Shown here: positions 1 to 64,000 of the stretch, piece by piece
How positions within the stretch are numbered: the stretch's first letter is position 1
Layout: every line of letters starts with the position of its first letter
Sequence record: OR896157.1
DNA: 64,000 nucleotides
Strand: one strand, 5' to 3'
DNA from: a phage
Notes under the pieces: generated by a model
The model's database searches: none
Told to the model about the DNA's origin: nothing
The model's input: the letters and a program-made list of their open reading frames with translations, nothing else
Translations under genes and position numbers: made by a program

Positions 1-1094
1 AAGCTTATATTCAGTACCTGTCAGATGGGTATGGAACTCAGTACAACAATTTGCTGAATTTAATTCGTAACAAATATCCTCGTGAAAAAGACGCTTGGGA
101 ATATTTGTGGTCTGAAGTTTATAAGCGCAATATCTATTTGAATCCAGATAAACGAGATGCTGTCTCAAGATTCTTTGAAGCTCGTAAGTCTGATTTTTAT
201 TCAACTAAAGGTATTGAAGCTTCTTATCAATTCTTGTTCAAATTGTTATACAATGAAAACGTTGAAATTGAAATTGAATCAAATCCTGGAACAGAATACG
301 ATATTATCATTGAATCTGATTCAGTGAACGACGATTTAGTTGGTCATACAATTTATACAGCGACCGGGCGTACAAACGTTACTTATGTTGAACGTCACTA
401 TAATGAAGGTCGTTTGCAATGGCGAATCACAATTCACAACCTTTTAGGTCGTTTAATTGTGGGACAAGAGATTAAAGCGGAGCGTATGCCCGGATTTAGT
501 GGAACAATTGTCCAAGGCGTTCGTGGTAAAGAATTGGTTGAAAATACCATCGAGTATATCAACCGTAACCGTTCTTACTATGTGATGAAAATTAAATCAA
601 ATCTTCCTACGTCAAGATACAGAAATGATGTTTTAAGATTTGTTCATCCAGTCGGTTTTGGATTTATTGGTATCACGTTATTGACTATGTTCATTAACGT
701 TGGTTTGACCCTTAAACACGTTCAAACTATAATCAATAAATACAAAAACTACAAATGGGATGCAGGACTTCCACTTATTTGGCCTGACCGAGTAGCTCAA
801 TTAGATTCAAATGGAAATATCGAGCATAACGATGTTACTGGAGAGGCTCTTTATTTACCTCATCCAAGAGCAAACGAAGACTTTGATATTCCTGACGACT
901 ATGATGCTGAAAACAATAACTCAGTAATAGCTGGTCAGCTTCCATCGGAAAGACGAAAACCAATGAGCCCTACATTCGACCAAAGTGCAGTAACATTCTC
1001 CAATTGGAGAGATTTGGTTAATTCAAGACTTATTGATAAAGTTAATATCCCTCGTGACCCGGCTAATCCAACACAGGTTAAGATTAATGAATGA
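1..1094 (+). CDS. 7: baseplate wedge protein gp7, C-terminal part (5' end outside window)
   Basis: Frame is open from the window edge (first start-like codon at 51 is TTG); sits directly upstream of gp8-gp12 in T4 order; stop overlaps gene 8 start. Confidence 0.75.
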   Translation, partial: AYIQYLSDGYGTQYNNLLNLIRNKYPREKDAWEYLWSEVYKRNIYLNPDKRDAVSRFFEARKSDFYSTKGIEASYQFLFKLLYNENVEIEIESNPGTEYDIIIESDSVNDDLVGHTIYTATGRTNVTYVERHYNEGRLQWRITIHNLLGRLIVGQEIKAERMPGFSGTIVQGVRGKELVENTIEYINRNRSYYVMKIKSNLPTSRYRNDVLRFVHPVGFGFIGITLLTMFINVGLTLKHVQTIINKYKNYKWDAGLPLIWPDRVAQLDSNGNIEHNDVTGEALYLPHPRANEDFDIPDDYDAENNNSVIAGQLPSERRKPMSPTFDQSAVTFSNWRDLVNSRLIDKVNIPRDPANPTQVKINE

Positions 1095-2097
1095 TTCAAG
1101 CGTAATCTATCGTTCCATAGTGACTTCAAAATTCCGTACTGAAAAGATGCTGAATTTTTATGAGTCAATTGGTGATGGCGATAATCAAAACACAATTTAC
1201 ATCACATTCGGACGAAGTGAACCTTGGTCAGATAACGAATCGGAGGTGGGGTTCGCCCCACCATATCCAGTAGATAATACACAAGGCGTTGAAGATATGT
1301 GGACTCATATGATGGGTTCAGTAAAAGTAATGCCTTCTATGCTGGACGCAATTATTCCCCGTAAAGATTGGGGAGATATTCGTTATCCTAACCCAAGAAA
1401 CTTTTCAATTGGTGAAATTGTTGTTGTAAACAGTGCTCCATATAACGCCACAGAAGTAGGTAGTGGCTGGTTGGTATATCGTTGTATTGATATTCCTGAT
1501 GCAGGCACATGCTCAATTAATACTATCAAAAATAAAGAAGAGTGTATTAAGCTCGGTGGTAAATGGACTTCTTCTGTTCAATCAGCATTTCCTCCAAGAG
1601 GACGTGGCGATGCAATAAACGATAATAAGATTGATATGAAAGACGGATATCTTTGGGAATATCTTTATGAGATTCCACCTGATGTTTCTATCAACCGTTG
1701 CACAAACGAATATATTGTCGTTCCTTGGCCTGATGAAGTTAAAGAAGACCCAGAACGTTGGGGTTACAACAATAACTTGGAATGGGAACACGACGCGTAT
1801 GGAATTATCTATCGCGTAAAAGCATATACTATTCGATTTAAAGCATATTTCGATTCAGTATATTTCCCAGAAGCAGCTTTACCTGGTAACAAAGGCTTCC
1901 GTCAAATTTCAGTTATTACTAATCCATTAGAAGCTAAAAAGATACCTTCTGAGCCAAATAAAAAGGCTAAGAATTTATGGTACAACCCTATTGATTTAAG
2001 CCGTCATTCCGGTGAAATGATTTACATGGAAAACAGGCCTCCTATCATTATGGCTATGGACCAAACCGAAGAAATTAACATCATCTTCGAATTCTAA
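1087..2097 (+). CDS. 8: baseplate wedge protein gp8
   Basis: Start moved to internal ATG giving MNDSSVIYR..., matching the T4 gp8 N-terminus as recalled; 336 aa vs 334 in T4. Confidence 0.9.
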   Translation: MNDSSVIYRSIVTSKFRTEKMLNFYESIGDGDNQNTIYITFGRSEPWSDNESEVGFAPPYPVDNTQGVEDMWTHMMGSVKVMPSMLDAIIPRKDWGDIRYPNPRNFSIGEIVVVNSAPYNATEVGSGWLVYRCIDIPDAGTCSINTIKNKEECIKLGGKWTSSVQSAFPPRGRGDAINDNKIDMKDGYLWEYLYEIPPDVSINRCTNEYIVVPWPDEVKEDPERWGYNNNLEWEHDAYGIIYRVKAYTIRFKAYFDSVYFPEAALPGNKGFRQISVITNPLEAKKIPSEPNKKAKNLWYNPIDLSRHSGEMIYMENRPPIIMAMDQTEEINIIFEF

Positions 2098-2100
2098 TGC

Positions 2101-2118
2101 GGGAGCCTGAGGGCTCCC
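2101..2118 (+). terminator. GC-rich hairpin GGGAGCC-TGAG-GGCTCCC followed by T-run after gene 8
   Basis: Perfect 7-bp inverted repeat read in sequence, then ATTTTT. Confidence 0.5.
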
Positions 2119-2125
2119 ATTTTTG

Positions 2126-2133
2126 TATAAATA
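2126..2133 (+). promoter_or_regulatory. T4-type late promoter box TATAAATA upstream of gene 9
   Basis: Exact TATAAATA 25 nt upstream of gene 9 ATG. Confidence 0.55.
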
Positions 2134-2157
2134 GCATATATCAATAGAGGACTTATT

Positions 2158-3066
2158 ATGTTCGAACAAGAAGCAAAGCAACTAATTGACGTCGGTGAAA
2201 TTGGTAACGCATCGACCGGTGATATTTTGTTCGATGGCGGTAACAAAATTAACAACAACTTCAACGGCATTTATAATGCATTTGGCGACCAAAGAAAAAT
2301 GGCCTTAGACAATGGCCAAGGTTCTGGAGTTGGACAAGTAATTCATGCTACTGGCTATTGGCAGAAATCAAATGACCCATTGGAATTTACCACTCCAGTT
2401 CCTAACGGCTCTCAATATGATATTGACACTTCAGGTGGAGCTGTACAAGTTACTTTAAGTAAAGGCGTTCGTGGGGAAGCAGTATTTTTCTGCAACAGCA
2501 ATGGCTCATTCTCTCCAACTAACCCATTGACTATTGACGCAAACGACACATTTGCAACTGTAACAGGTTCATTAAGAATTACGTCTCCTTATGTATTTGT
2601 AAAATGCTGGTGTATTTCTGATGAAGGCGGCCGTTCTGTTTGGGATTATTCAGTAGAAAGTATGTTTGGTGAAAAACATATTCCAACTGATGGCACTTGG
2701 CAATTAGGAGCTGTTGGTACTTCTGTAGATATTCCGTTGTTCCATAATACTGAATTTACTATAGCGAAATATCTTATTACTGCGGAAACCAGCAATGGTT
2801 CAAAAGCCAAAAGTTGCGAAATAAATATTCACATAGACAGAATTAAGAGAGAAGTTAATAGTGTAGAATATGCAGTAATTCGAATTGGAGCAGTTGACAC
2901 TCCAGCTACTTCTACAACTCCTGAAGTGATAGACAAAATTTTCGTTCCGTCATTTTCTATTAACCCTACCACAGGATATGTAGTCCTGACATTAACGCCA
3001 GGAGTCGCTGGTTTGAGAGCGGCAGTTAAAGCTATCGCTACACAGAAAATTGGGAATCCAAGATGA
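2158..3066 (+). CDS. 9: baseplate wedge / long tail fibre socket protein gp9
   Basis: N-terminus MFEQEAKQLIDVGEIGNASTGDILFDGGNKIN closely matches T4 gp9; AGAGGA Shine-Dalgarno. Confidence 0.9.
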   Translation: MFEQEAKQLIDVGEIGNASTGDILFDGGNKINNNFNGIYNAFGDQRKMALDNGQGSGVGQVIHATGYWQKSNDPLEFTTPVPNGSQYDIDTSGGAVQVTLSKGVRGEAVFFCNSNGSFSPTNPLTIDANDTFATVTGSLRITSPYVFVKCWCISDEGGRSVWDYSVESMFGEKHIPTDGTWQLGAVGTSVDIPLFHNTEFTIAKYLITAETSNGSKAKSCEINIHIDRIKREVNSVEYAVIRIGAVDTPATSTTPEVIDKIFVPSFSINPTTGYVVLTLTPGVAGLRAAVKAIATQKIGNPR

Positions 3067-4871
3067 AGCAAGATATTAAAATTGGTCAAGCTGTTGATGA
3101 CGGCTCCGGCGACTACCTGCGTAAGGGTGGTCAAAAAATTAATGATAACTTTGACGAGTTGTATTACGAGCTTGGCGATGGAGATGTTCCGTTTGCTGCT
3201 GGCGCGTGGAAAAACCACAAGACTTCTACAGCAGCCACGTTAAACGCTGAATGGGGTAAAGCTTATGTGCTTGATACTTCAACTGGTCGTTTAAATGTGC
3301 GTCTTCCTAAAGGTACTGCGAATGATTATAATAAAGTCATTCGTTTACGAGACGTTTATGCAACTTGGCAAGTTAACCCTATAACTATTATTCCTGGTTC
3401 AGGAGATACTTTAAAAGGTGATTCTCGTCCAAGAGAAATTCGCACTCAATTCGCTGACTTGGAAATGGTGTATTGCCCTCCAGGCCGTTGGGAATATGTT
3501 GAAAATAAGCAAATCAACAGAATTTCAAATAGTGAATTGAGCACAGTAGTTCGTAAAGAGTTTTTAGTTAAAACTAACGGACAAACTGATTTCCCTGATG
3601 TGTTCAGTGGAACAGAATATAACATTGGAAATACCCAAGTATTCCATCGTGGTAACATTCTGTATTACGGTGAGAAATTCAGTGCAACTGATTCTGATTT
3701 TGGTTCAATTGGACCAAATGGAACAAGAGTTGCTCTTGATGGTAAAAGCATTAAGCTGAAAAACCCGGCTAATGCAGGTGATACTGTAATTGTAGTATCT
3801 TACTTAGATGGTATTTCTCAATTCCGTAGTTCTTATAATAGACGATCAGTCACTTTGAGAGATTCATCTAAAACTAACCAGACATCTATTGAAGGTTCAT
3901 TGTTAGTTGACGATTTAAAAACTCTTAGATATTTCCCATTAAGTGCATTTGGTATTGATAGTTTCTCTCCTGTAAACCATCAATCTATGGAAGTTCGTTT
4001 TAATGGAATACTTCAGAACGAAGCTGGTACTGCAGGTCTTCCATTAGCTCGTTGTATTGATGCTATTGCAGATGACGCATTTACATGTCAGGCTCTTGGC
4101 GGAACTTGGCAAAACAGTAAACTTGACTATGTTCTTGATATCGATGACAATAATAAATTGATTGGTATCGAAACAGACCGTGAAATGGAAGATGGCGACA
4201 TTATTACTTTAACTTGGTACAACAACCAAATTGGTACAGTAATGGAGCTTGAAGACATTCTTAATGAAACTGACGCAAAATATGTATCTAAAGGCGAAGT
4301 TCTCAATCTCACTGGTCAAGTACGTATTACTAACCAAAACAAACCAGGTTGGCCTAATGTTGCTCCTGAACCAGCTGCTGCTGTTGAAGTAAATAATGTT
4401 CAAAACTTATTTGATTTGGTTTATCCGATTGGAACAATTTACGAAAACGCAGTAAACCCTAATAACCCAGCAACATATATGGGATTTGGTACTTGGGTTC
4501 TGTGGGGACAAGGTAAAGTTGTTGCTGGCTGGAATAACGATACAACCGACCCTAATTTCGCAATGAACAATAACGATTTGGATGTAAATGGTAATCCAAG
4601 TCATACCGCTGGTGGAACTGGTGGTGTAATTAGCAATGAATTAGAAAACGCTCAAATTCCTGCTTCTCAAACAACTGAAAAAGTTTTAGTAGTTGACCCT
4701 AATGGACCTATTGTCGTTGGCGGATGTCAATTTGACCCAGATGAACAAGGGCCTGCTTATACTAAATATCGTGAATCGGTTGCTAACATCAATCCAACTC
4801 ACACACCTCCAAAATCAGTAACTAATATTCAGCCATATGTTACCGCATATCGTTGGTTAAGGGTTTCTTAA
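3063..4871 (+). CDS. 10: baseplate wedge protein gp10
   Basis: 602 aa, same length as T4 gp10; ATGA overlap with gene 9 stop; synteny. Confidence 0.9.
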   Translation: MKQDIKIGQAVDDGSGDYLRKGGQKINDNFDELYYELGDGDVPFAAGAWKNHKTSTAATLNAEWGKAYVLDTSTGRLNVRLPKGTANDYNKVIRLRDVYATWQVNPITIIPGSGDTLKGDSRPREIRTQFADLEMVYCPPGRWEYVENKQINRISNSELSTVVRKEFLVKTNGQTDFPDVFSGTEYNIGNTQVFHRGNILYYGEKFSATDSDFGSIGPNGTRVALDGKSIKLKNPANAGDTVIVVSYLDGISQFRSSYNRRSVTLRDSSKTNQTSIEGSLLVDDLKTLRYFPLSAFGIDSFSPVNHQSMEVRFNGILQNEAGTAGLPLARCIDAIADDAFTCQALGGTWQNSKLDYVLDIDDNNKLIGIETDREMEDGDIITLTWYNNQIGTVMELEDILNETDAKYVSKGEVLNLTGQVRITNQNKPGWPNVAPEPAAAVEVNNVQNLFDLVYPIGTIYENAVNPNNPATYMGFGTWVLWGQGKVVAGWNNDTTDPNFAMNNNDLDVNGNPSHTAGGTGGVISNELENAQIPASQTTEKVLVVDPNGPIVVGGCQFDPDEQGPAYTKYRESVANINPTHTPPKSVTNIQPYVTAYRWLRVS

Positions 4872-5533
4872 TGATTAGTGTATCTTCTTCAAAGGCGGGA
4901 CTTAAGTCCCGCAATGCAGATTTCTTGCAATATGAAATCGCCCCAGGCAGTATTGATGTTATGAATACTCAGCCAATTGGGTCAAATACGATTTCACAAA
5001 AATATAAAGGTGTTGATTTTCCAAATGTTCAATCAGCGATAGAAGATGTTCGTGGATTCGCTATTCTTCCAATTGGAACAATTGTAATTAACGATACTGG
5101 CGTTTCTCCTGAAGGTATTCAACAAATTGATGATTGGACTTTTACCGGAACAGTAGCAGTTGATGGAAAATCTGAAGGTGAATCAGTTTTAGTTGATGTA
5201 TACGGATTTATGGTTCCGGCTTTAATTGGTGACACTGACACTGAATTTGCCGCGAAAGTTAAATTGGTTCTTGAGGACGCTATTACTGCTGGAGATGTAA
5301 TTTCTTCAGTTGAAGTATCTACATCTGCCGGTAATATTTTAAATGTTAAATATATCGACAACCAAGAACATATTCTTCCCTCATATTCTTCATGTGGAGT
5401 TTCCATCTCTGCTTCAATCCAGTCTCCTTCTAAGGTTGGTTATGGGTCATGGGATTTAATCGGTCGTCAATCGTTAACTTTCGATGGAGCTACTTCACCG
5501 ACAGTTTTACAATACTTTAAGAGAATGGGTTAA
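4871..5533 (+). CDS. 11: baseplate wedge protein gp11 (short tail fibre attachment)
   Basis: Start moved to ATG giving MISVSSSKAGL... (T4 gp11 begins MSLLNNKAGV...); TAATG overlap with gene 10. Confidence 0.85.
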   Translation: MISVSSSKAGLKSRNADFLQYEIAPGSIDVMNTQPIGSNTISQKYKGVDFPNVQSAIEDVRGFAILPIGTIVINDTGVSPEGIQQIDDWTFTGTVAVDGKSEGESVLVDVYGFMVPALIGDTDTEFAAKVKLVLEDAITAGDVISSVEVSTSAGNILNVKYIDNQEHILPSYSSCGVSISASIQSPSKVGYGSWDLIGRQSLTFDGATSPTVLQYFKRMG

Positions 5534-7083
5534 TGGCTACTAATACTCTAAACCACATAAGTGACGAATCAAAATATAAAACGTTTAACCCGGCTGGAAC
5601 TAGTTTTCCAGCCAACATAACAAACGTTCAATCGGCATTAGCCGCATTAAAGCCAATAGCAGTTAACGGCGTTCCTGACGCAACTGAAACTGTTAAAGGG
5701 ATAATTCGCATTGCTACCCAACAAGAAGTTAATGATGGTGATTCAGCTAATACTGTAGTTACTCCAAAAACTTTAAAAGAACGTCTTGGTAATCCACAAG
5801 CTTCTACTACAGTAATTGGCTTAACTCGATATGCTACTACAGCTGAAGCTACTGCAGGGTCTATTGGCAATGCTGCTGTTGTTCCAACAGGGTTAAAAGC
5901 TTCAATTGATAATGCGTTTGCTACTCGTATTTCTAAAGAGTCAGTTTTAGGTGTAATTAAAATTGCTACAGTTGCAATGGCTGAAGCCGGTACTGATGAT
6001 ACCTCGGCAATGACTCCATTGAAAACCCAAAGAGCAATTGCAAAAGCAACAGCAGTTCTTCCAGTTTATGGACCAGCGACAGAATCAGTAAGTGGTACTG
6101 TGCGTATTGCTACTAACGGGCAAGTTGCTCAAGGAACTCTAAGAGACGGGTATGCCGTATCTCCAAGTGGATTAGCCTCTTTAACAGCTACATCTTCTCG
6201 CAGAGGTTTAGCTCGTTCCGCTACTATCGCCGAAGTTAATGCAAATACCGCCGGAGATATTTTTGTTACTCCAAATGGATTGAACCAAAGAGTTGGTACT
6301 ACTTCAACAAAAGGTCTTGTTAAATTAACTACTACTGTAGGCTCAGGTGACGCAAATACTGCATTAGCATATAACGCTGACGTTGTTCATACTCGCGGCG
6401 GACAAACAATTAATGGAACCACAACGTTTGGTGCTGCGCGAGTAAATGGTCGTCTTGATGTTGGTTCTGGTTTTATTAACAACCAGCAAATTGCTACAGT
6501 AAACATGTTAGTTGATTCCGTTCCAATTGGAACAATTATCATGTGGCCAGGACATAACCCTCCAAACTCAGATTGGATGCATTGTCATGGAGCGTTATTG
6601 AATAAAGGGGATTCTCAATATTCTACTTTATACAGCATTATTGGCACTATATATGGTGGAGACGCTACTCGGTTCGCTCTTCCTGATATGCGCGGTATGT
6701 TCCCTCGTGGTGTTGGTAAGTCAAACATCATGAACCAGTATTCAGGAAACGATTCAAAAGGTAAACCTGGTTTAGGAGCTGGTTGTGGTAATGCTTCATT
6801 AGGTCAATCAATGCCGCAATCTGTTCGTAAACACAAACATGAATCAGGATGGGGTGAACACTATAAGCGTTCAGATGCAAGAAATGGATGTACTGTACGT
6901 AATGGTTACTTAGGTGCTAATCGTTCAGATTATGATAACTATAAGTATTTTACTAATGATGGTGCTGAAGTTGAAGCAGCTAATATTCGTGATTCATTCG
7001 GTACTATGAATACTGATGGATTAATGGGTGATGAAAACCGTCCTTGGTCAATTGCTCTAAACTTTGTAATAAAAGTAAGATAA
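5533..7083 (+). CDS. 12: short tail fibre protein gp12
   Basis: 516 aa with repetitive beta-rich sequence, position between 11 and wac; TAATG overlap. Confidence 0.9.
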   Translation: MATNTLNHISDESKYKTFNPAGTSFPANITNVQSALAALKPIAVNGVPDATETVKGIIRIATQQEVNDGDSANTVVTPKTLKERLGNPQASTTVIGLTRYATTAEATAGSIGNAAVVPTGLKASIDNAFATRISKESVLGVIKIATVAMAEAGTDDTSAMTPLKTQRAIAKATAVLPVYGPATESVSGTVRIATNGQVAQGTLRDGYAVSPSGLASLTATSSRRGLARSATIAEVNANTAGDIFVTPNGLNQRVGTTSTKGLVKLTTTVGSGDANTALAYNADVVHTRGGQTINGTTTFGAARVNGRLDVGSGFINNQQIATVNMLVDSVPIGTIIMWPGHNPPNSDWMHCHGALLNKGDSQYSTLYSIIGTIYGGDATRFALPDMRGMFPRGVGKSNIMNQYSGNDSKGKPGLGAGCGNASLGQSMPQSVRKHKHESGWGEHYKRSDARNGCTVRNGYLGANRSDYDNYKYFTNDGAEVEAANIRDSFGTMNTDGLMGDENRPWSIALNFVIKVR

Positions 7084-7091
7084 GGAAAAAT

Positions 7092-8504
7092 ATGTCAACT
7101 ATTGATTTAACTCCCCTTCCTTACGTCAACGGCCTTCCGGATGAAGGCCAATCTCGTGTGAACTGGATTAAAAATGGCGAGGAATTAACAGGAGCATCCA
7201 CCAAGAATGGTGTAGACGGTAATTTGAACCGTGGACCGGTACAGGTCCAACAAAACGTGGAAGTGCTCGACGGGAATATCGTAGTTGTCCGTGATTCTCT
7301 TGAGCAATCAAATGTAAGAATTAAGAATGTCGAGGATGCCCTAGGAGTCATTGGGGATGTCGATGTTGTCAAACAAATAGGTATTAACACATCTGCAATT
7401 AAAGTTCTCCAGAGTGACACAGAGGGACTTAAAACCACATCAGATGACCATGGTCTGCGTATAACTCACATCGAAGAAGATGTAGGTGAATATGACCCGT
7501 CACGTGATTCTGTTTATCGTCCAGTTCGTGAAGACTTGCTTTGGATTAAAACTGAGTTAGGCGCTTATCCAGGCCAAGACATCAACGGTATGTCTATTCC
7601 TATGGCCCCTGCGTTAGGTTTGAAGAAGCGTGTTATTGACACTGCTAAAGTTGTAAATGATAACTCAATTCGTATCGCTAATATTGAAAAACAATTCAAT
7701 GACTCAGATGTTGGTTCATTAACGATTGAAGTCCAAAACCTTCGAAATGAAATGGGTTCAAGAGCATCTGCTGGTATTGATAGTGTTTACGTTCGTTTGA
7801 ACAAAATGAATGGAACTATCAGTACTTTAGCAATGGACATGGAAAATGTTTTAGATTCGATTGGGTATAACAATGGAGTTATCGATTTACACAACTTGGT
7901 TGTAATAAACCGCGATGCAATCACCGAGGTTAATCGTAAATTAAGTGACCCTACAATAGGATTAATTCCTCGTGTAGATTTAATTGAATCAGCTATCGGA
8001 AAAGATTCTCAGCCGTCAAGCATCAACGGAAGAATTAAAATTAACCGCGATGAAATTACAGCTCTGAAATCTATTGTTGGTGCAGATACTTCGTCTGGTT
8101 TACGTGGACAAGTTGCATGGATTAACCAAGTAGTTGGTATTAATGAAAGCGGAACTCCTGCTCCGTCTAATTCTTTAATTGGACAAATTAATACTTTGAC
8201 TACCATGCAAAACCAAATGGCTAATACCATTCAGGATATCCAGGTAGATATTGGTAACAATAACGAAGGTTTAAAAGGCCAAGTAATTCGTTTAAATAGT
8301 CTTGTAATGGGTACAAACCCTAACGGTGCTACTGTTGAAGAAAGAGGACTTTTAAACGTAGCAAAAACTCAAGACACTGATATTTCAAATATTAAAACCG
8401 AACTTCAAAACTTAATTCCAGAAGCTCCTCGTGATGGAAAAGCTTATGTTCGTAAAGACGGTGCTTGGGTCGACTTAGACACCATTCTTAATCCTACTCC
8501 ATAA
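7092..8504 (+). CDS. wac: fibritin (whisker) with C-terminal foldon
   Basis: Internal ATG start MSTIDLTPLPYVNGLPDEGQSRVNWIKNGEE matches T4 Wac N-terminus; heptad-rich body; C-terminal IPEAPRDGKAYVRKDGAWV foldon motif. Confidence 0.9.
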   Translation: MSTIDLTPLPYVNGLPDEGQSRVNWIKNGEELTGASTKNGVDGNLNRGPVQVQQNVEVLDGNIVVVRDSLEQSNVRIKNVEDALGVIGDVDVVKQIGINTSAIKVLQSDTEGLKTTSDDHGLRITHIEEDVGEYDPSRDSVYRPVREDLLWIKTELGAYPGQDINGMSIPMAPALGLKKRVIDTAKVVNDNSIRIANIEKQFNDSDVGSLTIEVQNLRNEMGSRASAGIDSVYVRLNKMNGTISTLAMDMENVLDSIGYNNGVIDLHNLVVINRDAITEVNRKLSDPTIGLIPRVDLIESAIGKDSQPSSINGRIKINRDEITALKSIVGADTSSGLRGQVAWINQVVGINESGTPAPSNSLIGQINTLTTMQNQMANTIQDIQVDIGNNNEGLKGQVIRLNSLVMGTNPNGATVEERGLLNVAKTQDTDISNIKTELQNLIPEAPRDGKAYVRKDGAWVDLDTILNPTP

Positions 8505-8508
8505 TAAA

Positions 8509-8522
8509 GGGCCTTCGGGCCC
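8509..8522 (+). terminator. GGGCC-TTCG-GGCCC tetraloop hairpin after wac
   Basis: Perfect 5-bp stem with UUCG loop read in sequence. Confidence 0.5.
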
Positions 8523-8534
8523 TTAGAGGTTTAT

Positions 8535-9473
8535 ATGGCCGCAAATACCGCACGCAATCCAAAAGAATTAAAAGATGTTATTTTGCGTCGTCTTGGCGCA
8601 CCAATCATTAACGTTGAATTAACCGAAGATATGATTTATGATTGTATCCAACGAGCTTTAGAGCTATTCGGTGAATATCATTATGACGGCTTAAATAAAG
8701 GCTATCAAGTAATTCATATTGGCGATGACGAAATCGGTCGTGGTCAATTCAAAAATGGTGTGTTTGATTTTTCAGACCGCAACATTTTCGCAGTCACACA
8801 AATTGTTCGTACTAACGTTGGTTCACTGACAAGTATGGACGGTAATGCTACTTATCCATGGTTCACTGATTTCCTATTAGGAATGGCTGGAATTAATGGC
8901 GGTATGGGTAGCTCTTGTAATAAAGCTTATGGACCAAATGCATTTGGAGCTGATCTTGGCTATTTCACTCAGCTCACAACTTATTGGTCAATGATGCAAG
9001 ACATGCTCGCTCCATTACCAGACTTTTGGTTCAACGATGCTACCGGCCAGCTTAAAATTATGGGCAACTTCCAGTTAGGCGATGTAATTGTAGTTGAATG
9101 CTGGACTAAATCTTATATTGACGTGGACAAAATGGTTGGAAATAAAGCTGGATATGGAACAGCAGGCCCAGAAACATCTTGGGCTCTTCCTGATGTGTAT
9201 GATAATCCAGATAAGCGTTTGACTGGTTACAGGGCTGGTGAAGAACTTTCAATTGTTCAAGGCTCTTATAACAATCGTTGGGTAAAAGATTATGCTCATA
9301 TTCTGGCAAAAGAATTACTTGGTCAAGTATTAGCTCGTCACCAAGGCATGCAGCTTCCAGGTGGTGTCACATTAAATGGTGAACGTTTAATTGAAGAAGC
9401 TCGATTAGAAAAAGAATATGCTTTAGAACAGCTTTACTTACTTGACCCTCCAACAGGAGTACTTGTAGGATGA
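8535..9473 (+). CDS. 13: neck protein gp13
   Basis: 312 aa vs 309 in T4; synteny wac-13-14. Confidence 0.88.
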
Positions 9474-10270
9474 TGAATAAAAATTTGTTCGCGAAGCTCG
9501 AGAACAAATCAGGTTATTCACGCACTAATGAAGAGGAAGTTCTCAATCCATATGTGAACTTCCACAATCATTTTAACACCCAAGCTCTGTTTGATACTCT
9601 TGTGGCTGAAAGTATTCAAATGCGTGGGGTTAAATGTTACTATGTTCCGCGTGAATATGTAAAACCTGACTACGTCTTTGGTGAAGACCTTCAGTCCAAG
9701 TTCACTAAAGCTTGGCAATTTGCAGCTTACATTAACTCATTTGAGGGTTATGAAGGAGCAAATACATTTTATAGCAAGTTCGGAATGCAGGTTAATGATG
9801 AAGTTACTTTGTCAATTAACCCAGGTCTCTTTAAGCATCAAGTAAATGGGCAAGAACCTAAGGAAGGAGACTTAATTTACTTTCCGATGGACAACAGCTT
9901 GTTTGAAATTTCTTGGGTAGAGCCGTATGACCCATTCTATCAAGCTGGACGAAATGCTATTCGTAAGATTACAGCAGAAAAATTCATTTACTCTGGCGAG
10001 CAGCTTAAACCTGAGCTTCAGCGTAATGATGGAATTAACATTCCTGAATTCAGTGAGCTTGATTTAGACCCTATTCATGAATTAGATGGTCTTTCTGATA
10101 TCAATGAAGTTCCGTATCAAGAAGTAGACCAAATGAATGATGAAGCTGATAAAGACGTTAAGCAATATGAAGTCGTTAATGGTACCGGTTCACCCAAGGT
10201 AGAACCACCAAGAAACAGACCACCTGCTAACCATGTAGCATCTCCATTTGATGATGGTTTTATGCTATAA
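9470..10270 (+). CDS. 14: neck protein gp14
   Basis: Contains KNLFAKLEN...ILNPYVN as in T4 gp14; ATGA overlap with gene 13. Confidence 0.85.
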
Positions 10271-10273
10271 ATA
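10266..10273 (+). promoter_or_regulatory. late promoter box TATAAATA upstream of gene 15
   Basis: Exact TATAAATA overlapping gene 14 stop, 43 nt upstream of gene 15 ATG. Confidence 0.55.
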
Positions 10274-10287
10274 GTTAAAAGCATATA

Positions 10288-10303
10288 CGGCTCTTCGGAG
10301 CCG
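10288..10303 (+). promoter_or_regulatory. 5' leader hairpin CGGCTC-TTCG-GAGCCG between late promoter and gene 15 RBS
   Basis: Perfect 6-bp stem with UUCG loop between the TATAAATA box and the AGGAG Shine-Dalgarno. Confidence 0.45.
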
Positions 10304-10315
10304 TTAGGAGAAACA

Positions 10316-11145
10316 ATGTTCGGATATTTTTATAACTCGTCTTTGCGCAGATACATCCTAATGCTGGGTGACTTGTTCTCCAATATTCAAGTTCAGAGAG
10401 TGCGCGAAGACATAGGCAAGACATATATCAGAGTTCCAATTACTTATGCTTCTAAAGAACATTTTATGATGAAGCTGAATAAATGGACTTCTGTTAATAA
10501 TGAAGATGGTCCTGCGAAAGTAGAGACAATTCTTCCGCGTATCAACCTTCATTTAGTTGATATGATGTACAACCCAACTTATAAGACTGGACAACTTAAT
10601 CGTTCAGCAATGAGCAATCCTAATTCGAAGACTGGGACTATTTCTCAATACAACCCAACTCCGATTAAAATGATTTTTGAGCTTGGAATTTTTACTCGTC
10701 ACCAGGACGATATGTTTCAAATTGTAGAGCAAATTATGCCCTACTTCCAACCTCATTTTAACACCACAATGACTGAACTATTCGAAAACGAAATTACATT
10801 TGAAAGAGATATAAGAATAACTTTCCAATCTATTTCAATTGACGAACAAATCGATGGAGACAAACAATCTAGAAGAAGATTAGAATGGTCCATCATGTTT
10901 GAAGTGAATGGTTGGCTTTACCCTCCAGCTTTCGATTTAAGTGGTGAAATCCGTACAATTTATCTTGATTTCCATGCTAACAGTCGTGAATTGGTAAATG
11001 AAGGTGTATTTGAATCTGTGGATTCTGAAGTAGACCCGCGCGATGTTGAAATTGAAGATTGGGACGGAAAATCTATTCAGAAATATGACAGCGATTCAAC
11101 TCCAATTCCAAAAGAGCCTGAACCGCCTGGGCCACGAGGTGTATA

Positions 11146-11146
<1 letters not shown>
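10316..11146 (+). CDS. 15: tail sheath stabiliser / tail completion protein gp15
   Basis: 276 aa vs 272 in T4; synteny. Confidence 0.88.
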
Positions 11147-13462
<2,316 letters not shown>

Positions 13463-13492
13463 TACTAAAGCACACATGTAGAGGAATTCTTA

Positions 13493-15475
13493 ATGGCTTT
13501 ATTATCTCCGGGCGTTGAGCTCAAAGAAACTAGTGTACAAAGCACTATTGTTAATAATGCTACTGGGCGTGCGGCCCTGGCTGGTAAATTCCAGTGGGGT
13601 CCGGTTGGTCAAGTTGTTCAAGTGACTAACGAAGTCGAATTAGTCGATATTTTCGGCACTCCAGATAGCGAAACTGCTGATTACTTTATGTCAGCAATGA
13701 ACTTCCTGCAATATGGCAATGATCTTCGTATTTCTCGTGCAGTAAATCGCGAAGTAGCTAAAAACTCATCTCCAATTGCTGGGAACGTTGAAATTACCAT
13801 TTCTGCTGCGGGTTCAAACTATGCTGTAGGCGATACCGTTCGAGTTAAATACAACGTAAACGTTATTGAATCAGCTGGTAAAGTTACTGCGGTTGATGGT
13901 AACGGTGGTATTGTTTCAGTTTCAGTACCAAGCGCAAAAATTATTGCATACGCAAAATCAATTAATCAATACCCTGGCCTTGGAGCAAACTGGACTGCTG
14001 AAGTTACTTCTGCATCTTCTGGCGTAGCTGCAACTCTGACTGTTGGAAAAATTGTAACTGATTCTGGTGTTCTTTTAACTGAGCCAGAAACTGCTACTGA
14101 GCAAATGACTTCGGTCGAATTCCAAGCTGCTTTGAAAACTTATGGCATGCCAGGTGTCGCTGCTCTTTATCCGGGTGAACTTGGTTCTCAATTAGAACTT
14201 GAAATTGTCTCTAAAGCTGGATTTGAACAGGGCGCTGCTACACAGCTTCCAATTTACCCTGCTGGCGGAACTCGTGTTTCTACTGCTCGTGCAGTATTTG
14301 GATACGGTCCTCAGTCAGATGACCAATATTGCATTATCGTTCGTCGTGACGGAGCAATTGTAGAAAGCTTTGTTCTTTCAACTAAACGCGGTTCTAAGGA
14401 CGTTTACGGAAATAACATCTTCATTGATGATTTCTTCTCTAAGGGTTCAAGCAATTATATCTTCGCTACTGCTGAAGGCTGGCCAACTGGATTCTCCGGT
14501 ATTGTTCAGTTGTCCGGTGGTGTATCTGCAAACGAATCAGTTACAGCTGGTGATGTAATGCAGGCATGGGATTTATTTGCTGACCGTGAAGCTCTGCATG
14601 TTAATCTCTTGATTGCAGGTGCATGTGCTGGTGAAGATGACGAATTTGCATCTACTGTTCAAAAACACGTAGTATCAATTGCTGATGAACGGCAAGACTG
14701 TCTGGCTCTTATTTCTCCTCCACGTAGTGTGTTGGTAAATATTCCTCTGACTCGTGCAATTGATAACTTAGTCGATTGGCGTACAGGTACTGGAACTTAT
14801 GCAGATGCAAATATGAACATCAGTTCTACTTACGCATCTATTGACGGTAACTACAAATATCAGTATGACAAATACAATGATGTTAACCGTTGGGTTCCGT
14901 TAGCTGCTGATATGGCTGGTCTGTGTGCTCGTACTGATAATGTCAGTCAACCTTGGATGTCTCCAGCTGGTTATAACCGTGGACAGATTCTGAACGTCAT
15001 TAAATTGGCAATCGAACCTCGTCAGAGCCAACGTGACCGTCTGTATCAGGAAGCAATTAACCCTGTTACTGGCACCGGTGGTGACGGATTCGTTCTGTTC
15101 GGCGATAAGACTGCAACCAAAGTTCCTACTCCGTTTGACCGCATCAACGTACGTCGTCTGTTCAACATGCTGAAAACGAATATTGGAAACGCTTCTAAAT
15201 ATCGTCTGTTCGAGATGAACGACAACTTCACTCGTTCAAGCTTCCGTATGGAAACTTCTCAGTACCTGTCTGGAATTAAATCTCTGGGTGGTGTATATGA
15301 ATTCCGTGTGGTATGTGATACTACGAACAACACGCCTGCTGTAATCGACCGCAATGAGTTTGTTGCGTCGTTCTACATCAAGCCAGCTCGTTCTATCAAC
15401 TACATCACTCTGAACTTCGTTGCTACTGCTACGGGTGCTGATTTCGATGAACTGATTGGACCACAAGCTCAATAA
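13493..15475 (+). CDS. 18: tail sheath protein gp18
   Basis: 660 aa vs 659 in T4; MALLSPGVELKETSVQ N-terminus. Confidence 0.95.
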   Translation: MALLSPGVELKETSVQSTIVNNATGRAALAGKFQWGPVGQVVQVTNEVELVDIFGTPDSETADYFMSAMNFLQYGNDLRISRAVNREVAKNSSPIAGNVEITISAAGSNYAVGDTVRVKYNVNVIESAGKVTAVDGNGGIVSVSVPSAKIIAYAKSINQYPGLGANWTAEVTSASSGVAATLTVGKIVTDSGVLLTEPETATEQMTSVEFQAALKTYGMPGVAALYPGELGSQLELEIVSKAGFEQGAATQLPIYPAGGTRVSTARAVFGYGPQSDDQYCIIVRRDGAIVESFVLSTKRGSKDVYGNNIFIDDFFSKGSSNYIFATAEGWPTGFSGIVQLSGGVSANESVTAGDVMQAWDLFADREALHVNLLIAGACAGEDDEFASTVQKHVVSIADERQDCLALISPPRSVLVNIPLTRAIDNLVDWRTGTGTYADANMNISSTYASIDGNYKYQYDKYNDVNRWVPLAADMAGLCARTDNVSQPWMSPAGYNRGQILNVIKLAIEPRQSQRDRLYQEAINPVTGTGGDGFVLFGDKTATKVPTPFDRINVRRLFNMLKTNIGNASKYRLFEMNDNFTRSSFRMETSQYLSGIKSLGGVYEFRVVCDTTNNTPAVIDRNEFVASFYIKPARSINYITLNFVATATGADFDELIGPQAQ

Positions 15476-15570
15476 TTCTAAGACACTTAGGGACCTTCGA
15501 GAGGAGGTCCATAAATACAATCATCTTAGGAAAACTAATTCATCTCGGCCGTTCTGGTGAATCAGAACGG

Positions 15571-15578
15571 TATAAATA
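15571..15578 (+). promoter_or_regulatory. late promoter box TATAAATA upstream of gene 19
   Basis: Exact TATAAATA 16 nt upstream of gene 19 ATG, preceded by a hairpin. Confidence 0.55.
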
Positions 15579-15593
15579 TAACAGGAACTCACA

Positions 15594-16085
15594 ATGGAAT
15601 TAACAGATCTCACGAGAGCATTCGAATCCGGTGATTTCGCGCGTCCTAACTTGTTTGAGGTAGAAATTCCTTATCTCGGTAAGAACTTCAGCTTCAAATG
15701 TAAAGCAGCTCCACTGCCTGCTGGTATCGTTGAAAAAATTCCGGTCGGTTATATGAACCGTAAACTTAACGTTGCCGGTGACCGTACATTCGACGATTGG
15801 ACCGTGACTATCTATAACGATGATGCTCATAATACTCGTCAAGCTATTGTTGAATGGCAGGGTATCGCAGCAGGTCAGGGTAATGAAATTACTGGTGGCT
15901 CGCCTGCAGAGTATAAGAAAAAAGCAATTGTCCGTCAATTCGCACGTGATAGTAAAACAATTACTCGTGAAATTGAAATTACGGGCGTTTGGCCAACTAA
16001 CGTTGGTGAAGTCCAGCTCGACTGGGATTCAAACAACGAAGTTGAGACCTTTGAAGTAACATTCTGTCTCGACTGGTGGTTGTAA
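15594..16085 (+). CDS. 19: tail tube protein gp19
   Basis: 163 aa as in T4; near-identical core FESGDFARPNLF...KCKAAPLPAGIVEKIPVG. Confidence 0.95.
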   Translation: MELTDLTRAFESGDFARPNLFEVEIPYLGKNFSFKCKAAPLPAGIVEKIPVGYMNRKLNVAGDRTFDDWTVTIYNDDAHNTRQAIVEWQGIAAGQGNEITGGSPAEYKKKAIVRQFARDSKTITREIEITGVWPTNVGEVQLDWDSNNEVETFEVTFCLDWWL

Positions 16086-16090
16086 AATGT

Positions 16091-16104
16091 GGGCCTTCGG
16101 GCCC
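16091..16104 (+). terminator. GGGCC-TTCG-GGCCC tetraloop hairpin after gene 19
   Basis: Perfect stem with UUCG loop read in sequence. Confidence 0.5.
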
Positions 16105-16105
16105 A

Positions 16106-16113
16106 TATAAATA
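16106..16113 (+). promoter_or_regulatory. late promoter box TATAAATA upstream of gene 20
   Basis: Exact TATAAATA immediately after the hairpin, ~33 nt upstream of gene 20 ATG. Confidence 0.55.
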
Positions 16114-16145
16114 TTAGTATGCTTTAACCCTTATTGGAGACTCTA

Positions 16146-17714
16146 ATGAAATTTGACGTCTTAAGTTTGTTCGCGCCGTGGGCCAAAGTCGACGAACAGG
16201 AATACGACCAGCAGCTAAATAATAATTTAGAGTCTATCACGGCCCCTAAATTTGATGACGGCGCGACAGAGATTGAATCGGAACGTGGAGACATTGCAGG
16301 CGCTGGATTATTCCAGAGAATGTACGGTCAAAATGAACCGGGAATGAAAAACACCAGGGAGCTTATCGATACTTACCGTCAGTTAATGAATAACTACGAA
16401 GTAGATAACGCTGTCCAAGAAATCGTCTTAGATGCAATTGTATACGAAGATGATCATCCAGTTGTTTCATTGGATTTAGATAACACTGATTTTAGCCAGG
16501 CGATTAAAGACCGTTTACAAGAAGAATTTAACGAAGTTCTTACTTGTCTGAATTTTGAAAGAAAGGGTCTTGACCATTTCCGTCGCTGGTATGTCGATTC
16601 TCGTATCTTCTTCCATAAAATTATTAACCCTAAAAAACCGAAAGAAGGTATTCAAGAGCTTCGTCGTTTAGACCCTCGCAATATTCAGTTCGTTCGTGAA
16701 GTTATCACTGACACTGAAGCGGGCGTGAAAATTGTTAAAGGCTACAAAGAATATTTCGTTTATAACACCGGTCACGAGTCTTATCAATGTGACGGTCGAA
16801 TTTACGACGCTGGAACGAAAATTAAAATTCCAAAGGCTGCAGTTGTTTATGCACACTCTGGATTAGTTGATTGTTCAGGAAGAAACATCATCGGTTATTT
16901 GCACCGAGCTGTTAAACCTGCTAACCAGCTTAAACTGCTTGAAGACGCAATGGTGATTTATCGTATTACACGTGCGCCAGACCGTCGAGTATTTTACATT
17001 GACACAGGGAACATGCCTTCCCGTAAAGCTGCTGCTCATATGCAACACATCATGAACACCATGAAAAACCGTGTGGTATATGATGCGTCTACTGGTAAAA
17101 TTAAAAACCAGCAGCACAATATGTCAATGACAGAAGATTATTGGTTACAGCGCCGCGATGGTAAAGCTGTTACTGAAATTGATAATATGCCTGGTGCTTC
17201 AGGCATGAACGAAATGGACGATGTCCGTTGGTTCAAGAACAACCTTTACCAAGCATTACGTGTTCCACTGTCTCGTATCCCGAATGACCAACAAAGTGGA
17301 GTTCAGTTTGATGCTGGAACTGGAATTACACGTGACGAGTTACAATTTGCTAAATTCATTCGTGAACTGCAGCATAAGTTTGAAGAAATTTTCCTCGACC
17401 CTCTTAAAACAAACCTTATTTTGAAAGGCGTAATGAGCGAAGATGATTGGAAAGATGAAATAAATAACATTAAGATAGTATTTCATCGTGACAGTTACTT
17501 CACTGAACTTAAAGATGCTGAAGTCACTGAACGCAGATTCAATATGCTTCAAATGGCCGAACCGTTTATCGGTAAGTATATTTCTCATCAGACTGCAATG
17601 AAGACTATTCTTCAAATGACTGATGAACAAATTGACCAAGAGGCTAAGCAAATTGAGCTAGAGTCTAAAGAGGCTCGTTTCCAAGACCCAGACCAAGAAC
17701 AAGAGGATTTCTAA
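16146..17714 (+). CDS. 20: portal vertex protein gp20
   Basis: Start moved to ATG giving [18 protein letters not shown] (T4 gp20 [18 protein letters not shown]); GGAGA Shine-Dalgarno; 522 aa. Confidence 0.95.
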
Positions 17715-17962
17715 TGGAAGATTTCATCTCCGCACTCAAATCCAACGACCTCGTTAAAGCTAAGAAAGCCTTTGGTGCTATTATGCTTGAACAGACCGCT
17801 GATTTGATTAGCCAACGTCGTGTTGAGATTGCCCAATCTATTATGATTGAAGGCGAAGAAAAAGAAGACGACGAAGACGAGAATGATGATTCTGAAGATG
17901 AAGGTAAAGAAAAACCTGAATCTAAAGATGAAAAAGATTCTGAAGACGAAGACGAAGAATAA
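17714..17962 (+). CDS. 67: prohead core protein gp67
   Basis: 82 aa acidic C-terminal tail; TAATG overlap with 20; synteny. Confidence 0.8.
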   Translation: MEDFISALKSNDLVKAKKAFGAIMLEQTADLISQRRVEIAQSIMIEGEEKEDDEDENDDSEDEGKEKPESKDEKDSEDEDEE

Positions 17963-17971
17963 GGAGTCGCA

Positions 17972-18397
17972 ATGCTGATTGTTCCTGATGAGTACGAAGT
18001 CGTACTTGAAAACATCGAAGCAGCTATTCCTGAAGCCGAATCTCGTTTTAAGCAGTTGTCAGAAGCTCTCGATAAAGCAGACATAAATACAATTGTAGAA
18101 AACATGTTGCCAATTGAACCTGAAGTAGCAATTGCTATGGGTTCACTGAATGAAGAAATGCAGCTCAATGAATTTATCGTTAAGCATGTTTCTTCTCGTG
18201 GAGAAATTACGCGTACTAAAGACCGTAAAACCCGCGAGCGCCAAGCATTCCAAACAACTGGTTTATCTAAAGCTAAACGTCGCGCTATCGCTCGAAAAGT
18301 CGTTAAGTCCAAACGCGCTAATCCGTCTGGTACTGTACGAGGCAACCGCAAACGTAAGAAAGCTATGAAACGTCGTCAGGCGTTAGGATTAAGCTAA
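17972..18397 (+). CDS. 68: prohead core protein gp68
   Basis: 141 aa, same as T4; synteny. Confidence 0.8.
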
Positions 18398-19038
18398 TGA
18401 ATGAACCCCAATTACTCATTGAGCATTGGGGTCAACCCGGCGAAATTTTGAATGGCGTACCGATGCTTGAGTCATACGATGGCTCAGATGCAGGGCTAAA
18501 ACCTGGATTATACATCGAAGGCGTGTTCATGCAAGCCGAAGTAGTTAACCGAAACAAGCGTCTTTATCCAAAGAGAGTATTGGAAAAAGCCGTAGCTAAT
18601 TATATTAAAGAGCAGGTTTCTACTAAACAAGCACTTGGAGAATTAAATCACCCACCACGTGCTAACGTTGACCCGATGCAAGCCGCAATCATCATCGAAG
18701 ATATGTGGTGGAAAGGAAACGATGTTTATGGACGAGCTCGTATTATTGAAGGTGACCATGGTCCTGGAGATAAACTCGCTGCAAACATTCGTGCTGGCTG
18801 GATTCCTGGAGTATCTAGTCGTGGACTAGGCTCATTAACGGAAACCAATAAAGGCTACCGTATCGTAAACGAAGGATTTAAACTCACCGTTGGCGTTGAT
18901 GCTGTGTGGGGACCTTCTGCACCAGATGCTTGGGTAACTCCGAAGCAGATTTCGGAATCCGCTGAGGCGCAAGTCGCCAAAAAGAATGACGATGAGTCAT
19001 TTAAAGCTCTCGTAGAGAGTCTCGAAAAAGCATTATAA
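18397..19038 (+). CDS. 21: prohead core protease gp21
   Basis: 213 aa vs 212 in T4; TAATG overlap with 68. Confidence 0.9.
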   Translation: MNEPQLLIEHWGQPGEILNGVPMLESYDGSDAGLKPGLYIEGVFMQAEVVNRNKRLYPKRVLEKAVANYIKEQVSTKQALGELNHPPRANVDPMQAAIIIEDMWWKGNDVYGRARIIEGDHGPGDKLAANIRAGWIPGVSSRGLGSLTETNKGYRIVNEGFKLTVGVDAVWGPSAPDAWVTPKQISESAEAQVAKKNDDESFKALVESLEKAL

Positions 19039-19041
19039 ATA
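19034..19041 (+). promoter_or_regulatory. late promoter box TATAAATA upstream of gene 22
   Basis: Exact TATAAATA overlapping gene 21 stop, ~30 nt upstream of gene 22 ATG. Confidence 0.55.
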
Positions 19042-19071
19042 ATAATGTAACTTAACAACAGGACTAACAAA

Positions 19072-19887
19072 ATGCTGAAAGACATCCTGCTCCAGGAAGC
19101 TCAGAATATTGAAGCTACCGTAGCTGTGGACAGTATTTTCGAATCGGTCGAGCTTTCTCCGGAAGTAAAAGCGAAGTTCGAAACTGTATTCGAAGCAACT
19201 GTAAAGAAACATGCCGTTGAATTGGCTGAATCCCACATTACCAAAATTGCTGAAATGGCTGACGAAAAGCTGAAAGACGCTAAAGAAGAAGCCGAAGAAA
19301 AAGCTGAAAAGAAACTGACCGAACATGCTTCACGTTTCTTCAATCACATCGCTCAAGAATGGATGAACGAAAACAAACTGGCTGTTGATAAAGGCATCAA
19401 AGCTGAACTGTTTGAATCCATGTTCGCTGGTATGAAAGAACTGTTCGTTGAACACAACGTTGTTCTGCCAGAAGAATCAGTTGATGTAGTTGCTGAAATG
19501 GAAGAAGAACTGGCTGAAGCTCGTGAAGAAATCAGCAATCTGTTCGAAGGTATTTCTGCTCGCGACGAAAAAATTAATACCATGCTGCGTGAAAGCGCTG
19601 TAATGGAATCAACTAAAGACTTGACCGACGTTCAGAAAGAGAAAGTAGCTTCTCTGACCGAAGGTATGGAATATTCCGACGAATTCTCAAGTAAGCTGTC
19701 TGCCATCGTCGAAATGGTTAAAGGCTCCGTCGAGAAAGAGGTAGTAAATGAAAGCATAAATACTACCGACAATGATGCTGACGGTCTCAACTTCATTACT
19801 GAAGAACACATTGAGCCAGAAGAAAAAGTATCAAAACAGCCATCGATGATGGACGCATACGTAGCCTCTGCGGCACGTCTTTCTTAA
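19072..19887 (+). CDS. 22: prohead core scaffold protein gp22
   Basis: 271 aa vs 269 in T4; highly charged coiled-coil-like sequence. Confidence 0.9.
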   Translation: MLKDILLQEAQNIEATVAVDSIFESVELSPEVKAKFETVFEATVKKHAVELAESHITKIAEMADEKLKDAKEEAEEKAEKKLTEHASRFFNHIAQEWMNENKLAVDKGIKAELFESMFAGMKELFVEHNVVLPEESVDVVAEMEEELAEAREEISNLFEGISARDEKINTMLRESAVMESTKDLTDVQKEKVASLTEGMEYSDEFSSKLSAIVEMVKGSVEKEVVNESINTTDNDADGLNFITEEHIEPEEKVSKQPSMMDAYVASAARLS

Positions 19888-19909
19888 TTTTTAAAAGGTT
19901 ATAAAACAC

Positions 19910-21472
19910 ATGAAAAAGATTAATCCGTTAGTAGAAAAATGGACTCCGCTGCTTGAGAACGAAGCACTGCCTGAAATCGTTGGTGCTGGTAAAAAAGCTC
20001 TGATTGCAAAAATCATGGAAAACCAGGAATCAGCTATTAAAACTGAACCTGCATTCCGTGATGAAAAAATCGCTGAAGCATTTGGTTCGTTCCTGACTGA
20101 AGCAGAAATTGGTGGTGACCACGGTTATGATGCTCAAAACATCGCTGCTGGCCAGACATCAGGCGCAGTAACTCAGATTGGACCAGCTGTTATGGGCATG
20201 GTACGTCGTGCAATTCCTAACCTGATTGCTTTCGACATCTGCGGTGTTCAGCCAATGAGTTCTCCAACCGGACAGGTATTCGCTCTGCGTGCTGTTTACG
20301 GTAAAGACCCTCTGGCCGCTGGTGCTAAAGAAGCATTCCACCCAATGTACGCTCCAGATGCAATGTTCTCTGGTCAGGGTGCTGCTCAGAAATTCGCTCC
20401 TGTAAAAGCTGCTGACGTTCTGACTGTTGGTACTATCGTAGTTCACGATTTCGCTGACGTTGGTCGCGCTTACTTCCAGGTTGCTGAAGGTTTCACCGTA
20501 GACGCTGGTGCTACCGATGCTGAAAAACTGGATAAAGCAGTTAAAGCTGCTGAAGAAGCTGGTCAGCTGGTAGAAATCGCTGAAGGTATGGCTACCTCCG
20601 TAGCTGAACTGCAGGAAAACTTCAACGGTTCTACTGATAACCCATGGAATGAAATGGGCTTCCGTATCGATAAGCAAGTTATCGAAGCTAAATCTCGTCA
20701 GCTGAAAGCTCAGTACTCTATTGAACTGGCTCAAGACTTACGTGCTGTTCATGGTATGGACGCGGATGCTGAACTGTCTGGTATTCTGGCTACCGAAATC
20801 ATGCTGGAAATCAACCGTGAAGTTGTAGACTGGATTAACTACTCTGCGCAACTGGGTAAAACCGGTATGACTCAGACCGTTGGTTCTAAAGCTGGTGTAT
20901 TTGACTTCCAGGACCCAGTAGATATTCGTGGCGCTCGTTGGGCAGGTGAAAGCTTCAAAGCTCTTCTGTTCCAAATCGATAAAGAAGCTGCTGAAATCGC
21001 ACGTCAGACTGGTCGTGGTGCTGGTAACTTCATCATCGCTTCTCGTAACGTAGTTAACGCTCTGGCAGCTGTTGACACTGGCGTTACTCCTGCTGCTCAG
21101 GGTCTGGGTCAAGGCTTCAATGCTGATACCACTAAGACTGTGTTCGCAGGTATTCTGGGCGGTCGTTATAAAGTATACATCGACCAGTACGCTCGTCAGG
21201 ACTACTTCACCATTGGTTACAAAGGTGCTAACGAGATGGATGCTGGTATCTACTACGCTCCATACGTTGCTCTGACTCCACTGCGTGGTTCCGACCCGAA
21301 AAACTTCCAGCCGGTCATGGGGTTCAAAACCCGTTACGGTATTGGTATCAACCCGTTTGCTGATAGTGCATCACAGCAGCCGAATGCTCGCATTCAGTCT
21401 GGTATGCCTTCTATCGTCAACTCCGTTGGTAAGAACGCGTACTTCCGTCGCATCTGGGTTAAAGGTCTGTAA
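19910..21472 (+). CDS. 23: major capsid protein gp23
   Basis: 520 aa; long blocks identical to T4 gp23 (e.g. AFGSFLTEAEIGGDHGY, MGFRIDKQVIEAKSRQLKA). Confidence 0.97.
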   Translation: MKKINPLVEKWTPLLENEALPEIVGAGKKALIAKIMENQESAIKTEPAFRDEKIAEAFGSFLTEAEIGGDHGYDAQNIAAGQTSGAVTQIGPAVMGMVRRAIPNLIAFDICGVQPMSSPTGQVFALRAVYGKDPLAAGAKEAFHPMYAPDAMFSGQGAAQKFAPVKAADVLTVGTIVVHDFADVGRAYFQVAEGFTVDAGATDAEKLDKAVKAAEEAGQLVEIAEGMATSVAELQENFNGSTDNPWNEMGFRIDKQVIEAKSRQLKAQYSIELAQDLRAVHGMDADAELSGILATEIMLEINREVVDWINYSAQLGKTGMTQTVGSKAGVFDFQDPVDIRGARWAGESFKALLFQIDKEAAEIARQTGRGAGNFIIASRNVVNALAAVDTGVTPAAQGLGQGFNADTTKTVFAGILGGRYKVYIDQYARQDYFTIGYKGANEMDAGIYYAPYVALTPLRGSDPKNFQPVMGFKTRYGIGINPFADSASQQPNARIQSGMPSIVNSVGKNAYFRRIWVKGL

Positions 21473-21483
21473 TCCAATTAAAT

Positions 21484-21501
21484 GGGAGCCGCAAGGCTCC
21501 C
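21484..21501 (+). terminator. GGGAGCC-GCAA-GGCTCCC hairpin after gene 23
   Basis: Perfect 7-bp stem with GNRA-type loop. Confidence 0.5.
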
Positions 21502-21557
21502 ATTGTTGTTTCTACGGATGATAAATAAAAGTATAATCCACTAGAGGAAAAGCGACG

Positions 21558-22841
21558 ATGGCTAACATCCATGACCTTCTGCGCGAATCAACTACAACGA
21601 CGAGTTCAATTTCTGCCCGTCCTAGCCTCGTTGCATTGACTCGCGCTACTACTAAATTAATTTACTCTGATATTGTAGCTACTCAGCGTACTACTCAACC
21701 TACTGCTGCTTTCTATGGTATCAAATACTTGAACCCTAACAAAGAATTAACGTTCCTTACTGGTGCTACCTACGCAGGTCAAACTGGTACTGAGGACCGT
21801 AAGTCTATTGAAACATTAACTGCTTCAAATAAAGATTCATTTGGCAAGGGCGATTTATTCAAATACAATGACATTGTTTACAAAGTACTTGTAGATAATC
21901 CATTTGACCAGATTACTGAAACTGATTTAGAAGTTGTAATTCAGATTTCTCTGGTTAAACTCACTACTCGTTTAATGTCTGATGCTGCTATCACTTCCAA
22001 GTTTGAAACTGCTGGAGCTGATATCGCTGAAGCTAAATTCCAAATTGATAAATGGCAGACTCAGGTTAAATCTCGTAAACTTAAAACGAGTTTGACTGTT
22101 GAATTGGCCCAGGACCTTGAAGCTAACGGCTTTGATGCTTCTAATTTTATCGATGATTTACTGGCTACTGAAATGGCCGATGAAATTAACAAAGACATTT
22201 TACAAAGTCTTGTGACAGTTTCAAAACGATATAAAGTTGAAGGTATCACAGATACTGGATTCATCGATTTATCTTATGCATCTGCTCCAGAAGCTGGTCG
22301 TTCTCTGTATCGCATGGTATGCGAAATGGTTTCTCATATTCAGCGTTCAACATCCTTTACTGCAACGTTTGCTGTAGCATCTACTCGTGCTGCTGCTGTT
22401 CTTGCTGCATCAGGTTGGTTGAAGCACCAAGCTGGTGACGATGAATATCTGTCAGAGAATGCCTATGGTTTCCTGGCGAATGGTTTGCCTCTGTATTGCG
22501 ATACTAACACTCCACTTGATTATGTAATTGTCGGTGTAGTAGAAGATATTGGTGATAAAGAAGTTGTATCGAGTATTTTCTATGCTCCATACACTGAAGG
22601 TATCGACCTTGATGACCCGGAACATGTTGGTGCATTTAAAGTAATTGTTGACCCAGAAAGCTTACAGCCTTCTGTAGCTTTACTCGTTCGTTATGCACTG
22701 TCTGCTAACCCGTATACTGTAGCTAAAGATGAAAAGGAAGCTCGAATCATTGATGGCGGGGATATGGATAAGATGGCAGGACGTTCTGATTTATCAGTTC
22801 TTCTTGGTGTTAAGTTACCAAAAATCATCATTGAAGACTAA
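21558..22841 (+). CDS. 24: capsid vertex protein gp24
   Basis: 427 aa, same as T4; gp23 paralogue at the expected position. Confidence 0.92.
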   Translation: MANIHDLLRESTTTTSSISARPSLVALTRATTKLIYSDIVATQRTTQPTAAFYGIKYLNPNKELTFLTGATYAGQTGTEDRKSIETLTASNKDSFGKGDLFKYNDIVYKVLVDNPFDQITETDLEVVIQISLVKLTTRLMSDAAITSKFETAGADIAEAKFQIDKWQTQVKSRKLKTSLTVELAQDLEANGFDASNFIDDLLATEMADEINKDILQSLVTVSKRYKVEGITDTGFIDLSYASAPEAGRSLYRMVCEMVSHIQRSTSFTATFAVASTRAAAVLAASGWLKHQAGDDEYLSENAYGFLANGLPLYCDTNTPLDYVIVGVVEDIGDKEVVSSIFYAPYTEGIDLDDPEHVGAFKVIVDPESLQPSVALLVRYALSANPYTVAKDEKEARIIDGGDMDKMAGRSDLSVLLGVKLPKIIIED

Positions 22842-22847
22842 AAGAAA

Positions 22848-22865
22848 GGGAACCTCACGGTTCCC
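22848..22865. terminator. bidirectional hairpin GGGAACC-TCAC-GGTTCCC between convergent gene 24 and the DprA-like ORF
   Basis: Perfect inverted repeat between two convergent stop codons. Confidence 0.5.
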
Positions 22866-22873
22866 TTTTGTAG

Positions 22874-23419
22874 TTATAAAGCAAATATATCGAATGTTGG
22901 CGCGTACTTGTCTTTGAATCTCTGATAGATTTCCTTTTCATACAGATTGTAGCAAGGTATCCCATGACGCTTAGCTATATCAACGGCCACTCGTGTCCCT
23001 CCAGTAACGCTAGAGAGTTTTATTGGAGCATAGAATAGTACCATATCCACGGGTGACTGGCAGTCCTCTCCGAGCACCTGAAGTGCATTGCGGGCAAATA
23101 AAGTCTTCACTATATCCCGGCACTCATCCCAGTAACTTGTCACTTCTCTTACTTTAATTACACTCCTGATTCTCACTTCATTTGGAAAATCTTTCCACAC
23201 CTTTACTCCAACTCCGGTTTTAAGACCATTGAAGCCTTCGTATGGTATGATACGTAATGAACGCTCACGGTCGTATCTACTGAGCCATGATTCATCTGCA
23301 CCAGGAGCTCCTCCCGAATACGAAAAATGGCCCGACTCCGAAAGAGCCTGACCAGTTAATGACATGACATCTAAAACACGACGTGGCGTCTCTCGAGAAC
23401 CGATTAACGCCAAACGCAT
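22874..23419 (-). CDS. DprA/Smf-like Rossmann-fold domain protein (not present at this locus in T4)
   Basis: ATG overlaps rnlB stop (TAATG); motif blocks LIGSRETP, SGGAPGADESW, FARNALQVLG, TGGTRVAVDIAKRHGIPCY resemble the conserved blocks of the DprA Rossmann domain as recalled. Confidence 0.5.
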   Translation of the reverse strand: MRLALIGSRETPRRVLDVMSLTGQALSESGHFSYSGGAPGADESWLSRYDRERSLRIIPYEGFNGLKTGVGVKVWKDFPNEVRIRSVIKVREVTSYWDECRDIVKTLFARNALQVLGEDCQSPVDMVLFYAPIKLSSVTGGTRVAVDIAKRHGIPCYNLYEKEIYQRFKDKYAPTFDIFAL

Positions 23420-24423
23420 TAGTTACTTACCAGTTCAATCCAAACTGGACGAATTACGCCTTGCACGTAATTGACAAGTTCTTTCTTGACTACATCAGGA
23501 TTGTCTGCATCGGTAATGAAGATTTCTTCACGACCAGCTTCTTCCAGAATGTCCTGGACAGTAAGACCCATAACTTTGCCAAAGTCTTTTGGACCAACTT
23601 GACCAATCTTACTGATAACGTTATTGACTCGGTTCAGAGTAGCATAAGCTGCCAGGGTGGAGAAAGTTACCTTATCAACATCAGTCAGTTCAACCTTAGC
23701 TTTAATAGGCTTATCGGATTTAGCTTTCTCAGAGAACTTGGAGTTCTTGCATTTAATAGCTACACGAGAACCGTTAGGGAAGAATTTAGGGTAGCATGGT
23801 TTCAGAACGTAGCCTTCGGCAACATTTTCATTTGATACTACAGCATCGTATGTTGCGGTATTAGCAATTTCCAAACCTGCATCTCTTACAATATCATTAT
23901 AATAATTTACAACTACGGATAAATCGTTTGGAATTTTAGCAAGGTCATCGAATTTACCACGACCCAGTAATGGAGCCATTTTAAACCCAAAAACATTACA
24001 CATGCGTTCCATCATGAAATCATCGACATAAGACGATTCACCGGATTCGGTAGTCACTTTAATATCAAAGACATAGAAGTCTTTTTCACCGTAATCAACA
24101 CCTTTCTGAATTCCGCCACCAGCAAATTCACCAAAGATTTGATAAGCTACAGTAGCACCAGTCAGTGCAGCTTGAACAGCTTTAAATGACTCGTTATAGC
24201 GACCCATGATAACCATATAGCCAAAGAAGTCTTCTGCTGGCAGAATAGGACCAGTACGCTTGGCAGGCTGAATTGAATCTTTAGTTACGATAACAGAGAA
24301 GTTAGTGCCGTGAATTTTCTCACGCGCTACCCAAGTTTCAGAGACATCAAAACCAGCATTACGAATACGCTCAATGAATTTACCGTTGTAGTGGTTCTCG
24401 AGCGTTGAATATTTCTCAAACAT
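23419..24423 (-). CDS. rnlB: RNA ligase 2
   Basis: 334 aa, same as T4 Rnl2; N-terminus [18 protein letters not shown] and KxHGTN ligase motif. Confidence 0.93.
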
Positions 24424-24431
24424 ATTTCACC

Positions 24432-24680
24432 TTAGAATTTAATTTTGAAAGACTGACCTTGATAGTCAGCATTGAACTCATATGAGAAGCCATTTTTAGA
24501 AAAGAATACTTTCATAGCTTCTACATTATTGCTCCATTTTTCTGGAACAATATAAAACGTTTCAAACTTACCACGTTGTGCTGCGTTCCGCAGGTTATCT
24601 TTAATATGAGCTTTAATATCTTCTGGTAGTTCATCACGCACACCCTGTGCCAATGCTCTGTATTCTTGAGCTAGACTCAT
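24432..24680 (-). CDS. hypothetical protein (24.2-like position)
   Basis: 82 aa from first internal ATG (MSLAQEYR...); T4-like codon usage; synteny. Confidence 0.55.
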   Translation of the reverse strand: MSLAQEYRALAQGVRDELPEDIKAHIKDNLRNAAQRGKFETFYIVPEKWSNNVEAMKVFFSKNGFSYEFNADYQGQSFKIKF

Positions 24681-24794
24681 TATAATCACCGTATAAATAT
24701 CAATAATTAGGGAGGGTTCTATCCTTCTATGGTCAAGCGTATGTACTAGAAAGAATCCGTGAAACCATTATACCACGCGGATTCTTTAAGCATA

Positions 24795-25148
24795 TTATAG
24801 AGGGATTACTTTATACTTCTTATTGCCACGAGCATCACGCTTACAAACTAATTTGCACTTCGTACCGCTTGCGATAGTGTAGTCTTCATCAACCTTCATC
24901 CGCATCCAGTCTAATACCATTCCAGATGGGTTAAAAGATTTTTCAACTTCAACCATAATCTTCGTTCCAGATTTATAGAACTTCGATTCTTGTTGTACAT
25001 GGTCAGCCAATGCTCGAGAAAATGCAGACGGACTCAGGAATTTGTTATAACCATGAGCTGCAGCTACAAATGTGTTATCTAATGCATGCTGAATGTTTTT
25101 GATAACTACCTTAGAATATCCAAGGTGTTTTTCAGGATACTGATTCAT
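24795..25148 (-). CDS. hypothetical protein
   Basis: 117-aa ORF; stop followed by a 10-bp stem hairpin; overlaps upstream ORF by 17 nt. Confidence 0.55.
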   Translation of the reverse strand: MNQYPEKHLGYSKVVIKNIQHALDNTFVAAAHGYNKFLSPSAFSRALADHVQQESKFYKSGTKIMVEVEKSFNPSGMVLDWMRMKVDEDYTIASGTKCKLVCKRDARGNKKYKVIPL

Positions 25149-25374
25149 TAAATCCCCTCATATGTTTTACGAGTTGTTGATGACGAGATTCTACATCAGT
25201 ATTAGATAAGCGTTTACGATAGACGATGATTTCTCTTCGTTTAACTCGTGACCGAGCGGCTTCAACCTTTGCGTAATGCAGTGCAGCTTCTTCTGGCTTA
25301 ATGCCAGCTTCTCGAGCGATTTCAATAAAGCTCATGCCGTTTTCATGCTTAAAATGAATCTCAATCGGTGTCAT
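25132..25374 (-). CDS. hypothetical protein with predicted helix-turn-helix segment (24.3-like position)
   Basis: 80-aa ORF; segment MSFIEIAREAGIKPEEAALHYAK looks like an HTH; AGGA Shine-Dalgarno. Confidence 0.5.
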   Translation of the reverse strand: MTPIEIHFKHENGMSFIEIAREAGIKPEEAALHYAKVEAARSRVKRREIIVYRKRLSNTDVESRHQQLVKHMRGFNESVS

Positions 25375-25431
25375 TACTTTATCCTACAGTGAAAGTTGTT
25401 GGTATAATACCACTCTCTAGAAAAAGCAAAA

Positions 25432-25447
25432 GGAGCCCGAAGGCTCC
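25432..25447 (-). terminator. GGAGCC-UUCG-GGCUCC hairpin plus U-run directly after hoc stop
   Basis: Read on minus strand: hairpin followed by TTTTGCTTTTT. Confidence 0.55.
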
Positions 25448-25449
25448 TT

Positions 25450-26853
25450 TTAATAGATGATGCCAGCTTCTAAAGCTGAACGATGAACAATACGTCCATT
25501 CCGTGATTCTTGCACATCAACTTCTGGATAATCATCTAGCATTTTAGCTAGTGTATATCGGTGCAAGTAATAATCGCTGTCGGTGTCATCAAGTTTCCAA
25601 TCTTTTCCTGCGACAGTCATTTCTTGGATTTCATCCATGACCCACCAACCACACCAGATATAGGCTGTTCCTCGGAATGGCAGAGGATGAATATACGGAA
25701 GTTCTCCATCAGGGGCAGGAGCTACCCTTTTAGTAATAGTTACATCACCAGTTGTAGTGACTGTAACAGGAGTGTAATCTTCTGCGGAAACATCAACAGA
25801 AACACCAATCACTTGGGACCCTATATCAGACGTGTCAATCACTAAAGTGCTAGTAGAACCTTCTACAGGAGAACCATCTTTAGTCCAAGAATAAACCCCA
25901 GTTGCACCTTCAGGAGCACCGATAACATTGGCTTTAAAAGACGCCTCAGACCCCTGCTCGGTCGTAATAGACTCAGGAGTCAAAGTAACTGAAACCCCGC
26001 TCATGGTCTTTTTGGTAATCGTTACATTACCGGTTTTAGTAACTGTAACGGGTTTATAATCTGGAGCAGAAACAACAGCAGAAACCTCAATTGCCTGCGA
26101 CCCGATAGTGGATGTATCAATTTCTAGCGTACTTGTTGAGCCTTCTATAGGAGAACCGTCTTTGGCCCATGAGTAAGCTACAGATGCTCCCGCCGGCGCT
26201 CCAGTAACATCGGCTTTAAAAGATGCTTCTGCTCCCTTTTCAGCGGTAATTGAACTAGGCGTCAGAGTAACAGAAACACCACTCATGGTCTTTTTAGTGA
26301 TGGTTACGCTAGCACCTTTGCTTACAGTCACTGGATTGTAATCTGGTGCAGAAACTGTTGCTTCACAATTCAGAGTATAATTAGCCTCTGCTGACTCAGT
26401 TATGGTAATCGTTTTAGCAGTCTGACCTTCAATAACGACAGTACCACGCTTCCAAACATAAGCAATGCTTGCACCTTCTGGAGCACCAACAACGTTAGCC
26501 GTAACTACCTGAGACTGGCCAATTTCTTTAGAAACAGAAGTCGGGCTCAAAGTTAAAGTAATCGCAGGCATAGTTTTGTTCTGAACTGTAAGAGTGGTTT
26601 CTGCCTCAGCAGTTTCTGCCTCACCCTCTGCTGGGGTAACAGTAGCAACTACTTTAACAGTCTTACTGCCGGCAGGTCCTGCAGCAACATAATTCATAGC
26701 TGCGGTGACAGAAGATTGTTTTACGCCATTTACTGTCCATACAAACGTTTCTGTGCCTTCAGCTGCGGCTCCAGAAGTTGTTGCAGTAAAATTGGTTGTT
26801 GCTCCAATGACTGCCGAAGCAGCCAAAGGAGCAATAGATACGCTATAAGCCAT
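25450..26853 (-). CDS. hoc: outer capsid decoration protein Hoc with four Ig-like domains
   Basis: 467 aa; four ~94-aa Ig-like repeats then C-terminal YIHPLPF...WCGWWV capsid-binding region as in T4 Hoc; position between 24.x ORFs and inh. Confidence 0.85.
   Translation of the reverse strand: MAYSVSIAPLAASAVIGATTNFTATTSGAAAEGTETFVWTVNGVKQSSVTAAMNYVAAGPAGSKTVKVVATVTPAEGEAETAEAETTLTVQNKTMPAITLTLSPTSVSKEIGQSQVVTANVVGAPEGASIAYVWKRGTVVIEGQTAKTITITESAEANYTLNCEATVSAPDYNPVTVSKGASVTITKKTMSGVSVTLTPSSITAEKGAEASFKADVTGAPAGASVAYSWAKDGSPIEGSTSTLEIDTSTIGSQAIEVSAVVSAPDYKPVTVTKTGNVTITKKTMSGVSVTLTPESITTEQGSEASFKANVIGAPEGATGVYSWTKDGSPVEGSTSTLVIDTSDIGSQVIGVSVDVSAEDYTPVTVTTTGDVTITKRVAPAPDGELPYIHPLPFRGTAYIWCGWWVMDEIQEMTVAGKDWKLDDTDSDYYLHRYTLAKMLDDYPEVDVQESRNGRIVHRSALEAGIIY
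25723..26286 (-). repeat. tandem duplication of a 282-bp Ig-domain coding unit inside hoc
   Basis: Residues 190-283 and 284-377 of Hoc are ~75 percent identical (MSGVSVTLTP...VTITKKT twice); DNA repeats accordingly. Confidence 0.8.
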
Positions 26854-26862
26854 AGGTGTTCC

Positions 26863-27618
26863 TTATTTTAAAGTTACAAATGAAGAATTACGTGTTTCAC
26901 GAATCATAACAGACCCGTTTCTTTTGATGTAATAAATTAAACTGAACAGTGTCTGGTGTGCTGATGGGTGTCCAAACGATGTTGGACGAGATTTCCAATC
27001 AGGATTGTCTTTAATCCATTGGTAAATCCACCAAGGAAGAGTAACATATCCTGGATTCTTACCTAACAATTGGGTGTTTGGACTAAAGTTTTCAGGAAGT
27101 TCAACAATTTCTTCATTGTTAATAATTTTAACAGCCTTATCCATTTCTTCATTAAACTTTTCTTGGGTGATTGCAGTCACTGGAATAGTATGAACTTTAT
27201 CATCTGCAACTGTAATCACGGAATCACCGATTGGGGCTTCAAGAATAACGCCTTTAACCGGGTCCATTGGCTTACCAAAATGAGGGTCGATATCAGTTAC
27301 TTTCACTTGTGGCGCATCAGAAGATACAGAATCAATCAATAGACGAGCTTCTTCTTTAGCCTCATCTTTAAAAATAGCAGTGCCTTTGGCCTCGTCGTCA
27401 GCTTGAATAAGGTCATAGATTGAAAGACCGTCATTCTGCTCTGGCATGGGTTCATTAGCAAGTTTGGCCAATTCGACTTCAAGGTCAGCGACCATATTGT
27501 CAAAGGCTTTAGTTTTCTTCAGCTTGATGCCGAAGGTTTCAGCGTACTCGGCAAGCTTTTCTTTGGCTTCTTTTTTCTCAAGTGCACCGATTTCAGCAAT
27601 ATAATCTTTATCTAACAT
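26863..27618 (-). CDS. inh: probable Inh (prohead protease inhibitor) homologue
   Basis: Position between hoc and uvsW as in T4; start set at MLDKDYIAE with GAGG Shine-Dalgarno; late promoter upstream; function by synteny only. Confidence 0.6.
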   Translation of the reverse strand: MLDKDYIAEIGALEKKEAKEKLAEYAETFGIKLKKTKAFDNMVADLEVELAKLANEPMPEQNDGLSIYDLIQADDEAKGTAIFKDEAKEEARLLIDSVSSDAPQVKVTDIDPHFGKPMDPVKGVILEAPIGDSVITVADDKVHTIPVTAITQEKFNEEMDKAVKIINNEEIVELPENFSPNTQLLGKNPGYVTLPWWIYQWIKDNPDWKSRPTSFGHPSAHQTLFSLIYYIKRNGSVMIRETRNSSFVTLK

Positions 27619-27633
27619 AGTAGCCTCGTTGTG

Positions 27634-27641
27634 TATAAATA
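27634..27641 (+). promoter_or_regulatory. late promoter box TATAAATA for uvsW
   Basis: Exact TATAAATA ~30 nt upstream of uvsW ATG in a divergent intergenic region. Confidence 0.55.
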
Positions 27642-27647
27642 TAAATG

Positions 27648-27655
27648 TATTTATA
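27648..27655 (-). promoter_or_regulatory. late promoter box TATAAATA (minus strand) for inh/hoc
   Basis: Reverse complement of tatttata gives TATAAATA ~30 nt upstream of inh ATG. Confidence 0.5.
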
Positions 27656-27670
27656 ACTAAGGAATCGGCA

Positions 27671-29173
27671 ATGCACGATATCAATGTAAAATTTCATGAT
27701 TTTAGTCATGTGTTTATTGAGTGTGATGAATCCACATTCCATGAACTAAGAGACTATTTTAGTTTTGAAGCTGATGGCTACAAATTCAATCCAAAGTATC
27801 GTTATGGACATTGGGATGGACGTATTCGTCTTCTGAACTATGACCGTCTGTTACCGTTCGGCCTAGTCGGACAAATCCGTAAATTCGCAAATAGCATGGG
27901 TTATTCAGTTTACTTCGAACCGAAGATTTTTGAGACTGAAGAAATAACTCGCAAAGATTTTGATGACTGGCTTGGTAATCTCAATATTTACTCTGGGAGT
28001 AAAAAGATTGAGCCTCACTGGTATCAGAAAGATGCTGTGTTTGAAGGGTTAGTGAATCGTCGTCGAATTTTGAACCTTCCAACATCTGCTGGTAAATCTT
28101 TAATCCAATGCTTACTTGCGCGTTATTATGTTGAGAACTATGAAGGTAAAATTTTAATCATCGTTCCAACAACAGCATTAGTTGACCAGATGATTAATGA
28201 CTTCTGTGATTATCGTCTGTTTGGCAAACAACATTGTCTTGGTATTCGCTCAGGTACAAAGCGCGATTCAGATGCAATGATTTATGTTGCCACCTGGCAG
28301 ACAGCCGTTAAACAACCAAAAGAATGGTTTCACCAATTCGGCATGATGATGAATGACGAATGTCATCTGGCTACTGGCAAATCTATTTCAACTATCGTTG
28401 CTGGTTTAAATAATTGCATGTTTAAGTTCGGCTTGTCTGGTTCATTAAAAGACGGCAAAGCTAACGTGATGCAGTATGTTGGAATGTTCGGTGAAATTTT
28501 CCGTCCAGTTTCAACATCTCAGCTCATGGAAGATGGTCAAGTAACTGACTTAAAAATTAACTCAATCTTCCTTCGTTACCCAGACGAATTCACCACTAAA
28601 ATGAAAGGTAAAACTTACCAAGAAGAAATCAAGGTAATTACCAGCGCAAAACGTCGTAACAAATGGGTAGCTAATTTAGCTGTAAAACTGGCCAAAAGAA
28701 ATGAAAACGCGTTCTTGATGTTCAAACATGTTGCTCATGGTAAAGAGCTGTTTGAAATGATTAAAGAACTTGGACATGAGAAGGTGTATTACGTTTCAGG
28801 CGAAGTATCAACTGAAGTTCGTAACGCATTGAAGGTAATGGCTGAAAACGGTACGGGGATTATTGTAGTTGCATCTTACGGTGTATTCTCTACTGGTATT
28901 TCCGTTAAGAATCTTCACCATGTTATTTTAGCTCATCCAGTTAAGTCTAAAATTATCGTTCTGCAGACTATCGGTCGTGTACTTCGTAAGCATGATTCTA
29001 AATCAATTGCTACAGTATGGGATATCATCGATGATATGGGTGTTAAACCAAAATCAGCAAATGCCAAGAAGAAATACGTTCATTTGAACTATGCTTTAAA
29101 GCACGCGCTGGAGCGCATTCAGAGATATGCAGACGAAAAATTCAATTACGTAATGAAACAAATCGATATTTGA
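27671..29173 (+). CDS. uvsW: UvsW recombination/repair helicase (SF2)
   Basis: Start moved to ATG giving MHDINVKFHDFSHVFIECDESTFHELRDYF (T4 UvsW MDIKVHFHDFSHVRIDCEE...); Walker A PTSAGKS; AAGGA Shine-Dalgarno. Confidence 0.93.
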   Translation: MHDINVKFHDFSHVFIECDESTFHELRDYFSFEADGYKFNPKYRYGHWDGRIRLLNYDRLLPFGLVGQIRKFANSMGYSVYFEPKIFETEEITRKDFDDWLGNLNIYSGSKKIEPHWYQKDAVFEGLVNRRRILNLPTSAGKSLIQCLLARYYVENYEGKILIIVPTTALVDQMINDFCDYRLFGKQHCLGIRSGTKRDSDAMIYVATWQTAVKQPKEWFHQFGMMMNDECHLATGKSISTIVAGLNNCMFKFGLSGSLKDGKANVMQYVGMFGEIFRPVSTSQLMEDGQVTDLKINSIFLRYPDEFTTKMKGKTYQEEIKVITSAKRRNKWVANLAVKLAKRNENAFLMFKHVAHGKELFEMIKELGHEKVYYVSGEVSTEVRNALKVMAENGTGIIVVASYGVFSTGISVKNLHHVILAHPVKSKIIVLQTIGRVLRKHDSKSIATVWDIIDDMGVKPKSANAKKKYVHLNYALKHALERIQRYADEKFNYVMKQIDI

Positions 29174-29180
29174 GGAAGCT

Positions 29181-29420
29181 ATGAGCAATCTTAAAACTTT
29201 TGAACAAATCATTTACGAGGCATCGATTGATAACTTCATGAGCAAAATTAATTCTTGTCAGACTTTAGATGGTTTGAAAGAGCTTGAGAAGTATTATGAG
29301 AAGCGCTCAAAAGAAGCTGAGCTGGCTGATTCTGATGACATCAGTGTACGGGATGCTTTGGCGGGGCGTCGAGCTGAACTCGAAGCTGCAGATGATTCTG
29401 AGTCGGAAGAAGACTTCTAA
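29181..29420 (+). CDS. uvsW.1: UvsW.1 small acidic protein
   Basis: 79-aa ORF directly after uvsW as in T4. Confidence 0.75.
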   Translation: MSNLKTFEQIIYEASIDNFMSKINSCQTLDGLKELEKYYEKRSKEAELADSDDISVRDALAGRRAELEAADDSESEEDF

Positions 29421-29427
29421 TAAAAAG

Positions 29428-29445
29428 GCCCCTCGAAAGAGGGGC
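29428..29445. terminator. bidirectional hairpin GCCCCTC-GAAA-GAGGGGC between uvsW.1 and convergent minus-strand ORF
   Basis: Perfect 7-bp inverted repeat between convergent genes. Confidence 0.5.
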
Positions 29446-29472
29446 AAACCACAAGTGGCATAAAACACTAGG

Positions 29473-29640
29473 CTACATTAAAAGTTGCGTTTCATTTAAT
29501 TGCTCTTCTGCGCTTTCGCTTACCGGCAATTCAATCGCATAATTATAACAAGCACCTGGATGAACAGGGCCTTTATCTGTTTCAACAACCAACGCCGAAT
29601 CAATCGGTTGCTTACAGACAGCACAAATCTTTTCAGACAT
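29473..29640 (-). CDS. small Cys-rich protein (uvsY.-1-like position), possible zinc ribbon
   Basis: 55 aa from internal ATG with GAGGAG Shine-Dalgarno; CAVC...HPGAC spacing. Confidence 0.5.
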   Translation of the reverse strand: MSEKICAVCKQPIDSALVVETDKGPVHPGACYNYAIELPVSESAEEQLNETQLLM

Positions 29641-29673
29641 GATTGTCTCCTCAGTTATTAACAATTCTATTTA

Positions 29674-30087
29674 TTAGTCACCTGCTTCAAACCTACGCAT
29701 ATCAATAATATGCTTGATTGAGAATCCACGAGATTTGATAGCATCCATCGCATCACGACAGAACTCCAACAAAATACCCCAATATTGCAAACTTGTATCA
29801 ATACGAAGAACTTCTTTATCAGCAGACAGAACAGTCTTCATTTCGGACTTTTCATAACGGTCCATGCTGAACTCGTCACCATCGCCTCTGCCTGTGTAAT
29901 AATCCAACTTCTGCTTTAACGCGGACTTCTTCGAAGCCTCGATGCGAAGCATTTCTTTACGAATAGCAGACAATTTTGTCAACCATTTACCATAAAGAAC
30001 TGGATTATTAGCTGCTTCATACTGCAATTTAGTTGAATCAATAATCAAATCTTGTTTCAACTCTTCCTGTAAATCTTCAAGCTTCAT
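29674..30087 (-). CDS. uvsY: UvsY recombination mediator
   Basis: Start at MKLEDLQEELK (T4 UvsY MRLEDLQEELK); near-identical throughout. Confidence 0.93.
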   Translation of the reverse strand: MKLEDLQEELKQDLIIDSTKLQYEAANNPVLYGKWLTKLSAIRKEMLRIEASKKSALKQKLDYYTGRGDGDEFSMDRYEKSEMKTVLSADKEVLRIDTSLQYWGILLEFCRDAMDAIKSRGFSIKHIIDMRRFEAGD

Positions 30088-30136
30088 AATCACCTTTCTT
30101 TGTTCAATTTGTTACTCTAGCAAGGAACTCAAAACC

Positions 30137-30161
30137 ATTATAACCATCTTGAAATGAAAGC
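30137..30161 (-). promoter_or_regulatory. candidate MotA-dependent middle promoter for uvsY
   Basis: Minus strand reads GCTTTCA-N12-TATAAT, resembling MotA box plus sigma70 -10; T4 uvsY has a middle promoter. Confidence 0.35.
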
Positions 30162-30163
30162 GA

Positions 30164-30562
30164 TTAGTTACGGCTTGAGCTTGCCAACTGAAGCTTAATC
30201 TGCTCAAGGTCGTCCGGGTTGTCAACTACAGAGAACCGAACTTCAACGATAAGCGTATGGTCATCGTAAACCGGAGTAACATTCACTTGTAGACGACGGA
30301 CTCGCGGTTCATAGTTTCTTATAGCAGATATGATATTTCGTTCTACTGTATCAGCTGTCAGAGGAGTCATGTTCTCGAAAAGCTGGTCTTGTAAATCACA
30401 CCCAAAGTTAGGGTCGAATGGACGGCTTCCCTTTCTTGTTGTTATAATACCTAAAAGAGAGTTTTTAATTGCTCGTAACCCACGAGCACGTGCCACGTCT
30501 TTGGACCAATCCATTTTAAGTTCAGGGTCCAAATCCGAATAAAGGTCATTTATATTTGCCAT
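30164..30562 (-). CDS. 25: baseplate wedge protein gp25
   Basis: 132 aa, same as T4; TAATG overlap with gene 26. Confidence 0.9.
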   Translation of the reverse strand: MANINDLYSDLDPELKMDWSKDVARARGLRAIKNSLLGIITTRKGSRPFDPNFGCDLQDQLFENMTPLTADTVERNIISAIRNYEPRVRRLQVNVTPVYDDHTLIVEVRFSVVDNPDDLEQIKLQLASSSRN

Positions 30563-31191
30563 TACAGATACCTGAAGAATTCTTTAAGGCCTTTAATCAC
30601 TTCAACGTGAGTTGCTCCGCATTTCTGACATTTCACAGGAACTGCTAGATAAACGGTAGGCTTTAAAAGCATATTTTTGATGCGGATAATATCCTCTTCA
30701 GTGATAGCTGAGTAAAGGTCATCGATTTCTTTGTCATTCAAATCTTCGATTGAAATGGTTTCACCATTCACATAGATGTACTCGATGCACGTAGCAATCA
30801 TCTGTGCGATGTTCTTATCATCGAATAATTTTGGATAACGAAGCTTAAGTTTAAAATTCGCTAGAGGATACCAGAGTTCCTCTGGTTCATCGATTTGTGC
30901 AGATGTAAAGTTAATCGGTGTTAATGTTTCGTGACCTTCTGGACATATCCAGATGTTCTCATGATTAACCTCACCTAATGAGTGAGACCATAACTGAATC
31001 AGCAGAAGTTCTGATTCTTGCTTGTTAAGGTTTTTCGCTGATGTACAATTATTAATCAGCCGTTTTACTACTTCATCAATGTTTCCATTGATTTTGCCAT
31101 CGATGAGCTCTTTGTATTCTTCTAACGTAAAAGCTCTGCATTGAATATCAGAGCCATTAATCTGGACTTCAAATTTGTAATCGTAGTTCAT
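30562..31191 (-). CDS. 26: baseplate hub assembly protein gp26
   Basis: 209 aa vs 208 in T4; divergent from gene 51 as in T4. Confidence 0.88.
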   Translation of the reverse strand: MNYDYKFEVQINGSDIQCRAFTLEEYKELIDGKINGNIDEVVKRLINNCTSAKNLNKQESELLLIQLWSHSLGEVNHENIWICPEGHETLTPINFTSAQIDEPEELWYPLANFKLKLRYPKLFDDKNIAQMIATCIEYIYVNGETISIEDLNDKEIDDLYSAITEEDIIRIKNMLLKPTVYLAVPVKCQKCGATHVEVIKGLKEFFRYL

Positions 31192-31208
31192 ATTAGCTCC
31201 TTACGGAC

Positions 31209-31216
31209 TATTTATA
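31209..31216 (-). promoter_or_regulatory. late promoter box TATAAATA (minus strand) for genes 26/25
   Basis: Part of the palindromic TATTTATAAATA in the 26/51 divergent intergenic region. Confidence 0.5.
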
Positions 31217-31220
31217 AATA
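31213..31220 (+). promoter_or_regulatory. late promoter box TATAAATA for gene 51
   Basis: Exact TATAAATA ~20 nt upstream of gene 51 ATG. Confidence 0.55.
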
Positions 31221-31240
31221 TTTCAATAAAGGAGACCTCT

Positions 31241-31993
31241 ATGGCCAATATAATTCGTTGTGTACTACCGGACGGGGTCCATCGTTTTAAACCCTTCACG
31301 GTAGCTGATTACAGAGATTTTCTTCTGGTTCGTAACGACATGCAACACAAAACTTACGAAGAGCAGAAGGTGATTATAAAAGAACTTTTAGCTGATTACT
31401 TTGGTGAATATCCAGAGACTTTACGTCCATACATGTTCATGAAGGTATTCACTGGCTCAATCGGTAAAACAAAAATTCCGGTGGCTTTCACTTGTCCGAC
31501 TTGCGAAAAACAAAAGCAAGTTCTGTTTGATATCAGTCAAGAGGATTTGGTTGAACCGACAATCGAAGTAGCTGGAATCACAATAGCTTTTAAATTTCCT
31601 GAGAGGGAATATGAAGATAAAGCTGCAATGATTTACGATTGCATTAAAGCAATTAAATACAACAATCAATGGTATCCTTGGAAAGAGATGTCAGAAGACA
31701 ACCAAATCCAAGTAATAGAAGCAATTGACTTCACAACGTTTGAAAAGATTTACACTCAATTAACTCCGATGAGATTTGAGCTTAAGATGAAATGTTGTGA
31801 GTTGAGAACAAACGTGTATGAAGACATTTTATCAGTCTTTAAGCTTCTGATAAACCCGGATGAAATTTTTAGCTTCTACCAAATCAATCACACTCTTGTT
31901 AAAAGTTCATACGATTTGAATAGTATAATGGGTATGATTCCAATCGAGCGAAGCATCGCCCTTTCGTTAGTAGAGAAGGACAATAAGAAATGA
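31241..31993 (+). CDS. 51: baseplate hub assembly catalyst gp51
   Basis: 250 aa vs 249 in T4; synteny. Confidence 0.88.
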
Positions 31994-33174
31994 CAGTACT
32001 ACAACGTCCAGGTTTTCCTAACTTAAGCATAAAGCTCTATGAAAATTACGATGCTTGGTTAGATAACCGTTTCCTTGAATTAGCAGCAACTGTAACGACA
32101 CTCACTATGCGCGATGGTCTTTATGGAAGAAATGAAGGAATGCTGCAATTCTATGATAACAAAAATATGCATACCAAAATGAATGGTGACCAAATCATTC
32201 AAATTTCTGTGGCCAATGCAAATAGTAAAAGAACATTGAACCGCATTTATGGATGCAAACACTTTTCGGTTTCGGTTGACTCTAAAGGCGATAACATCAT
32301 CGCAATTCAACTTGGATTGGTGCATGAGATTATCAACCTCAAATTTAGTCGTTGTTTCTTCAACGACGCTGGAGAGTCAATTAAAGAGATGATTGGTGTA
32401 ATTTACCAAGACACTCCTCATATTGCTCCAGCTATAAACTCAATTAACACTTACGTTCCACGAGTTCCATGGACGAGTACGTTAAAAGACTATTTAGCTT
32501 GGGTTAGAGAAATATCTCTTGCTGTTGAAAGTGACCAGTTCGTGTTTGTGTGGGAAGATATCTATGGCATCAACATGATGGACTACGCGTTTATGATTGC
32601 CCAAGAGCCTATCCCGGTTGTTGTTGGTGAACCTCGCCAAATTGGCCAAATGATTAATGAACTGAACACCGACCTTGCTTATAATTTCGAGTGGCTTACT
32701 AAAGCTAATCAATTCACGCGTAACCCAATGGCTAATGCTACATTTTATGCCCACAGCTTCTTGGATAACCAATTCCCTCGAATTATTACTGGCGATGGTT
32801 ATAACTCGGTTTTGGTATCTCGCTCAGGTTCATATTCTGAAATGACTTATCGTAATGCATATGAAGAAGCTTTACGATTAGGAACAATGGCGCAATATGA
32901 CGGTTATGCTAAGTGCACTATGGTTGGTAACTTTGAATATACTCCAGGAAAAAAGATAAACTTCTTTGACCCTAAAAACCAATTCCGCACAAACTTTTAC
33001 GTAGATGAAGTTATTCATGAAGTTTCTAACAACCAGTCAATAACTACATTATACATGTTTACTAACGGACAGAACTTAAGTCCAGTAGAACCAATTAAGG
33101 TGAAAAATGAATTTAAACCTAATACTTCCAATGAAAACAATTCAAGTGAACCAGAAGGAAATAAAAATTCCTAA
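31990..33174 (+). CDS. 27: baseplate hub protein gp27
   Basis: 394 aa; [23 protein letters not shown] matches T4 gp27 N-terminus; ATGA overlap with 51. Confidence 0.93.
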
Positions 33175-33634
33175 GCTTGGATTGAAGCATCACAACATGC
33201 TGAAAGAAGTTAAATCTCCGGAAGAGAATTTATCGCTGCTGATTAATTCAATTCATCCAGGTTTAACACCAGCCGAAATCGATTACGTTTCAATTCATTT
33301 ACTTGAGTTCAACGGTAAGATTAAAAGTAAGGTAGTCAAAGATGATTTTGAATATGACCTTTCAACTTTAAGAATTGTTCAACGATTAGAATTTCAATTC
33401 GCTGGTCATACTTTCAAATTCAGAGCTCCTAAGCAGTTTGAAGGATTTGGCGGTGTTGATAAGATGCTTTCAAAATGCCTTGAAACGGTAGACGGTAAAA
33501 AAGAAGATGTCGACTTCATGAAGATGCCAGCATTTGTAACTAAATGGGCAGACGACATTTCAAGTACCGTAGCAGTAAGCGGCCCTAATGGCGACATCAG
33601 AGGAGTTGCCAAAATCATAGGAATTTTTGAATGA
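33107..33634 (+). CDS. 28: baseplate hub distal subunit gp28
   Basis: 175 aa vs 177 in T4; AAGGTGA Shine-Dalgarno; start overlaps gene 27 by 68 nt in another frame, so start is less certain. Confidence 0.8.
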
Positions 33635-35391
33635 AAACCGAAAACATGAAGACGATGCGTCGGAAGGTTATTGAAGAGGGTCGTAGTGAAAGAGATGCAG
33701 CGAAAGCTGCATCAACTCAAGCCGAATCTTTATCAGTTCTTTCTTCCCAGCTTGATGATTTACAAACTCAAGCTGAGCTTACGTCTGAAGTAATTGAGGA
33801 TAAAGGTAATCAAGTTATTGATGCCTTGAATCGCGTTGACCAAAGCATAATTGATACTACAGCCGGAGCTGAATTAACAGCCGAAGCATCTGAAAGAACT
33901 ACAGAAGCTGTTAAGCAGCAGACTGAAGTATCAAACAAGATTTCAGATAAGCTCAGTAAGCTAACAGAACTTTTAAATGAACGTCTTTCAGCTATCACTC
34001 CGAATCTTCCACAGATATCTGTTCCAGATACATCACTGTCTGTAGTTGAAGATGCAGTACCTGTTGATATAGTGACACCAGGGTTACCAGAATTACTTCA
34101 GGAGTTAATTCCGGACCCGGTCAATAATACCAATAACCCTAATGATGCGTTCTTCCCTACCGTTCCAGAGAACCCAGAGAGTGATTCTAAAAAGGGAGCT
34201 GATGAGGAACGTAAGAAGAAAGACTCTGACACTCTGAGCAATCTGCTTAAAGCGACAAAAAGCGGATTCAAAGCTTCAATGAGCATTACAGACAGAATAG
34301 CTGGAATGCTTTTCAAGTACACTGTAACTGCTGTGATTGAAGCTGCTAAAACAGCTGCACTGCTGTTCTCTATCGTGCTCGGTATAGATGTTATAATGAA
34401 GCACTTCAAGTATTGGTCAGATAAATTCACTTCTGATTTTGATAAGTTCTCCGAAGAAGCTGGAGCGTGGGGAAGCACATTATCATCTATATTTGGAACA
34501 CTTGAAAATATTCAGAAGTTCTGGGAAGCTGGAGATTGGTCTGGATTAACTGTGGCTATTGTAAAAGGCGTAACTGAAATCATTTACAACCTCGGCGAAC
34601 TCATTTCTTTGGGAATGTCAAAAGTGGCTGCTGCTATTCTTTCACTTATTCCTGGTTTAGGAGATGCTGCATTATCTGTTGAAGGAGCTGCATTGGAAGG
34701 TTTCCAAGAAAGAACGGGTAACTCTCTTTCAAAAGAAGACCAAGACACATTAGCTAAGTATCAATCATCTAAGATTGAAAAAGGCGAAAACTTCTTCGAT
34801 AAAGTATCTCAAGGTAAAACTTGGATTGTTAACAAAATAACTGGAGATGCTAACATTTCTGATTTTGTTACAGATGAAGAAAGAGAATCCCAGAATGAAA
34901 AACTTCGTCAGATGAAACCTGAAGAAAGGGAACAAGTTCTGAAGAAAGGGAATGAAGCTCGTGCTGCTATTGTTAGATTTGAAAAATACATGGAACAAAT
35001 CAACCCTGATGATAAACGCTCAGTTGAATCAGCTGATAAAGCATATGCTAATCTTCAAACGCAGTTAAACGACACTGACCTGAATAATTCTCCTGTAACT
35101 AAAAAAGAATTAAGTGCTCGTATGAATATTGTTACTGCTAAGTATGATAAGCTCAAAGGTAAAGAACCTCAGCCTGCTCCATCGTCTCAATCTGAGGATG
35201 TTAAAAAAGTCGAAAGCATTGAGAAGAATAAAGCGGCTAAAGAGGCTTCATTAGGTACTAGTGCTGGAGCTGCTGCGGCTAACTTGTTCAATACAAATAA
35301 CGTCATTAACAACAGTAGAACTATAAATACTGTTAGTCCTGTAACGAGCACTAATGCTCCAGGCGTATTTGGTGCAACTGGTGTTAACTAA
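33631..35391 (+). CDS. 29: baseplate hub / tail length determinator gp29
   Basis: 586 aa vs 590 in T4; ATGA overlap with 28. Confidence 0.9.
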   Translation: MKTENMKTMRRKVIEEGRSERDAAKAASTQAESLSVLSSQLDDLQTQAELTSEVIEDKGNQVIDALNRVDQSIIDTTAGAELTAEASERTTEAVKQQTEVSNKISDKLSKLTELLNERLSAITPNLPQISVPDTSLSVVEDAVPVDIVTPGLPELLQELIPDPVNNTNNPNDAFFPTVPENPESDSKKGADEERKKKDSDTLSNLLKATKSGFKASMSITDRIAGMLFKYTVTAVIEAAKTAALLFSIVLGIDVIMKHFKYWSDKFTSDFDKFSEEAGAWGSTLSSIFGTLENIQKFWEAGDWSGLTVAIVKGVTEIIYNLGELISLGMSKVAAAILSLIPGLGDAALSVEGAALEGFQERTGNSLSKEDQDTLAKYQSSKIEKGENFFDKVSQGKTWIVNKITGDANISDFVTDEERESQNEKLRQMKPEEREQVLKKGNEARAAIVRFEKYMEQINPDDKRSVESADKAYANLQTQLNDTDLNNSPVTKKELSARMNIVTAKYDKLKGKEPQPAPSSQSEDVKKVESIEKNKAAKEASLGTSAGAAAANLFNTNNVINNSRTINTVSPVTSTNAPGVFGATGVN

Positions 35392-35400
35392 GGAATAATC

Positions 35401-36450
35401 ATGGCTATAAGAGCTACAGAAATTCTAGATAAAGATTTCGGCAGTGGAGAAAAGACCTCTGCCGGTCAAAGTTCTATTTCGTCAACTCGAAGAAGTACTA
35501 TAGTAGCTCAATACCCGGCACAACGTGCCGCCGGTAACGATGCTGCAGGAGACCTTCGTGTTCATGACCTTTATAAAAATGGATTGCTTTTTACCGCATA
35601 TGATATGAGTTCAAGAACATCTCCGGACCTTCGTAATATGCGTCAATCCCAATTGAGTAAATCAGCGAGTTCTATTCTTAATAGCCTCGGAATTAAAAAT
35701 AACGGCCAAGTTGATAAATCTCCGATTGCGAATATTTTACTTCCACGTTCTAAATCTGACGTTGAATCAACTTCTCACAAGTTCAATGACGTTGGTGAAT
35801 CATTAATTACTCGTGGAAATAATTCAGCTACTGGAGTATTGAGTAACGTTGCATCCACAGCAGTATTTGGTGCATTAGATTCAGTCACTCAAGGTCTGAT
35901 GGCCGACAATAACGAGCAAATCTATAATACTGCGCGAAGCATGTATGCGGGAGCAGATAACAGAACAAAAGTATTCACTTGGGATTTGACTCCTCGTTCA
36001 GTAGCTGATTTAGTTTCAATTATTCAGATATACGAGTGCTTTAATTATTTCAGCTATGGCGAAACTGGCAATTCAAGTTACGCTAAAGAATTAAAAGGCC
36101 AATTAGATGAGTGGTACAAAACAACTCTGCTGTCTCCATTAACTCCAGATGGAGCTGATTTGAACAACACGATGTTTGAAAATATCACTTCATTCTTAAG
36201 TAACGTTATTGTTGTAACTAACCCAACGGTGTGGTTCATCAGAAACTTTGGTAAGACATCTAAATTTGATGGAAGAACCGAGTTGTTTGGTCCATGCCAG
36301 ATTCAGAGTATTCGCTTTGATAAAACTCCGAATGGTCAATTCAATGGTTTAGCAATTGCTCCTAATATGCCAAGCACTTTTACTCTGGAAATTACTTTCC
36401 GTGAAATCTTGACATTAAGCAGGGCATCACTTTATGCAGAAGGTTTCTAA
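35401..36450 (+). CDS. 48: baseplate tail tube cap gp48
   Basis: 349 aa; position between 29 and 54. Confidence 0.88.
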   Translation: MAIRATEILDKDFGSGEKTSAGQSSISSTRRSTIVAQYPAQRAAGNDAAGDLRVHDLYKNGLLFTAYDMSSRTSPDLRNMRQSQLSKSASSILNSLGIKNNGQVDKSPIANILLPRSKSDVESTSHKFNDVGESLITRGNNSATGVLSNVASTAVFGALDSVTQGLMADNNEQIYNTARSMYAGADNRTKVFTWDLTPRSVADLVSIIQIYECFNYFSYGETGNSSYAKELKGQLDEWYKTTLLSPLTPDGADLNNTMFENITSFLSNVIVVTNPTVWFIRNFGKTSKFDGRTELFGPCQIQSIRFDKTPNGQFNGLAIAPNMPSTFTLEITFREILTLSRASLYAEGF

Positions 36451-37412
36451 TGCTTAATTTAGATGAATTCAACAACCAAGTAATGAACGTTGATTTTCAA
36501 CGTACAAATATGTTTAGTTGTGTATTCGCAACGACTCCATCTGCAAAGTCTCAATTATTGTTGGACCAATTCGGTGGAATGCTTTATAATAACTTGCCAG
36601 TCTCAGGAGACTGGCTTGGATTATCTCAAGGCGAATTTACACAAGGAATTACATCAATTATCACTGCAGGTACTCAAGAACTAGTTCGTAAATCGGGTGT
36701 ATCTAAGTACCTTATCGGTGCAATGACAAACCGTGTTGTTCAATCTTTATTGGGAGAATTTGAAGTTGGTACTTATTTACTTGACTTCTTCAATATGGCT
36801 TTCCCAACATCAGGATTGATGATTTATTCAGCTAAAATTCCTGATAACAGACTGTCACACGAAACAGATTGGCTTCATAACTCTCCGAATATTCGTATCA
36901 CCGGAAGAGAATTGGAACCACTTACATTAAGTTTCCGAATGGATTCTGAAGCAAGCAACTGGAGAGCAATGCAAGACTGGGTTAACTCTGTACAAGACCC
37001 AGTCACTGGATTAAGAGCTCTTCCTGTTGACGTTGAAGCCGATATTCAAGTTAACTTACATGCACGTAATGGATTACCTCATACCGTGTGTATGTTTACC
37101 GGGTGTGTTCCAGTTTCATGCGGTTCACCTGAATTTACTTGGGATGGTGACAACCAAATTGCTGTATTTGACGTTCAGTTTGCTTATCGCGTTATGCAGG
37201 TGGGTGCTGTTGGTCGTCAAGCTGCTGCTGATTGGGTTGAAGATAGGCTTGTTCATGCTATTGGAAATATTTCTGATGACATGGGTCTTGACCCATCATT
37301 GTCAAGACTTAGTAGATTAGGGGGCGCTGGCGGTGGCATTACTCAGATGGGTAATGCAATAGGGCGTAAGACTGGAATGTGGAATAGTACTTCCAAGATA
37401 CTTGGACTATAG
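36450..37412 (+). CDS. 54: baseplate tail tube initiator gp54
   Basis: 320 aa, same as T4; TAATG overlap with 48. Confidence 0.9.
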   Translation: MLNLDEFNNQVMNVDFQRTNMFSCVFATTPSAKSQLLLDQFGGMLYNNLPVSGDWLGLSQGEFTQGITSIITAGTQELVRKSGVSKYLIGAMTNRVVQSLLGEFEVGTYLLDFFNMAFPTSGLMIYSAKIPDNRLSHETDWLHNSPNIRITGRELEPLTLSFRMDSEASNWRAMQDWVNSVQDPVTGLRALPVDVEADIQVNLHARNGLPHTVCMFTGCVPVSCGSPEFTWDGDNQIAVFDVQFAYRVMQVGAVGRQAAADWVEDRLVHAIGNISDDMGLDPSLSRLSRLGGAGGGITQMGNAIGRKTGMWNSTSKILGL

Positions 37413-37417
37413 AAAAA

Positions 37418-37435
37418 GGGAGCCGAAAGGCTCCC
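37418..37435. terminator. bidirectional hairpin GGGAGCC-GAAA-GGCTCCC between gene 54 and convergent minus-strand ORF
   Basis: Perfect 7-bp inverted repeat with GNRA loop. Confidence 0.5.
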
Positions 37436-37441
37436 TTTGTT

Positions 37442-37732
37442 TTATTTACGGAACACCACGAAAGCATTAATAACAACTTCCGAAGACTGCTCAACGTTAG
37501 TTACAGTGATTTTAAACGGAACTTCACCATCGAATTTACCATTCAGAGTATAAGCGATATACCCTTCACATTTATCTTCTGGAATTCCGAACGGTGCCAG
37601 TGGAACCATTTCAACCATTCCTTTAGCAATCTTTTGAATCTCATTAAAGACCATGTTGTTGAATTCGTCAGATACTGGAACTACGCCTTCAACTACAGTT
37701 TCTTGGCCATTCATACGCAGAATCGATTTCAT
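37442..37732 (-). CDS. hypothetical early protein (alt.-1-like position)
   Basis: 96 aa from ATG (MKSILRMNGQ...) with GAGGAG Shine-Dalgarno directly downstream of a conserved early promoter. Confidence 0.6.
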   Translation of the reverse strand: MKSILRMNGQETVVEGVVPVSDEFNNMVFNEIQKIAKGMVEMVPLAPFGIPEDKCEGYIAYTLNGKFDGEVPFKITVTNVEQSSEVVINAFVVFRK

Positions 37733-37759
37733 GATGTTCTCCTCAGTTAGTGTAAGTCT

Positions 37760-37789
37760 ATAGTAACACACTTCCATGTGCGTGTAAAC
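37760..37789 (-). promoter_or_regulatory. T4-type early promoter (GTTTAC -35, TGn-extended TACTAT -10)
   Basis: Minus strand GTTTAC-N14-GTGT-TACTAT; one of 7 near-identical copies in this window. Confidence 0.55.
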
Positions 37790-37791
37790 GG

Positions 37792-39927
37792 TTAAAGAAC
37801 GAACTTCTCTGGAGTGTCTTCAACATCAATCATTGAAGCCAGCAGAGCAAGAATCTTGTTACTTTCCGACGTCTTTGTGGACTTCACAAATCCTTCAAAA
37901 TCAAATGGACCTGATTCAGGCTGAGGTTCGTCACTGTATTCTACTACTTCACCAGTTTCCATCAGAACATCACCGTCATAAACAACAGCTTCGTCTAATT
38001 GGTCAGCAGTCATTACTTCGCCTTGGATGAATTTCTGATTGTCATGCACGAGACCATCACTATAAGAAGCATCTACAATGTTGTTGACTTTCAGCATGGT
38101 ACCACGAGGCAGAATAACTTCCATTTCACCTGACATATTACTTAAGTCGCCAGGATAAACCACGTTAACTTTCTCGCCGCCAGTAATAGCCCAACCAATC
38201 ATGACTCTTGTGCTTTCAGCTTGCTGAACATCTTTAGCTGCATGAACCTCATCAGTAAGACCTAATTCAGCATAAGTCATAGAAGCTAACTTGACAGTTT
38301 CTGCACTGTTATCTGGCTGATTCAATACTGCACGAGTATTATCAGAAGCCATTGCAACCGCTTGGTTACCTTTCCAACCGCCAAAGATAATTGGAGATAA
38401 AGATGTTGAAACATAGTTTCTGAAATAGAATACTCTGTTCTTAACCATAGCTTCAAAAATTGGTTTACGAACTGACTGTGAACGCCATAAGGTAAGTCCT
38501 TCTGGAATTCTGTCGCCGCGTTTAAATGCATCGTCCAAATTTTTGATAGCAGTAGTAACTTCTTTATAAGACAGTGTATCGTAATTGTCAGCTCTATAAC
38601 GACCTAAAAGCATATTGTTGATGTCTGAATAACCGGAACCAACATACTCTTTAATGCCACGTTTTTCTGCATTTGTATATTGAAGAGGCGTACGAGTACG
38701 AGTAATATCTTCAATAGTAGCAGAAACGTTTTTAGCATAACCTTGAAGAGCTGCTTTAATCATTTTGGTACGTTCAATGTTCCAAAGATTGTTAGCCATT
38801 TGCTCTTTATCTTTTGGCTCAAGGTATTGTGGAACTTTAGTCATGATATGTTCCATTGCTTCATGTTTACGTTCTTCTAAAGAGTCCAAAAGAGTTTGAG
38901 TATATGCCTGCATACTCTTAACAGAAGTTAATGGAGCATTGCCAATTCTTGATTCAAGTTCTTTTACGAATCTTTGTTCAAATTTCTCAGATTGGCTCAA
39001 TTTAATCGTAGTCAACGATTTTAAATGGAAAATAGCACCAGTAGCTGCTAATTGAGCAGAACGAGCTTTAGCCGCTTTAGATTCTACTGCATCCTTCAAT
39101 TGCTGAGCTTCTGGAATAGGATTTGCCGTTGCGGGTTTACTGAATTCGGCAGCAGTAGCTTCGTATTTTTCAAATTCTTCTGGGTCATGAATAATGTCAG
39201 AAGTTAAAGATTGACTTGCTGCTACTTGACGACGAGATACCTTAGCACGAGCAATAACAGATTGGTCGGTACGTTTGTCGTTCTCTTGAGCAATAGTAGC
39301 TGCTAACGCTTCTGATTTAGAAACCTGTTTACCTGACTTATTGTTGATGTAAACATCGCCAACATCAGTATCAACCTTGGTGAACTCTTCTGTTGATATC
39401 TCTGGGATGCCAGGGACGGTTGAGAGGTCAACATTCTTACGATGAATAAGAACATACACGTACTTCTTATCGTAATCATAGAGTTCTTTCAGGATAACAA
39501 AACGACCGCCCAAACGACTCATCACCAAACGGTTGATAATCATCTGAACTGCTCGAGCTTGTCCACCCATTTTGCTTTTAGCAATACGGAACATAACTGC
39601 ATCCATTTTGTATTTCTTCACAGTTTGAGATACTAAGTCAAACATGGTAGAAATAACACCCAATGGATTACCACCAAGATTTTTCAGCTTAACCAAAGTA
39701 CCTTTTTCAGATACACCAAGCACAATAGCATGCATCATTTTATCGCCAGGTTTAACGTTCTTGTTAACGTCGCCACCGCCGGTGTAAGAACACATACGAA
39801 GAGCTACTGAACCTTCTGGAGCAGCAATTGCAAAAATCTGTGGAATTTTAGTTTTCGGATAAAGATTAGTGACCGGAAGCATTTCTGAATCCGCGTCAAA
39901 AATCTCATTTAATTGAAATTCGGTCAT
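37792..39927 (-). CDS. alt: Alt ADP-ribosyltransferase (virion-packaged)
   Basis: Start MTEFQLNEIFDADSEMLPVTNLYPKTKIPQIF matches T4 Alt N-terminus; R...STS...EME ADP-ribosyltransferase triad; own late promoter upstream. Confidence 0.85.
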   Translation of the reverse strand: MTEFQLNEIFDADSEMLPVTNLYPKTKIPQIFAIAAPEGSVALRMCSYTGGGDVNKNVKPGDKMMHAIVLGVSEKGTLVKLKNLGGNPLGVISTMFDLVSQTVKKYKMDAVMFRIAKSKMGGQARAVQMIINRLVMSRLGGRFVILKELYDYDKKYVYVLIHRKNVDLSTVPGIPEISTEEFTKVDTDVGDVYINNKSGKQVSKSEALAATIAQENDKRTDQSVIARAKVSRRQVAASQSLTSDIIHDPEEFEKYEATAAEFSKPATANPIPEAQQLKDAVESKAAKARSAQLAATGAIFHLKSLTTIKLSQSEKFEQRFVKELESRIGNAPLTSVKSMQAYTQTLLDSLEERKHEAMEHIMTKVPQYLEPKDKEQMANNLWNIERTKMIKAALQGYAKNVSATIEDITRTRTPLQYTNAEKRGIKEYVGSGYSDINNMLLGRYRADNYDTLSYKEVTTAIKNLDDAFKRGDRIPEGLTLWRSQSVRKPIFEAMVKNRVFYFRNYVSTSLSPIIFGGWKGNQAVAMASDNTRAVLNQPDNSAETVKLASMTYAELGLTDEVHAAKDVQQAESTRVMIGWAITGGEKVNVVYPGDLSNMSGEMEVILPRGTMLKVNNIVDASYSDGLVHDNQKFIQGEVMTADQLDEAVVYDGDVLMETGEVVEYSDEPQPESGPFDFEGFVKSTKTSESNKILALLASMIDVEDTPEKFVL

Positions 39928-39950
39928 TATGAGTCCTCTATTGTTTCTTA

Positions 39951-39958
39951 TATTTATA
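39951..39958 (-). promoter_or_regulatory. late promoter box TATAAATA (minus strand) for alt
   Basis: Reverse complement of tatttata ~25 nt upstream of alt ATG; consistent with Alt being a late virion protein. Confidence 0.55.
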
Positions 39959-39966
39959 GACAATTA

Positions 39967-39982
39967 AAGCCCCGAAGGGCTT
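39967..39982 (-). terminator. AAGCCC-UUCG-GGGCUU hairpin at the stop of the 72-aa ORF
   Basis: Perfect 6-bp stem with UUCG loop on the minus transcript. Confidence 0.45.
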
Positions 39983-40199
39983 AGACTGCAATAATATTCC
40001 TGAAGATTTCAACTTTTCCACCGCCACGAGTAGCAATGACCTCGTGTTTGTTGATTCCTGAAACTCGACCATCTGTAAATGATTCTACTTCACCTTGTGG
40101 GCGGAATGGTAATTCGACCAAGCTCTGTGTTACATTAGCGGCTCGTCCTGAGCCTTCACCTGGGTGAGCAATTGTGATAATCTCTAAATAGAATTTCAT
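39981..40199 (-). CDS. hypothetical protein, translationally coupled to DNA ligase
   Basis: 72-aa ORF whose ATG overlaps the ligase stop (ATGA); Gly-rich. Confidence 0.5.
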   Translation of the reverse strand: MKFYLEIITIAHPGEGSGRAANVTQSLVELPFRPQGEVESFTDGRVSGINKHEVIATRGGGKVEIFRNIIAV

Positions 40200-41641
40200 A
40201 GACCAGTAACCTCATGGAAATCGCCCCAGATATCAGCAAACGTATTTGCTACATCTTTGTCACGACGCATTTTAATTGCAATAGGCAAGAACAGTTTGAC
40301 ATAATCTGTCCGGCCTTCAGCAGCTAACCAACCATTACATTCGGATTCAAGAATACCACCGATGTATTCATTTTTATTCAGCCAAATACGAGTACGGTCT
40401 AACTCGTGCCAATCTGAAATTTTGTCTTTAAGACCTGAACCAGCTTTAACTTTAATCAGACCACATTCTGATTCAAGATAAAAACCACCGGCTTTGCCTG
40501 GTTGTTTACTATGCTCATATATATCAACAATGCGAAGGTCAATCGTAATAACTTCTTTGAACTTATAAAGGTTTTTAGAACGAGTGTTTTCCCAGAAAGC
40601 ACCAATGTTCTTCAGGATAATACCTTCAAGGCCTTCATCAACATATTTGCGATAAATGACCTTGGCTTCATCAAGATTATGAACGATGTGGTTCTCAATC
40701 AGAATCATCTGAGAGTAACCTTTAACCATCAGTTCTAATGCACGGAAGCGAACATCATACGCAAATCCAGATTCTTTACCTTCGGAATAAACAACATCCA
40801 ACGGAACGTAATCCCATACCTGGAATTTCATACCAGCAGCTTCTTTAGCTGAGATAGTTCCTTTCAGAGATTTATTGGCCAACCCGTTTGACATTGTACG
40901 GGATTCTTCTTTGAATTCCTTAGCTTCACTTAACTCAGGTAAATCGCCAAAGATATCGTCCAACGGACCAGCAGGTTCAACGATAGCATGATAAACGAGT
41001 TCACCGTCAATCATTACACCGCCAGGATGGCGTTCACGAGCTTCTTTAGTCATTTCGATGAGCTGTTGTTTCAGCAAATCTAAACCAAGATACTCGTTAC
41101 CAGCACGAGACAGAATTTTTACATCGTCTAATTCATCACCACGGATTTCAGCAAATGCTCGTGCGCCATCAGCCTTCAGCTGCGCAAATGCAGGGAACTT
41201 AATGTTCTTTTTAATGCCTTTTTCATCGTAAGATGAAGCAAGCATTTGAGGTTGTTCAGGAATTAGATTTTTCCATACTTTATTCGCAATACTACGGGAT
41301 GCGCCACAGCGCAAATCACGAAGCAGAACTTTCTTAATAACTTCTGCATCCGCATCAGATGTTTGAGATAAAGCAATTTCAAGTTTTTCCTTTGCGGCAT
41401 TACCGGTCACAACTCGCTTAGCTAATTTTTCTTCTAGCAAATAAAGCATGTCTTCAAGAGTAAGATGAATATCACCTTTAGGTCTCGTATCCCACTTCTT
41501 GATGTAATACTGGAGCTTACCATCATAAGTCATTCTGAATACTCGCTTCAAAAGCTCATTATCTTTATGACGACGAATGATAGCTTCTTTTTCTTTTGTA
41601 GAGCCAATTGAAGCAATTTCATTGATAATATCTAAAATCAT
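40196..41641 (-). CDS. 30: ATP-dependent DNA ligase gp30
   Basis: Start MILDIINEIASIGSTKEKEAI (T4 MILKILNEIASIGSTKQKQAI); KADGAR adenylation motif; GAGGTGA Shine-Dalgarno; 481 aa. Confidence 0.96.
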   Translation of the reverse strand: MILDIINEIASIGSTKEKEAIIRRHKDNELLKRVFRMTYDGKLQYYIKKWDTRPKGDIHLTLEDMLYLLEEKLAKRVVTGNAAKEKLEIALSQTSDADAEVIKKVLLRDLRCGASRSIANKVWKNLIPEQPQMLASSYDEKGIKKNIKFPAFAQLKADGARAFAEIRGDELDDVKILSRAGNEYLGLDLLKQQLIEMTKEARERHPGGVMIDGELVYHAIVEPAGPLDDIFGDLPELSEAKEFKEESRTMSNGLANKSLKGTISAKEAAGMKFQVWDYVPLDVVYSEGKESGFAYDVRFRALELMVKGYSQMILIENHIVHNLDEAKVIYRKYVDEGLEGIILKNIGAFWENTRSKNLYKFKEVITIDLRIVDIYEHSKQPGKAGGFYLESECGLIKVKAGSGLKDKISDWHELDRTRIWLNKNEYIGGILESECNGWLAAEGRTDYVKLFLPIAIKMRRDKDVANTFADIWGDFHEVTGL

Positions 41642-41666
41642 ATTCACCTCGTTTATTGTCCCGAGC

Positions 41667-41690
41667 GGGTATGACAATTATATCATACCC
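41667..41690 (-). terminator. hairpin GGGTATGA-N8-TCATACCC between the 30.1-like ORF and gene 30, containing a possible middle-promoter -10
   Basis: 8-bp inverted repeat; minus strand reads GCTTTAC-N11-TATAAT across it (MotA-box-like). Confidence 0.4.
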
Positions 41691-41699
41691 TTTGTAAAG

Positions 41700-41930
41700 C
41701 TATTGACCGCGATACTCACGAATGAGTTCAGCCAAAGTTCGGTGGTAAAGTACTCCACCATTTTTACGAGTAATGTAGATTGCGCCATTGAACATTGCAT
41801 CAATCATTTCACGTTGCTTTTGATTATCAGCATGAATGTTGCGCGCCTTGAAGAACTCTTCTTTGTTTGCGAAACTTTCAATACGCTTGGTTGCGTCTGT
41901 TTGAGGGAACCATTCAATTACGTTAATCAT
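41700..41930 (-). CDS. hypothetical protein (30.1-like position)
   Basis: 76-aa ORF with ATGA overlap to upstream ORF. Confidence 0.55.
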   Translation of the reverse strand: MINVIEWFPQTDATKRIESFANKEEFFKARNIHADNQKQREMIDAMFNGAIYITRKNGGVLYHRTLAELIREYRGQ

Positions 41931-42790
41931 ACTTTACCTATAGTAGTTTTAGCTGTAGGCTGACGATTCAGATATTCGATACCTGTCCCGATTCCAAAGT
42001 TTGGACGATGCACAGGAAGATTTCCTGGATGCTCATACCACGGCTTATAATCAGAAGGACCTGGATTTACCCATTTCTTTGGAAATTCTGGAAACTTATC
42101 AAATGGCCAATTCGGAGTAGTCTTTTCAACCTTTTTGAATAAGTCGCTCAGCTTATCACCAAGGCTTTCCTGGAATTCGCGCTGATTCATCAGACGCTGA
42201 ACATGTTCCCAGTTATGCACCTTTTCTCCATATTTAGAGGAGGTGTCTCGCTGACCACGAGGCATAAACATGCAATTGACTTCGCCGCCAAAGACTTCAT
42301 AAGCTGAATCTACGTGATGAGGAAGGTCATCAATATAAGCAACAACTCTGTCGCCATATTTTTCTTTTATTTTCTCGAAGAGCTTGGTTTTTGGCTCAGA
42401 GTGGTCGCAGATGAAAGTTTCAAGAAAAGCACCTGGGAACAAAGCGTTCAAGTTGAATTGACGATTCAGTTTAGCATCAACAGAAGTACCAAGCGCAGTA
42501 ACCGCAACGAAGTCATACTTATCTTTCAGAGCATTGACAACTTTCAGAGCATCGTCGTATGCTGCCAGATAGCGAATGAAATCTGAGCAATTATATTTGA
42601 CCATCAGCTGTTGAGCAAATTCTTCGTCTACACCAAACAGATCTTTTGGCGCAACGAATTGGTCATCAATAATCATTTCAAGAATGTGGTGAACAGGCAG
42701 ATTGTACTTCTGAGCGAAGTAAGGCAAGCCTGATTGCCACTTTACTAATACACCGTCTACATCAGTAGAGATAATTGGTTTATTTGACAT
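41927..42790 (-). CDS. HAD-superfamily phosphatase-like protein (30.2-like position)
   Basis: N-terminal ISTDVDGVL resembles HAD motif I (DxDGx); 287 aa. Confidence 0.55.
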   Translation of the reverse strand: MSNKPIISTDVDGVLVKWQSGLPYFAQKYNLPVHHILEMIIDDQFVAPKDLFGVDEEFAQQLMVKYNCSDFIRYLAAYDDALKVVNALKDKYDFVAVTALGTSVDAKLNRQFNLNALFPGAFLETFICDHSEPKTKLFEKIKEKYGDRVVAYIDDLPHHVDSAYEVFGGEVNCMFMPRGQRDTSSKYGEKVHNWEHVQRLMNQREFQESLGDKLSDLFKKVEKTTPNWPFDKFPEFPKKWVNPGPSDYKPWYEHPGNLPVHRPNFGIGTGIEYLNRQPTAKTTIGKV

Positions 42791-42956
42791 TTTTAGCCTT
42801 CATTTTAGCAATCATGTAAGCCGCGATACAAGATTTACCCGGCAGTGATGGTTGTCCAACTCCACTTAATAGAGTAGTTAACTCTCCTACTTTAATACCG
42901 CCTTGATTTAAGCGTTTTAAAACATCAAGACCTTTCATATCATATTTGACTTGCAT
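42780..42956 (-). CDS. small hypothetical protein (58 aa)
   Basis: ORF below the 60-aa track threshold found by hand; A/T-rich third positions; competes with an overlapping 73-aa frame (42935..43156). Confidence 0.3.
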   Translation of the reverse strand: MQVKYDMKGLDVLKRLNQGGIKVGELTTLLSGVGQPSLPGKSCIAAYMIAKMKAKNVK

Positions 42957-43103
42957 AACATTTTCTCAAAGGTTGTGATACTGTTAGCTGGGCCACTTAG
43001 AGTTATCTCTATGAACCCAGGCTGACTTGAAGGACCAATTCTGTATATACATATGGCTAATGTTCTTGCGTATTCCAGAAGGTCCTTCGTTAACCCTCTT
43101 ACA

Positions 43104-43307
43104 TTAAACTGTTTCATAAACTTCGTCATTAGCAGCTTTAAGAGGCTCGATTTCACATTCTAAACGAATATCAGTATTCCCGTCAACCCATTGTACTTCA
43201 TAAGCAGGTTGAACACCATATTCTGGAATTGATTCAGCAGTATCACAGATGACTCCCGGAATACCGCCTTTGCGCAGCTGTACTGGTTGTAAAATGTGGT
43301 ATTTCAT
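43104..43307 (-). CDS. hypothetical protein
   Basis: 67-aa ORF with GGTGG Shine-Dalgarno. Confidence 0.5.
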   Translation of the reverse strand: MKYHILQPVQLRKGGIPGVICDTAESIPEYGVQPAYEVQWVDGNTDIRLECEIEPLKAANDEVYETV

Positions 43308-43470
43308 TCTGCCACCGCATAAGTTAGAATTTGATGAAAGAAATCAGGGCATTCAAGCTGATACTTGACTTCTGTATCAGAGACAGTTACGCCCAGCACT
43401 TCAATCATCGGATTGCTCAACATGCCGCGTTCAAATTCAGGTGCTTTATTAAGAGGAATAGTGATAATCA

Positions 43471-43941
43471 TTACAGAGTCTCCAATACAGTTTTAACTTT
43501 AGCTTCAGCAACTTGTTTAACAACCAGAACACGAACACCTTCAACTGCATTACGAATTTGCTTTTGAGCTGCTTGGTTGGCTTCCTCTTCAGTGTAAGGA
43601 CCAACGCAGAAAGGCTGTTGAGAGCGATTAGTTGGAATAGTCATCATCCAGAAATCTTTTGCATCAGACTCTGTTGGTTTAACTTCTTCAAGGTACTTGT
43701 GAACATCAGTAGCCAAGAAGAAGCACCATACTATATTGAATACACCAACATTAGCATGATGAAGTTTACCATCAACATCGATTGCAATGATATTTCCACC
43801 ACTATCAACCTTTTTGACTGTGAATGGAGTTAGTCCATTATTCAACAGCTTAAGAAGTTCTTCAGAATAAGAACTTCCGCGATTTTTAAGACTACCAATA
43901 CCAGTTTCAGTCAACTTAAACTCTTTATCAACAATACACAT
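43471..43941 (-). CDS. hypothetical protein
   Basis: 156 aa from ATG (MCIVDKEF...) with GAGGAAA Shine-Dalgarno just downstream of a tetraloop hairpin. Confidence 0.6.
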   Translation of the reverse strand: MCIVDKEFKLTETGIGSLKNRGSSYSEELLKLLNNGLTPFTVKKVDSGGNIIAIDVDGKLHHANVGVFNIVWCFFLATDVHKYLEEVKPTESDAKDFWMMTIPTNRSQQPFCVGPYTEEEANQAAQKQIRNAVEGVRVLVVKQVAEAKVKTVLETL

Positions 43942-43960
43942 AACTATTTCCTCAAGTAGA

Positions 43961-43974
43961 GGGCCCGAAGGCCC
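43961..43974 (-). terminator. GGGCC-UUCG-GGCCC hairpin
   Basis: Perfect stem between two minus-strand ORFs. Confidence 0.5.
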
Positions 43975-43979
43975 TAAAT

Positions 43980-44342
43980 TTAGATTACGAATTCGTTTGA
44001 AACGATATCCCAAATTGCTTCACGCTGTTCTTCAGTTGTTTTCTGACCAAGAACGTGACGCAGATAAAGTTTAACCAGAAGTTTGCGATTGTCTCCGTTC
44101 CAAGAAGGATGAGTTCCTAAATCGCGTTTACGGTGGTCATCATGAAAACCAACAGAAATGACTGAACCTTTGAGTTTAACATCTAAAGTTGGGCCATTTT
44201 CAAAACTGATGAAGACGTAGTTATCTTCCCAGTACATATCGATTTGAGCAACTGTGCCATTTTTATGTTCCCAGAGTAAAGTTGTTGAAACGTCCCATGC
44301 ATTATCTTGAACGTATTTCTTTTTGAAGTTAGTGTAATCCAT
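43980..44342 (-). CDS. hypothetical early protein
   Basis: 120 aa from ATG (MDYTNFKKKYV...) with GGAG Shine-Dalgarno, downstream of a conserved early promoter. Confidence 0.6.
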   Translation of the reverse strand: MDYTNFKKKYVQDNAWDVSTTLLWEHKNGTVAQIDMYWEDNYVFISFENGPTLDVKLKGSVISVGFHDDHRKRDLGTHPSWNGDNRKLLVKLYLRHVLGQKTTEEQREAIWDIVSNEFVI

Positions 44343-44380
44343 TTTGTTCTCCGTTGTATCTGTTTGTTTATTGAGTTTAT

Positions 44381-44410
44381 ATACTAACACATACAACGGA
44401 GGATGTAAAC
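44381..44410 (-). promoter_or_regulatory. T4-type early promoter
   Basis: Minus strand GTTTAC-N14-GTGT-TAGTAT. Confidence 0.5.
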
Positions 44411-44413
44411 GGT

Positions 44414-44941
44414 TTAGTTCACTTCTGTGAAAATTGTTTGAGGAACGTACTCGGTTTTGGCAGTTGCAATCATCTTCATAATGATAGCTTTACCTTCAAT
44501 GTTTTTACGCAAGAACGACTTGCACGCATCATGAGCTTCTTCAGATGTCATAAGAATAGCTATGGAACGCTCGTCCCCTACTTGGTCCAGATTCAACCAA
44601 ACGTTTTCTTTCTTAGTCTGGCCTAAAGCTACATACATCACTTCAACGGTCTTTTCTTCAACCTCAACCTCAACCAGGAAATTTCTGACTTCAGTGCCGG
44701 TGAACCAAGGACATGAATCACCATTCATACCGTCAATTTCAGCACCTTTTGGGCTTATCCAGCTTTCATTTTCAAATCGGATAAGACCTACAGAACCACT
44801 TGCAATAGCTTCGCCTTTTGCAATGTAAAAAGACTTATCACCGATATACTCAGCAATAAGCTGATTCACTCTCTGATTACAGCCTTCGGTGGATTTTAAA
44901 AAGCCTTCTTTTTCTAAGCGGTACAGAACATCACTTTTCAT
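44414..44941 (-). CDS. hypothetical protein
   Basis: 175-aa ORF with GAGGAAA Shine-Dalgarno. Confidence 0.6.
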   Translation of the reverse strand: MKSDVLYRLEKEGFLKSTEGCNQRVNQLIAEYIGDKSFYIAKGEAIASGSVGLIRFENESWISPKGAEIDGMNGDSCPWFTGTEVRNFLVEVEVEEKTVEVMYVALGQTKKENVWLNLDQVGDERSIAILMTSEEAHDACKSFLRKNIEGKAIIMKMIATAKTEYVPQTIFTEVN

Positions 44942-44953
44942 AGTTTCCTCATA

Positions 44954-44967
44954 AGGCCCGAAGGCCT
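44954..44967 (-). terminator. AGGCC-UUCG-GGCCU hairpin
   Basis: Perfect stem between two minus-strand ORFs. Confidence 0.45.
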
Positions 44968-45340
44968 AGAACATTTTACGTTCGGTCCAGTTATCAAGAT
45001 TAACTGTACCAGTTTTCTTCATTTTTTCAATCAAGTTATCTGCACGAGTGCGTCCATTTTCATACCACACTACATCTTCAGAATAACCATCTTCGTCTTC
45101 ATAAGTTTCAGAACGAATATGACCATGAATGCTTGTTTTCAAAACGTATTCAGTGCCGGTGAACCAATTAGTCAGAATAATGTACCAGCAGAAATCAGTA
45201 GATGGACCTTCAGGAGTCATGCAGTGAACTACATCTCCTTGCCACGAAGACAGATGCCACATTGGCTCTTCTACTTCGATTGCTTTGTATCCATCGTGGT
45301 CTTTCGTTTTGATAGTAGCATTCAGATTAATTGTGTTCAT
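44966..45340 (-). CDS. hypothetical early protein
   Basis: 124 aa from ATG (MNTINLNATIK...) with GGAG Shine-Dalgarno downstream of a conserved early promoter; earlier start-like codons fall inside the promoter. Confidence 0.6.
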   Translation of the reverse strand: MNTINLNATIKTKDHDGYKAIEVEEPMWHLSSWQGDVVHCMTPEGPSTDFCWYIILTNWFTGTEYVLKTSIHGHIRSETYEDEDGYSEDVVWYENGRTRADNLIEKMKKTGTVNLDNWTERKMF

Positions 45341-45376
45341 TTTATTCTCCGTTACCATATTGGTTATTGAGATTCT

Positions 45377-45406
45377 ATCATAACACAACTTTTGGCAGAT
45401 GTAAAC
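45377..45406 (-). promoter_or_regulatory. T4-type early promoter
   Basis: Minus strand GTTTAC-N14-GTGT-TATGAT. Confidence 0.5.
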
Positions 45407-45408
45407 GG

Positions 45409-45612
45409 TTAGAGTTTTTCGCAACTATGGTATTCAGCATCTGCCCAAATGCCGAATGCTGGCAATGATTCTAGCATTGAGTTTCCAACTTCAATTGGGT
45501 CTTCCCACGGCCAAAGTGTAGCAATCTTTTCATAGAAAAAGACTGAATCCATATGTGAATATTCTGCAGGGTATTCTGATATAACTTTGAAAATAAATTT
45601 ACGTTTAAACAT
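45409..45612 (-). CDS. hypothetical protein
   Basis: 67 aa from ATG (MFKRKFIF...) with GAGG Shine-Dalgarno. Confidence 0.5.
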   Translation of the reverse strand: MFKRKFIFKVISEYPAEYSHMDSVFFYEKIATLWPWEDPIEVGNSMLESLPAFGIWADAEYHSCEKL

Positions 45613-45634
45613 ATGAACCTCTGGATGCAAAAAA

Positions 45635-45654
45635 GGGACTCCCGAAGGAGTCCC
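45635..45654 (-). terminator. GGGACUCC-UUCG-GGAGUCCC hairpin
   Basis: Perfect 8-bp stem with UUCG loop on the minus transcript. Confidence 0.5.
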
Positions 45655-45665
45655 GAACTTATGCT

Positions 45666-45845
45666 TTATGCTTTCTTACGTGGATTACCAAATGCAGCAT
45701 CATGAGCAATAACTTTGCGAGCGCGAGATGCTAGCTGGTCAGCCAATGGATTAATACGAGAGTTAGACCCACGCTTGTAGCCAGCGCGTTTAGAGGTACC
45801 AACAACTTCTTTTACTGCAGTTTTTGCTTTAGCTTGTTTAGCCAT
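45666..45845 (-). CDS. small highly basic protein (30.9-like position)
   Basis: 59 aa from internal ATG: MAKQAKAKTAVKEVVGTSKRAGYKRGSNSRINPLADQLASRARKVIAHDAAFGNPRKKA. Confidence 0.5.
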   Translation of the reverse strand: MAKQAKAKTAVKEVVGTSKRAGYKRGSNSRINPLADQLASRARKVIAHDAAFGNPRKKA

Positions 45846-46162
45846 TTTTAGTCTTCCATTTTGGAGAAATACATGGGAGCACGTTCTTCCGAGTTTCAAC
45901 TTCTTTCGACAGTTCTTTCGGTTGTAGCTCCCGCAAGCCCTCAAAGGGTACTTTGTGAGTTTTGTATATTTAACGTTCCGGTTCTCACAACCTTAACTTC
46001 ATACGCTCTTATCTGTTGCACACCGTTAGCTTAAAGGTTCCGGGTCCGATTTCTCGAGGATAAGATATACACTGATGGATGCATAGGCCTTGAGGCGTAC
46101 TCCCGATTGGCCATCACCTCGGGGTAGCATGCACTTGCCGCGTAACTTGCCTTACAGCAACA

Positions 46163-46417
46163 TTACTTCAGAGTCACTACGAAATGACGAACCGCTTTAC
46201 GAGCTGCTGAACACAGAGGTTTAGCAAACTTCAGCTCATCTTTCAGAGCAAGTACATCGCGGAGGTCTGCCTGAACAGGATTCAGATGTTTGAAACCTTT
46301 CAGAACTTCCAGTGCTTCGGCGTAAACGTCGATTGATGCACCGTAGTTATCGTGACCTGCGTTCCAGGAGTTGCGCTGCAGATGCAGAGCGTGTTCAAGT
46401 TGTTTGTTCATTGACAT
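46163..46417 (-). CDS. rIII: rIII lysis-inhibition accessory protein
   Basis: 84 aa from internal ATG with GAGGAA Shine-Dalgarno; position next to gene 31 and size as in T4 (82 aa). Confidence 0.8.
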   Translation of the reverse strand: MSMNKQLEHALHLQRNSWNAGHDNYGASIDVYAEALEVLKGFKHLNPVQADLRDVLALKDELKFAKPLCSAARKAVRHFVVTLK

Positions 46418-46534
46418 TATGTCATTCCTCAATACGAGGTTAATAAAAGGTAGACGGTACCAGAATTTAAGCTGCGCGTCTACCACCTTGTAATTTCTCC
46501 GGTTAACTTTTGTCCGGCAGCCAAATTACAATAA

Positions 46535-46542
46535 TATTTATA
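46535..46542 (-). promoter_or_regulatory. late promoter box TATAAATA (minus strand) downstream of gene 31, upstream of rIII
   Basis: Reverse complement of tatttata immediately after gene 31 stop. Confidence 0.45.
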
Positions 46543-46866
46543 TCACCCGTAGATGCACGGAATTGACTTCCAATGACAAGTAACAAATTTCTGTGCAATT
46601 TCTTTTGGTTTTTTCATACCAGCAGCGACAAGCGGATGAGGTACATTACGAATCTGACCAGTTGGCAGCGGCACTAACATACCGACTTCGAAAATACCTT
46701 CAGGAACATCCGCGCCGATTGAATAGATTTCACACATATCAGGGATTTGTCCGGTTTCTTGTTTGCCGATAACAATACCGCCAGAAGAAACGATTTCATC
46801 ACCTTGCTGAGGAGGTTCAGAAACCAAGATAACATGTTCGCCGATAGCTTTAATTGGTAAATCCAT
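46543..46866 (-). CDS. 31: co-chaperonin gp31 (GroES analogue)
   Basis: [16 protein letters not shown]...GQIRNVPHP...[14 protein letters not shown] closely matches T4 gp31; start is either this ATG or one 24 nt upstream (46890). Confidence 0.88.
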
Positions 46867-46922
46867 TGTTACACCTTGTTGTTTGAGCATGAAATAATAT
46901 TATCATGCTCATATTTAAGCAA

Positions 46923-47252
46923 TTAACCTTTAACCTGAACCAGTTTCAGCAGATGCTCTACTTTAACACCATTTACTGAAACGATAGAATCTAGTTTGAA
47001 TGAACGCCATGCGTGTTTTTCAGTGTCCCACACTGGAATAGCTTCAGTAGATTCTTTACGAGACACCTGAGAGCCAACGCTTTCAACCAAGTCGCTTGGA
47101 ATGATGTCATGGTCACGAGTACAACGCAGAGAACGGATAGTACCGTCTACTTTCTCAAATACTACTTGAGATTCGCCACGAGCCAGAATTGGTTTCAGAG
47201 TATCACGAATTTGTACTTTTTCAGCTTCAGTCAGTTTAGTTTTCTTAGTCAT
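46923..47252 (-). CDS. hypothetical protein (31.1-like position)
   Basis: 109 aa from internal ATG; start overlaps cd stop by 8 nt. Confidence 0.5.
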   Translation of the reverse strand: MTKKTKLTEAEKVQIRDTLKPILARGESQVVFEKVDGTIRSLRCTRDHDIIPSDLVESVGSQVSRKESTEAIPVWDTEKHAWRSFKLDSIVSVNGVKVEHLLKLVQVKG

Positions 47253-47811
47253 TTTCAACACCACAGTAGTTTTCAACATTATACCAATTGAGTTTATTCA
47301 AGTTCGTCTTAGGAACATGATGAATCTCAATACCAGCATCGCGGAGGATGTTATCCCAACCGTCGGCATTTTTATCGTATGTTTCACAATATACGAGTTT
47401 CTTAATTCCAGATTGAGCAATAGCTTTGGCGCAGTCTGGGCATGGTGAAAGTGTAACGTACATCGTAGCGCCTTCAATTGAAGAACCATTACGTGCTGCG
47501 AACAGAATAGCATTCAATTCAGCATGTATTTCGTTAATTTTCGACCACTTAGAATGTTCAGCTCGGAATTTAGTGTCTAATCCATATTTTGGAATTGGTC
47601 CATCTTGACGAAGACCACTTCCAGGTTTCTTAACTAACCACCCTTTATCTTCGGCATGGTCACAGCAGTTAACTCCACCGGCAGGAGAACCATTATAGCC
47701 GGTAGAAATGATACGACCATTTTTCTCAATAACTGCACCGACTTTCCAGGAGCAGCATTTCGATTCTTGGGAAATCAGATAAGCGATTTGTAAGACGGTG
47801 CTAGCTTTCAT
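47245..47811 (-). CDS. cd: dCMP deaminase
   Basis: 188 aa; zinc-binding deaminase motifs HAE and PCxxC (SPCPDCAKAI); TAATG overlap upstream. Confidence 0.93.
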   Translation of the reverse strand: MKASTVLQIAYLISQESKCCSWKVGAVIEKNGRIISTGYNGSPAGGVNCCDHAEDKGWLVKKPGSGLRQDGPIPKYGLDTKFRAEHSKWSKINEIHAELNAILFAARNGSSIEGATMYVTLSPCPDCAKAIAQSGIKKLVYCETYDKNADGWDNILRDAGIEIHHVPKTNLNKLNWYNVENYCGVEND

Positions 47812-48155
47812 TATTGAATCACCAAATAGTTTGAACGGTCAGTTTTAATCAGTGTAATTTCAGTATGAAGAGGAATAATCTCTTGTACCGTACCAGTGAT
47901 TATAAACACCCCATCTTTAAAGCGTTTCTTTCCGTCGAAGAAAACATCACCGTAAAAACGTTCACCTACGATAGGAGAAGTCTGGTCTTTAGAAGTGATA
48001 AGGATTCCATCATACCCGTCGCAAGAATTCACCAGACGGTCACACGCTAATACAGAACGAACGAATCCAACACCATCTTCAGTGAATTGAGATTTATCAC
48101 CACAAGCATTGTAATGTTCTTTTCGGACACCATCGAAGATGTCAGTTAAATTCAT
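47811..48155 (-). CDS. hypothetical protein (cd.1-like position)
   Basis: 114 aa from the ATG at the second codon of the tracked ORF; one of five small ORFs between cd and pseT as in T4. Confidence 0.55.
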   Translation of the reverse strand: MNLTDIFDGVRKEHYNACGDKSQFTEDGVGFVRSVLACDRLVNSCDGYDGILITSKDQTSPIVGERFYGDVFFDGKKRFKDGVFIITGTVQEIIPLHTEITLIKTDRSNYLVIQ

Positions 48156-48385
48156 CAAATTATATCACCTAAAACGTTAGTCATTGTAACATGTCCATAA
48201 CGGTCAAGAGTTAACAAAGCTGTTTGGTCCTTTCCATTATGAGTGATTGTAATTAAAGCTCCATTAGAAACGCGGTCAGGACGGAGCTGAACCTCAGCTC
48301 CTGGTACTTTATTTGCTAAAGCCTGCGCGAATTCTTTAAGCTTTTCCAGAAATTCAATCCGGCTAAAAGTTTTATCAGAAGTCAC
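48155..48385 (-). CDS. hypothetical protein (cd.2-like position)
   Basis: 76-aa ORF; first codon appears to be GTG and no internal ATG, so start is uncertain. Confidence 0.4.
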   Translation of the reverse strand: MTSDKTFSRIEFLEKLKEFAQALANKVPGAEVQLRPDRVSNGALITITHNGKDQTALLTLDRYGHVTMTNVLGDII

Positions 48386-48668
48386 TGTTGTCCCAGCTGT
48401 AAATTACAGAGAAGAAAATAGGGTCATCTTTATCAATGTCTAAACGGAAATCAAAAGTCATTGAATAGCTATTGAAAGATGGCGTAACTTTAAATTTAAT
48501 GCCTTTCCACAGAATTTGTAAAGCACCTACAATATCCGCATGAATTTGCGCATGAGTTGGTGCTGTTGACGGAACAAACAGAAAGTTATCTGCAACCTGA
48601 GCTACAACAACTTCAGCTACTTTACGAAAACTTGAAAGACCTGGACGTACTTCAGTATGAATTCCCAT
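48375..48668 (-). CDS. hypothetical protein (cd.3-like position)
   Basis: 97-aa ORF with TAATG overlap to upstream ORF. Confidence 0.55.
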   Translation of the reverse strand: MGIHTEVRPGLSSFRKVAEVVVAQVADNFLFVPSTAPTHAQIHADIVGALQILWKGIKFKVTPSFNSYSMTFDFRLDIDKDDPIFFSVIYSWDNSDF

Positions 48669-48886
48669 TAGTGCACCGTATGTACTTTAACGTTAACGAC
48701 AAAGTGAGTAACAACCTCACCAATTGGAACGAACTCTACATAATACTCATCTTTGTATCTAGAGTTCATATCGGTGCGAATTTGAGCAAGCTTATTGATG
48801 AGCTCAGGTGTCATATTCATACCGACGATTTCACGAAGAAGCTTGTAAGCTTCCTCTTTGACCTGTTCGTGTTTATTATACATCAT
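48668..48886 (-). CDS. hypothetical protein (cd.4-like position)
   Basis: 72-aa ORF with AAGGTG Shine-Dalgarno. Confidence 0.55.
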   Translation of the reverse strand: MMYNKHEQVKEEAYKLLREIVGMNMTPELINKLAQIRTDMNSRYKDEYYVEFVPIGEVVTHFVVNVKVHTVH

Positions 48887-48899
48887 TTCACCTTATGCA

Positions 48900-49091
48900 T
48901 TATTGACGATACCATGGAAGCATGAGCTTAGTTTTCTTTACAGTAAAATTTAGCTCTGGATTGGTTTTACGAGCTTTCAAACATACTTCCCAAGCCGAAC
49001 CTTCATCCATATACGCGCAATACTGTTTTTCAAATACAACTACACAGCCTGTGCTACTATTAATGATAACCCAACATTCATGCTTACCCAT
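48900..49091 (-). CDS. hypothetical Cys-rich protein (cd.5-like position)
   Basis: 63 aa from ATG overlapping pseT stop (TAATG). Confidence 0.5.
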   Translation of the reverse strand: MGKHECWVIINSSTGCVVVFEKQYCAYMDEGSAWEVCLKARKTNPELNFTVKKTKLMLPWYRQ

Positions 49092-49978
49092 TAGAAATCT
49101 CCATGAGCAACTTGCCAACATTCAACGCCGATACGACGCCACATTTCAACTACTTGCGCTCGGTCATCTACTGCAAGCTTAATGTTATAATGAGGAGCAA
49201 TATCGCGCCAGAAGATTTCTTCTTTTACGATATCATCTTTACGAGAATCGCCCTGCTGACGCTGCCAATGCCCATGAGTTTCACCGACATGGTCTAATAC
49301 CCATTTCTGAGTCATGCGACGATAAACAGTTTCATCTTCTTTTGTACCAGATTCGCGCCCAGATACAGTAAGAATTTTAAACCCTTTCTGCCGAAGCATT
49401 TTCAGGAGTTCAATAACCATTTCTTTTGGAGCATCTTCAGCACATTTATCAAGGTCAAATGGTGAACGATGATGGTTATCTGCAAGAGTTCCATCAAGGT
49501 CAAAGATAACCGCTTTTGGTTTAGACAAATCAGGAACGTAAACTTTCTCAACTTCCATCAGCGCATAAAAATGGCGCAGAACATCAATCGGAACTGCTTT
49601 ATCACCACGATATTGGTTGCGCTTAACCAGTTCAGTCCAAGGAACATGGAAGTCCTGGAAAGACATTTCATACAGACCTTTGAAACGAAGTTCCCACTTC
49701 TCGACGGTTTTAGGGTTCAAGTTAGTGTCGCAGACGATAACACCTTTGGTGTGTTCAAGGTCAAGCAGAGACACTGCAGCAGAAATTTGAGCAGCTGTTA
49801 CTGCACGCTCTTTATGCTTAGAATATTTGTAAGCATTGCGAGCATCAAGGCCAAACAGCTTTTCACGGAAATCATCACGAGACAGAATGTACCAACCAGG
49901 ATTTTTAGCGACATATTCATTTGCCCAAGTTGACTTTCCACAACCCGGCGCACCACGAGTCAAAATAATCTTTTTCAT
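49091..49978 (-). CDS. pseT: polynucleotide 5'-kinase / 3'-phosphatase
   Basis: MKKIILTRGAPGCGKSTWA P-loop N-terminus and DxDGT phosphatase motif (VIFDLDGTLA) as in T4 Pnk; 295 aa. Confidence 0.96.
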   Translation of the reverse strand: MKKIILTRGAPGCGKSTWANEYVAKNPGWYILSRDDFREKLFGLDARNAYKYSKHKERAVTAAQISAAVSLLDLEHTKGVIVCDTNLNPKTVEKWELRFKGLYEMSFQDFHVPWTELVKRNQYRGDKAVPIDVLRHFYALMEVEKVYVPDLSKPKAVIFDLDGTLADNHHRSPFDLDKCAEDAPKEMVIELLKMLRQKGFKILTVSGRESGTKEDETVYRRMTQKWVLDHVGETHGHWQRQQGDSRKDDIVKEEIFWRDIAPHYNIKLAVDDRAQVVEMWRRIGVECWQVAHGDF

Positions 49979-50316
49979 TCAAGTTCCTTTACAAAATCAT
50001 TAAGGTCGGATTTAGACTTATTATAATCTTCCAGAGTTTTAGCTAACCATTCTTCTTTGCGGCTGTTTAGTAGAGCAGATATATACGAGCCTTGAGCAAA
50101 CACATGATTACACATTAAACTCGTCATGCGATTAGATAAAGAAATTGACCCACGGGATTCAATAGCTCTACGTAAATTTGCTCCAGCTTCGTCTAAGTCT
50201 CGAGCAATGCTTTCAAGTTCTTGATCTGCGCGAACTGAACCATCATCTACACGAAGCCCATACGAATAAGCATATGAAGCTTTGCGATATTTTTCGAGTA
50301 GAATTTTAATGGGCAT
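49975..50316 (-). CDS. hypothetical protein (pseT.1-like position)
   Basis: 113 aa from ATG (MPIKILLEKY...) with GAGGAAA Shine-Dalgarno after a tetraloop hairpin. Confidence 0.55.
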   Translation of the reverse strand: MPIKILLEKYRKASYAYSYGLRVDDGSVRADQELESIARDLDEAGANLRRAIESRGSISLSNRMTSLMCNHVFAQGSYISALLNSRKEEWLAKTLEDYNKSKSDLNDFVKELE

Positions 50317-50347
50317 TAGCAATTTCCTCAAAGTTTATTATCCCGAT

Positions 50348-50363
50348 GAGGCCCGAAGGCCTC
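50348..50363 (-). terminator. GAGGCC-UUCG-GGCCUC hairpin
   Basis: Perfect 6-bp stem with UUCG loop on the minus transcript. Confidence 0.45.
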
Positions 50364-50445
50364 AATTAAAACGTAACGACAATTACGAGAACTGCGGAGC
50401 ATACAATTGCAGCGATGAACAGACCAAAACAAAACAGCTTTGCAC

Positions 50446-50748
50446 CTAACGTGAATTTACGCATTTTGGTTCCTTTAATTCGGAGCGATAGTAACATATC
50501 ATACCATTAGCATCTTTGGTATAACGAAGAACATCATTCAACCAAATTCTAAACTCCTGAGAATCAGAATAGGGCATTCCTACAAACGGACGACCATCAA
50601 CTTCAACGATAGTCCAATGTCCATTCCAAGTCTTAATTTGGTCAGGCCAAGATGGATGCACTGCCGTTGGCTGGGGTAACTCTGGTGTCTTCTGGGAACA
50701 TCCAGCCAATAGTCCAATTGATAATACAGCGGCTACTAAGAGTTTCAC
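50446..50748 (-). CDS. outer-membrane lipoprotein, probable o-spanin (pseT.2-like)
   Basis: Signal peptide with lipobox LLAGC; first codon appears to be GTG overlapping the upstream stop (GTGA) with GGAGG Shine-Dalgarno; T4 pseT.2/pseT.3 are the spanin pair. Confidence 0.65.
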   Translation of the reverse strand: MKLLVAAVLSIGLLAGCSQKTPELPQPTAVHPSWPDQIKTWNGHWTIVEVDGRPFVGMPYSDSQEFRIWLNDVLRYTKDANGMICYYRSELKEPKCVNSR

Positions 50749-51101
50749 TTGGTGGCCTCCTGGAACTCTAGAGTCAATTTGTTGAAAGACTCATTTAACT
50801 GTTTTTCAACCAGCTTAGGCTTAGCTTTGACCACGTGCTCGCGTTTAGCATCTTTAGCCATTTTAGCGTCAGACTTATCAGCCTCCGCTCTGTTTTCTTT
50901 ACGTACTTCATCGTACGTATTCAAATTTTTGATATCTAGCTTCAGCTTATCAATAGCTTTATCTTGAGCTTCTGCTACCTCTTGAACTTCTTTTAGTCCA
51001 AGTTTTAAGTTATCGATTCGCATTGACTGGAATTGGATGAATCCATAAGCTGCCAGTCCTAGTGCTACTACAATAACATGTGTGTTTGTTATTTTGAACA
51101 T
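50745..51101 (-). CDS. inner-membrane coiled-coil protein, probable i-spanin (pseT.3-like)
   Basis: N-terminal hydrophobic anchor (VIVVALGLAAYGFIQF) followed by charged coiled-coil region; immediately upstream of the lipoprotein. Confidence 0.65.
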   Translation of the reverse strand: MFKITNTHVIVVALGLAAYGFIQFQSMRIDNLKLGLKEVQEVAEAQDKAIDKLKLDIKNLNTYDEVRKENRAEADKSDAKMAKDAKREHVVKAKPKLVEKQLNESFNKLTLEFQEATK

Positions 51102-51595
51102 AATTTGATGATTGCCTGTACAATATCGTCCTGAGAAAGACCATTGATAAGAATATGGTGTTCAGCAGGAGAGTTTTGAATTTTGAAGCAGGGATCCACC
51201 ATCTCTGCCATTTCAGAAGCAGACAGACGAGGATTTGAAACACCCAGACGATGCTTTCCATAGATTGGGTCTACAATGATGTAGCACTTACAACCATTTA
51301 CATGAACGTTTGGTTGGGAAATGTTAATCATCACTTCTGCACCGTACTTGGTCAGATGATTATCTAAGAAGCTGCGCATTTCTTCTACTGCTTCAGGCAT
51401 CTTCTCAGCGCGTTCTTCATTTACGCGGTTGCTATATTCTTTACGAGCCTTTTGACGCTTTTGGTCGCGAGAGTAAGCTACACGTAAATCTGTGATGTAA
51501 CCCAGAGGACGAGAATTTTTGAAAATACGAATCCCGTCATGATGAGTGCCACCGTAAATTTCTATTAGTTCTTCAGCAGTGATTAAGTTCAGCAT
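51089..51595 (-). CDS. alc: probable Alc (host transcription unfolding/termination protein)
   Basis: 168 aa vs 167 in T4 at the identical position between pseT.3 and rnlA; downstream of a conserved early promoter; function by synteny. Confidence 0.6.
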   Translation of the reverse strand: MLNLITAEELIEIYGGTHHDGIRIFKNSRPLGYITDLRVAYSRDQKRQKARKEYSNRVNEERAEKMPEAVEEMRSFLDNHLTKYGAEVMINISQPNVHVNGCKCYIIVDPIYGKHRLGVSNPRLSASEMAEMVDPCFKIQNSPAEHHILINGLSQDDIVQAIIKLCSK

Positions 51596-51626
51596 TTCGT
51601 TTTCTCCATTTGGTTAGTGTAGAGAC

Positions 51627-51656
51627 ATAGTAACACAACCAAATGGAGATGTAAAC
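51627..51656 (-). promoter_or_regulatory. T4-type early promoter upstream of alc
   Basis: Minus strand GTTTAC-N14-GTGT-TACTAT followed by GGAG Shine-Dalgarno and alc ATG. Confidence 0.55.
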
Positions 51657-51658
51657 GG

Positions 51659-52789
51659 TTAGATGTACTTAGCCGGAATGAACGGCTTAGAGTTCTTCAA
51701 GAACGCAGCGTTCAGCTTCGTGATGAGCTGGTCGTCATCAAGGTCTCCTGCATACATTTTCATGATGATACCGAAAATCTGAGGTAGACCCGCTGCGGCA
51801 GTAGCCGCTTGAGCATTTGCTGCATAAGTCTTACGATCTTTACCACGATGAGTAGAGTAGAAGTCTTGGCACAGTTTAAGAGCTGAACGAAGATAGTCTA
51901 AGTACTGGGTTTCAAAGGCATTAATCTTATCGATAGCTACTTTATCATTATCAAACATGCCACGAAGGTCATCAGCAGCATTGTTCACGATGCATTCAAA
52001 CAGACGTTGGTTGTTGATAATAGAATCCTTTGTGTGGTGTAGAGCACAATACCATTCTGTTTTCAGTTTGAAACGAAGACCATCTTCCATTACGCAAACA
52101 TAACCTTCAATTTGTTCTTCAGCACGAATCTTGGAAACGAAATCTCCATTAGGAACTTCAAATGCTTCTACCAGATACTTACGAAGAACTGGATGTGCCA
52201 AAAGGTCTTCGTAATCAATGTACTCACCTGTGTCATTTTCGCGAACGTTCAGAAGAATAAGCATCTTTTCATGGTAGTTCAGAACAATTCGGTTTTGTGG
52301 AGAACAGTATTCAAAGTTAGCAGTGAAACCATCTTTTGCTAAATCAATCAGAGCTTCAGCCAAATCCAGATGATCGATACTTGCCAGCATTGCAGAAGCT
52401 TCAACAGCCTGCTCAGATTTGATAGAAGTCTTAGACTTAAAGCGAATACGATTTTCACCGTCCAAATAAGTAGAAACCAAGGAGCCATCTTCTTTGGCTA
52501 ACATATACTTAATCTTAGAAAGGTCCAGATTCATAGTGAATGGAGTTTCATTAAGATTGAAGAACTTTTCCATTGGACGAGATGCGATACGCACCGGGGC
52601 ATCGTCTGAATCAAGTTCAAACATAATGCCACGACACTCTAATGCAGACGGCAGGAGCCAGTCAGAGTAAGATGCGTAATGGTAAGAAAACGTGCGATAT
52701 TTGTACCCCATTGGAGATACATCATCACAGTAGAAGAAACGAGTTTCATCGTTACATAGAGTCATGAGCTCATTGAATAATTTTTTCAC
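51659..52789 (-). CDS. rnlA: RNA ligase 1 (gp63, tail fibre attachment catalyst)
   Basis: KKLFNELMTLCNDETRFFYCDDVS...KEDGSL matches T4 Rnl1; first codon appears to be GTG overlapping denA stop (GTGA); 376 aa. Confidence 0.92.
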   Translation of the reverse strand: MKKLFNELMTLCNDETRFFYCDDVSPMGYKYRTFSYHYASYSDWLLPSALECRGIMFELDSDDAPVRIASRPMEKFFNLNETPFTMNLDLSKIKYMLAKEDGSLVSTYLDGENRIRFKSKTSIKSEQAVEASAMLASIDHLDLAEALIDLAKDGFTANFEYCSPQNRIVLNYHEKMLILLNVRENDTGEYIDYEDLLAHPVLRKYLVEAFEVPNGDFVSKIRAEEQIEGYVCVMEDGLRFKLKTEWYCALHHTKDSIINNQRLFECIVNNAADDLRGMFDNDKVAIDKINAFETQYLDYLRSALKLCQDFYSTHRGKDRKTYAANAQAATAAAGLPQIFGIIMKMYAGDLDDDQLITKLNAAFLKNSKPFIPAKYI

Positions 52790-53199
52790 TTTTTACCCTT
52801 ATGTTGAGTATTCCACGGAGGATTGAATTTTTTGATGAACATCGGTTCTTCAAGGTCCATCGTTGAGATTGACATTTCACCGAGTTCATTGTTTATCAGG
52901 AGATTAAAGCATTGTCGAGCATAGAAGCTAACAGTCTTTCCTGACATCAGAGCATCGTAAATCTTTGCTGATTTAGTTGAATCTGATGTCTGGTCTTTGC
53001 GATTAATCGCTGTCCTGTAATAATTTATTCTCTTTCTGAGATTCTTGGTCTTACCGATGTAGACCAACTCATTATCAACTGCTATTGCATAAACCACATT
53101 CAACTTGTTTGGAACTTGGACGTGGTCTATCGTACAATCCGGTAGCAGCTTCAGTTGAGTGTATTCTATAAAAGAAAACTCGTTAGCAATATCTTTCAT
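52786..53199 (-). CDS. denA: endonuclease II (GIY-YIG family)
   Basis: 137 aa vs 136 in T4; VVYAIAVDNELVYIGKTKNLRKRINYYR block nearly identical to T4 DenA. Confidence 0.9.
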   Translation of the reverse strand: MKDIANEFSFIEYTQLKLLPDCTIDHVQVPNKLNVVYAIAVDNELVYIGKTKNLRKRINYYRTAINRKDQTSDSTKSAKIYDALMSGKTVSFYARQCFNLLINNELGEMSISTMDLEEPMFIKKFNPPWNTQHKGKK

Positions 53200-53206
53200 A
53201 ACAGAA

Positions 53207-53220
53207 GGGCCCGAAGGCCC
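53207..53220 (-). terminator. GGGCC-UUCG-GGCCC hairpin between nrdB and denA
   Basis: Perfect stem with UUCG loop on the minus transcript. Confidence 0.5.
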
Positions 53221-53225
53221 TCTCC

Positions 53226-54401
53226 TTACAAATACTTTCTGAATTTCAACAGCACATCAGCATCTACATCGTTATCAATCTGTGCTACAAGGTAACTTGA
53301 GATTTCAACTTCTTGTGGAGCAGATTGTACCGCATCTGAGTTTAAGTATTCACGAATCCATGGGATTGGGTGACGAACAGGAGCGTCAGTAATCGGGCAT
53401 GGAAGACCACAGCTACGCATACGTGAAACAGTCAGATAGTCGATGAAGTCATGAAGGATTTTCACTGAAAGACCAGGAACTCCACCATCACGCCACAGAT
53501 GAACTGCCCATTCTTTTTCTTGGCGGTTGATTTCCATGAAGATATCAACGGCTTCTTGTTCGCATTCACGAGCAATCTGAACCCATTCTTCGCCATCAGT
53601 GCCAAGTTGAAGCTGACGAATAATGTACTGCGTGCCTTTCAGATGAAGCTGTTCATCGCGTGCAATGAACTTCATAATCTTGGAGTTACCTTCCATGATT
53701 TCCATGTTCTTATGGAAATTGAAGGTACATGCGAAAGATACGTAAAAACGAATTGCTTCAAGACCATTGATGACATGCAGACACAGATAAAGTGCTTTCA
53801 TTAGTTCACGTTTAGCATCAATGACATATCCTTCATACATTTCAATGTCATTTTGTTGGCATGAACCAAGAGATTCTTCATACCGCTCTTTAGCGTTTTC
53901 CCACAGACGAGTCTTCAGAATTACATCGTCATAATAATGACCAATTGTCTCAGCTCGTTTCATAATTGCTTCATCGAGAACAATCTCATCAAACACCTTT
54001 GCCGGGTCATTCAGCAGGTTACGCATGATGTGAGTATATGAACGAGAGTGAATCGTTTCAGAGAACGTCCAGGTCTGGTTCCATGTATCGAGTGATGGGT
54101 CAGAAATCAGAGCAGAAAGAACAGCAGCTGGAGCTCGGCCTTGGATTGAATCCAGAAGGCTTTGATATTTCAAATTATCAAGGAATACGTTTTGCTGGCC
54201 AACTGGAAGCTTTTCAAATTGAGCTCGGTCAGTCATCAGGTTAACTTCTTCAGGACGCCAGAAGAACGAGAGTTGTTTCTCAATCAATTCTTCAAATGTA
54301 CGGTGACGCTGAATATCATATCGTGCAATACCAAGCCCACTTCCGAAGAACATCGGCTCGGTCATCAAATCTACTTGTTGCGTATTAAAAACTGTGCTCA
54401 T
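53226..54401 (-). CDS. nrdB: aerobic ribonucleotide reductase small subunit, uninterrupted
   Basis: 391 aa vs 388 in T4 NrdB; continuous ORF, no intron. Confidence 0.95.
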   Translation of the reverse strand: MSTVFNTQQVDLMTEPMFFGSGLGIARYDIQRHRTFEELIEKQLSFFWRPEEVNLMTDRAQFEKLPVGQQNVFLDNLKYQSLLDSIQGRAPAAVLSALISDPSLDTWNQTWTFSETIHSRSYTHIMRNLLNDPAKVFDEIVLDEAIMKRAETIGHYYDDVILKTRLWENAKERYEESLGSCQQNDIEMYEGYVIDAKRELMKALYLCLHVINGLEAIRFYVSFACTFNFHKNMEIMEGNSKIMKFIARDEQLHLKGTQYIIRQLQLGTDGEEWVQIARECEQEAVDIFMEINRQEKEWAVHLWRDGGVPGLSVKILHDFIDYLTVSRMRSCGLPCPITDAPVRHPIPWIREYLNSDAVQSAPQEVEISSYLVAQIDNDVDADVLLKFRKYL

Positions 54402-54619
54402 TTAACTTCCTCAAATTCAAATTCAACATTCACCTGAGCAATAGCTTCAGCTGCGCAACGATAACCTTCAAGAAACATTGCAAGACTGTGATCGTCGTCG
54501 TTTACCATTAAAGGTGGAACTTCGTTTAATGCAGAACGAATGATGAATGTTTTCATTTGTTCGCCATTATTATAAACGGCATAAATGTCGTACCATTTTG
54601 CTTCTGTTCTGTGGCTCAT
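54398..54619 (-). CDS. hypothetical protein
   Basis: 73-aa ORF with ATGA overlap to nrdB. Confidence 0.5.
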   Translation of the reverse strand: MSHRTEAKWYDIYAVYNNGEQMKTFIIRSALNEVPPLMVNDDDHSLAMFLEGYRCAAEAIAQVNVEFEFEEVK

Positions 54620-54792
54620 AAATTGTATGTCCTATTAAGTAATTCTGACGTAACTTTAGTTGATTCTGAATAAATTCTAAACTCTTCGTCTAGCTTTTTA
54701 AGACGTTTTCTTAATTTTTCAATAAATTCAGGCGTCAACTCTATTGTTTTAACTATTTCCAAAAGTTCTTGAATACTCATAGTTTGCTTCAT
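54616..54792 (-). CDS. hypothetical protein
   Basis: 58 aa from ATG (MKQTMSIQELL...) with AGGAGG Shine-Dalgarno. Confidence 0.5.
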   Translation of the reverse strand: MKQTMSIQELLEIVKTIELTPEFIEKLRKRLKKLDEEFRIYSESTKVTSELLNRTYNL

Positions 54793-54804
54793 AAATCCTC
54801 CTAA

Positions 54805-54820
54805 GGACCATCCGTGGTCC
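54805..54820 (-). terminator. GGACCA-UCCG-UGGUCC hairpin after nrdA
   Basis: Perfect 6-bp inverted repeat 19 nt after nrdA stop. Confidence 0.45.
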
Positions 54821-54838
54821 AATTATAAACTGAAAGAA

Positions 54839-57094
54839 TTAAAGCTTACATGCAGAACAATCTTCGGCTTTTGGTTTTTCGATTTCGAAATCATCGTTAC
54901 CGGAACCATCACGAGTGTTATGATAGTACAATGTCTTACCACCAAAGTACCAGAAGTAAAGCAAGTCGTCCATCATAACAGACATTGGCACTTTACCTTT
55001 CTCATAATTCTGAGGGTCATAGTAAGTATTAGCTGATGCAGATTGGCATACCCACTTCAACATAATAGCTACTTGAGTCAGATAAGGCTTGTTACCCTGC
55101 TTAGCAAGTTTCCATGCATAATCATAGAGGTCAGCATTCAGTTCAACATTCGGAACTACTTGGTTGAAGCTTCCTTCTTTAGACTCTTTAATAGAGACTG
55201 GACCTCGTGGCGGCTCAATACCGTTTGTGCTGTTGGAAACCTGGGAGGAGGACTCACATGGCATGAGTGCGGACAATGTACTGTTACGGATGCCATATTG
55301 CTTGAGTTCTGCACGGAGTGCTTCCCAGTCACAAACGTAATTCGGGGCCGCGAGCTGGTCAATTCTTTTATTGTACCAGTCGATAGGTAATTCGCCTCGA
55401 GACCAACGAGTGTCTTTATAATACTCGCAAGGTCCTTTTTCTTTTGCAAGTTTAATTGATGCTTTGATAAGTGCATATTGCAGCCTTTCAAACAGTTCGT
55501 GAGTCAAGTCATTTGCATCAGCATATGTAGCAAAGTTATCTGCTAACCAAGCAGCGTAGTTTGTTACACCAACACCCAATGCTCGACGTTTAAGAGCTTT
55601 CAAAGCTTCTTTAACCGGATAACCTTGATAACTCAAGAGGTTGTCGAGTGCTCGGACTTGGACTTCTGCGAGCTCGTTAATAGTTTCTTGGTCTTGCCAA
55701 TCGAAGTTGCCGAGCACGAACGCAGACAACGTACACAGCGCAATTTCTGCGTCTTCTGAGTAGACGTCTTTAGTAGGTAACGCAATTTCTGCGCAGAGGT
55801 TCGATTGCTTAATCGTAGCCACATCACGAATAAAAGGACCATAATTACCAACGTTATCTACGAAGTAAGGGTAAATTCGAGCAGTGCCTGAACGCTCAGT
55901 TAAGAATAACTCAATCAGTTCACGAGCTTTGACACGCTTCTTACGAACATCTGGATTCTTTTCAAGAGCTTCATATTGTTCACGGAACGCAGCAGCATCT
56001 TTGAAATAGTTCTCATAAAGGCGACCAGCATCAATGTCCGGAGAGAACAGAGTGATGTAATCATCTTTAATCAGACGTTCAAACATCAGGTCGTTGATTT
56101 GAACACCGTAGTCCAAGTGACGAATTCGGTTTTCATCTACGCCTTTGTTGTTCTTGAGTACGAGGAGGTTTTCAACTTCCAAGTGCCAGATTGGATAGTA
56201 CAATGTCGCCGCGCCACCACGAACTCCGCCTTGGGAACAAGATTTAACTGCTGTTTGGATGTGTTTCCAGAAAGGAATAACTCCAGTATGCTTGACTTCT
56301 CCGAAGCCGATTTTTGAACCTTCTGCACGAATCATACCTGCGTTAATGCCGATACCAGCACGTTTAGAGATGTACTCTACAATTGATTCAGCAGATTTGT
56401 TAATTGATTTCAGTGAATCACCAGCTTCAATAACAACGCAAGAGCTGAATTGACGAGTAGGAGTACGAGCACCTGCCATAATAGGAGTAGGCAGAGAAAT
56501 TTTCTTAGTTGACACGGCATCATAAAAACGAATAGTGTTCACCAAACGATTTTCACCATCGTCCTGATGCAGAGTCATACCGATGAGCATGAATGCAAAC
56601 TGAGGAGTTTCGATGATTTGACCGGTGCTACGGTCTTTGACCAGGTATTTTTCAATGAGCTGCATTGTGCCAGCATACGTCATTTCAAAATCGCGATCAT
56701 GAACAATTTTACTTTCAAGCAGAGCAATTTCTTCAGCAGACCATTTGGCAAGAATTTCTTTGTCATATTTGTTGTGATTAACACCAAATGAAATCTGGTC
56801 AATAAACGAACGAGGTTCAAACTGCCCATAAACTTGCTTACGGAGATTGAACATCGCCAGATTACTTGCTACATATTGATAATCTGGTTCTTCAATTGAA
56901 ATCATTGAAGCTGCAACTTTAGTAGCTGCGCGTTGAATGTCATAAGTTGTCATTCCATCTTGTAGATGCGGAACGATAGCTTGATATAGCTCATATGGGT
57001 CAACTCGGGTGTTTTCACAACCCCATTCCAGAACTTTGATAAGTTTTTCTGGAGTAAATTCCTGAGAGGTACCACTGGACTTAATTACTTTCAT
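54839..57094 (-). CDS. nrdA: aerobic ribonucleotide reductase large subunit
   Basis: 751 aa vs 754 in T4 NrdA; C-terminal CxxC. Confidence 0.96.
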   Translation of the reverse strand: MKVIKSSGTSQEFTPEKLIKVLEWGCENTRVDPYELYQAIVPHLQDGMTTYDIQRAATKVAASMISIEEPDYQYVASNLAMFNLRKQVYGQFEPRSFIDQISFGVNHNKYDKEILAKWSAEEIALLESKIVHDRDFEMTYAGTMQLIEKYLVKDRSTGQIIETPQFAFMLIGMTLHQDDGENRLVNTIRFYDAVSTKKISLPTPIMAGARTPTRQFSSCVVIEAGDSLKSINKSAESIVEYISKRAGIGINAGMIRAEGSKIGFGEVKHTGVIPFWKHIQTAVKSCSQGGVRGGAATLYYPIWHLEVENLLVLKNNKGVDENRIRHLDYGVQINDLMFERLIKDDYITLFSPDIDAGRLYENYFKDAAAFREQYEALEKNPDVRKKRVKARELIELFLTERSGTARIYPYFVDNVGNYGPFIRDVATIKQSNLCAEIALPTKDVYSEDAEIALCTLSAFVLGNFDWQDQETINELAEVQVRALDNLLSYQGYPVKEALKALKRRALGVGVTNYAAWLADNFATYADANDLTHELFERLQYALIKASIKLAKEKGPCEYYKDTRWSRGELPIDWYNKRIDQLAAPNYVCDWEALRAELKQYGIRNSTLSALMPCESSSQVSNSTNGIEPPRGPVSIKESKEGSFNQVVPNVELNADLYDYAWKLAKQGNKPYLTQVAIMLKWVCQSASANTYYDPQNYEKGKVPMSVMMDDLLYFWYFGGKTLYYHNTRDGSGNDDFEIEKPKAEDCSACKL

Positions 57095-57392
57095 GCAAAT
57101 CCTCTAGCGTAAATGTGTCTTTGAATAGTCTGTTTACTATATGAGCTATTATATCACCATGGCAAGCTTTAGGTTTACAAGTGCATCCTAATCTCATTCC
57201 ACGGAGGGTCTCCAAGTGCTCACGTTTTATTTCACCACTCCTAATACGCTTAATGAAGTCCTCTTTAAAGGCTTCAATGGCAGCCTCCCGGCTGCCAGCA
57301 TTTTTACCAACGTCATTACCCCACATTGTACCTCGTTGGATATTAACGTCGAAATCGGAATGGTATTTATTAACCACTCGACAAGCTCTCAT
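57081..57392 (-). CDS. hypothetical protein with CxC-x4-CHGD motif (nrdA.1-like position)
   Basis: 103-aa ORF; motif RLGCTCKPKACHGDII. Confidence 0.55.
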   Translation of the reverse strand: MRACRVVNKYHSDFDVNIQRGTMWGNDVGKNAGSREAAIEAFKEDFIKRIRSGEIKREHLETLRGMRLGCTCKPKACHGDIIAHIVNRLFKDTFTLEDLHESN

Positions 57393-57622
57393 TTAACTTC
57401 CACAATAAACCATGTATCATGAATTAATTGATTAGATTCAAGTCCGAATTCTTCAAAACCGTGCGCTTTTTCGTATGCATGGACAACGTTACGAACATAG
57501 AGACGCGCTCCACGAACTTGAATAATTGAACCGACCTTTGGAATTTCAGAATCACGGATGTTATAAACTTCTGCGATAGGGTCTTCTTCATTATTTTGAA
57601 TTACAATTCTAAGATGTGGCAT
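57389..57622 (-). CDS. hypothetical protein (nrdA.2-like position)
   Basis: 77-aa ORF with ATGA overlap. Confidence 0.5.
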   Translation of the reverse strand: MPHLRIVIQNNEEDPIAEVYNIRDSEIPKVGSIIQVRGARLYVRNVVHAYEKAHGFEEFGLESNQLIHDTWFIVEVK

Positions 57623-57810
57623 TATGCTTTACTCACAATAACAACGCGTTCAGTAGATTCACCAACAATTTCAATGTGATGAGCCAGAACTATATGAAAA
57701 TAGCCATTAATCATAATAGAAGAGTTTAATTTGAAGTCAGCATCGCACAGTTGCTCATCAGTTTGAGCATAAACGATACTTCCCAAAGCATTTGTAAATT
57801 TAGTAATCAT
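57622..57810 (-). CDS. hypothetical protein
   Basis: 62-aa ORF with TAATG overlap upstream and ATGA overlap with td. Confidence 0.45.
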   Translation of the reverse strand: MITKFTNALGSIVYAQTDEQLCDADFKLNSSIMINGYFHIVLAHHIEIVGESTERVVIVSKA

Positions 57811-58667
57811 ACAGCCATTTTTCCTTTGATTGTTGGGTGACTTTCATAGTTAACTAACTTGAAGTCTTCGATAACAGCAAATCGGTTTATCCACTTAAGC
57901 TGAGATGAAGTTTGCCAGCGCTCAAACTCAATTGGAAAATCAATTTCAAGCTCACAGAGTTCTTTTGGCTCTCGACGAAGAATTTCTTCGCACTGCTCAA
58001 TATGATTTGAGTAGATGTGAGTGTTGCCCCCAGTAAATATCAAATGACCAGGTTTTAAGCCAGTCATTTTAGCTACGATATGAATCAAAGCAGCATATGA
58101 TGCAATATTGAATGGTAGACCAAGGAATACATCTACCGACCTCTGGTACCACTGGAGGTCCAGAAACCCATTGCGTACGTTAAACTGATATATCATATGG
58201 CATGGTGGAAGCGCCATCTTAGGGATGTCTAGAGGGTTCCAGGCAGTCACAATTTGACGACGGTCATTAGGCAGTTCTTTAATTCGGTCAATAACCAAAG
58301 TCAATTGGTCAACACCCATAAAGTCTCGCCATTGCTTACCGTAGACAGGACCAAGCTCACCATCAACGTATCCCATTGAACGAGCTTGATTTTCGTAATT
58401 GTCGTCCCAGACAGTTTTACCATTTGTCGGAGAACCATGCTGACGAAGACGTAAATCGTTTACATTTGTTGAACCAGATAGGAACCACAAAAGTTCTGCA
58501 ATACATGCTTTCCAGGCAAGCTTCTTAGTAGTTACTGCTGGAAAACCTTGTTGCAAATCAAAACGAAGCTGAGTGCCAAACACAGCACAAGTGCCAGTTC
58601 CTGTGCGGTCATCAGTCACGTAACCTTCATCAAAGATATGCTGAATTAGCTGTTGATATTGTTTCAT
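57807..58667 (-). CDS. td: thymidylate synthase, uninterrupted
   Basis: 286 aa, same as T4 Td; continuous ORF, no intron or intron-encoded endonuclease. Confidence 0.96.
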   Translation of the reverse strand: MKQYQQLIQHIFDEGYVTDDRTGTGTCAVFGTQLRFDLQQGFPAVTTKKLAWKACIAELLWFLSGSTNVNDLRLRQHGSPTNGKTVWDDNYENQARSMGYVDGELGPVYGKQWRDFMGVDQLTLVIDRIKELPNDRRQIVTAWNPLDIPKMALPPCHMIYQFNVRNGFLDLQWYQRSVDVFLGLPFNIASYAALIHIVAKMTGLKPGHLIFTGGNTHIYSNHIEQCEEILRREPKELCELEIDFPIEFERWQTSSQLKWINRFAVIEDFKLVNYESHPTIKGKMAV

Positions 58668-59014
58668 TATTTTCCTGGGCGAAAGAAGATTTCACGGCCT
58701 TGTTTATCAAACCGACCAAAAACAGTCATCGTATTACCAGTGATGACTACATTACCTTTAGCAATATGATGAATTGTTTGACGAGTGTTCATCATAATTT
58801 TAACACCTAAGCCACGAGCAATTCTGATGCCTTCATCAGCTGCCCAAGTGTCATTGATTTCAACATCAATGCGATACAATCCATGTGGAATTGTTTTGTA
58901 TAACTCAGGCTTTCGCTTATATTGCTCAATAGTAGGAGCATTACCCTCGATTACTAAAGCCCAGTTTTTCTGGGTCTCTTCTTGTAACAGAGTCAAATGA
59001 TTATTGATTTTCAT
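58667..59014 (-). CDS. hypothetical protein, paralogue B of a tandem pair inserted between frd and td
   Basis: 115 aa from internal ATG; shares LTLLQEETQKNW, HGLYRIDVEIND and NVVITGNTMTVFGRFDKQGREIFFRP blocks with the upstream ORF. Confidence 0.5.
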   Translation of the reverse strand: MKINNHLTLLQEETQKNWALVIEGNAPTIEQYKRKPELYKTIPHGLYRIDVEINDTWAADEGIRIARGLGVKIMMNTRQTIHHIAKGNVVITGNTMTVFGRFDKQGREIFFRPGK

Positions 59015-59321
59015 ATTGTTCTTCCAACGGATTGAAGAATACTTGACTTCCGCTTTTAAAGAAGTCTCCAATCATTGTAACATAGCCATTTGAAAAGCTA
59101 ACATTACCATTCATTGAAGCAAGTAGCACTGATTTCATTGAACGACAAAGTTCAATTGGGTTATTTCCATTGCTATCATAGATAGTGTACTCTGCATTAC
59201 GATACTCTCTGATATCTTCAATCGCAAAGGATAACTCATACACACCGTGAACTTTATTCCAGTTCTTCCATTTCTTTTGAGTTTTATAGGTCTCTAACAG
59301 ACGAAGATTATACCCTTTCAT
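59001..59321 (-). CDS. hypothetical protein, paralogue A of a tandem pair inserted between frd and td
   Basis: 106-aa ORF with GGAG Shine-Dalgarno; start overlaps frd 3' end; LRLLETYKTQKKW, HGVYELSFAIED, NVSFSNGYVTMIGDFFKSGSQVFFNP. Confidence 0.55.
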   Translation of the reverse strand: MKGYNLRLLETYKTQKKWKNWNKVHGVYELSFAIEDIREYRNAEYTIYDSNGNNPIELCRSMKSVLLASMNGNVSFSNGYVTMIGDFFKSGSQVFFNPLEEQYENQ

Positions 59322-59901
59322 AGACAGTCTCCGTTAATGAAGTTAGTTCATCACAACGAACCCAAGACGTTTCTACCATTTGAAACGCATTTTCCCATGC
59401 CGGATATGAAATAAAGCTCATGTCCAGAGTGACATCAGAGTTAACCCGATGTTTCTTCTGTATTGACGTTTGGATAATACGGTCTGCGTATGGCTGAGCC
59501 GTCTCTAGAATCCTCTTGCCACCAATAACAGAATAGTTATCATTCGGAAGAAGACGAATACGAATGCCACCGTGATTTGTGTAGTAGTTATTGGTTTTGT
59601 CAAGGAAAGCTTTAAATTCTTCTGGACTCATGTAGCCGTCGGGAAATAAACCATCTTTTGCTTGAGCAAATGGACGATTCATATCTTGTACAACAATGCA
59701 CTTGCGGCCTTTAAGGGCAGTAGGCATGCTCATCCAAGTTTTTGCACCCATGATAACGACAGTGTCTTTGGTACGTTTTGCAAAGTTCTGCATATCACGC
59801 TTGATATGACCCCACGGCAATCCGTCTTTAAGACCAAAAGCATATTCGTTTTGACCATTAACTGTCTTGGTTCCACAATAAGCATATACAAGTTGTAGCA
59901 T
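59308..59901 (-). CDS. frd: dihydrofolate reductase
   Basis: Start MLQLVYAYCGTKTVNGQNEYAFGLKDGLPWG (T4 Frd [31 protein letters not shown]); AGGAAA Shine-Dalgarno; 197 aa. Confidence 0.92.
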   Translation of the reverse strand: MLQLVYAYCGTKTVNGQNEYAFGLKDGLPWGHIKRDMQNFAKRTKDTVVIMGAKTWMSMPTALKGRKCIVVQDMNRPFAQAKDGLFPDGYMSPEEFKAFLDKTNNYYTNHGGIRIRLLPNDNYSVIGGKRILETAQPYADRIIQTSIQKKHRVNSDVTLDMSFISYPAWENAFQMVETSWVRCDELTSLTETVYERV

Positions 59902-60113
59902 TATGATTTCCTGCATTTAATGAGAGCATTGTAAAGACGGCGCGTAAATTCAATATTAGCTTCACGACCAATGCGAGATAAAAAGTTTTTAGTCATATCA
60001 TCATATGACTGTTTTAGCCCAGTCGTAATATTATCAACGGCTTCATTATAACCGTCTTTACGAGCTTTGGCTTTAGCTTCTTCAAACTCTTCAAGAGTCA
60101 TTGTGATTTGCAT
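59901..60113 (-). CDS. hypothetical early protein (frd.1-like position)
   Basis: 70 aa from internal ATG with GAGG Shine-Dalgarno; TAATG overlap with frd. Confidence 0.45.
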   Translation of the reverse strand: MQITMTLEEFEEAKAKARKDGYNEAVDNITTGLKQSYDDMTKNFLSRIGREANIEFTRRLYNALIKCRKS

Positions 60114-60191
60114 TAACCTTGCCTCATTCCGCATTTGATACAACGACCACCAGCAAACATCAGATTAGTCCCGCAATACTTGCATTCCCAA

Positions 60192-60515
60192 TCAGAAAGA
60201 ATTCGAATCATAACCAGCAGCCCTTACAAGACGACGCATCATTTCCATTCCATCTTCAACAGCACCAGCGAGTTCTTCAAATGCAGTTTTAGTGAAGATG
60301 AAAGCCGCACCTACTTTCTGACGCTGAAGATAACCGTTGATGATTTGGTCATCCAGCGGGAAGGTGCCATATCCAGTTTCAATTATGCCTGACACTCGGT
60401 TACCACGGGAGTGTGGGTCATACTCCATAGTAATCCAAGATACACCTGGAAAATTCTCAAACTGACAACGTACTTTAACTTTAGGATATGCAATTGAGTG
60501 AATATCGTTAGACAT
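60192..60515 (-). CDS. hypothetical early protein
   Basis: 107-aa ORF with TAATG overlap upstream. Confidence 0.55.
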   Translation of the reverse strand: MSNDIHSIAYPKVKVRCQFENFPGVSWITMEYDPHSRGNRVSGIIETGYGTFPLDDQIINGYLQRQKVGAAFIFTKTAFEELAGAVEDGMEMMRRLVRAAGYDSNSF

Positions 60516-60799
60516 TATTTTGGCTCCTTTTTAGCAATTTTCCAGGCAGCTTTGAAAGCTTCGACTTCAGAAATTTCAATCCAAAAACCGCTACCAAAGC
60601 CATCGTTATAGCAGGGACAGCCATCGCAGTAATGGTCCCAAGTAAGTACCAGACCATCACCACGAACAGCACCAGTTTCCATTTCGCGAAGGCGGTCTTC
60701 AGCAGCTTCAATAGCTTCCGGGTCATTCCCTTCGATGATAAAGTACCACTTGCCATTGTATTCACTTCCGAGTTTAATTGATTGACGTTGAAGTTTCAT
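60515..60799 (-). CDS. hypothetical early protein with CDGCPC motif
   Basis: 94 aa from ATG (MKLQRQSIKLG...) with AAGGAG Shine-Dalgarno directly downstream of a conserved early promoter. Confidence 0.55.
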   Translation of the reverse strand: MKLQRQSIKLGSEYNGKWYFIIEGNDPEAIEAAEDRLREMETGAVRGDGLVLTWDHYCDGCPCYNDGFGSGFWIEISEVEAFKAAWKIAKKEPK

Positions 60800-60826
60800 T
60801 TTATTCTCCTTTGTTTTGATAGGGCT

Positions 60827-60856
60827 ATAGTAACACACCATAGCCCTGATGTAAAC
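60827..60856 (-). promoter_or_regulatory. T4-type early promoter
   Basis: Minus strand GTTTAC-N14-GTGT-TACTAT; -10 flanked by inverted repeat AGGGCTAT/ATAGCCCT. Confidence 0.55.
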
Positions 60857-60858
60857 GG

Positions 60859-61107
60859 TTAGTCGTCTACTTTTAGCAACTTTTTGAAAGCATCAAATGA
60901 TTTCATGTGCTTTGGTTCAAGATACACATGCTTAACCATCTTGCCTTCAAGGGAGAAGACTTCAACTACCATGTCATAACACTCGTCTTCAACGAGATGC
61001 ATGCATTTTGGAGTACAAGCTTTGTCAAACAACTGAACCAAGTTGTTGCCAGCCCAGATGTTTTTGCTGCCGTCATAGCTATAATCTTCAGAAAGAACAT
61101 AAAACAT
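60859..61107 (-). CDS. hypothetical early protein
   Basis: 82 aa from ATG (MFYVLSEDY...) with GGAG Shine-Dalgarno. Confidence 0.5.
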   Translation of the reverse strand: MFYVLSEDYSYDGSKNIWAGNNLVQLFDKACTPKCMHLVEDECYDMVVEVFSLEGKMVKHVYLEPKHMKSFDAFKKLLKVDD

Positions 61108-61120
61108 TTTAATCTCCAAA

Positions 61121-61134
61121 GGGCCCGAAGGCCC
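61121..61134 (-). terminator. GGGCC-UUCG-GGCCC hairpin
   Basis: Perfect stem between two minus-strand ORFs. Confidence 0.5.
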
Positions 61135-61139
61135 TATTA

Positions 61140-61412
61140 TTAAGCGGTGTAATCTTCCACCATTTCCATGATGTATTCATAATCTTCTTCGTCTTGGGCA
61201 TAAAAATCTTTAACCCAAAGACCAATGTCTACTTGATGACCAATTAATTTAATTTCTGGCCAGCCGCCGCCTTGACCACTTTCATTTACAACTTCAAATT
61301 TCAAACCACTAAATGGACTATTGAAACGAGAGCCGTCATCAAACTCTAAATCAACTACTTTACCGTTTTCTTTAACGAGATCGCATACAATGTCAATTAC
61401 AAGTTGTTTCAT
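61140..61412 (-). CDS. hypothetical acidic early protein
   Basis: 90-aa ORF downstream of a conserved early promoter. Confidence 0.55.
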   Translation of the reverse strand: MKQLVIDIVCDLVKENGKVVDLEFDDGSRFNSPFSGLKFEVVNESGQGGGWPEIKLIGHQVDIGLWVKDFYAQDEEDYEYIMEMVEDYTA

Positions 61413-61444
61413 TTTGATTTACTCTCTGTTGTTTTGATAGTGCT

Positions 61445-61474
61445 ATAATACCACATCCATGCGGTGATGTAAAC
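61445..61474 (-). promoter_or_regulatory. T4-type early promoter
   Basis: Minus strand GTTTAC-N14-GTGG-TATTAT. Confidence 0.5.
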
Positions 61475-61476
61475 GG

Positions 61477-61701
61477 TTAGTTGCAAATTTCAGAAATAGT
61501 GTCAGCCAAGAATTCGCCAGTTTCGTCAGCGCCTACGCAGTAAGATTCAGTTAAGAATTTTACAATTTTCTCACGAGGACCGAATACTTTGTATTCATAT
61601 CCCCATTCTACATCGCCTGCTAATTCACAGTTTAGACCGAATTTTTCAACTTCAGCTTCAAAATGTTCTTCATCTGCAACGCCGAGATAGATATGTGCCA
61701 T
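61477..61701 (-). CDS. hypothetical acidic early protein
   Basis: 74-aa ORF with GGAG Shine-Dalgarno downstream of a conserved early promoter. Confidence 0.55.
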   Translation of the reverse strand: MAHIYLGVADEEHFEAEVEKFGLNCELAGDVEWGYEYKVFGPREKIVKFLTESYCVGADETGEFLADTISEICN

Positions 61702-61733
61702 TTTGTTTTACTCCGTTTGGTTGGTGTAAGAGT

Positions 61734-61763
61734 ATAGTAACACAGCTTAAAGCGGATGTAAAC
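61734..61763 (-). promoter_or_regulatory. T4-type early promoter
   Basis: Minus strand GTTTAC-N14-GTGT-TACTAT. Confidence 0.55.
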
Positions 61764-61770
61764 GGCAGAA

Positions 61771-61832
61771 TTAACGTAACGTAAAAGTTACTTTAGGTGG
61801 GACTTGGGAGGTTAATGTAACGTAAACGTTAC
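61771..61832. repeat. two copies of a 21-bp near-palindromic element TTAA(C/T)GTAACGTAAA(A/C)GTTAC, 41 bp apart
   Basis: Copies at 61771-61791 and 61812-61832 match at 19 of 21 positions; each has the inverted repeat GTAAC...GTTAC. Confidence 0.6.
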
Positions 61833-61852
61833 TTAGTTCAAAAACAACAAAA

Positions 61853-61868
61853 GGAGCCCGAAGGCTCC
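61853..61868 (-). terminator. rho-independent terminator after gene 32 (GGAGCC-UUCG-GGCUCC then U-run)
   Basis: Hairpin followed on the minus strand by TTTTGTTGTTTTT, 10 nt after gene 32 stop. Confidence 0.6.
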
Positions 61869-61877
61869 TTCTTTTTA

Positions 61878-62798
61878 TTACAGACCGTTCAGCAGTTCGT
61901 CGAGGTCTTCATCACCGCTGGAGGCAGAACCGCCAGTTTCCATGAAGTCTTCAGCCGGTGCTGATTTCTGAGAACCTGCGTTAAAGTTCGCGAGGTCATC
62001 TTCAAAGTTGTCCAGGTCTTCACCAACCTTATCAGCCTGGGCAGAAGCGCGAGACGCGGCAGTACCCATAGCAGATGTACCCATAACCTGAAGGAATTTC
62101 TTCTGGTTATCTTCGAAAGATTTGAACTGGTCTTTCGCAGTCAGAGTAGACAGGTCAACCATTTGTTCCTGCAGCTGTGCTTGATAAGCTTCATCTTCGA
62201 TGTTAGGAATCTCAGATTGGCCAAGGAACTTGGATTCATCGTAGTTGCTGAAACCAGATACTTTCTTAACTTTCAGAACGAAGTTAGCACCTTCAAACGC
62301 ACAAGTTACGTCGATTGGTGTTTCGCCCATTTCAACGTCAACGGCAACCATTGCATTGATTTTGTCCCAAATTTTCTTACCGAAACGATATTTGAAGACT
62401 TTACCTTCGTTTTCTGGAGCAGCCGGGTCTTTAACAACCAGGATGTTCGCGTAGTAAGAAGTTTTGCGTTTCAACAGCTTGTATTCTTCGTTGTTGGTGT
62501 TATATGAATCATTCTTGGACAGATATTGACATACTGGGCAAGAATCATAATCACCGTGGGTAGAAGTACAGTTTTCAATGTACCATTTACCACCTTTCTT
62601 GAAGCCGTGATTCACTAGAACAGCGAATGGTACGCCTTCATCACCTTTACCTGGCAGGAAACGGATGACCGCTTGACCGTTACCAGCATTATCCAACTTC
62701 AGTTTCCATTCACCTTTATCTTCGGAGTTAAAACCTTTAGAACCAGACAGGGAAGCCAGTTGGGAAGCCAGGGCAGCAGGATTTTTACGCTTAAACAT
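61878..62798 (-). CDS. 32: single-stranded DNA-binding protein gp32
   Basis: [13 protein letters not shown]...[23 protein letters not shown]...[12 protein letters not shown] closely matches T4 gp32; acidic C-terminal tail. Confidence 0.97.
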
Positions 62799-62873
62799 AG
62801 ATTTTTACCTTTTTAATATTGACAGTTGGTGCTGCAACGTTTGTCCTTGCAGCTGGACGACGAGATAATTATA

Positions 62874-63512
62874 TCAATGTATAATTAAAGCGTTCTTGAA
62901 TATCTGAAAATCTTTATCTAACTTAGGATTCCATCCATTCTTAAACATATTTATTATGCAATTTCCGGTTGTAGAAGTGCAATATTTACCAGTTTCTTTA
63001 CTCATTAAAACCGGGCCTAAACGAGAATGTCGATGAGGACCGAAATACCAATCATAATAAATTTCAGAATTCAGCCAGTATAAATGAGCATTCCTTTTTA
63101 TAGTATGTGGATGCTCCCATGGTTTAAGTCCCTTTAAATGAGAAGATTCTTTCATTTTAGACTTATGTTTTTCGGTCTTTGGAACTCCCTTTAAGCACGA
63201 TTTAAAAGTTCCTTTTGCTTGAGATTTATTGAAAAACATTTCTGATTTAACAACATTCCACTTAATGTGGAGCTCTTCTTCAATATCTAATGAAGAATCA
63301 CCTTCATATAAAATATGAACTTTTGGTTTTTCCAATTCAATAGCATCTAAAAATCTTTGTTGATAGCAAGAGCTCCAATATTCTTTACCAGATGAATCAT
63401 ATATTACATTGTTTTCAATATAGCATTCTTGTTTTGAACCGATATAAAAATATGGAGGAGTTCTTGCATTTAATCTTGATTCAAAGGTGAACCAATAAGT
63501 TACTCCTTTCAA
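62874..63512 (-). CDS. hypothetical protein at the gene 32 / gene 59 junction (T4 segG locus); possible free-standing endonuclease
   Basis: 212-aa ORF between 59 and 32 where I recall T4 carries segG; weak GIY..YIG-like N-terminus (GVTYW...YFYIGSK); ATGA overlap with the gene 59 stop. Confidence 0.5.
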   Translation of the reverse strand: MKGVTYWFTFESRLNARTPPYFYIGSKQECYIENNVIYDSSGKEYWSSCYQQRFLDAIELEKPKVHILYEGDSSLDIEEELHIKWNVVKSEMFFNKSQAKGTFKSCLKGVPKTEKHKSKMKESSHLKGLKPWEHPHTIKRNAHLYWLNSEIYYDWYFGPHRHSRLGPVLMSKETGKYCTSTTGNCIINMFKNGWNPKLDKDFQIFKNALIIH

Positions 63513-64000
63513 TACTTACAATCCTTAACAGTTTTAATAAATAACTGCTTTGCTTCTTCTCTATCTACATTCAATATCTTTCGATACGCATGCAACTTCG
63601 TAGAGTAGTTTGACCAAACTAAGTTATTGGTTGCAGTGTCATGTTTATCTATCAAATCCAGAAACGAGTCCAGAATTATAAAAGTCTCGAAAGAGATGAT
63701 ATTACTTTGAAGTAATTTGAATATGTATGACGAGTTAACCTTATCATTATAATCAAATAATTCATTAAGCGATTTAACTTCAACTTTCTTGCTGAAATAG
63801 TAAATATTGCGAACATCTTCTTCGAAGTTCGACTTGATTAATTTCAGCTTACCAATATATTCACGATAAAACACTAACGCATCTGCATCGGAAATTTCAC
63901 CAATCCAGGCGTCCTGGTTAGCTACCAGGTTACTGATGAATATCAAGGTCAATTCTTTTAATGTGTACTTCTCAGATAACTTCTTGAAGAAGTATTTGTC
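63509..64000 (-). CDS. 59: gp59 helicase-loading protein, C-terminal part (5' end outside window)
   Basis: LIFISNLVANQDAWIGEISDADALVFYREYIG...YIFKLLQSNIISFETF matches T4 gp59; frame stays open to the window edge. Confidence 0.88.
   Translation of the reverse strand, partial: DKYFFKKLSEKYTLKELTLIFISNLVANQDAWIGEISDADALVFYREYIGKLKLIKSNFEEDVRNIYYFSKKVEVKSLNELFDYNDKVNSSYIFKLLQSNIISFETFIILDSFLDLIDKHDTATNNLVWSNYSTKLHAYRKILNVDREEAKQLFIKTVKDCKY

Follow-up and report, generated by a model that had tools for sequence, protein, structure and literature searches.

The window analysed here is the whole 64,000-nucleotide stretch of phage DNA in record OR896157.1. It belongs to a Karamvirus (a CC31-like phage), and its frd-td segment is 97% identical to that of Enterobacter phage vB_EclM-UFV01 and 93.5% identical to that of phage CC31 (Karamvirus, Tevenvirinae). 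On the minus strand the order of genes is frd, ORF A, ORF B, td. The upstream neighbour, frd (59308..59901), encodes dihydrofolate reductase and is annotated in both CC31 and UFV01, and the downstream neighbour, td (57807..58667), encodes a thymidylate synthase of 286 aa and has no intron. Between them lie ORF A (59001..59321; 106 aa) and ORF B (58667..59014; 115 aa), with the coordinates and frames given in the initial annotation. They are, respectively, an S-type (short) and an L-type (long) member of PHROG 1928 and correspond to CC31p239 and CC31p238, which, like the UFV01 counterparts, are recorded as hypothetical proteins. ORF A is identical in protein, and ORF B 99% identical, to deposited Karamvirus genes, and the exact proteins are named 'hypothetical' or 'uncharacterized' throughout public collections.

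Each ORF overlaps its neighbours, as had been observed from the letters of the sequence. The frd stop codon (TAA, 59310-59308) marks the end of a 14-nt overlap between frd and ORF A (59308..59321), ORF A and ORF B overlap by a further 14 nt (59001..59014), in an arrangement likewise annotated in five Karamvirus records, and the ORF B stop and td start share 1 nt within the string TAATG (58665..58669); all three overlaps were read from the sequence. The length of ORF B is counted from a conserved ATG at 59014 (MKINNH...), which is the start common to homologues and to most database annotations, and upstream of this ATG no stop interrupts the frame as far as a TTG at 59071, which would give 134 aa. 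The conserved frd start, MLQLVY, lies at 59901, and this frame is open as far as an ATG at 59916. The longer version of frd from 59916 would begin MQEIIMLQLVY and would be overlapped by the ORF upstream of frd (59901..60143); homologues and annotations use 59901. ORF A is preceded by a GGAG Shine-Dalgarno sequence at 59332-59329, 7 nt ahead of its ATG, ORF B by a GGAAG Shine-Dalgarno-like motif at 59025-59021 and td by an AGGA motif at 58676-58673, all of them 5-7 nt upstream of the respective starts. An Rfam scan of the region gave no match, and promoter-like sites occurred at no more than chance level. Terminator-like sites numbered 8, against 3.3 expected, and none stands at the boundaries between frd, ORF A, ORF B and td. 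These four genes appear to share one polycistronic early unit, with ORF A and ORF B co-expressed alongside frd and td.

Two further small ORFs of the minus strand are found downstream. A 62-aa ORF (phrog_12548; 57622..57810) overlaps the td stop by 4 nt and is labelled 'dTMP thymidylate synthase' in one record. The td gene of CC31 is annotated as 348 aa, its frame continuing into this 62-aa ORF (L001 2823-3869; ending ...IKGKNGCM, with no stop), a feature that reflects either a genuine fusion or frameshift of CC31 or an artefact of sequencing or annotation. Between td and nrdA, a 103-aa ORF (57081..57392), whose product is an nrdA.1-like DUF4326 protein (Pfam E=1.5e-20), shares 14 nt with the start of nrdA and adds a further conserved small gene to the same operon.

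When the window was compared with five Karamviruses, dN/dS was 0.01-0.15 for ORF A and 0.03-0.09 for ORF B, alongside 0.03-0.08 for frd and 0.03-0.07 for td, and the frames of ORF A and ORF B were intact in all genomes examined. Judged by these sequence comparisons, together with the Shine-Dalgarno motifs and start/stop overlaps, both are real genes that are constrained as strongly as the flanking enzymes. The region does not have a uniform history of descent among Karamviruses: Frd is 98.5% identical to that of vB_EclM-UFV01 and only 78.5% identical to that of vB_VIPECLOM01, ORF A is 99% identical to its vB_VIPECLOM01 homologue, and dS against UFV01 is 0.35 for ORF A, several-fold above the values for ORF B (0.09) and td (0.06). 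These values describe a mosaic region and suggest recombination breakpoints near the frd/ORF A boundary. A record from another host, PP212877.1 ('Aeromonas phage PS49', host Aeromonas hydrophila), has 93% DNA identity to the Karamvirus region; this unexpected likeness may stem from a host mislabel or from an unusually broad host range.

Two divergent members of one protein family

The two proteins had been described as paralogous on the strength of shared peptide strings, all of which are present in ORF A and ORF B, and this description is borne out. In a pairwise BLASTP comparison they align over 74 aa at 26% identity (E=3e-7), and the Smith-Waterman score of 71 (shuffle mean 25.6, sd 4.4, z=10.2) was reached by 0 of 2000 shuffles. 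Moreover, both proteins match the phrog_1928 profile, ORF A with E=1.6e-30 over profile positions 2-125 of 126 and ORF B with E=8.9e-39 over positions 3-120. No DNA-level repeat linking ORF A and ORF B was found, nor was a further copy of the family elsewhere in the window. The overlap of the two frames by 14 nt could be taken as a trace of one frameshifted gene, an alternative that the initial annotation itself had named. Nevertheless, since each ORF is near full-length on the profile, they are complete domains and not halves of such a gene; each also aligns end to end with single-copy homologues, and both frames are intact, with low dN/dS, in all Karamviruses. A frameshift remnant is excluded on these grounds.

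The family is known at the sequence level, its genes being already deposited and grouped in PHROG 1928, and ORF A and ORF B do not differ from its other members, with which they share the profile over its full length and the genomic slot. As the initial annotation supposed, it has no assigned function; PHROG 1928 carries no functional assignment, no Pfam entry and no solved structure. Its motifs are a KxW near the N-terminus, HGxY, GN and a C-terminal G-x-F-x-K-x-G...F-x-P, and both ORFs carry all of them. Across 57 sequences, W18, G85, K89 and G91 (ORF A numbering) are invariant, and L8, G26 and Y28 of the HGxY motif, G72, F87 and F96 are nearly so. Pfam and NCBIfam scans of the two ORFs yielded only sub-threshold matches (DUF7743, E=0.026; PapC_N, E=0.084), and a Pfam scan of the 57 family members revealed no recurring family. 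Profile searches of PDB sequences returned only matches with E>0.1, among them TagH, SepF and a transthyretin-like HIUase ancestor, which were rejected as chance.

AlphaFold models were obtained with pLDDT 94.8 for ORF A and 80 for ORF B, and the order of secondary-structure elements in these predictions fits a five-stranded OB barrel with a helix between strands 3 and 4. On the predicted models, each protein is a small binding-type fold without a catalytic motif. OB-fold domains (SSB, PriB, RPA, YgiW/BOF and the anticodon-binding domains of aminoacyl-tRNA synthetases) are among the closest known systems. One reading is that the proteins bind nucleic acid through an OB fold. They might, for example, be small factors that bind ssDNA or RNA and regulate the translation or stability of frd-td-nrd mRNA or act at replication forks. 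No sequence or profile similarity to the SSB family was detected in Pfam, NCBIfam or PDB sequences for either ORF or for the 57 members, and this specific role is considered rather improbable.

Within PHROG 1928, two subfamilies can be distinguished. In the alignment of 57 sequences, the conserved KxW and HGxY are separated by about 6 residues in the S form, and the L form has an insert of 25-44 residues at this point, with a conserved PTI-x-EY; in ORF B, an insert of about 20 aa (PTIEQYKRKPELY) follows the conserved KxW. A neighbour-joining tree of 57 family representatives places S and L almost cleanly apart, with one exception. Profiles built for the subfamilies assign each locus copy to an unambiguous class, ORF A scoring 148.7 bits with the S-profile vs 65.5 bits with the L-profile, and ORF B 139.9 bits with the L-profile vs 42.2 bits with the S-profile. 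In many proteins of the S type, the C-terminus is a short tail of acidic and aromatic residues, LEEQYENQ or LEEQF for instance. ORF A has a pI of 6.6 and ORF B of 9.7. Charge complementarity between S and L was considered and rejected, as there is no systematic charge difference; on average both subfamilies are mildly basic, with a median pI of ~8.7.

A variable slot in T4-like phages

In phage T4, frd and td overlap by 4 nt with no gene between them, and the initial annotation was right that the two genes are adjacent there. The family is likewise missing from RB69 and from Aeromonas phage AhFM11 (Biquartavirus), in which frd and td overlap directly. Among their relatives, PHROG 1928 occupies the frd-td slot in at least eight named Tevenvirinae genera, in 1-3 copies. 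The slot is filled in Karamvirus, Jiaodavirus, Moonvirus and Tegunavirus, in the Tequatrovirus phages T2, T6, RB14, RB32 and RB3, in phages of Salmonella, Serratia, Pectobacterium, Edwardsiella, Erwinia and Kosakonia, and on divergent metagenomic T4-like contigs. Annotated loci include the frd-X-td arrangement of the Jiaodavirus Mineola, with one copy, and those of the Moonvirus Moon, with two, and the Tegunavirus phiR1-RT, with one (g236).

A tblastn search of 50,697 phage records matched ORF B in 126 records and ORF A in 256, and many of the matches adjoin an annotated frd. The records are those of T4-like phages of Enterobacter, Klebsiella, Salmonella, Citrobacter, Serratia and Yersinia, with Erwinia, Cronobacter, Edwardsiella, Pectobacterium and Kosakonia as further hosts. 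When 1.84 billion representative proteins were searched exhaustively with an HMMER profile, only 48 clusters were returned, all of 95-139 aa except for one 49-aa fragment and one outlier of 2169 aa, and there was no credible fusion to another domain among them. The outlier (P0056) is an OTU protease/helicase/HA-repeat protein with five weak partial matches (E=3.4e-5) and was judged spurious as a family fusion. Four of the most distant clusters were looked up, and in all four the gene is flanked by those for DHFR and TS on a T4-like contig. Cluster P0061 is the frd-td ORF of T2, RB14, RB32, RB3 and RB51 (RB32ORF229c, with further examples in RB14 and RB51) and is also present in several hundred other Tequatroviruses of E. 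coli and Shigella (580 records in all); T6 has an insert of equal size at its frd-td junction. A pattern-seeded scan of 185,579 genomes, one per species, revealed no relatives in bacteria or archaea. A scan of IMG/VR with degenerate patterns contributed no more than 6 further loci, the divergence of the family being too great for such patterns. Across the collections searched, the family occurs only in T4-like phages that infect Enterobacterales.

Even a single genus, Tequatrovirus, is polymorphic at this slot. Among 515 records matching the T4 junction with a 401-nt junction probe, three forms were distinguished. In a few records the junction is empty, as in T4; in most it is longer by ~416 nt and holds a PHROG 1928 member (T2, T6, RB32); and in the third form it is longer by ~206 nt and holds an unrelated basic ORF of 68 aa (phrog_9550). 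The third form is exemplified by Shigella phage Sf21 (L025 504-710). The flanks of the three forms are ~90-100% identical over the probe. Close relatives in which frd and td are near-identical lack the family or carry another ORF, which shows it to be dispensable; as Tequatroviruses without it keep similar frd and td, neither Frd nor Td depends on it. The empty junction of T4 is the exception, a minority state among relatives, and the statement that genes had been 'inserted' between frd and td does not stand for a slot that is filled across many genera.

This polymorphism, close to the td intron and I-TevI, could point to a mobile element, and in one BASEL phage record the T2-type homologue is indeed labelled 'putative homing endonuclease'. 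No member supports the label, as no nuclease domain of the GIY-YIG, HNH, LAGLIDADG or PD-(D/E)xK type, nor any other, was found by Pfam in the 57 members, and the proteins are only 95-139 aa long. That the pair represents a mobile element or homing-endonuclease gene, or else the remnants of one frameshifted gene, is scarcely credible.

Copy number and subfamily vary between phages, and the order of the copies is conserved. The order frd-S-L-td was found in every two-copy locus checked, namely nine Karamvirus loci, the window, Moon, Pectobacterium phage PM2 and a Klebsiella phage. Among single-copy phages, Mineola and the T2 type have S alone, and phiR1-RT, Marfa and a metagenomic lineage have L alone. 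Three tandem members in the order L-S-S (148, 106 and 95 aa) are present on the metagenomic T4-like contig SRR28387184 (L012 3541-4835). On this contig, the largest family expansion seen, they are followed by an unrelated 76-aa ORF (phrog_8520), and all lie between the DHFR and TS genes.

The adjacency and homology of ORF A and ORF B, with no gene at this position in T4, invite the reading that a gene newly inserted in this phage lineage has recently undergone a local tandem duplication, and the initial annotation did describe a local duplication. The tree and the locus order refute this: S and L separate across many genera, the S-then-L order is common to Karamvirus, Moonvirus, Pectobacterium phage PM2 and a Klebsiella phage, the slot is filled in hundreds of phages, and the two copies are only 26% identical in protein with no shared DNA repeat. 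A recent insertion and duplication is most improbable. The split of S and L across genera, the fixed order and the lack of a DNA repeat together indicate that the duplication took place before these genera diverged. ORF A and ORF B almost certainly encode two proteins that are translated separately, one of the S type and one of the L type within PHROG 1928, a family that is an old resident of the frd-td slot.

Possible roles of the family

Searches of the literature by locus tag, accession and PHROG id, on frd and td in general, and in a review of T4 genomes found nothing on the family, and no interaction data for these proteins were found there. The proposals that follow draw on the position of the genes, their variability and the predicted fold.

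One proposal links the family with thymidylate metabolism. On this view, the S and L proteins would serve the thymidylate cycle or a T4-type dNTP-synthetase complex as accessory subunits or adaptors; they would bind Frd and/or Td, or link both to the replisome, and translational coupling would hold them in a fixed ratio with Frd and Td. Their role would resemble that of the junction segment in the bifunctional DHFR-TS enzymes of protozoa and plants, in which a junction region joins DHFR and TS. The comparison is no more than an analogy: the order DHFR, linker, TS along the coding sequence is the same, and the middle element of the frd-td locus is, unlike that linker, a separate folded protein that is sometimes absent. 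In favour of an adaptor, the family lies between the DHFR and TS genes at every locus examined, including very divergent metagenomic contigs, its starts and stops overlap those of frd and td, it is under purifying selection equal to theirs, and its predicted fold is of a small binding type with no catalytic motif. Nevertheless, position is weak evidence of function here because fixed order and start/stop overlaps are general in the T4-like early region, and all neighbouring small ORFs in the window overlap too. In addition, the slot is polymorphic, with a copy number of 0-3 and copies of varying type (S, L, S+L, L+S+S), which weakens the argument from position to function, and Tequatroviruses whose flanks are ~90-100% identical over the 401-nt probe lack the family or carry an unrelated ORF. 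An adaptor role is therefore doubtful, although somewhat less so than the specific nucleic-acid-binding role described above.

Another parallel is provided by other conserved small early ORFs of the T4 gene 32-nrdA region, frd.1/DUF5417, frd.2, frd.3 and nrdA.1/DUF4326. These are likewise small, co-transcribed and translationally coupled, and likewise keep a fixed position across genera while being dispensable in some phages. PHROG 1928 differs from them in its unrelated sequence, in being missing from T4 and in forming tandem paralogues.

The reading tentatively preferred is that the family comprises OB-like binding proteins without enzymatic activity, early accessory factors that the phage can do without and that probably act on a host component or nucleic acid. 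We infer that each protein would be a non-enzymatic beta-barrel with OB-like topology, made up of one domain of about 12-13 kDa and acting by binding a partner. The S and L proteins would be made early, from one polycistronic unit in which their translation is coupled to that of Frd and Td, and would belong with the dispensable accessory factors that fill variable slots between conserved T4 early genes. The likeliest target would be a host component or nucleic acid, rather than a step of thymidylate catalysis. Where S and L occur in tandem they would be diverged binders, not obligate partners, and phages that carry just one of the two types speak against an obligate S-L pair or heterodimer.

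A bolder extension holds that the family is a new functional class of small OB-like phage proteins with a role in T2 and T6 that is lacking in T4, as either a counter-defence or host-takeover factor or a free-standing DHFR-thymidylate synthase tether within the dNTP-synthetase complex. T2, T4 and T6 differ in their sensitivity to bacterial defence systems. A PADLOC scan of both ORFs gave no matches, in a collection that holds defence and not anti-defence proteins. This extension is an unlikely one. If it were true, a counter-defence factor would contribute to the differences in defence-system sensitivity among T2, T4 and T6, and either version would supply a function for a gene of hundreds of T-even-type phages, which would have been overlooked because the model phage T4 has lost it.

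Beyond the existing grouping of these genes, the present analysis adds that the empty T4 junction is the exception among relatives and that the family contains two old subfamilies, with the S-then-L order fixed in two-copy loci. It further adds that the slot varies even inside Tequatrovirus, that constraint equals that on the flanking enzymes, and that the proteins are phage-restricted, single-domain and never fused, with a confident structure model and no close solved relative. As it stands, PHROG 1928 is an ordinary conserved hypothetical family of modest functional interest, one of many conserved hypothetical early genes unless a function is found. Its presence in T2 and T6 but not in T4 opens that function to simple genetic tests, and a functional result would explain a widely conserved T-even gene.

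Follow-up and report, generated by a model that had tools for sequence, protein, structure and literature searches.

T4 SegG is reported to cleave DNA at a distant site, hundreds of bp inside gene 32. The original SegG paper is reportedly that of Liu et al. (2003, J Mol Biol 334:13). Published experiments have established that this protein is a free-standing GIY-YIG homing endonuclease that is encoded between genes 32 and 59, that targets gene 32, and that causes T2 gene 32 to be excluded when T4 is crossed with T2 (PMC2988022 Table 1; PMC2330249; PMC535899). Site-specific cleavage and preferential inheritance have been reported for T4 SegG only (PMC2988022, PMC2330249).

In the current study, we describe the corresponding locus in a 64,000-nucleotide stretch of phage DNA (record OR896157.1, hereafter called the window) from a Karamvirus, a member of the Enterobacter phage lineage. 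Taken as a whole, the locus is very probably best explained as a SegG-family free-standing homing endonuclease gene residing in a mobile segment of approximately 700 bp. The ORF is a new member, from a new genus, of the known free-standing SegG family, and several related phages already have genes that bear this annotation. With respect to the gene itself, the finding is real but ordinary.

A segG-like ORF between genes 59 and 32

The ORF occupies positions 62874 to 63512 of the minus strand and comprises 212 codons and a TGA stop (62876-62874), which is exactly where a first-pass annotation of the sequence had placed a 212-aa ORF at the gene 59/gene 32 junction. It is flanked upstream by gene 59 (helicase loader; 63509-64000, minus strand, with its 5' end beyond the window and a TGA stop at 63511-63509) and downstream by gene 32 (ssDNA-binding protein; 61878-62798, minus strand), and it shares the orientation of both neighbours. 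The identities of these neighbours are taken from the annotation of CC31, PG7, KM16, SP18 and T4, wherein the annotated Karamvirus genomes used for the calls are 96-97% identical. The same position and orientation are found in T4, KM16 and SP18, where the gene is annotated as segG or homing endonuclease. That T4 carries segG at this junction, which the first-pass annotation had noted, is borne out by the T4 annotation and by PMC2988022. A series of small ORFs (74-108 aa) is also present downstream of gene 32 on the minus strand (60100-61750), at the position of the T4 frd.1-frd.3 region.

The protein had been called uncharacterised, a description that does not hold. PHROG 7504, whose label is 'homing endonuclease', matches it over its full length (E=4e-63), and relatives were detected by tblastn in 235 phage records, where the annotation segG or homing endonuclease is frequent. 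Two homology-search rounds gathered 38 sequences, and an exhaustive HMMER search yielded 265 cluster representatives at E<=1e-3. An HMM search of the 64-kb window for a second copy of the N-terminal domain found none. The best tblastn relative is encoded by Enterobacter phage EcL8g, a Karamvirus with an unannotated record, in which the protein is identical and the gene differs by two synonymous nucleotides. The next relatives by protein identity are those of KM16 (73.5%), MHG19 (66%) and SP18 (63%, annotated segG). Together with Potts1, these phages (KM16 from Salmonella, Moonvirus; MHG19 from Yersinia; SP18 from Shigella, Gaprivervirus; Potts1 from Klebsiella, Marfavirus) encode proteins that are 58-74% identical at the same gene 59/32 locus, but they belong to genera other than that of the window phage. 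None is a plausible direct donor, given that the best identity among them is 73.5%.

Alignment with T4 SegG (formerly gp32.1), a comparison that had been suggested from the sequence alone, gave 36% identity by BLASTP over 207 of 212 aa (E=6e-36). The ORF is thus a full-length SegG relative for which orthology is demonstrated. The two proteins have the same two-domain layout, and their genes share the locus of insertion and the orientation. The first 60 aa are approximately 70% identical, and both proteins carry the unusual N-terminal motif VYWFTFE-R...TPPYyYIGSK ... KEYWSSC ... E ... FN, as well as IVYWFTFEDRVKNKTPPYYYIGSK and the C-terminal PW and GW-x-P-x-x-D motifs. A four-way alignment that includes T4 SegG contains 57 invariant columns. 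In contrast, the C-terminal (DNA-binding) half is only about 20-25% identical to that of T4 SegG, and therefore the target specificity of the two enzymes may differ.

The reading that an ATG start codon overlaps the gene 59 stop was correct with regard to the overlap, but the start codon is TTG (63510-63512, minus strand), which overlaps the gene 59 stop TGA (63511-63509) as 5'-TTGA-3'. The end of gene 59 reads ...AAG TAT TGA, and the ORF begins TTG AAA GGA GTA ACT TAT TGG in the +2 register. No ATG or GTG is present in frame upstream of Tyr6 in the ORF sequence, and we assign the TTG because it is the sole possible start that retains this family-invariant residue. An identical TTG/TGA overlap is annotated for segG of SP18. 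The start is ATG in KM16 and in T4, where it lies one nucleotide after the stop, unlike the overlapping arrangement of the window. A Shine-Dalgarno-like AAGGA (63522-63526, minus strand) is located 9 nt upstream of the TTG, within the last codons of gene 59. The substitutions that create it are fixed differences between the segG-bearing phages and eight segG-less Karamvirus genomes. It would act as a Shine-Dalgarno sequence.

The GC content of the ORF is 31%, versus 45% for gene 32. Its dN/dS over the whole protein is 0.14 in comparison with KM16 and 0.08 in comparison with SP18, and thus the protein is under purifying selection. A short palindrome (TCCACATTAAGTGGA, 63257-63271, both strands) lies inside the ORF codons for L81-H-I-K-W-N. 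It was flagged as terminator-like and may be a chance occurrence.

A probable divergent GIY-YIG nuclease domain

The N-terminal domain (aa 1-100; 63213-63512, minus strand) would serve as the catalytic domain, with Y6, Y23-I-G25, S26, K27, Y45, S48, E78 and N95 as its characteristic residues. Modelling with AlphaFold2 from the 38-sequence alignment gave a mean pLDDT of 90.6, with an alpha/beta N-terminal domain, a low-confidence linker and an all-helical C-terminal domain. The N-terminal domain adopts the GIY-YIG alpha/beta fold, and its GIY-YIG structure matches include 9u75_A, T4 EndoII (2wsh_A), UvrC (1ycz_A) and Eco29kI (3mx4_A); matches in BFVD are to SegG, Gp32.1, GIY-YIG, SegD and SegE-like endonucleases. 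Foldseek against the PDB returned nothing below E 2.5.

The first-pass annotation had pointed to a weak GIY-YIG-like N-terminus, GVTYW-x13-YFYIGSK, that lacks the expected downstream Arg and His. Both observations are accurate. The strings G3-V-T-Y6-W7 and Y21-F-Y23-I-G25-S-K27 are present and separated by 13 residues, and no conserved Arg or His is found at the canonical spacing, 8-14 residues past YIG. Among 130 distant relatives, Y23, G25, Y45, S48 and N95 are invariant, and Y6, P20, I24, S26, K27 and E78 are at least 90% conserved; all of these residues are present in the window ORF. In the AlphaFold2 model, Y6 lies in a predicted strand (residues 3-9), Y23-I24-G25 lie in a second strand (22-27), and E78 lies in a helix (74-84), followed by the downstream Asn (N95) that accompanies the metal-binding Glu in GIY-YIG enzymes. 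The pattern of conservation fits a GIY-YIG active site, with E78 and N95 located where the Glu and Asn would be expected.

Comparison with the catalytic domain of I-TevI (PDB 1LN0/1MK0), the prototype GIY-YIG homing endonuclease, reveals both the likeness and the divergence. Y6, Y23-I-G25, E78 and N95 occur in the same order and in the same secondary-structure elements as Y6, Y17-V-G19, E75 and N90 of I-TevI, but the two domains share no significant sequence similarity. The spacing from the GIY-type Tyr to YIG is 17 residues rather than the usual 10-11, reflecting a loop that is six residues longer than that of I-TevI and that holds the near-invariant R13. In place of the I-TevI helix that carries R27 and H31, the ORF has a beta-hairpin insertion (aa 31-38) and the invariant Y45-x-x-S48. 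Candidate substitutes for the GIY-YIG Arg are R13, K27 and Y45/S48. T4 SegG likewise has no canonical Arg or His after YIG and, because it shares the motif, the 'weak' GIY-YIG motif is the signature of the SegG clade itself and no defect of the window gene.

Curated sequence models did not recognize the protein. No Pfam or NCBIfam model, including PF01541 and PF19835, matched the ORF even at E<=10, which we attribute to the sensitivity of the models; a match of this kind is not a defining biochemical feature. A sequence-profile search of the PDB found nothing beyond a chance match to isochorismatase (E 0.6). When family profiles were compared with I-TevI by hhalign, the catalytic domain was not significant and only a NUMOD3-like stretch aligned. 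A forced global hhalign comparison with a shallow I-TevI profile places the motifs sensibly in register, yet at a statistically unsupported probability of 0.6%. A search with the I-TevI catalytic domain retrieved only nine close relatives, too few to construct a bridging profile.

An alternative proposal held that an EGDSS...EEELHIK stretch marks the protein as a PD-(D/E)xK nuclease rather than a GIY-YIG enzyme. Its sole support is this local string in a single sequence (E70-G-D72-S-S ... E78-E-E-L-H82-I-K84). D72 and K84 vary freely in the family and no PD-(D/E)xK structure appears among the structure matches, which effectively refutes the proposal. An HNH reading was likewise rejected on conservation and fold. 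We therefore assign a negligible probability to the protein being a PD-(D/E)xK or HNH nuclease.

Linker and C-terminal module

A flexible linker (aa ~101-129; 63126-63212, minus strand; pLDDT 51-73) follows the GIY-YIG-like domain at the point where relatives switch C-terminal modules. The remainder of the protein (aa ~130-212; 62877-63125, minus strand) forms an all-helical domain that is presumed to be the DNA-binding module. I-TevI, which is intron-encoded, has a C-terminus composed of a zinc finger and a helix-turn-helix, whereas the free-standing ORF described here has a different C-terminal domain. NUMOD3 repeats are present in 90 of the 130 distant relatives, and the Pfam model SegE_GIY-YIG (PF19835) is touched by 19 of them, in all cases below the curated cut-off (best E 3.3e-4). 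The window protein matches neither of these features of Seg-like endonucleases. Its C-terminal module is also found behind other N-termini. This construction is of the modular kind that is typical of Seg enzymes.

A sister group composed of metagenomic sequences (P0010, P0012-P0022 and P0024) retains the SegG N-terminal domain at approximately 50% identity. In these proteins the C-terminal domain is exchanged for a zinc-finger-like module ending in C-x-x-C ... H-x-x-x-C, which is evidence of DNA-binding-domain swapping within the clade.

Sporadic distribution of a 700-bp segment

Approximately 30 Karamvirus records with 95-97% identity in the flanks lack the ORF, and for this reason they cover only 68% of a 2.1-kb query spanning the locus. 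Within Karamvirus, the ORF is carried only by the window phage and EcL8g. Such sporadic presence among close relatives is a signature of mobile elements. Eight segG-less genomes (CC31, PG7 and six more) were inspected base by base, and in all of them the junction reads gene 59 ...TGT AAA TAT TAA GG TAAAATCT ATG gene 32. The spacer between the gene 59 stop and the gene 32 ATG in these phages is 10-11 nt (positions 2422-2431 of sequence L005 for CC31). The gene 59 stop in the segG-less genomes overlaps the Shine-Dalgarno sequence (TAAGGT), and neither a leader nor a pseudoknot is present. Relative to these genomes, the window phage has approximately 700 bp of extra DNA, located at approximately 62808-63505, which corresponds to the ORF and a 75-nt leader.

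The 3' part of this leader (62811-62826; AACTGTCAATATTAA, AACTGTCAATATTAAAAAGG) matches the CC31 junction and gene 59 end (AACTGTAAATATTAA, AACTGTAAATATTAAGG) at 14 of 15 positions. The same window segment was also compared with window positions 63509-63520, in addition to the CC31 junction. The microhomology could represent the right-hand crossover point of an insertion or the end-point of a deletion.

A gene 32 operator pseudoknot downstream of the ORF

The 75-nt leader that extends from the ORF stop to the gene 32 ATG (62799-62873, minus strand) belongs to the extra DNA and is absent from the segG-less Karamvirus. It aligns with the T4 gene 32 operator. An H-type pseudoknot of the T4 type is located at 62831-62858 (minus strand). 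It precedes the gene 32 ATG by 60 nt, compared with 67 nt in T4. Stem 1 is formed by four base pairs between GUCC (62858-62855) and GGAC (62846-62843), and stem 2 by seven base pairs between GCUGCAA (62853-62847) and UUGCAGC (62837-62831), all on the minus strand. The architecture is that of T4, with a stem 1 of 4 bp, a single nucleotide, a stem 2 of 7 bp and a 5-nt loop. On its 3' side, the pseudoknot is followed by AAUAUUAAAAAGG and then the ribosome-binding site, such that an H-type pseudoknot precedes an unstructured A/U-rich stretch with UUAAA/UAAA repeats and a ribosome-binding site, as in a gene 32 operator.

Across four variants of the leader (window, JD18, Potts1 and T4), which is a small sample, all 11 pairs form and 6 of the 11 exhibit compensatory double changes. 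None of 500 shuffled controls reached the observed level, and slid controls gave 25-50% pairing. This covariation agrees with the experimentally defined operator of T4 and RB69 (PMC535899). The leader thus holds a T4-type gene 32 operator pseudoknot, a candidate site for gp32 binding. Plain minimum free energy (MFE) folding of the leader recovers only stem 2 (z -1.7); stem 1 is missed because pseudoknots are not modelled by MFE folding. An Rfam scan of 62600-63700 gave no family matching the gene 32 operator and nothing above threshold, with DUF2815 RNA as the best match (23 bits versus a 41-bit cut-off).

In both T4 and the window phage, the endonuclease gene is immediately upstream of the pseudoknot. 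However, the T4 pseudoknot overlaps the 3' end of segG (PMC535899), whereas that of the window begins 15 nt past the ORF stop. The earlier remark that a nuclease encoded here would be neighbouring the gene 32 translational operator was thus apt, as the operator lies in the same inserted segment. Potts1 has the same type of pseudoknot leader, and no comparable pseudoknot was found upstream of gene 32 in CC31 or RZH. If gene 32 autoregulation exists in the segG-less Karamvirus, it must work differently from that of T4.

A TATAAT-like box, TATAATTA, lies directly after the ORF stop (62866-62873, minus strand). In JD18 and Potts1, it is conserved as (T)ATATAAT, immediately on the 5' side of the pseudoknot. 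The window box departs from the T4 late consensus TATAAATA at a single position. On the basis of this resemblance to consensus sequences, it is possibly the -10 element of a gene 32 promoter or a late-promoter-like element. Scans inside the ORF, which also covered sigma-70 promoters and terminators, found no exact T4 late (TATAAATA) or MotA-box promoter, and embedded gene 32 promoters like those of T4 segG were not confirmed.

These signals bear on whether the ORF might be a domesticated or catalytically dead SegG remnant that is kept for gene 32 expression signals such as a promoter, a processing site or the operator leader. According to a review (PMC2988022), T4 segG tends to be retained on account of the gene 32 promoters embedded in it, and in the window the leader and its pseudoknot travel with an ORF that has a weak TTG start codon and lacks the canonical GIY-YIG Arg and His. 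Yet endonuclease activity is reported for T4 SegG, which has the same set of motifs (PMC2988022, PMC2330249), and the window protein retains every family-invariant residue, E78 and N95 included. Moreover, purifying selection acts over the whole protein (dN/dS 0.08-0.14), and the ORF is devoid of an exact T4 late or MotA promoter consensus. Given this balance, we consider a dead remnant to be quite improbable and favour a functional SegG-family nuclease.

A divergent gene 59 tail and the direction of change

The 3' tail of gene 59 (~63507-63660, minus strand) is locally divergent, and we read it as a co-imported tract resembling those left by co-conversion. Compared with CC31 and PG7, the body of gene 59 differs at 0-3 positions per 100 bp and gene 32 at 0-5, whereas the last ~150 bp of gene 59 show 12-13 and then approximately 23 mismatches per 100 bp. 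The tail is approximately 80% identical to that of every other Karamvirus. When the two segG-bearing phages are set against the eight segG-less genomes, 20 of the 21 fixed differences are located at 63507-63649, and the remaining one is in gene 32 (position 62040). Of the blocks in the window tail, GGATTTGATA also occurs in EnC07 and KMB17, and GAATGTAGATAGAG in RZH and COW86c. Only the segG-bearing phages have the final 42 bp of this tail. Because some of its variants are shared in blocks, the gene 59 tail is a recombination mosaic, and it looks like a set of overlapping old co-conversion tracts.

We infer that the foreign gene 59 tail, segG and the leader were acquired by recombination, as would be produced by intronless homing with co-conversion, and that the direction of change was gain rather than loss. 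The main rival to this interpretation is that the window arrangement is ancestral in Karamvirus and that the compact CC31-type junction derives from a deletion between near-repeats at the gene 59 end (TGTAAGTATTGA) and in the 3' part of the leader (TGTCAATATTAA). Such a deletion would be consistent with the resemblance, at 14 of 15 positions, between the CC31 junction AACTGTAAATATTAAGG and the window leader segment AACTGTCAATATTAAAAAGG. In addition, T4, JD18 and Potts1, which are other Tevenvirinae, have a leader, and so the leaderless junction is derived at some level. The compact junction, however, is found in all eight segG-less Karamvirus inspected, including the distant RZH/COW86c branch (88% identity), and a simple deletion leaves unexplained a gene 59 tail that is diverged by 12-23% from every other Karamvirus, between flanks that differ by 0-3%. 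Both the distribution of the compact junction and the foreign tail disfavour loss, which we regard as unlikely, and gain by homing is retained as the preferred interpretation.

Proposed mechanism and target site

In the predicted enzyme, the divergent GIY-YIG nuclease domain (aa 1-100) would be joined through the flexible linker to a DNA-binding domain of helix-turn-helix-like type at the C-terminus. Its translation is probably weak and coupled to that of gene 59 via the TTGA overlap and the Shine-Dalgarno-like AAGGA located 9 nt before the start codon. If it behaves as T4 SegG does, the enzyme would, during mixed infection with a relative that does not carry the ORF, cut the corresponding gene 59-32 region of that relative. 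The break would then be repaired by recombination with the segG-bearing genome, and the gene and its flanking markers would thereby be copied into the cut genome. The mobile segment of approximately 700 bp would thereby comprise the ORF and its 75-nt pseudoknot leader, with approximately 140 bp of foreign-looking gene 59 tail upstream.

One aspect of the T4 model does not transfer readily to this phage. Gene 32 of the segG-bearing phages is indistinguishable from that of their segG-less relatives, and therefore a T4-like target inside gene 32 would leave the carrier genome unprotected. On this reasoning, we predict a target at the junction or within the tail of gene 59. The fixed differences of the window phage are concentrated in the gene 59 tail rather than in gene 32, which hints at a nearby target, unlike the distant gene 32 site of T4 SegG. 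These sequence comparisons suggest that the target is near the end of gene 59 rather than inside gene 32.

A broader proposal is that the segment is a composite mobile unit that imports a gene 32 operator, in which case a selfish gene would be rewiring translational control, with the target at the gene 59 end or junction. This placement of the target follows from two features: the insert interrupts the compact junction, and only one of the fixed differences falls outside the gene 59 tail. We offer this proposal tentatively, as it is somewhat doubtful even though it is compatible with the arrangement of the locus.

Implications

For annotation, the finding is of routine value, and 'SegG-like GIY-YIG homing endonuclease', with a TTG start, is the appropriate label for the ORF. 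Of more general interest, the canonical GIY-YIG Arg/His helix is missing throughout the SegG clade, even from the biochemically active enzyme of T4, and the Pfam GIY-YIG models do not detect this clade. This pattern is useful for nuclease annotation and for understanding the catalytic plasticity of the superfamily.

The comparison between the window phage or EcL8g and the CC31- or PG7-type phages, whose flanks are 96-97% identical, provides a clean natural pair for the study of intronless homing outside T4 and T2. What is modestly novel is that the cassette brings an operator pseudoknot into a lineage that otherwise has none, and the polymorphism suggests a target near the insertion site. The homing cassette thus travels with the structured regulatory RNA of a neighbouring essential gene, and the pair makes the requirement for the pseudoknot in gp32 autoregulation directly accessible to study, in a genus that normally has no such structure. 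If the notion of an operator-importing cassette is true, then a selfish endonuclease gene would be rewiring the translational control of an essential replication gene.
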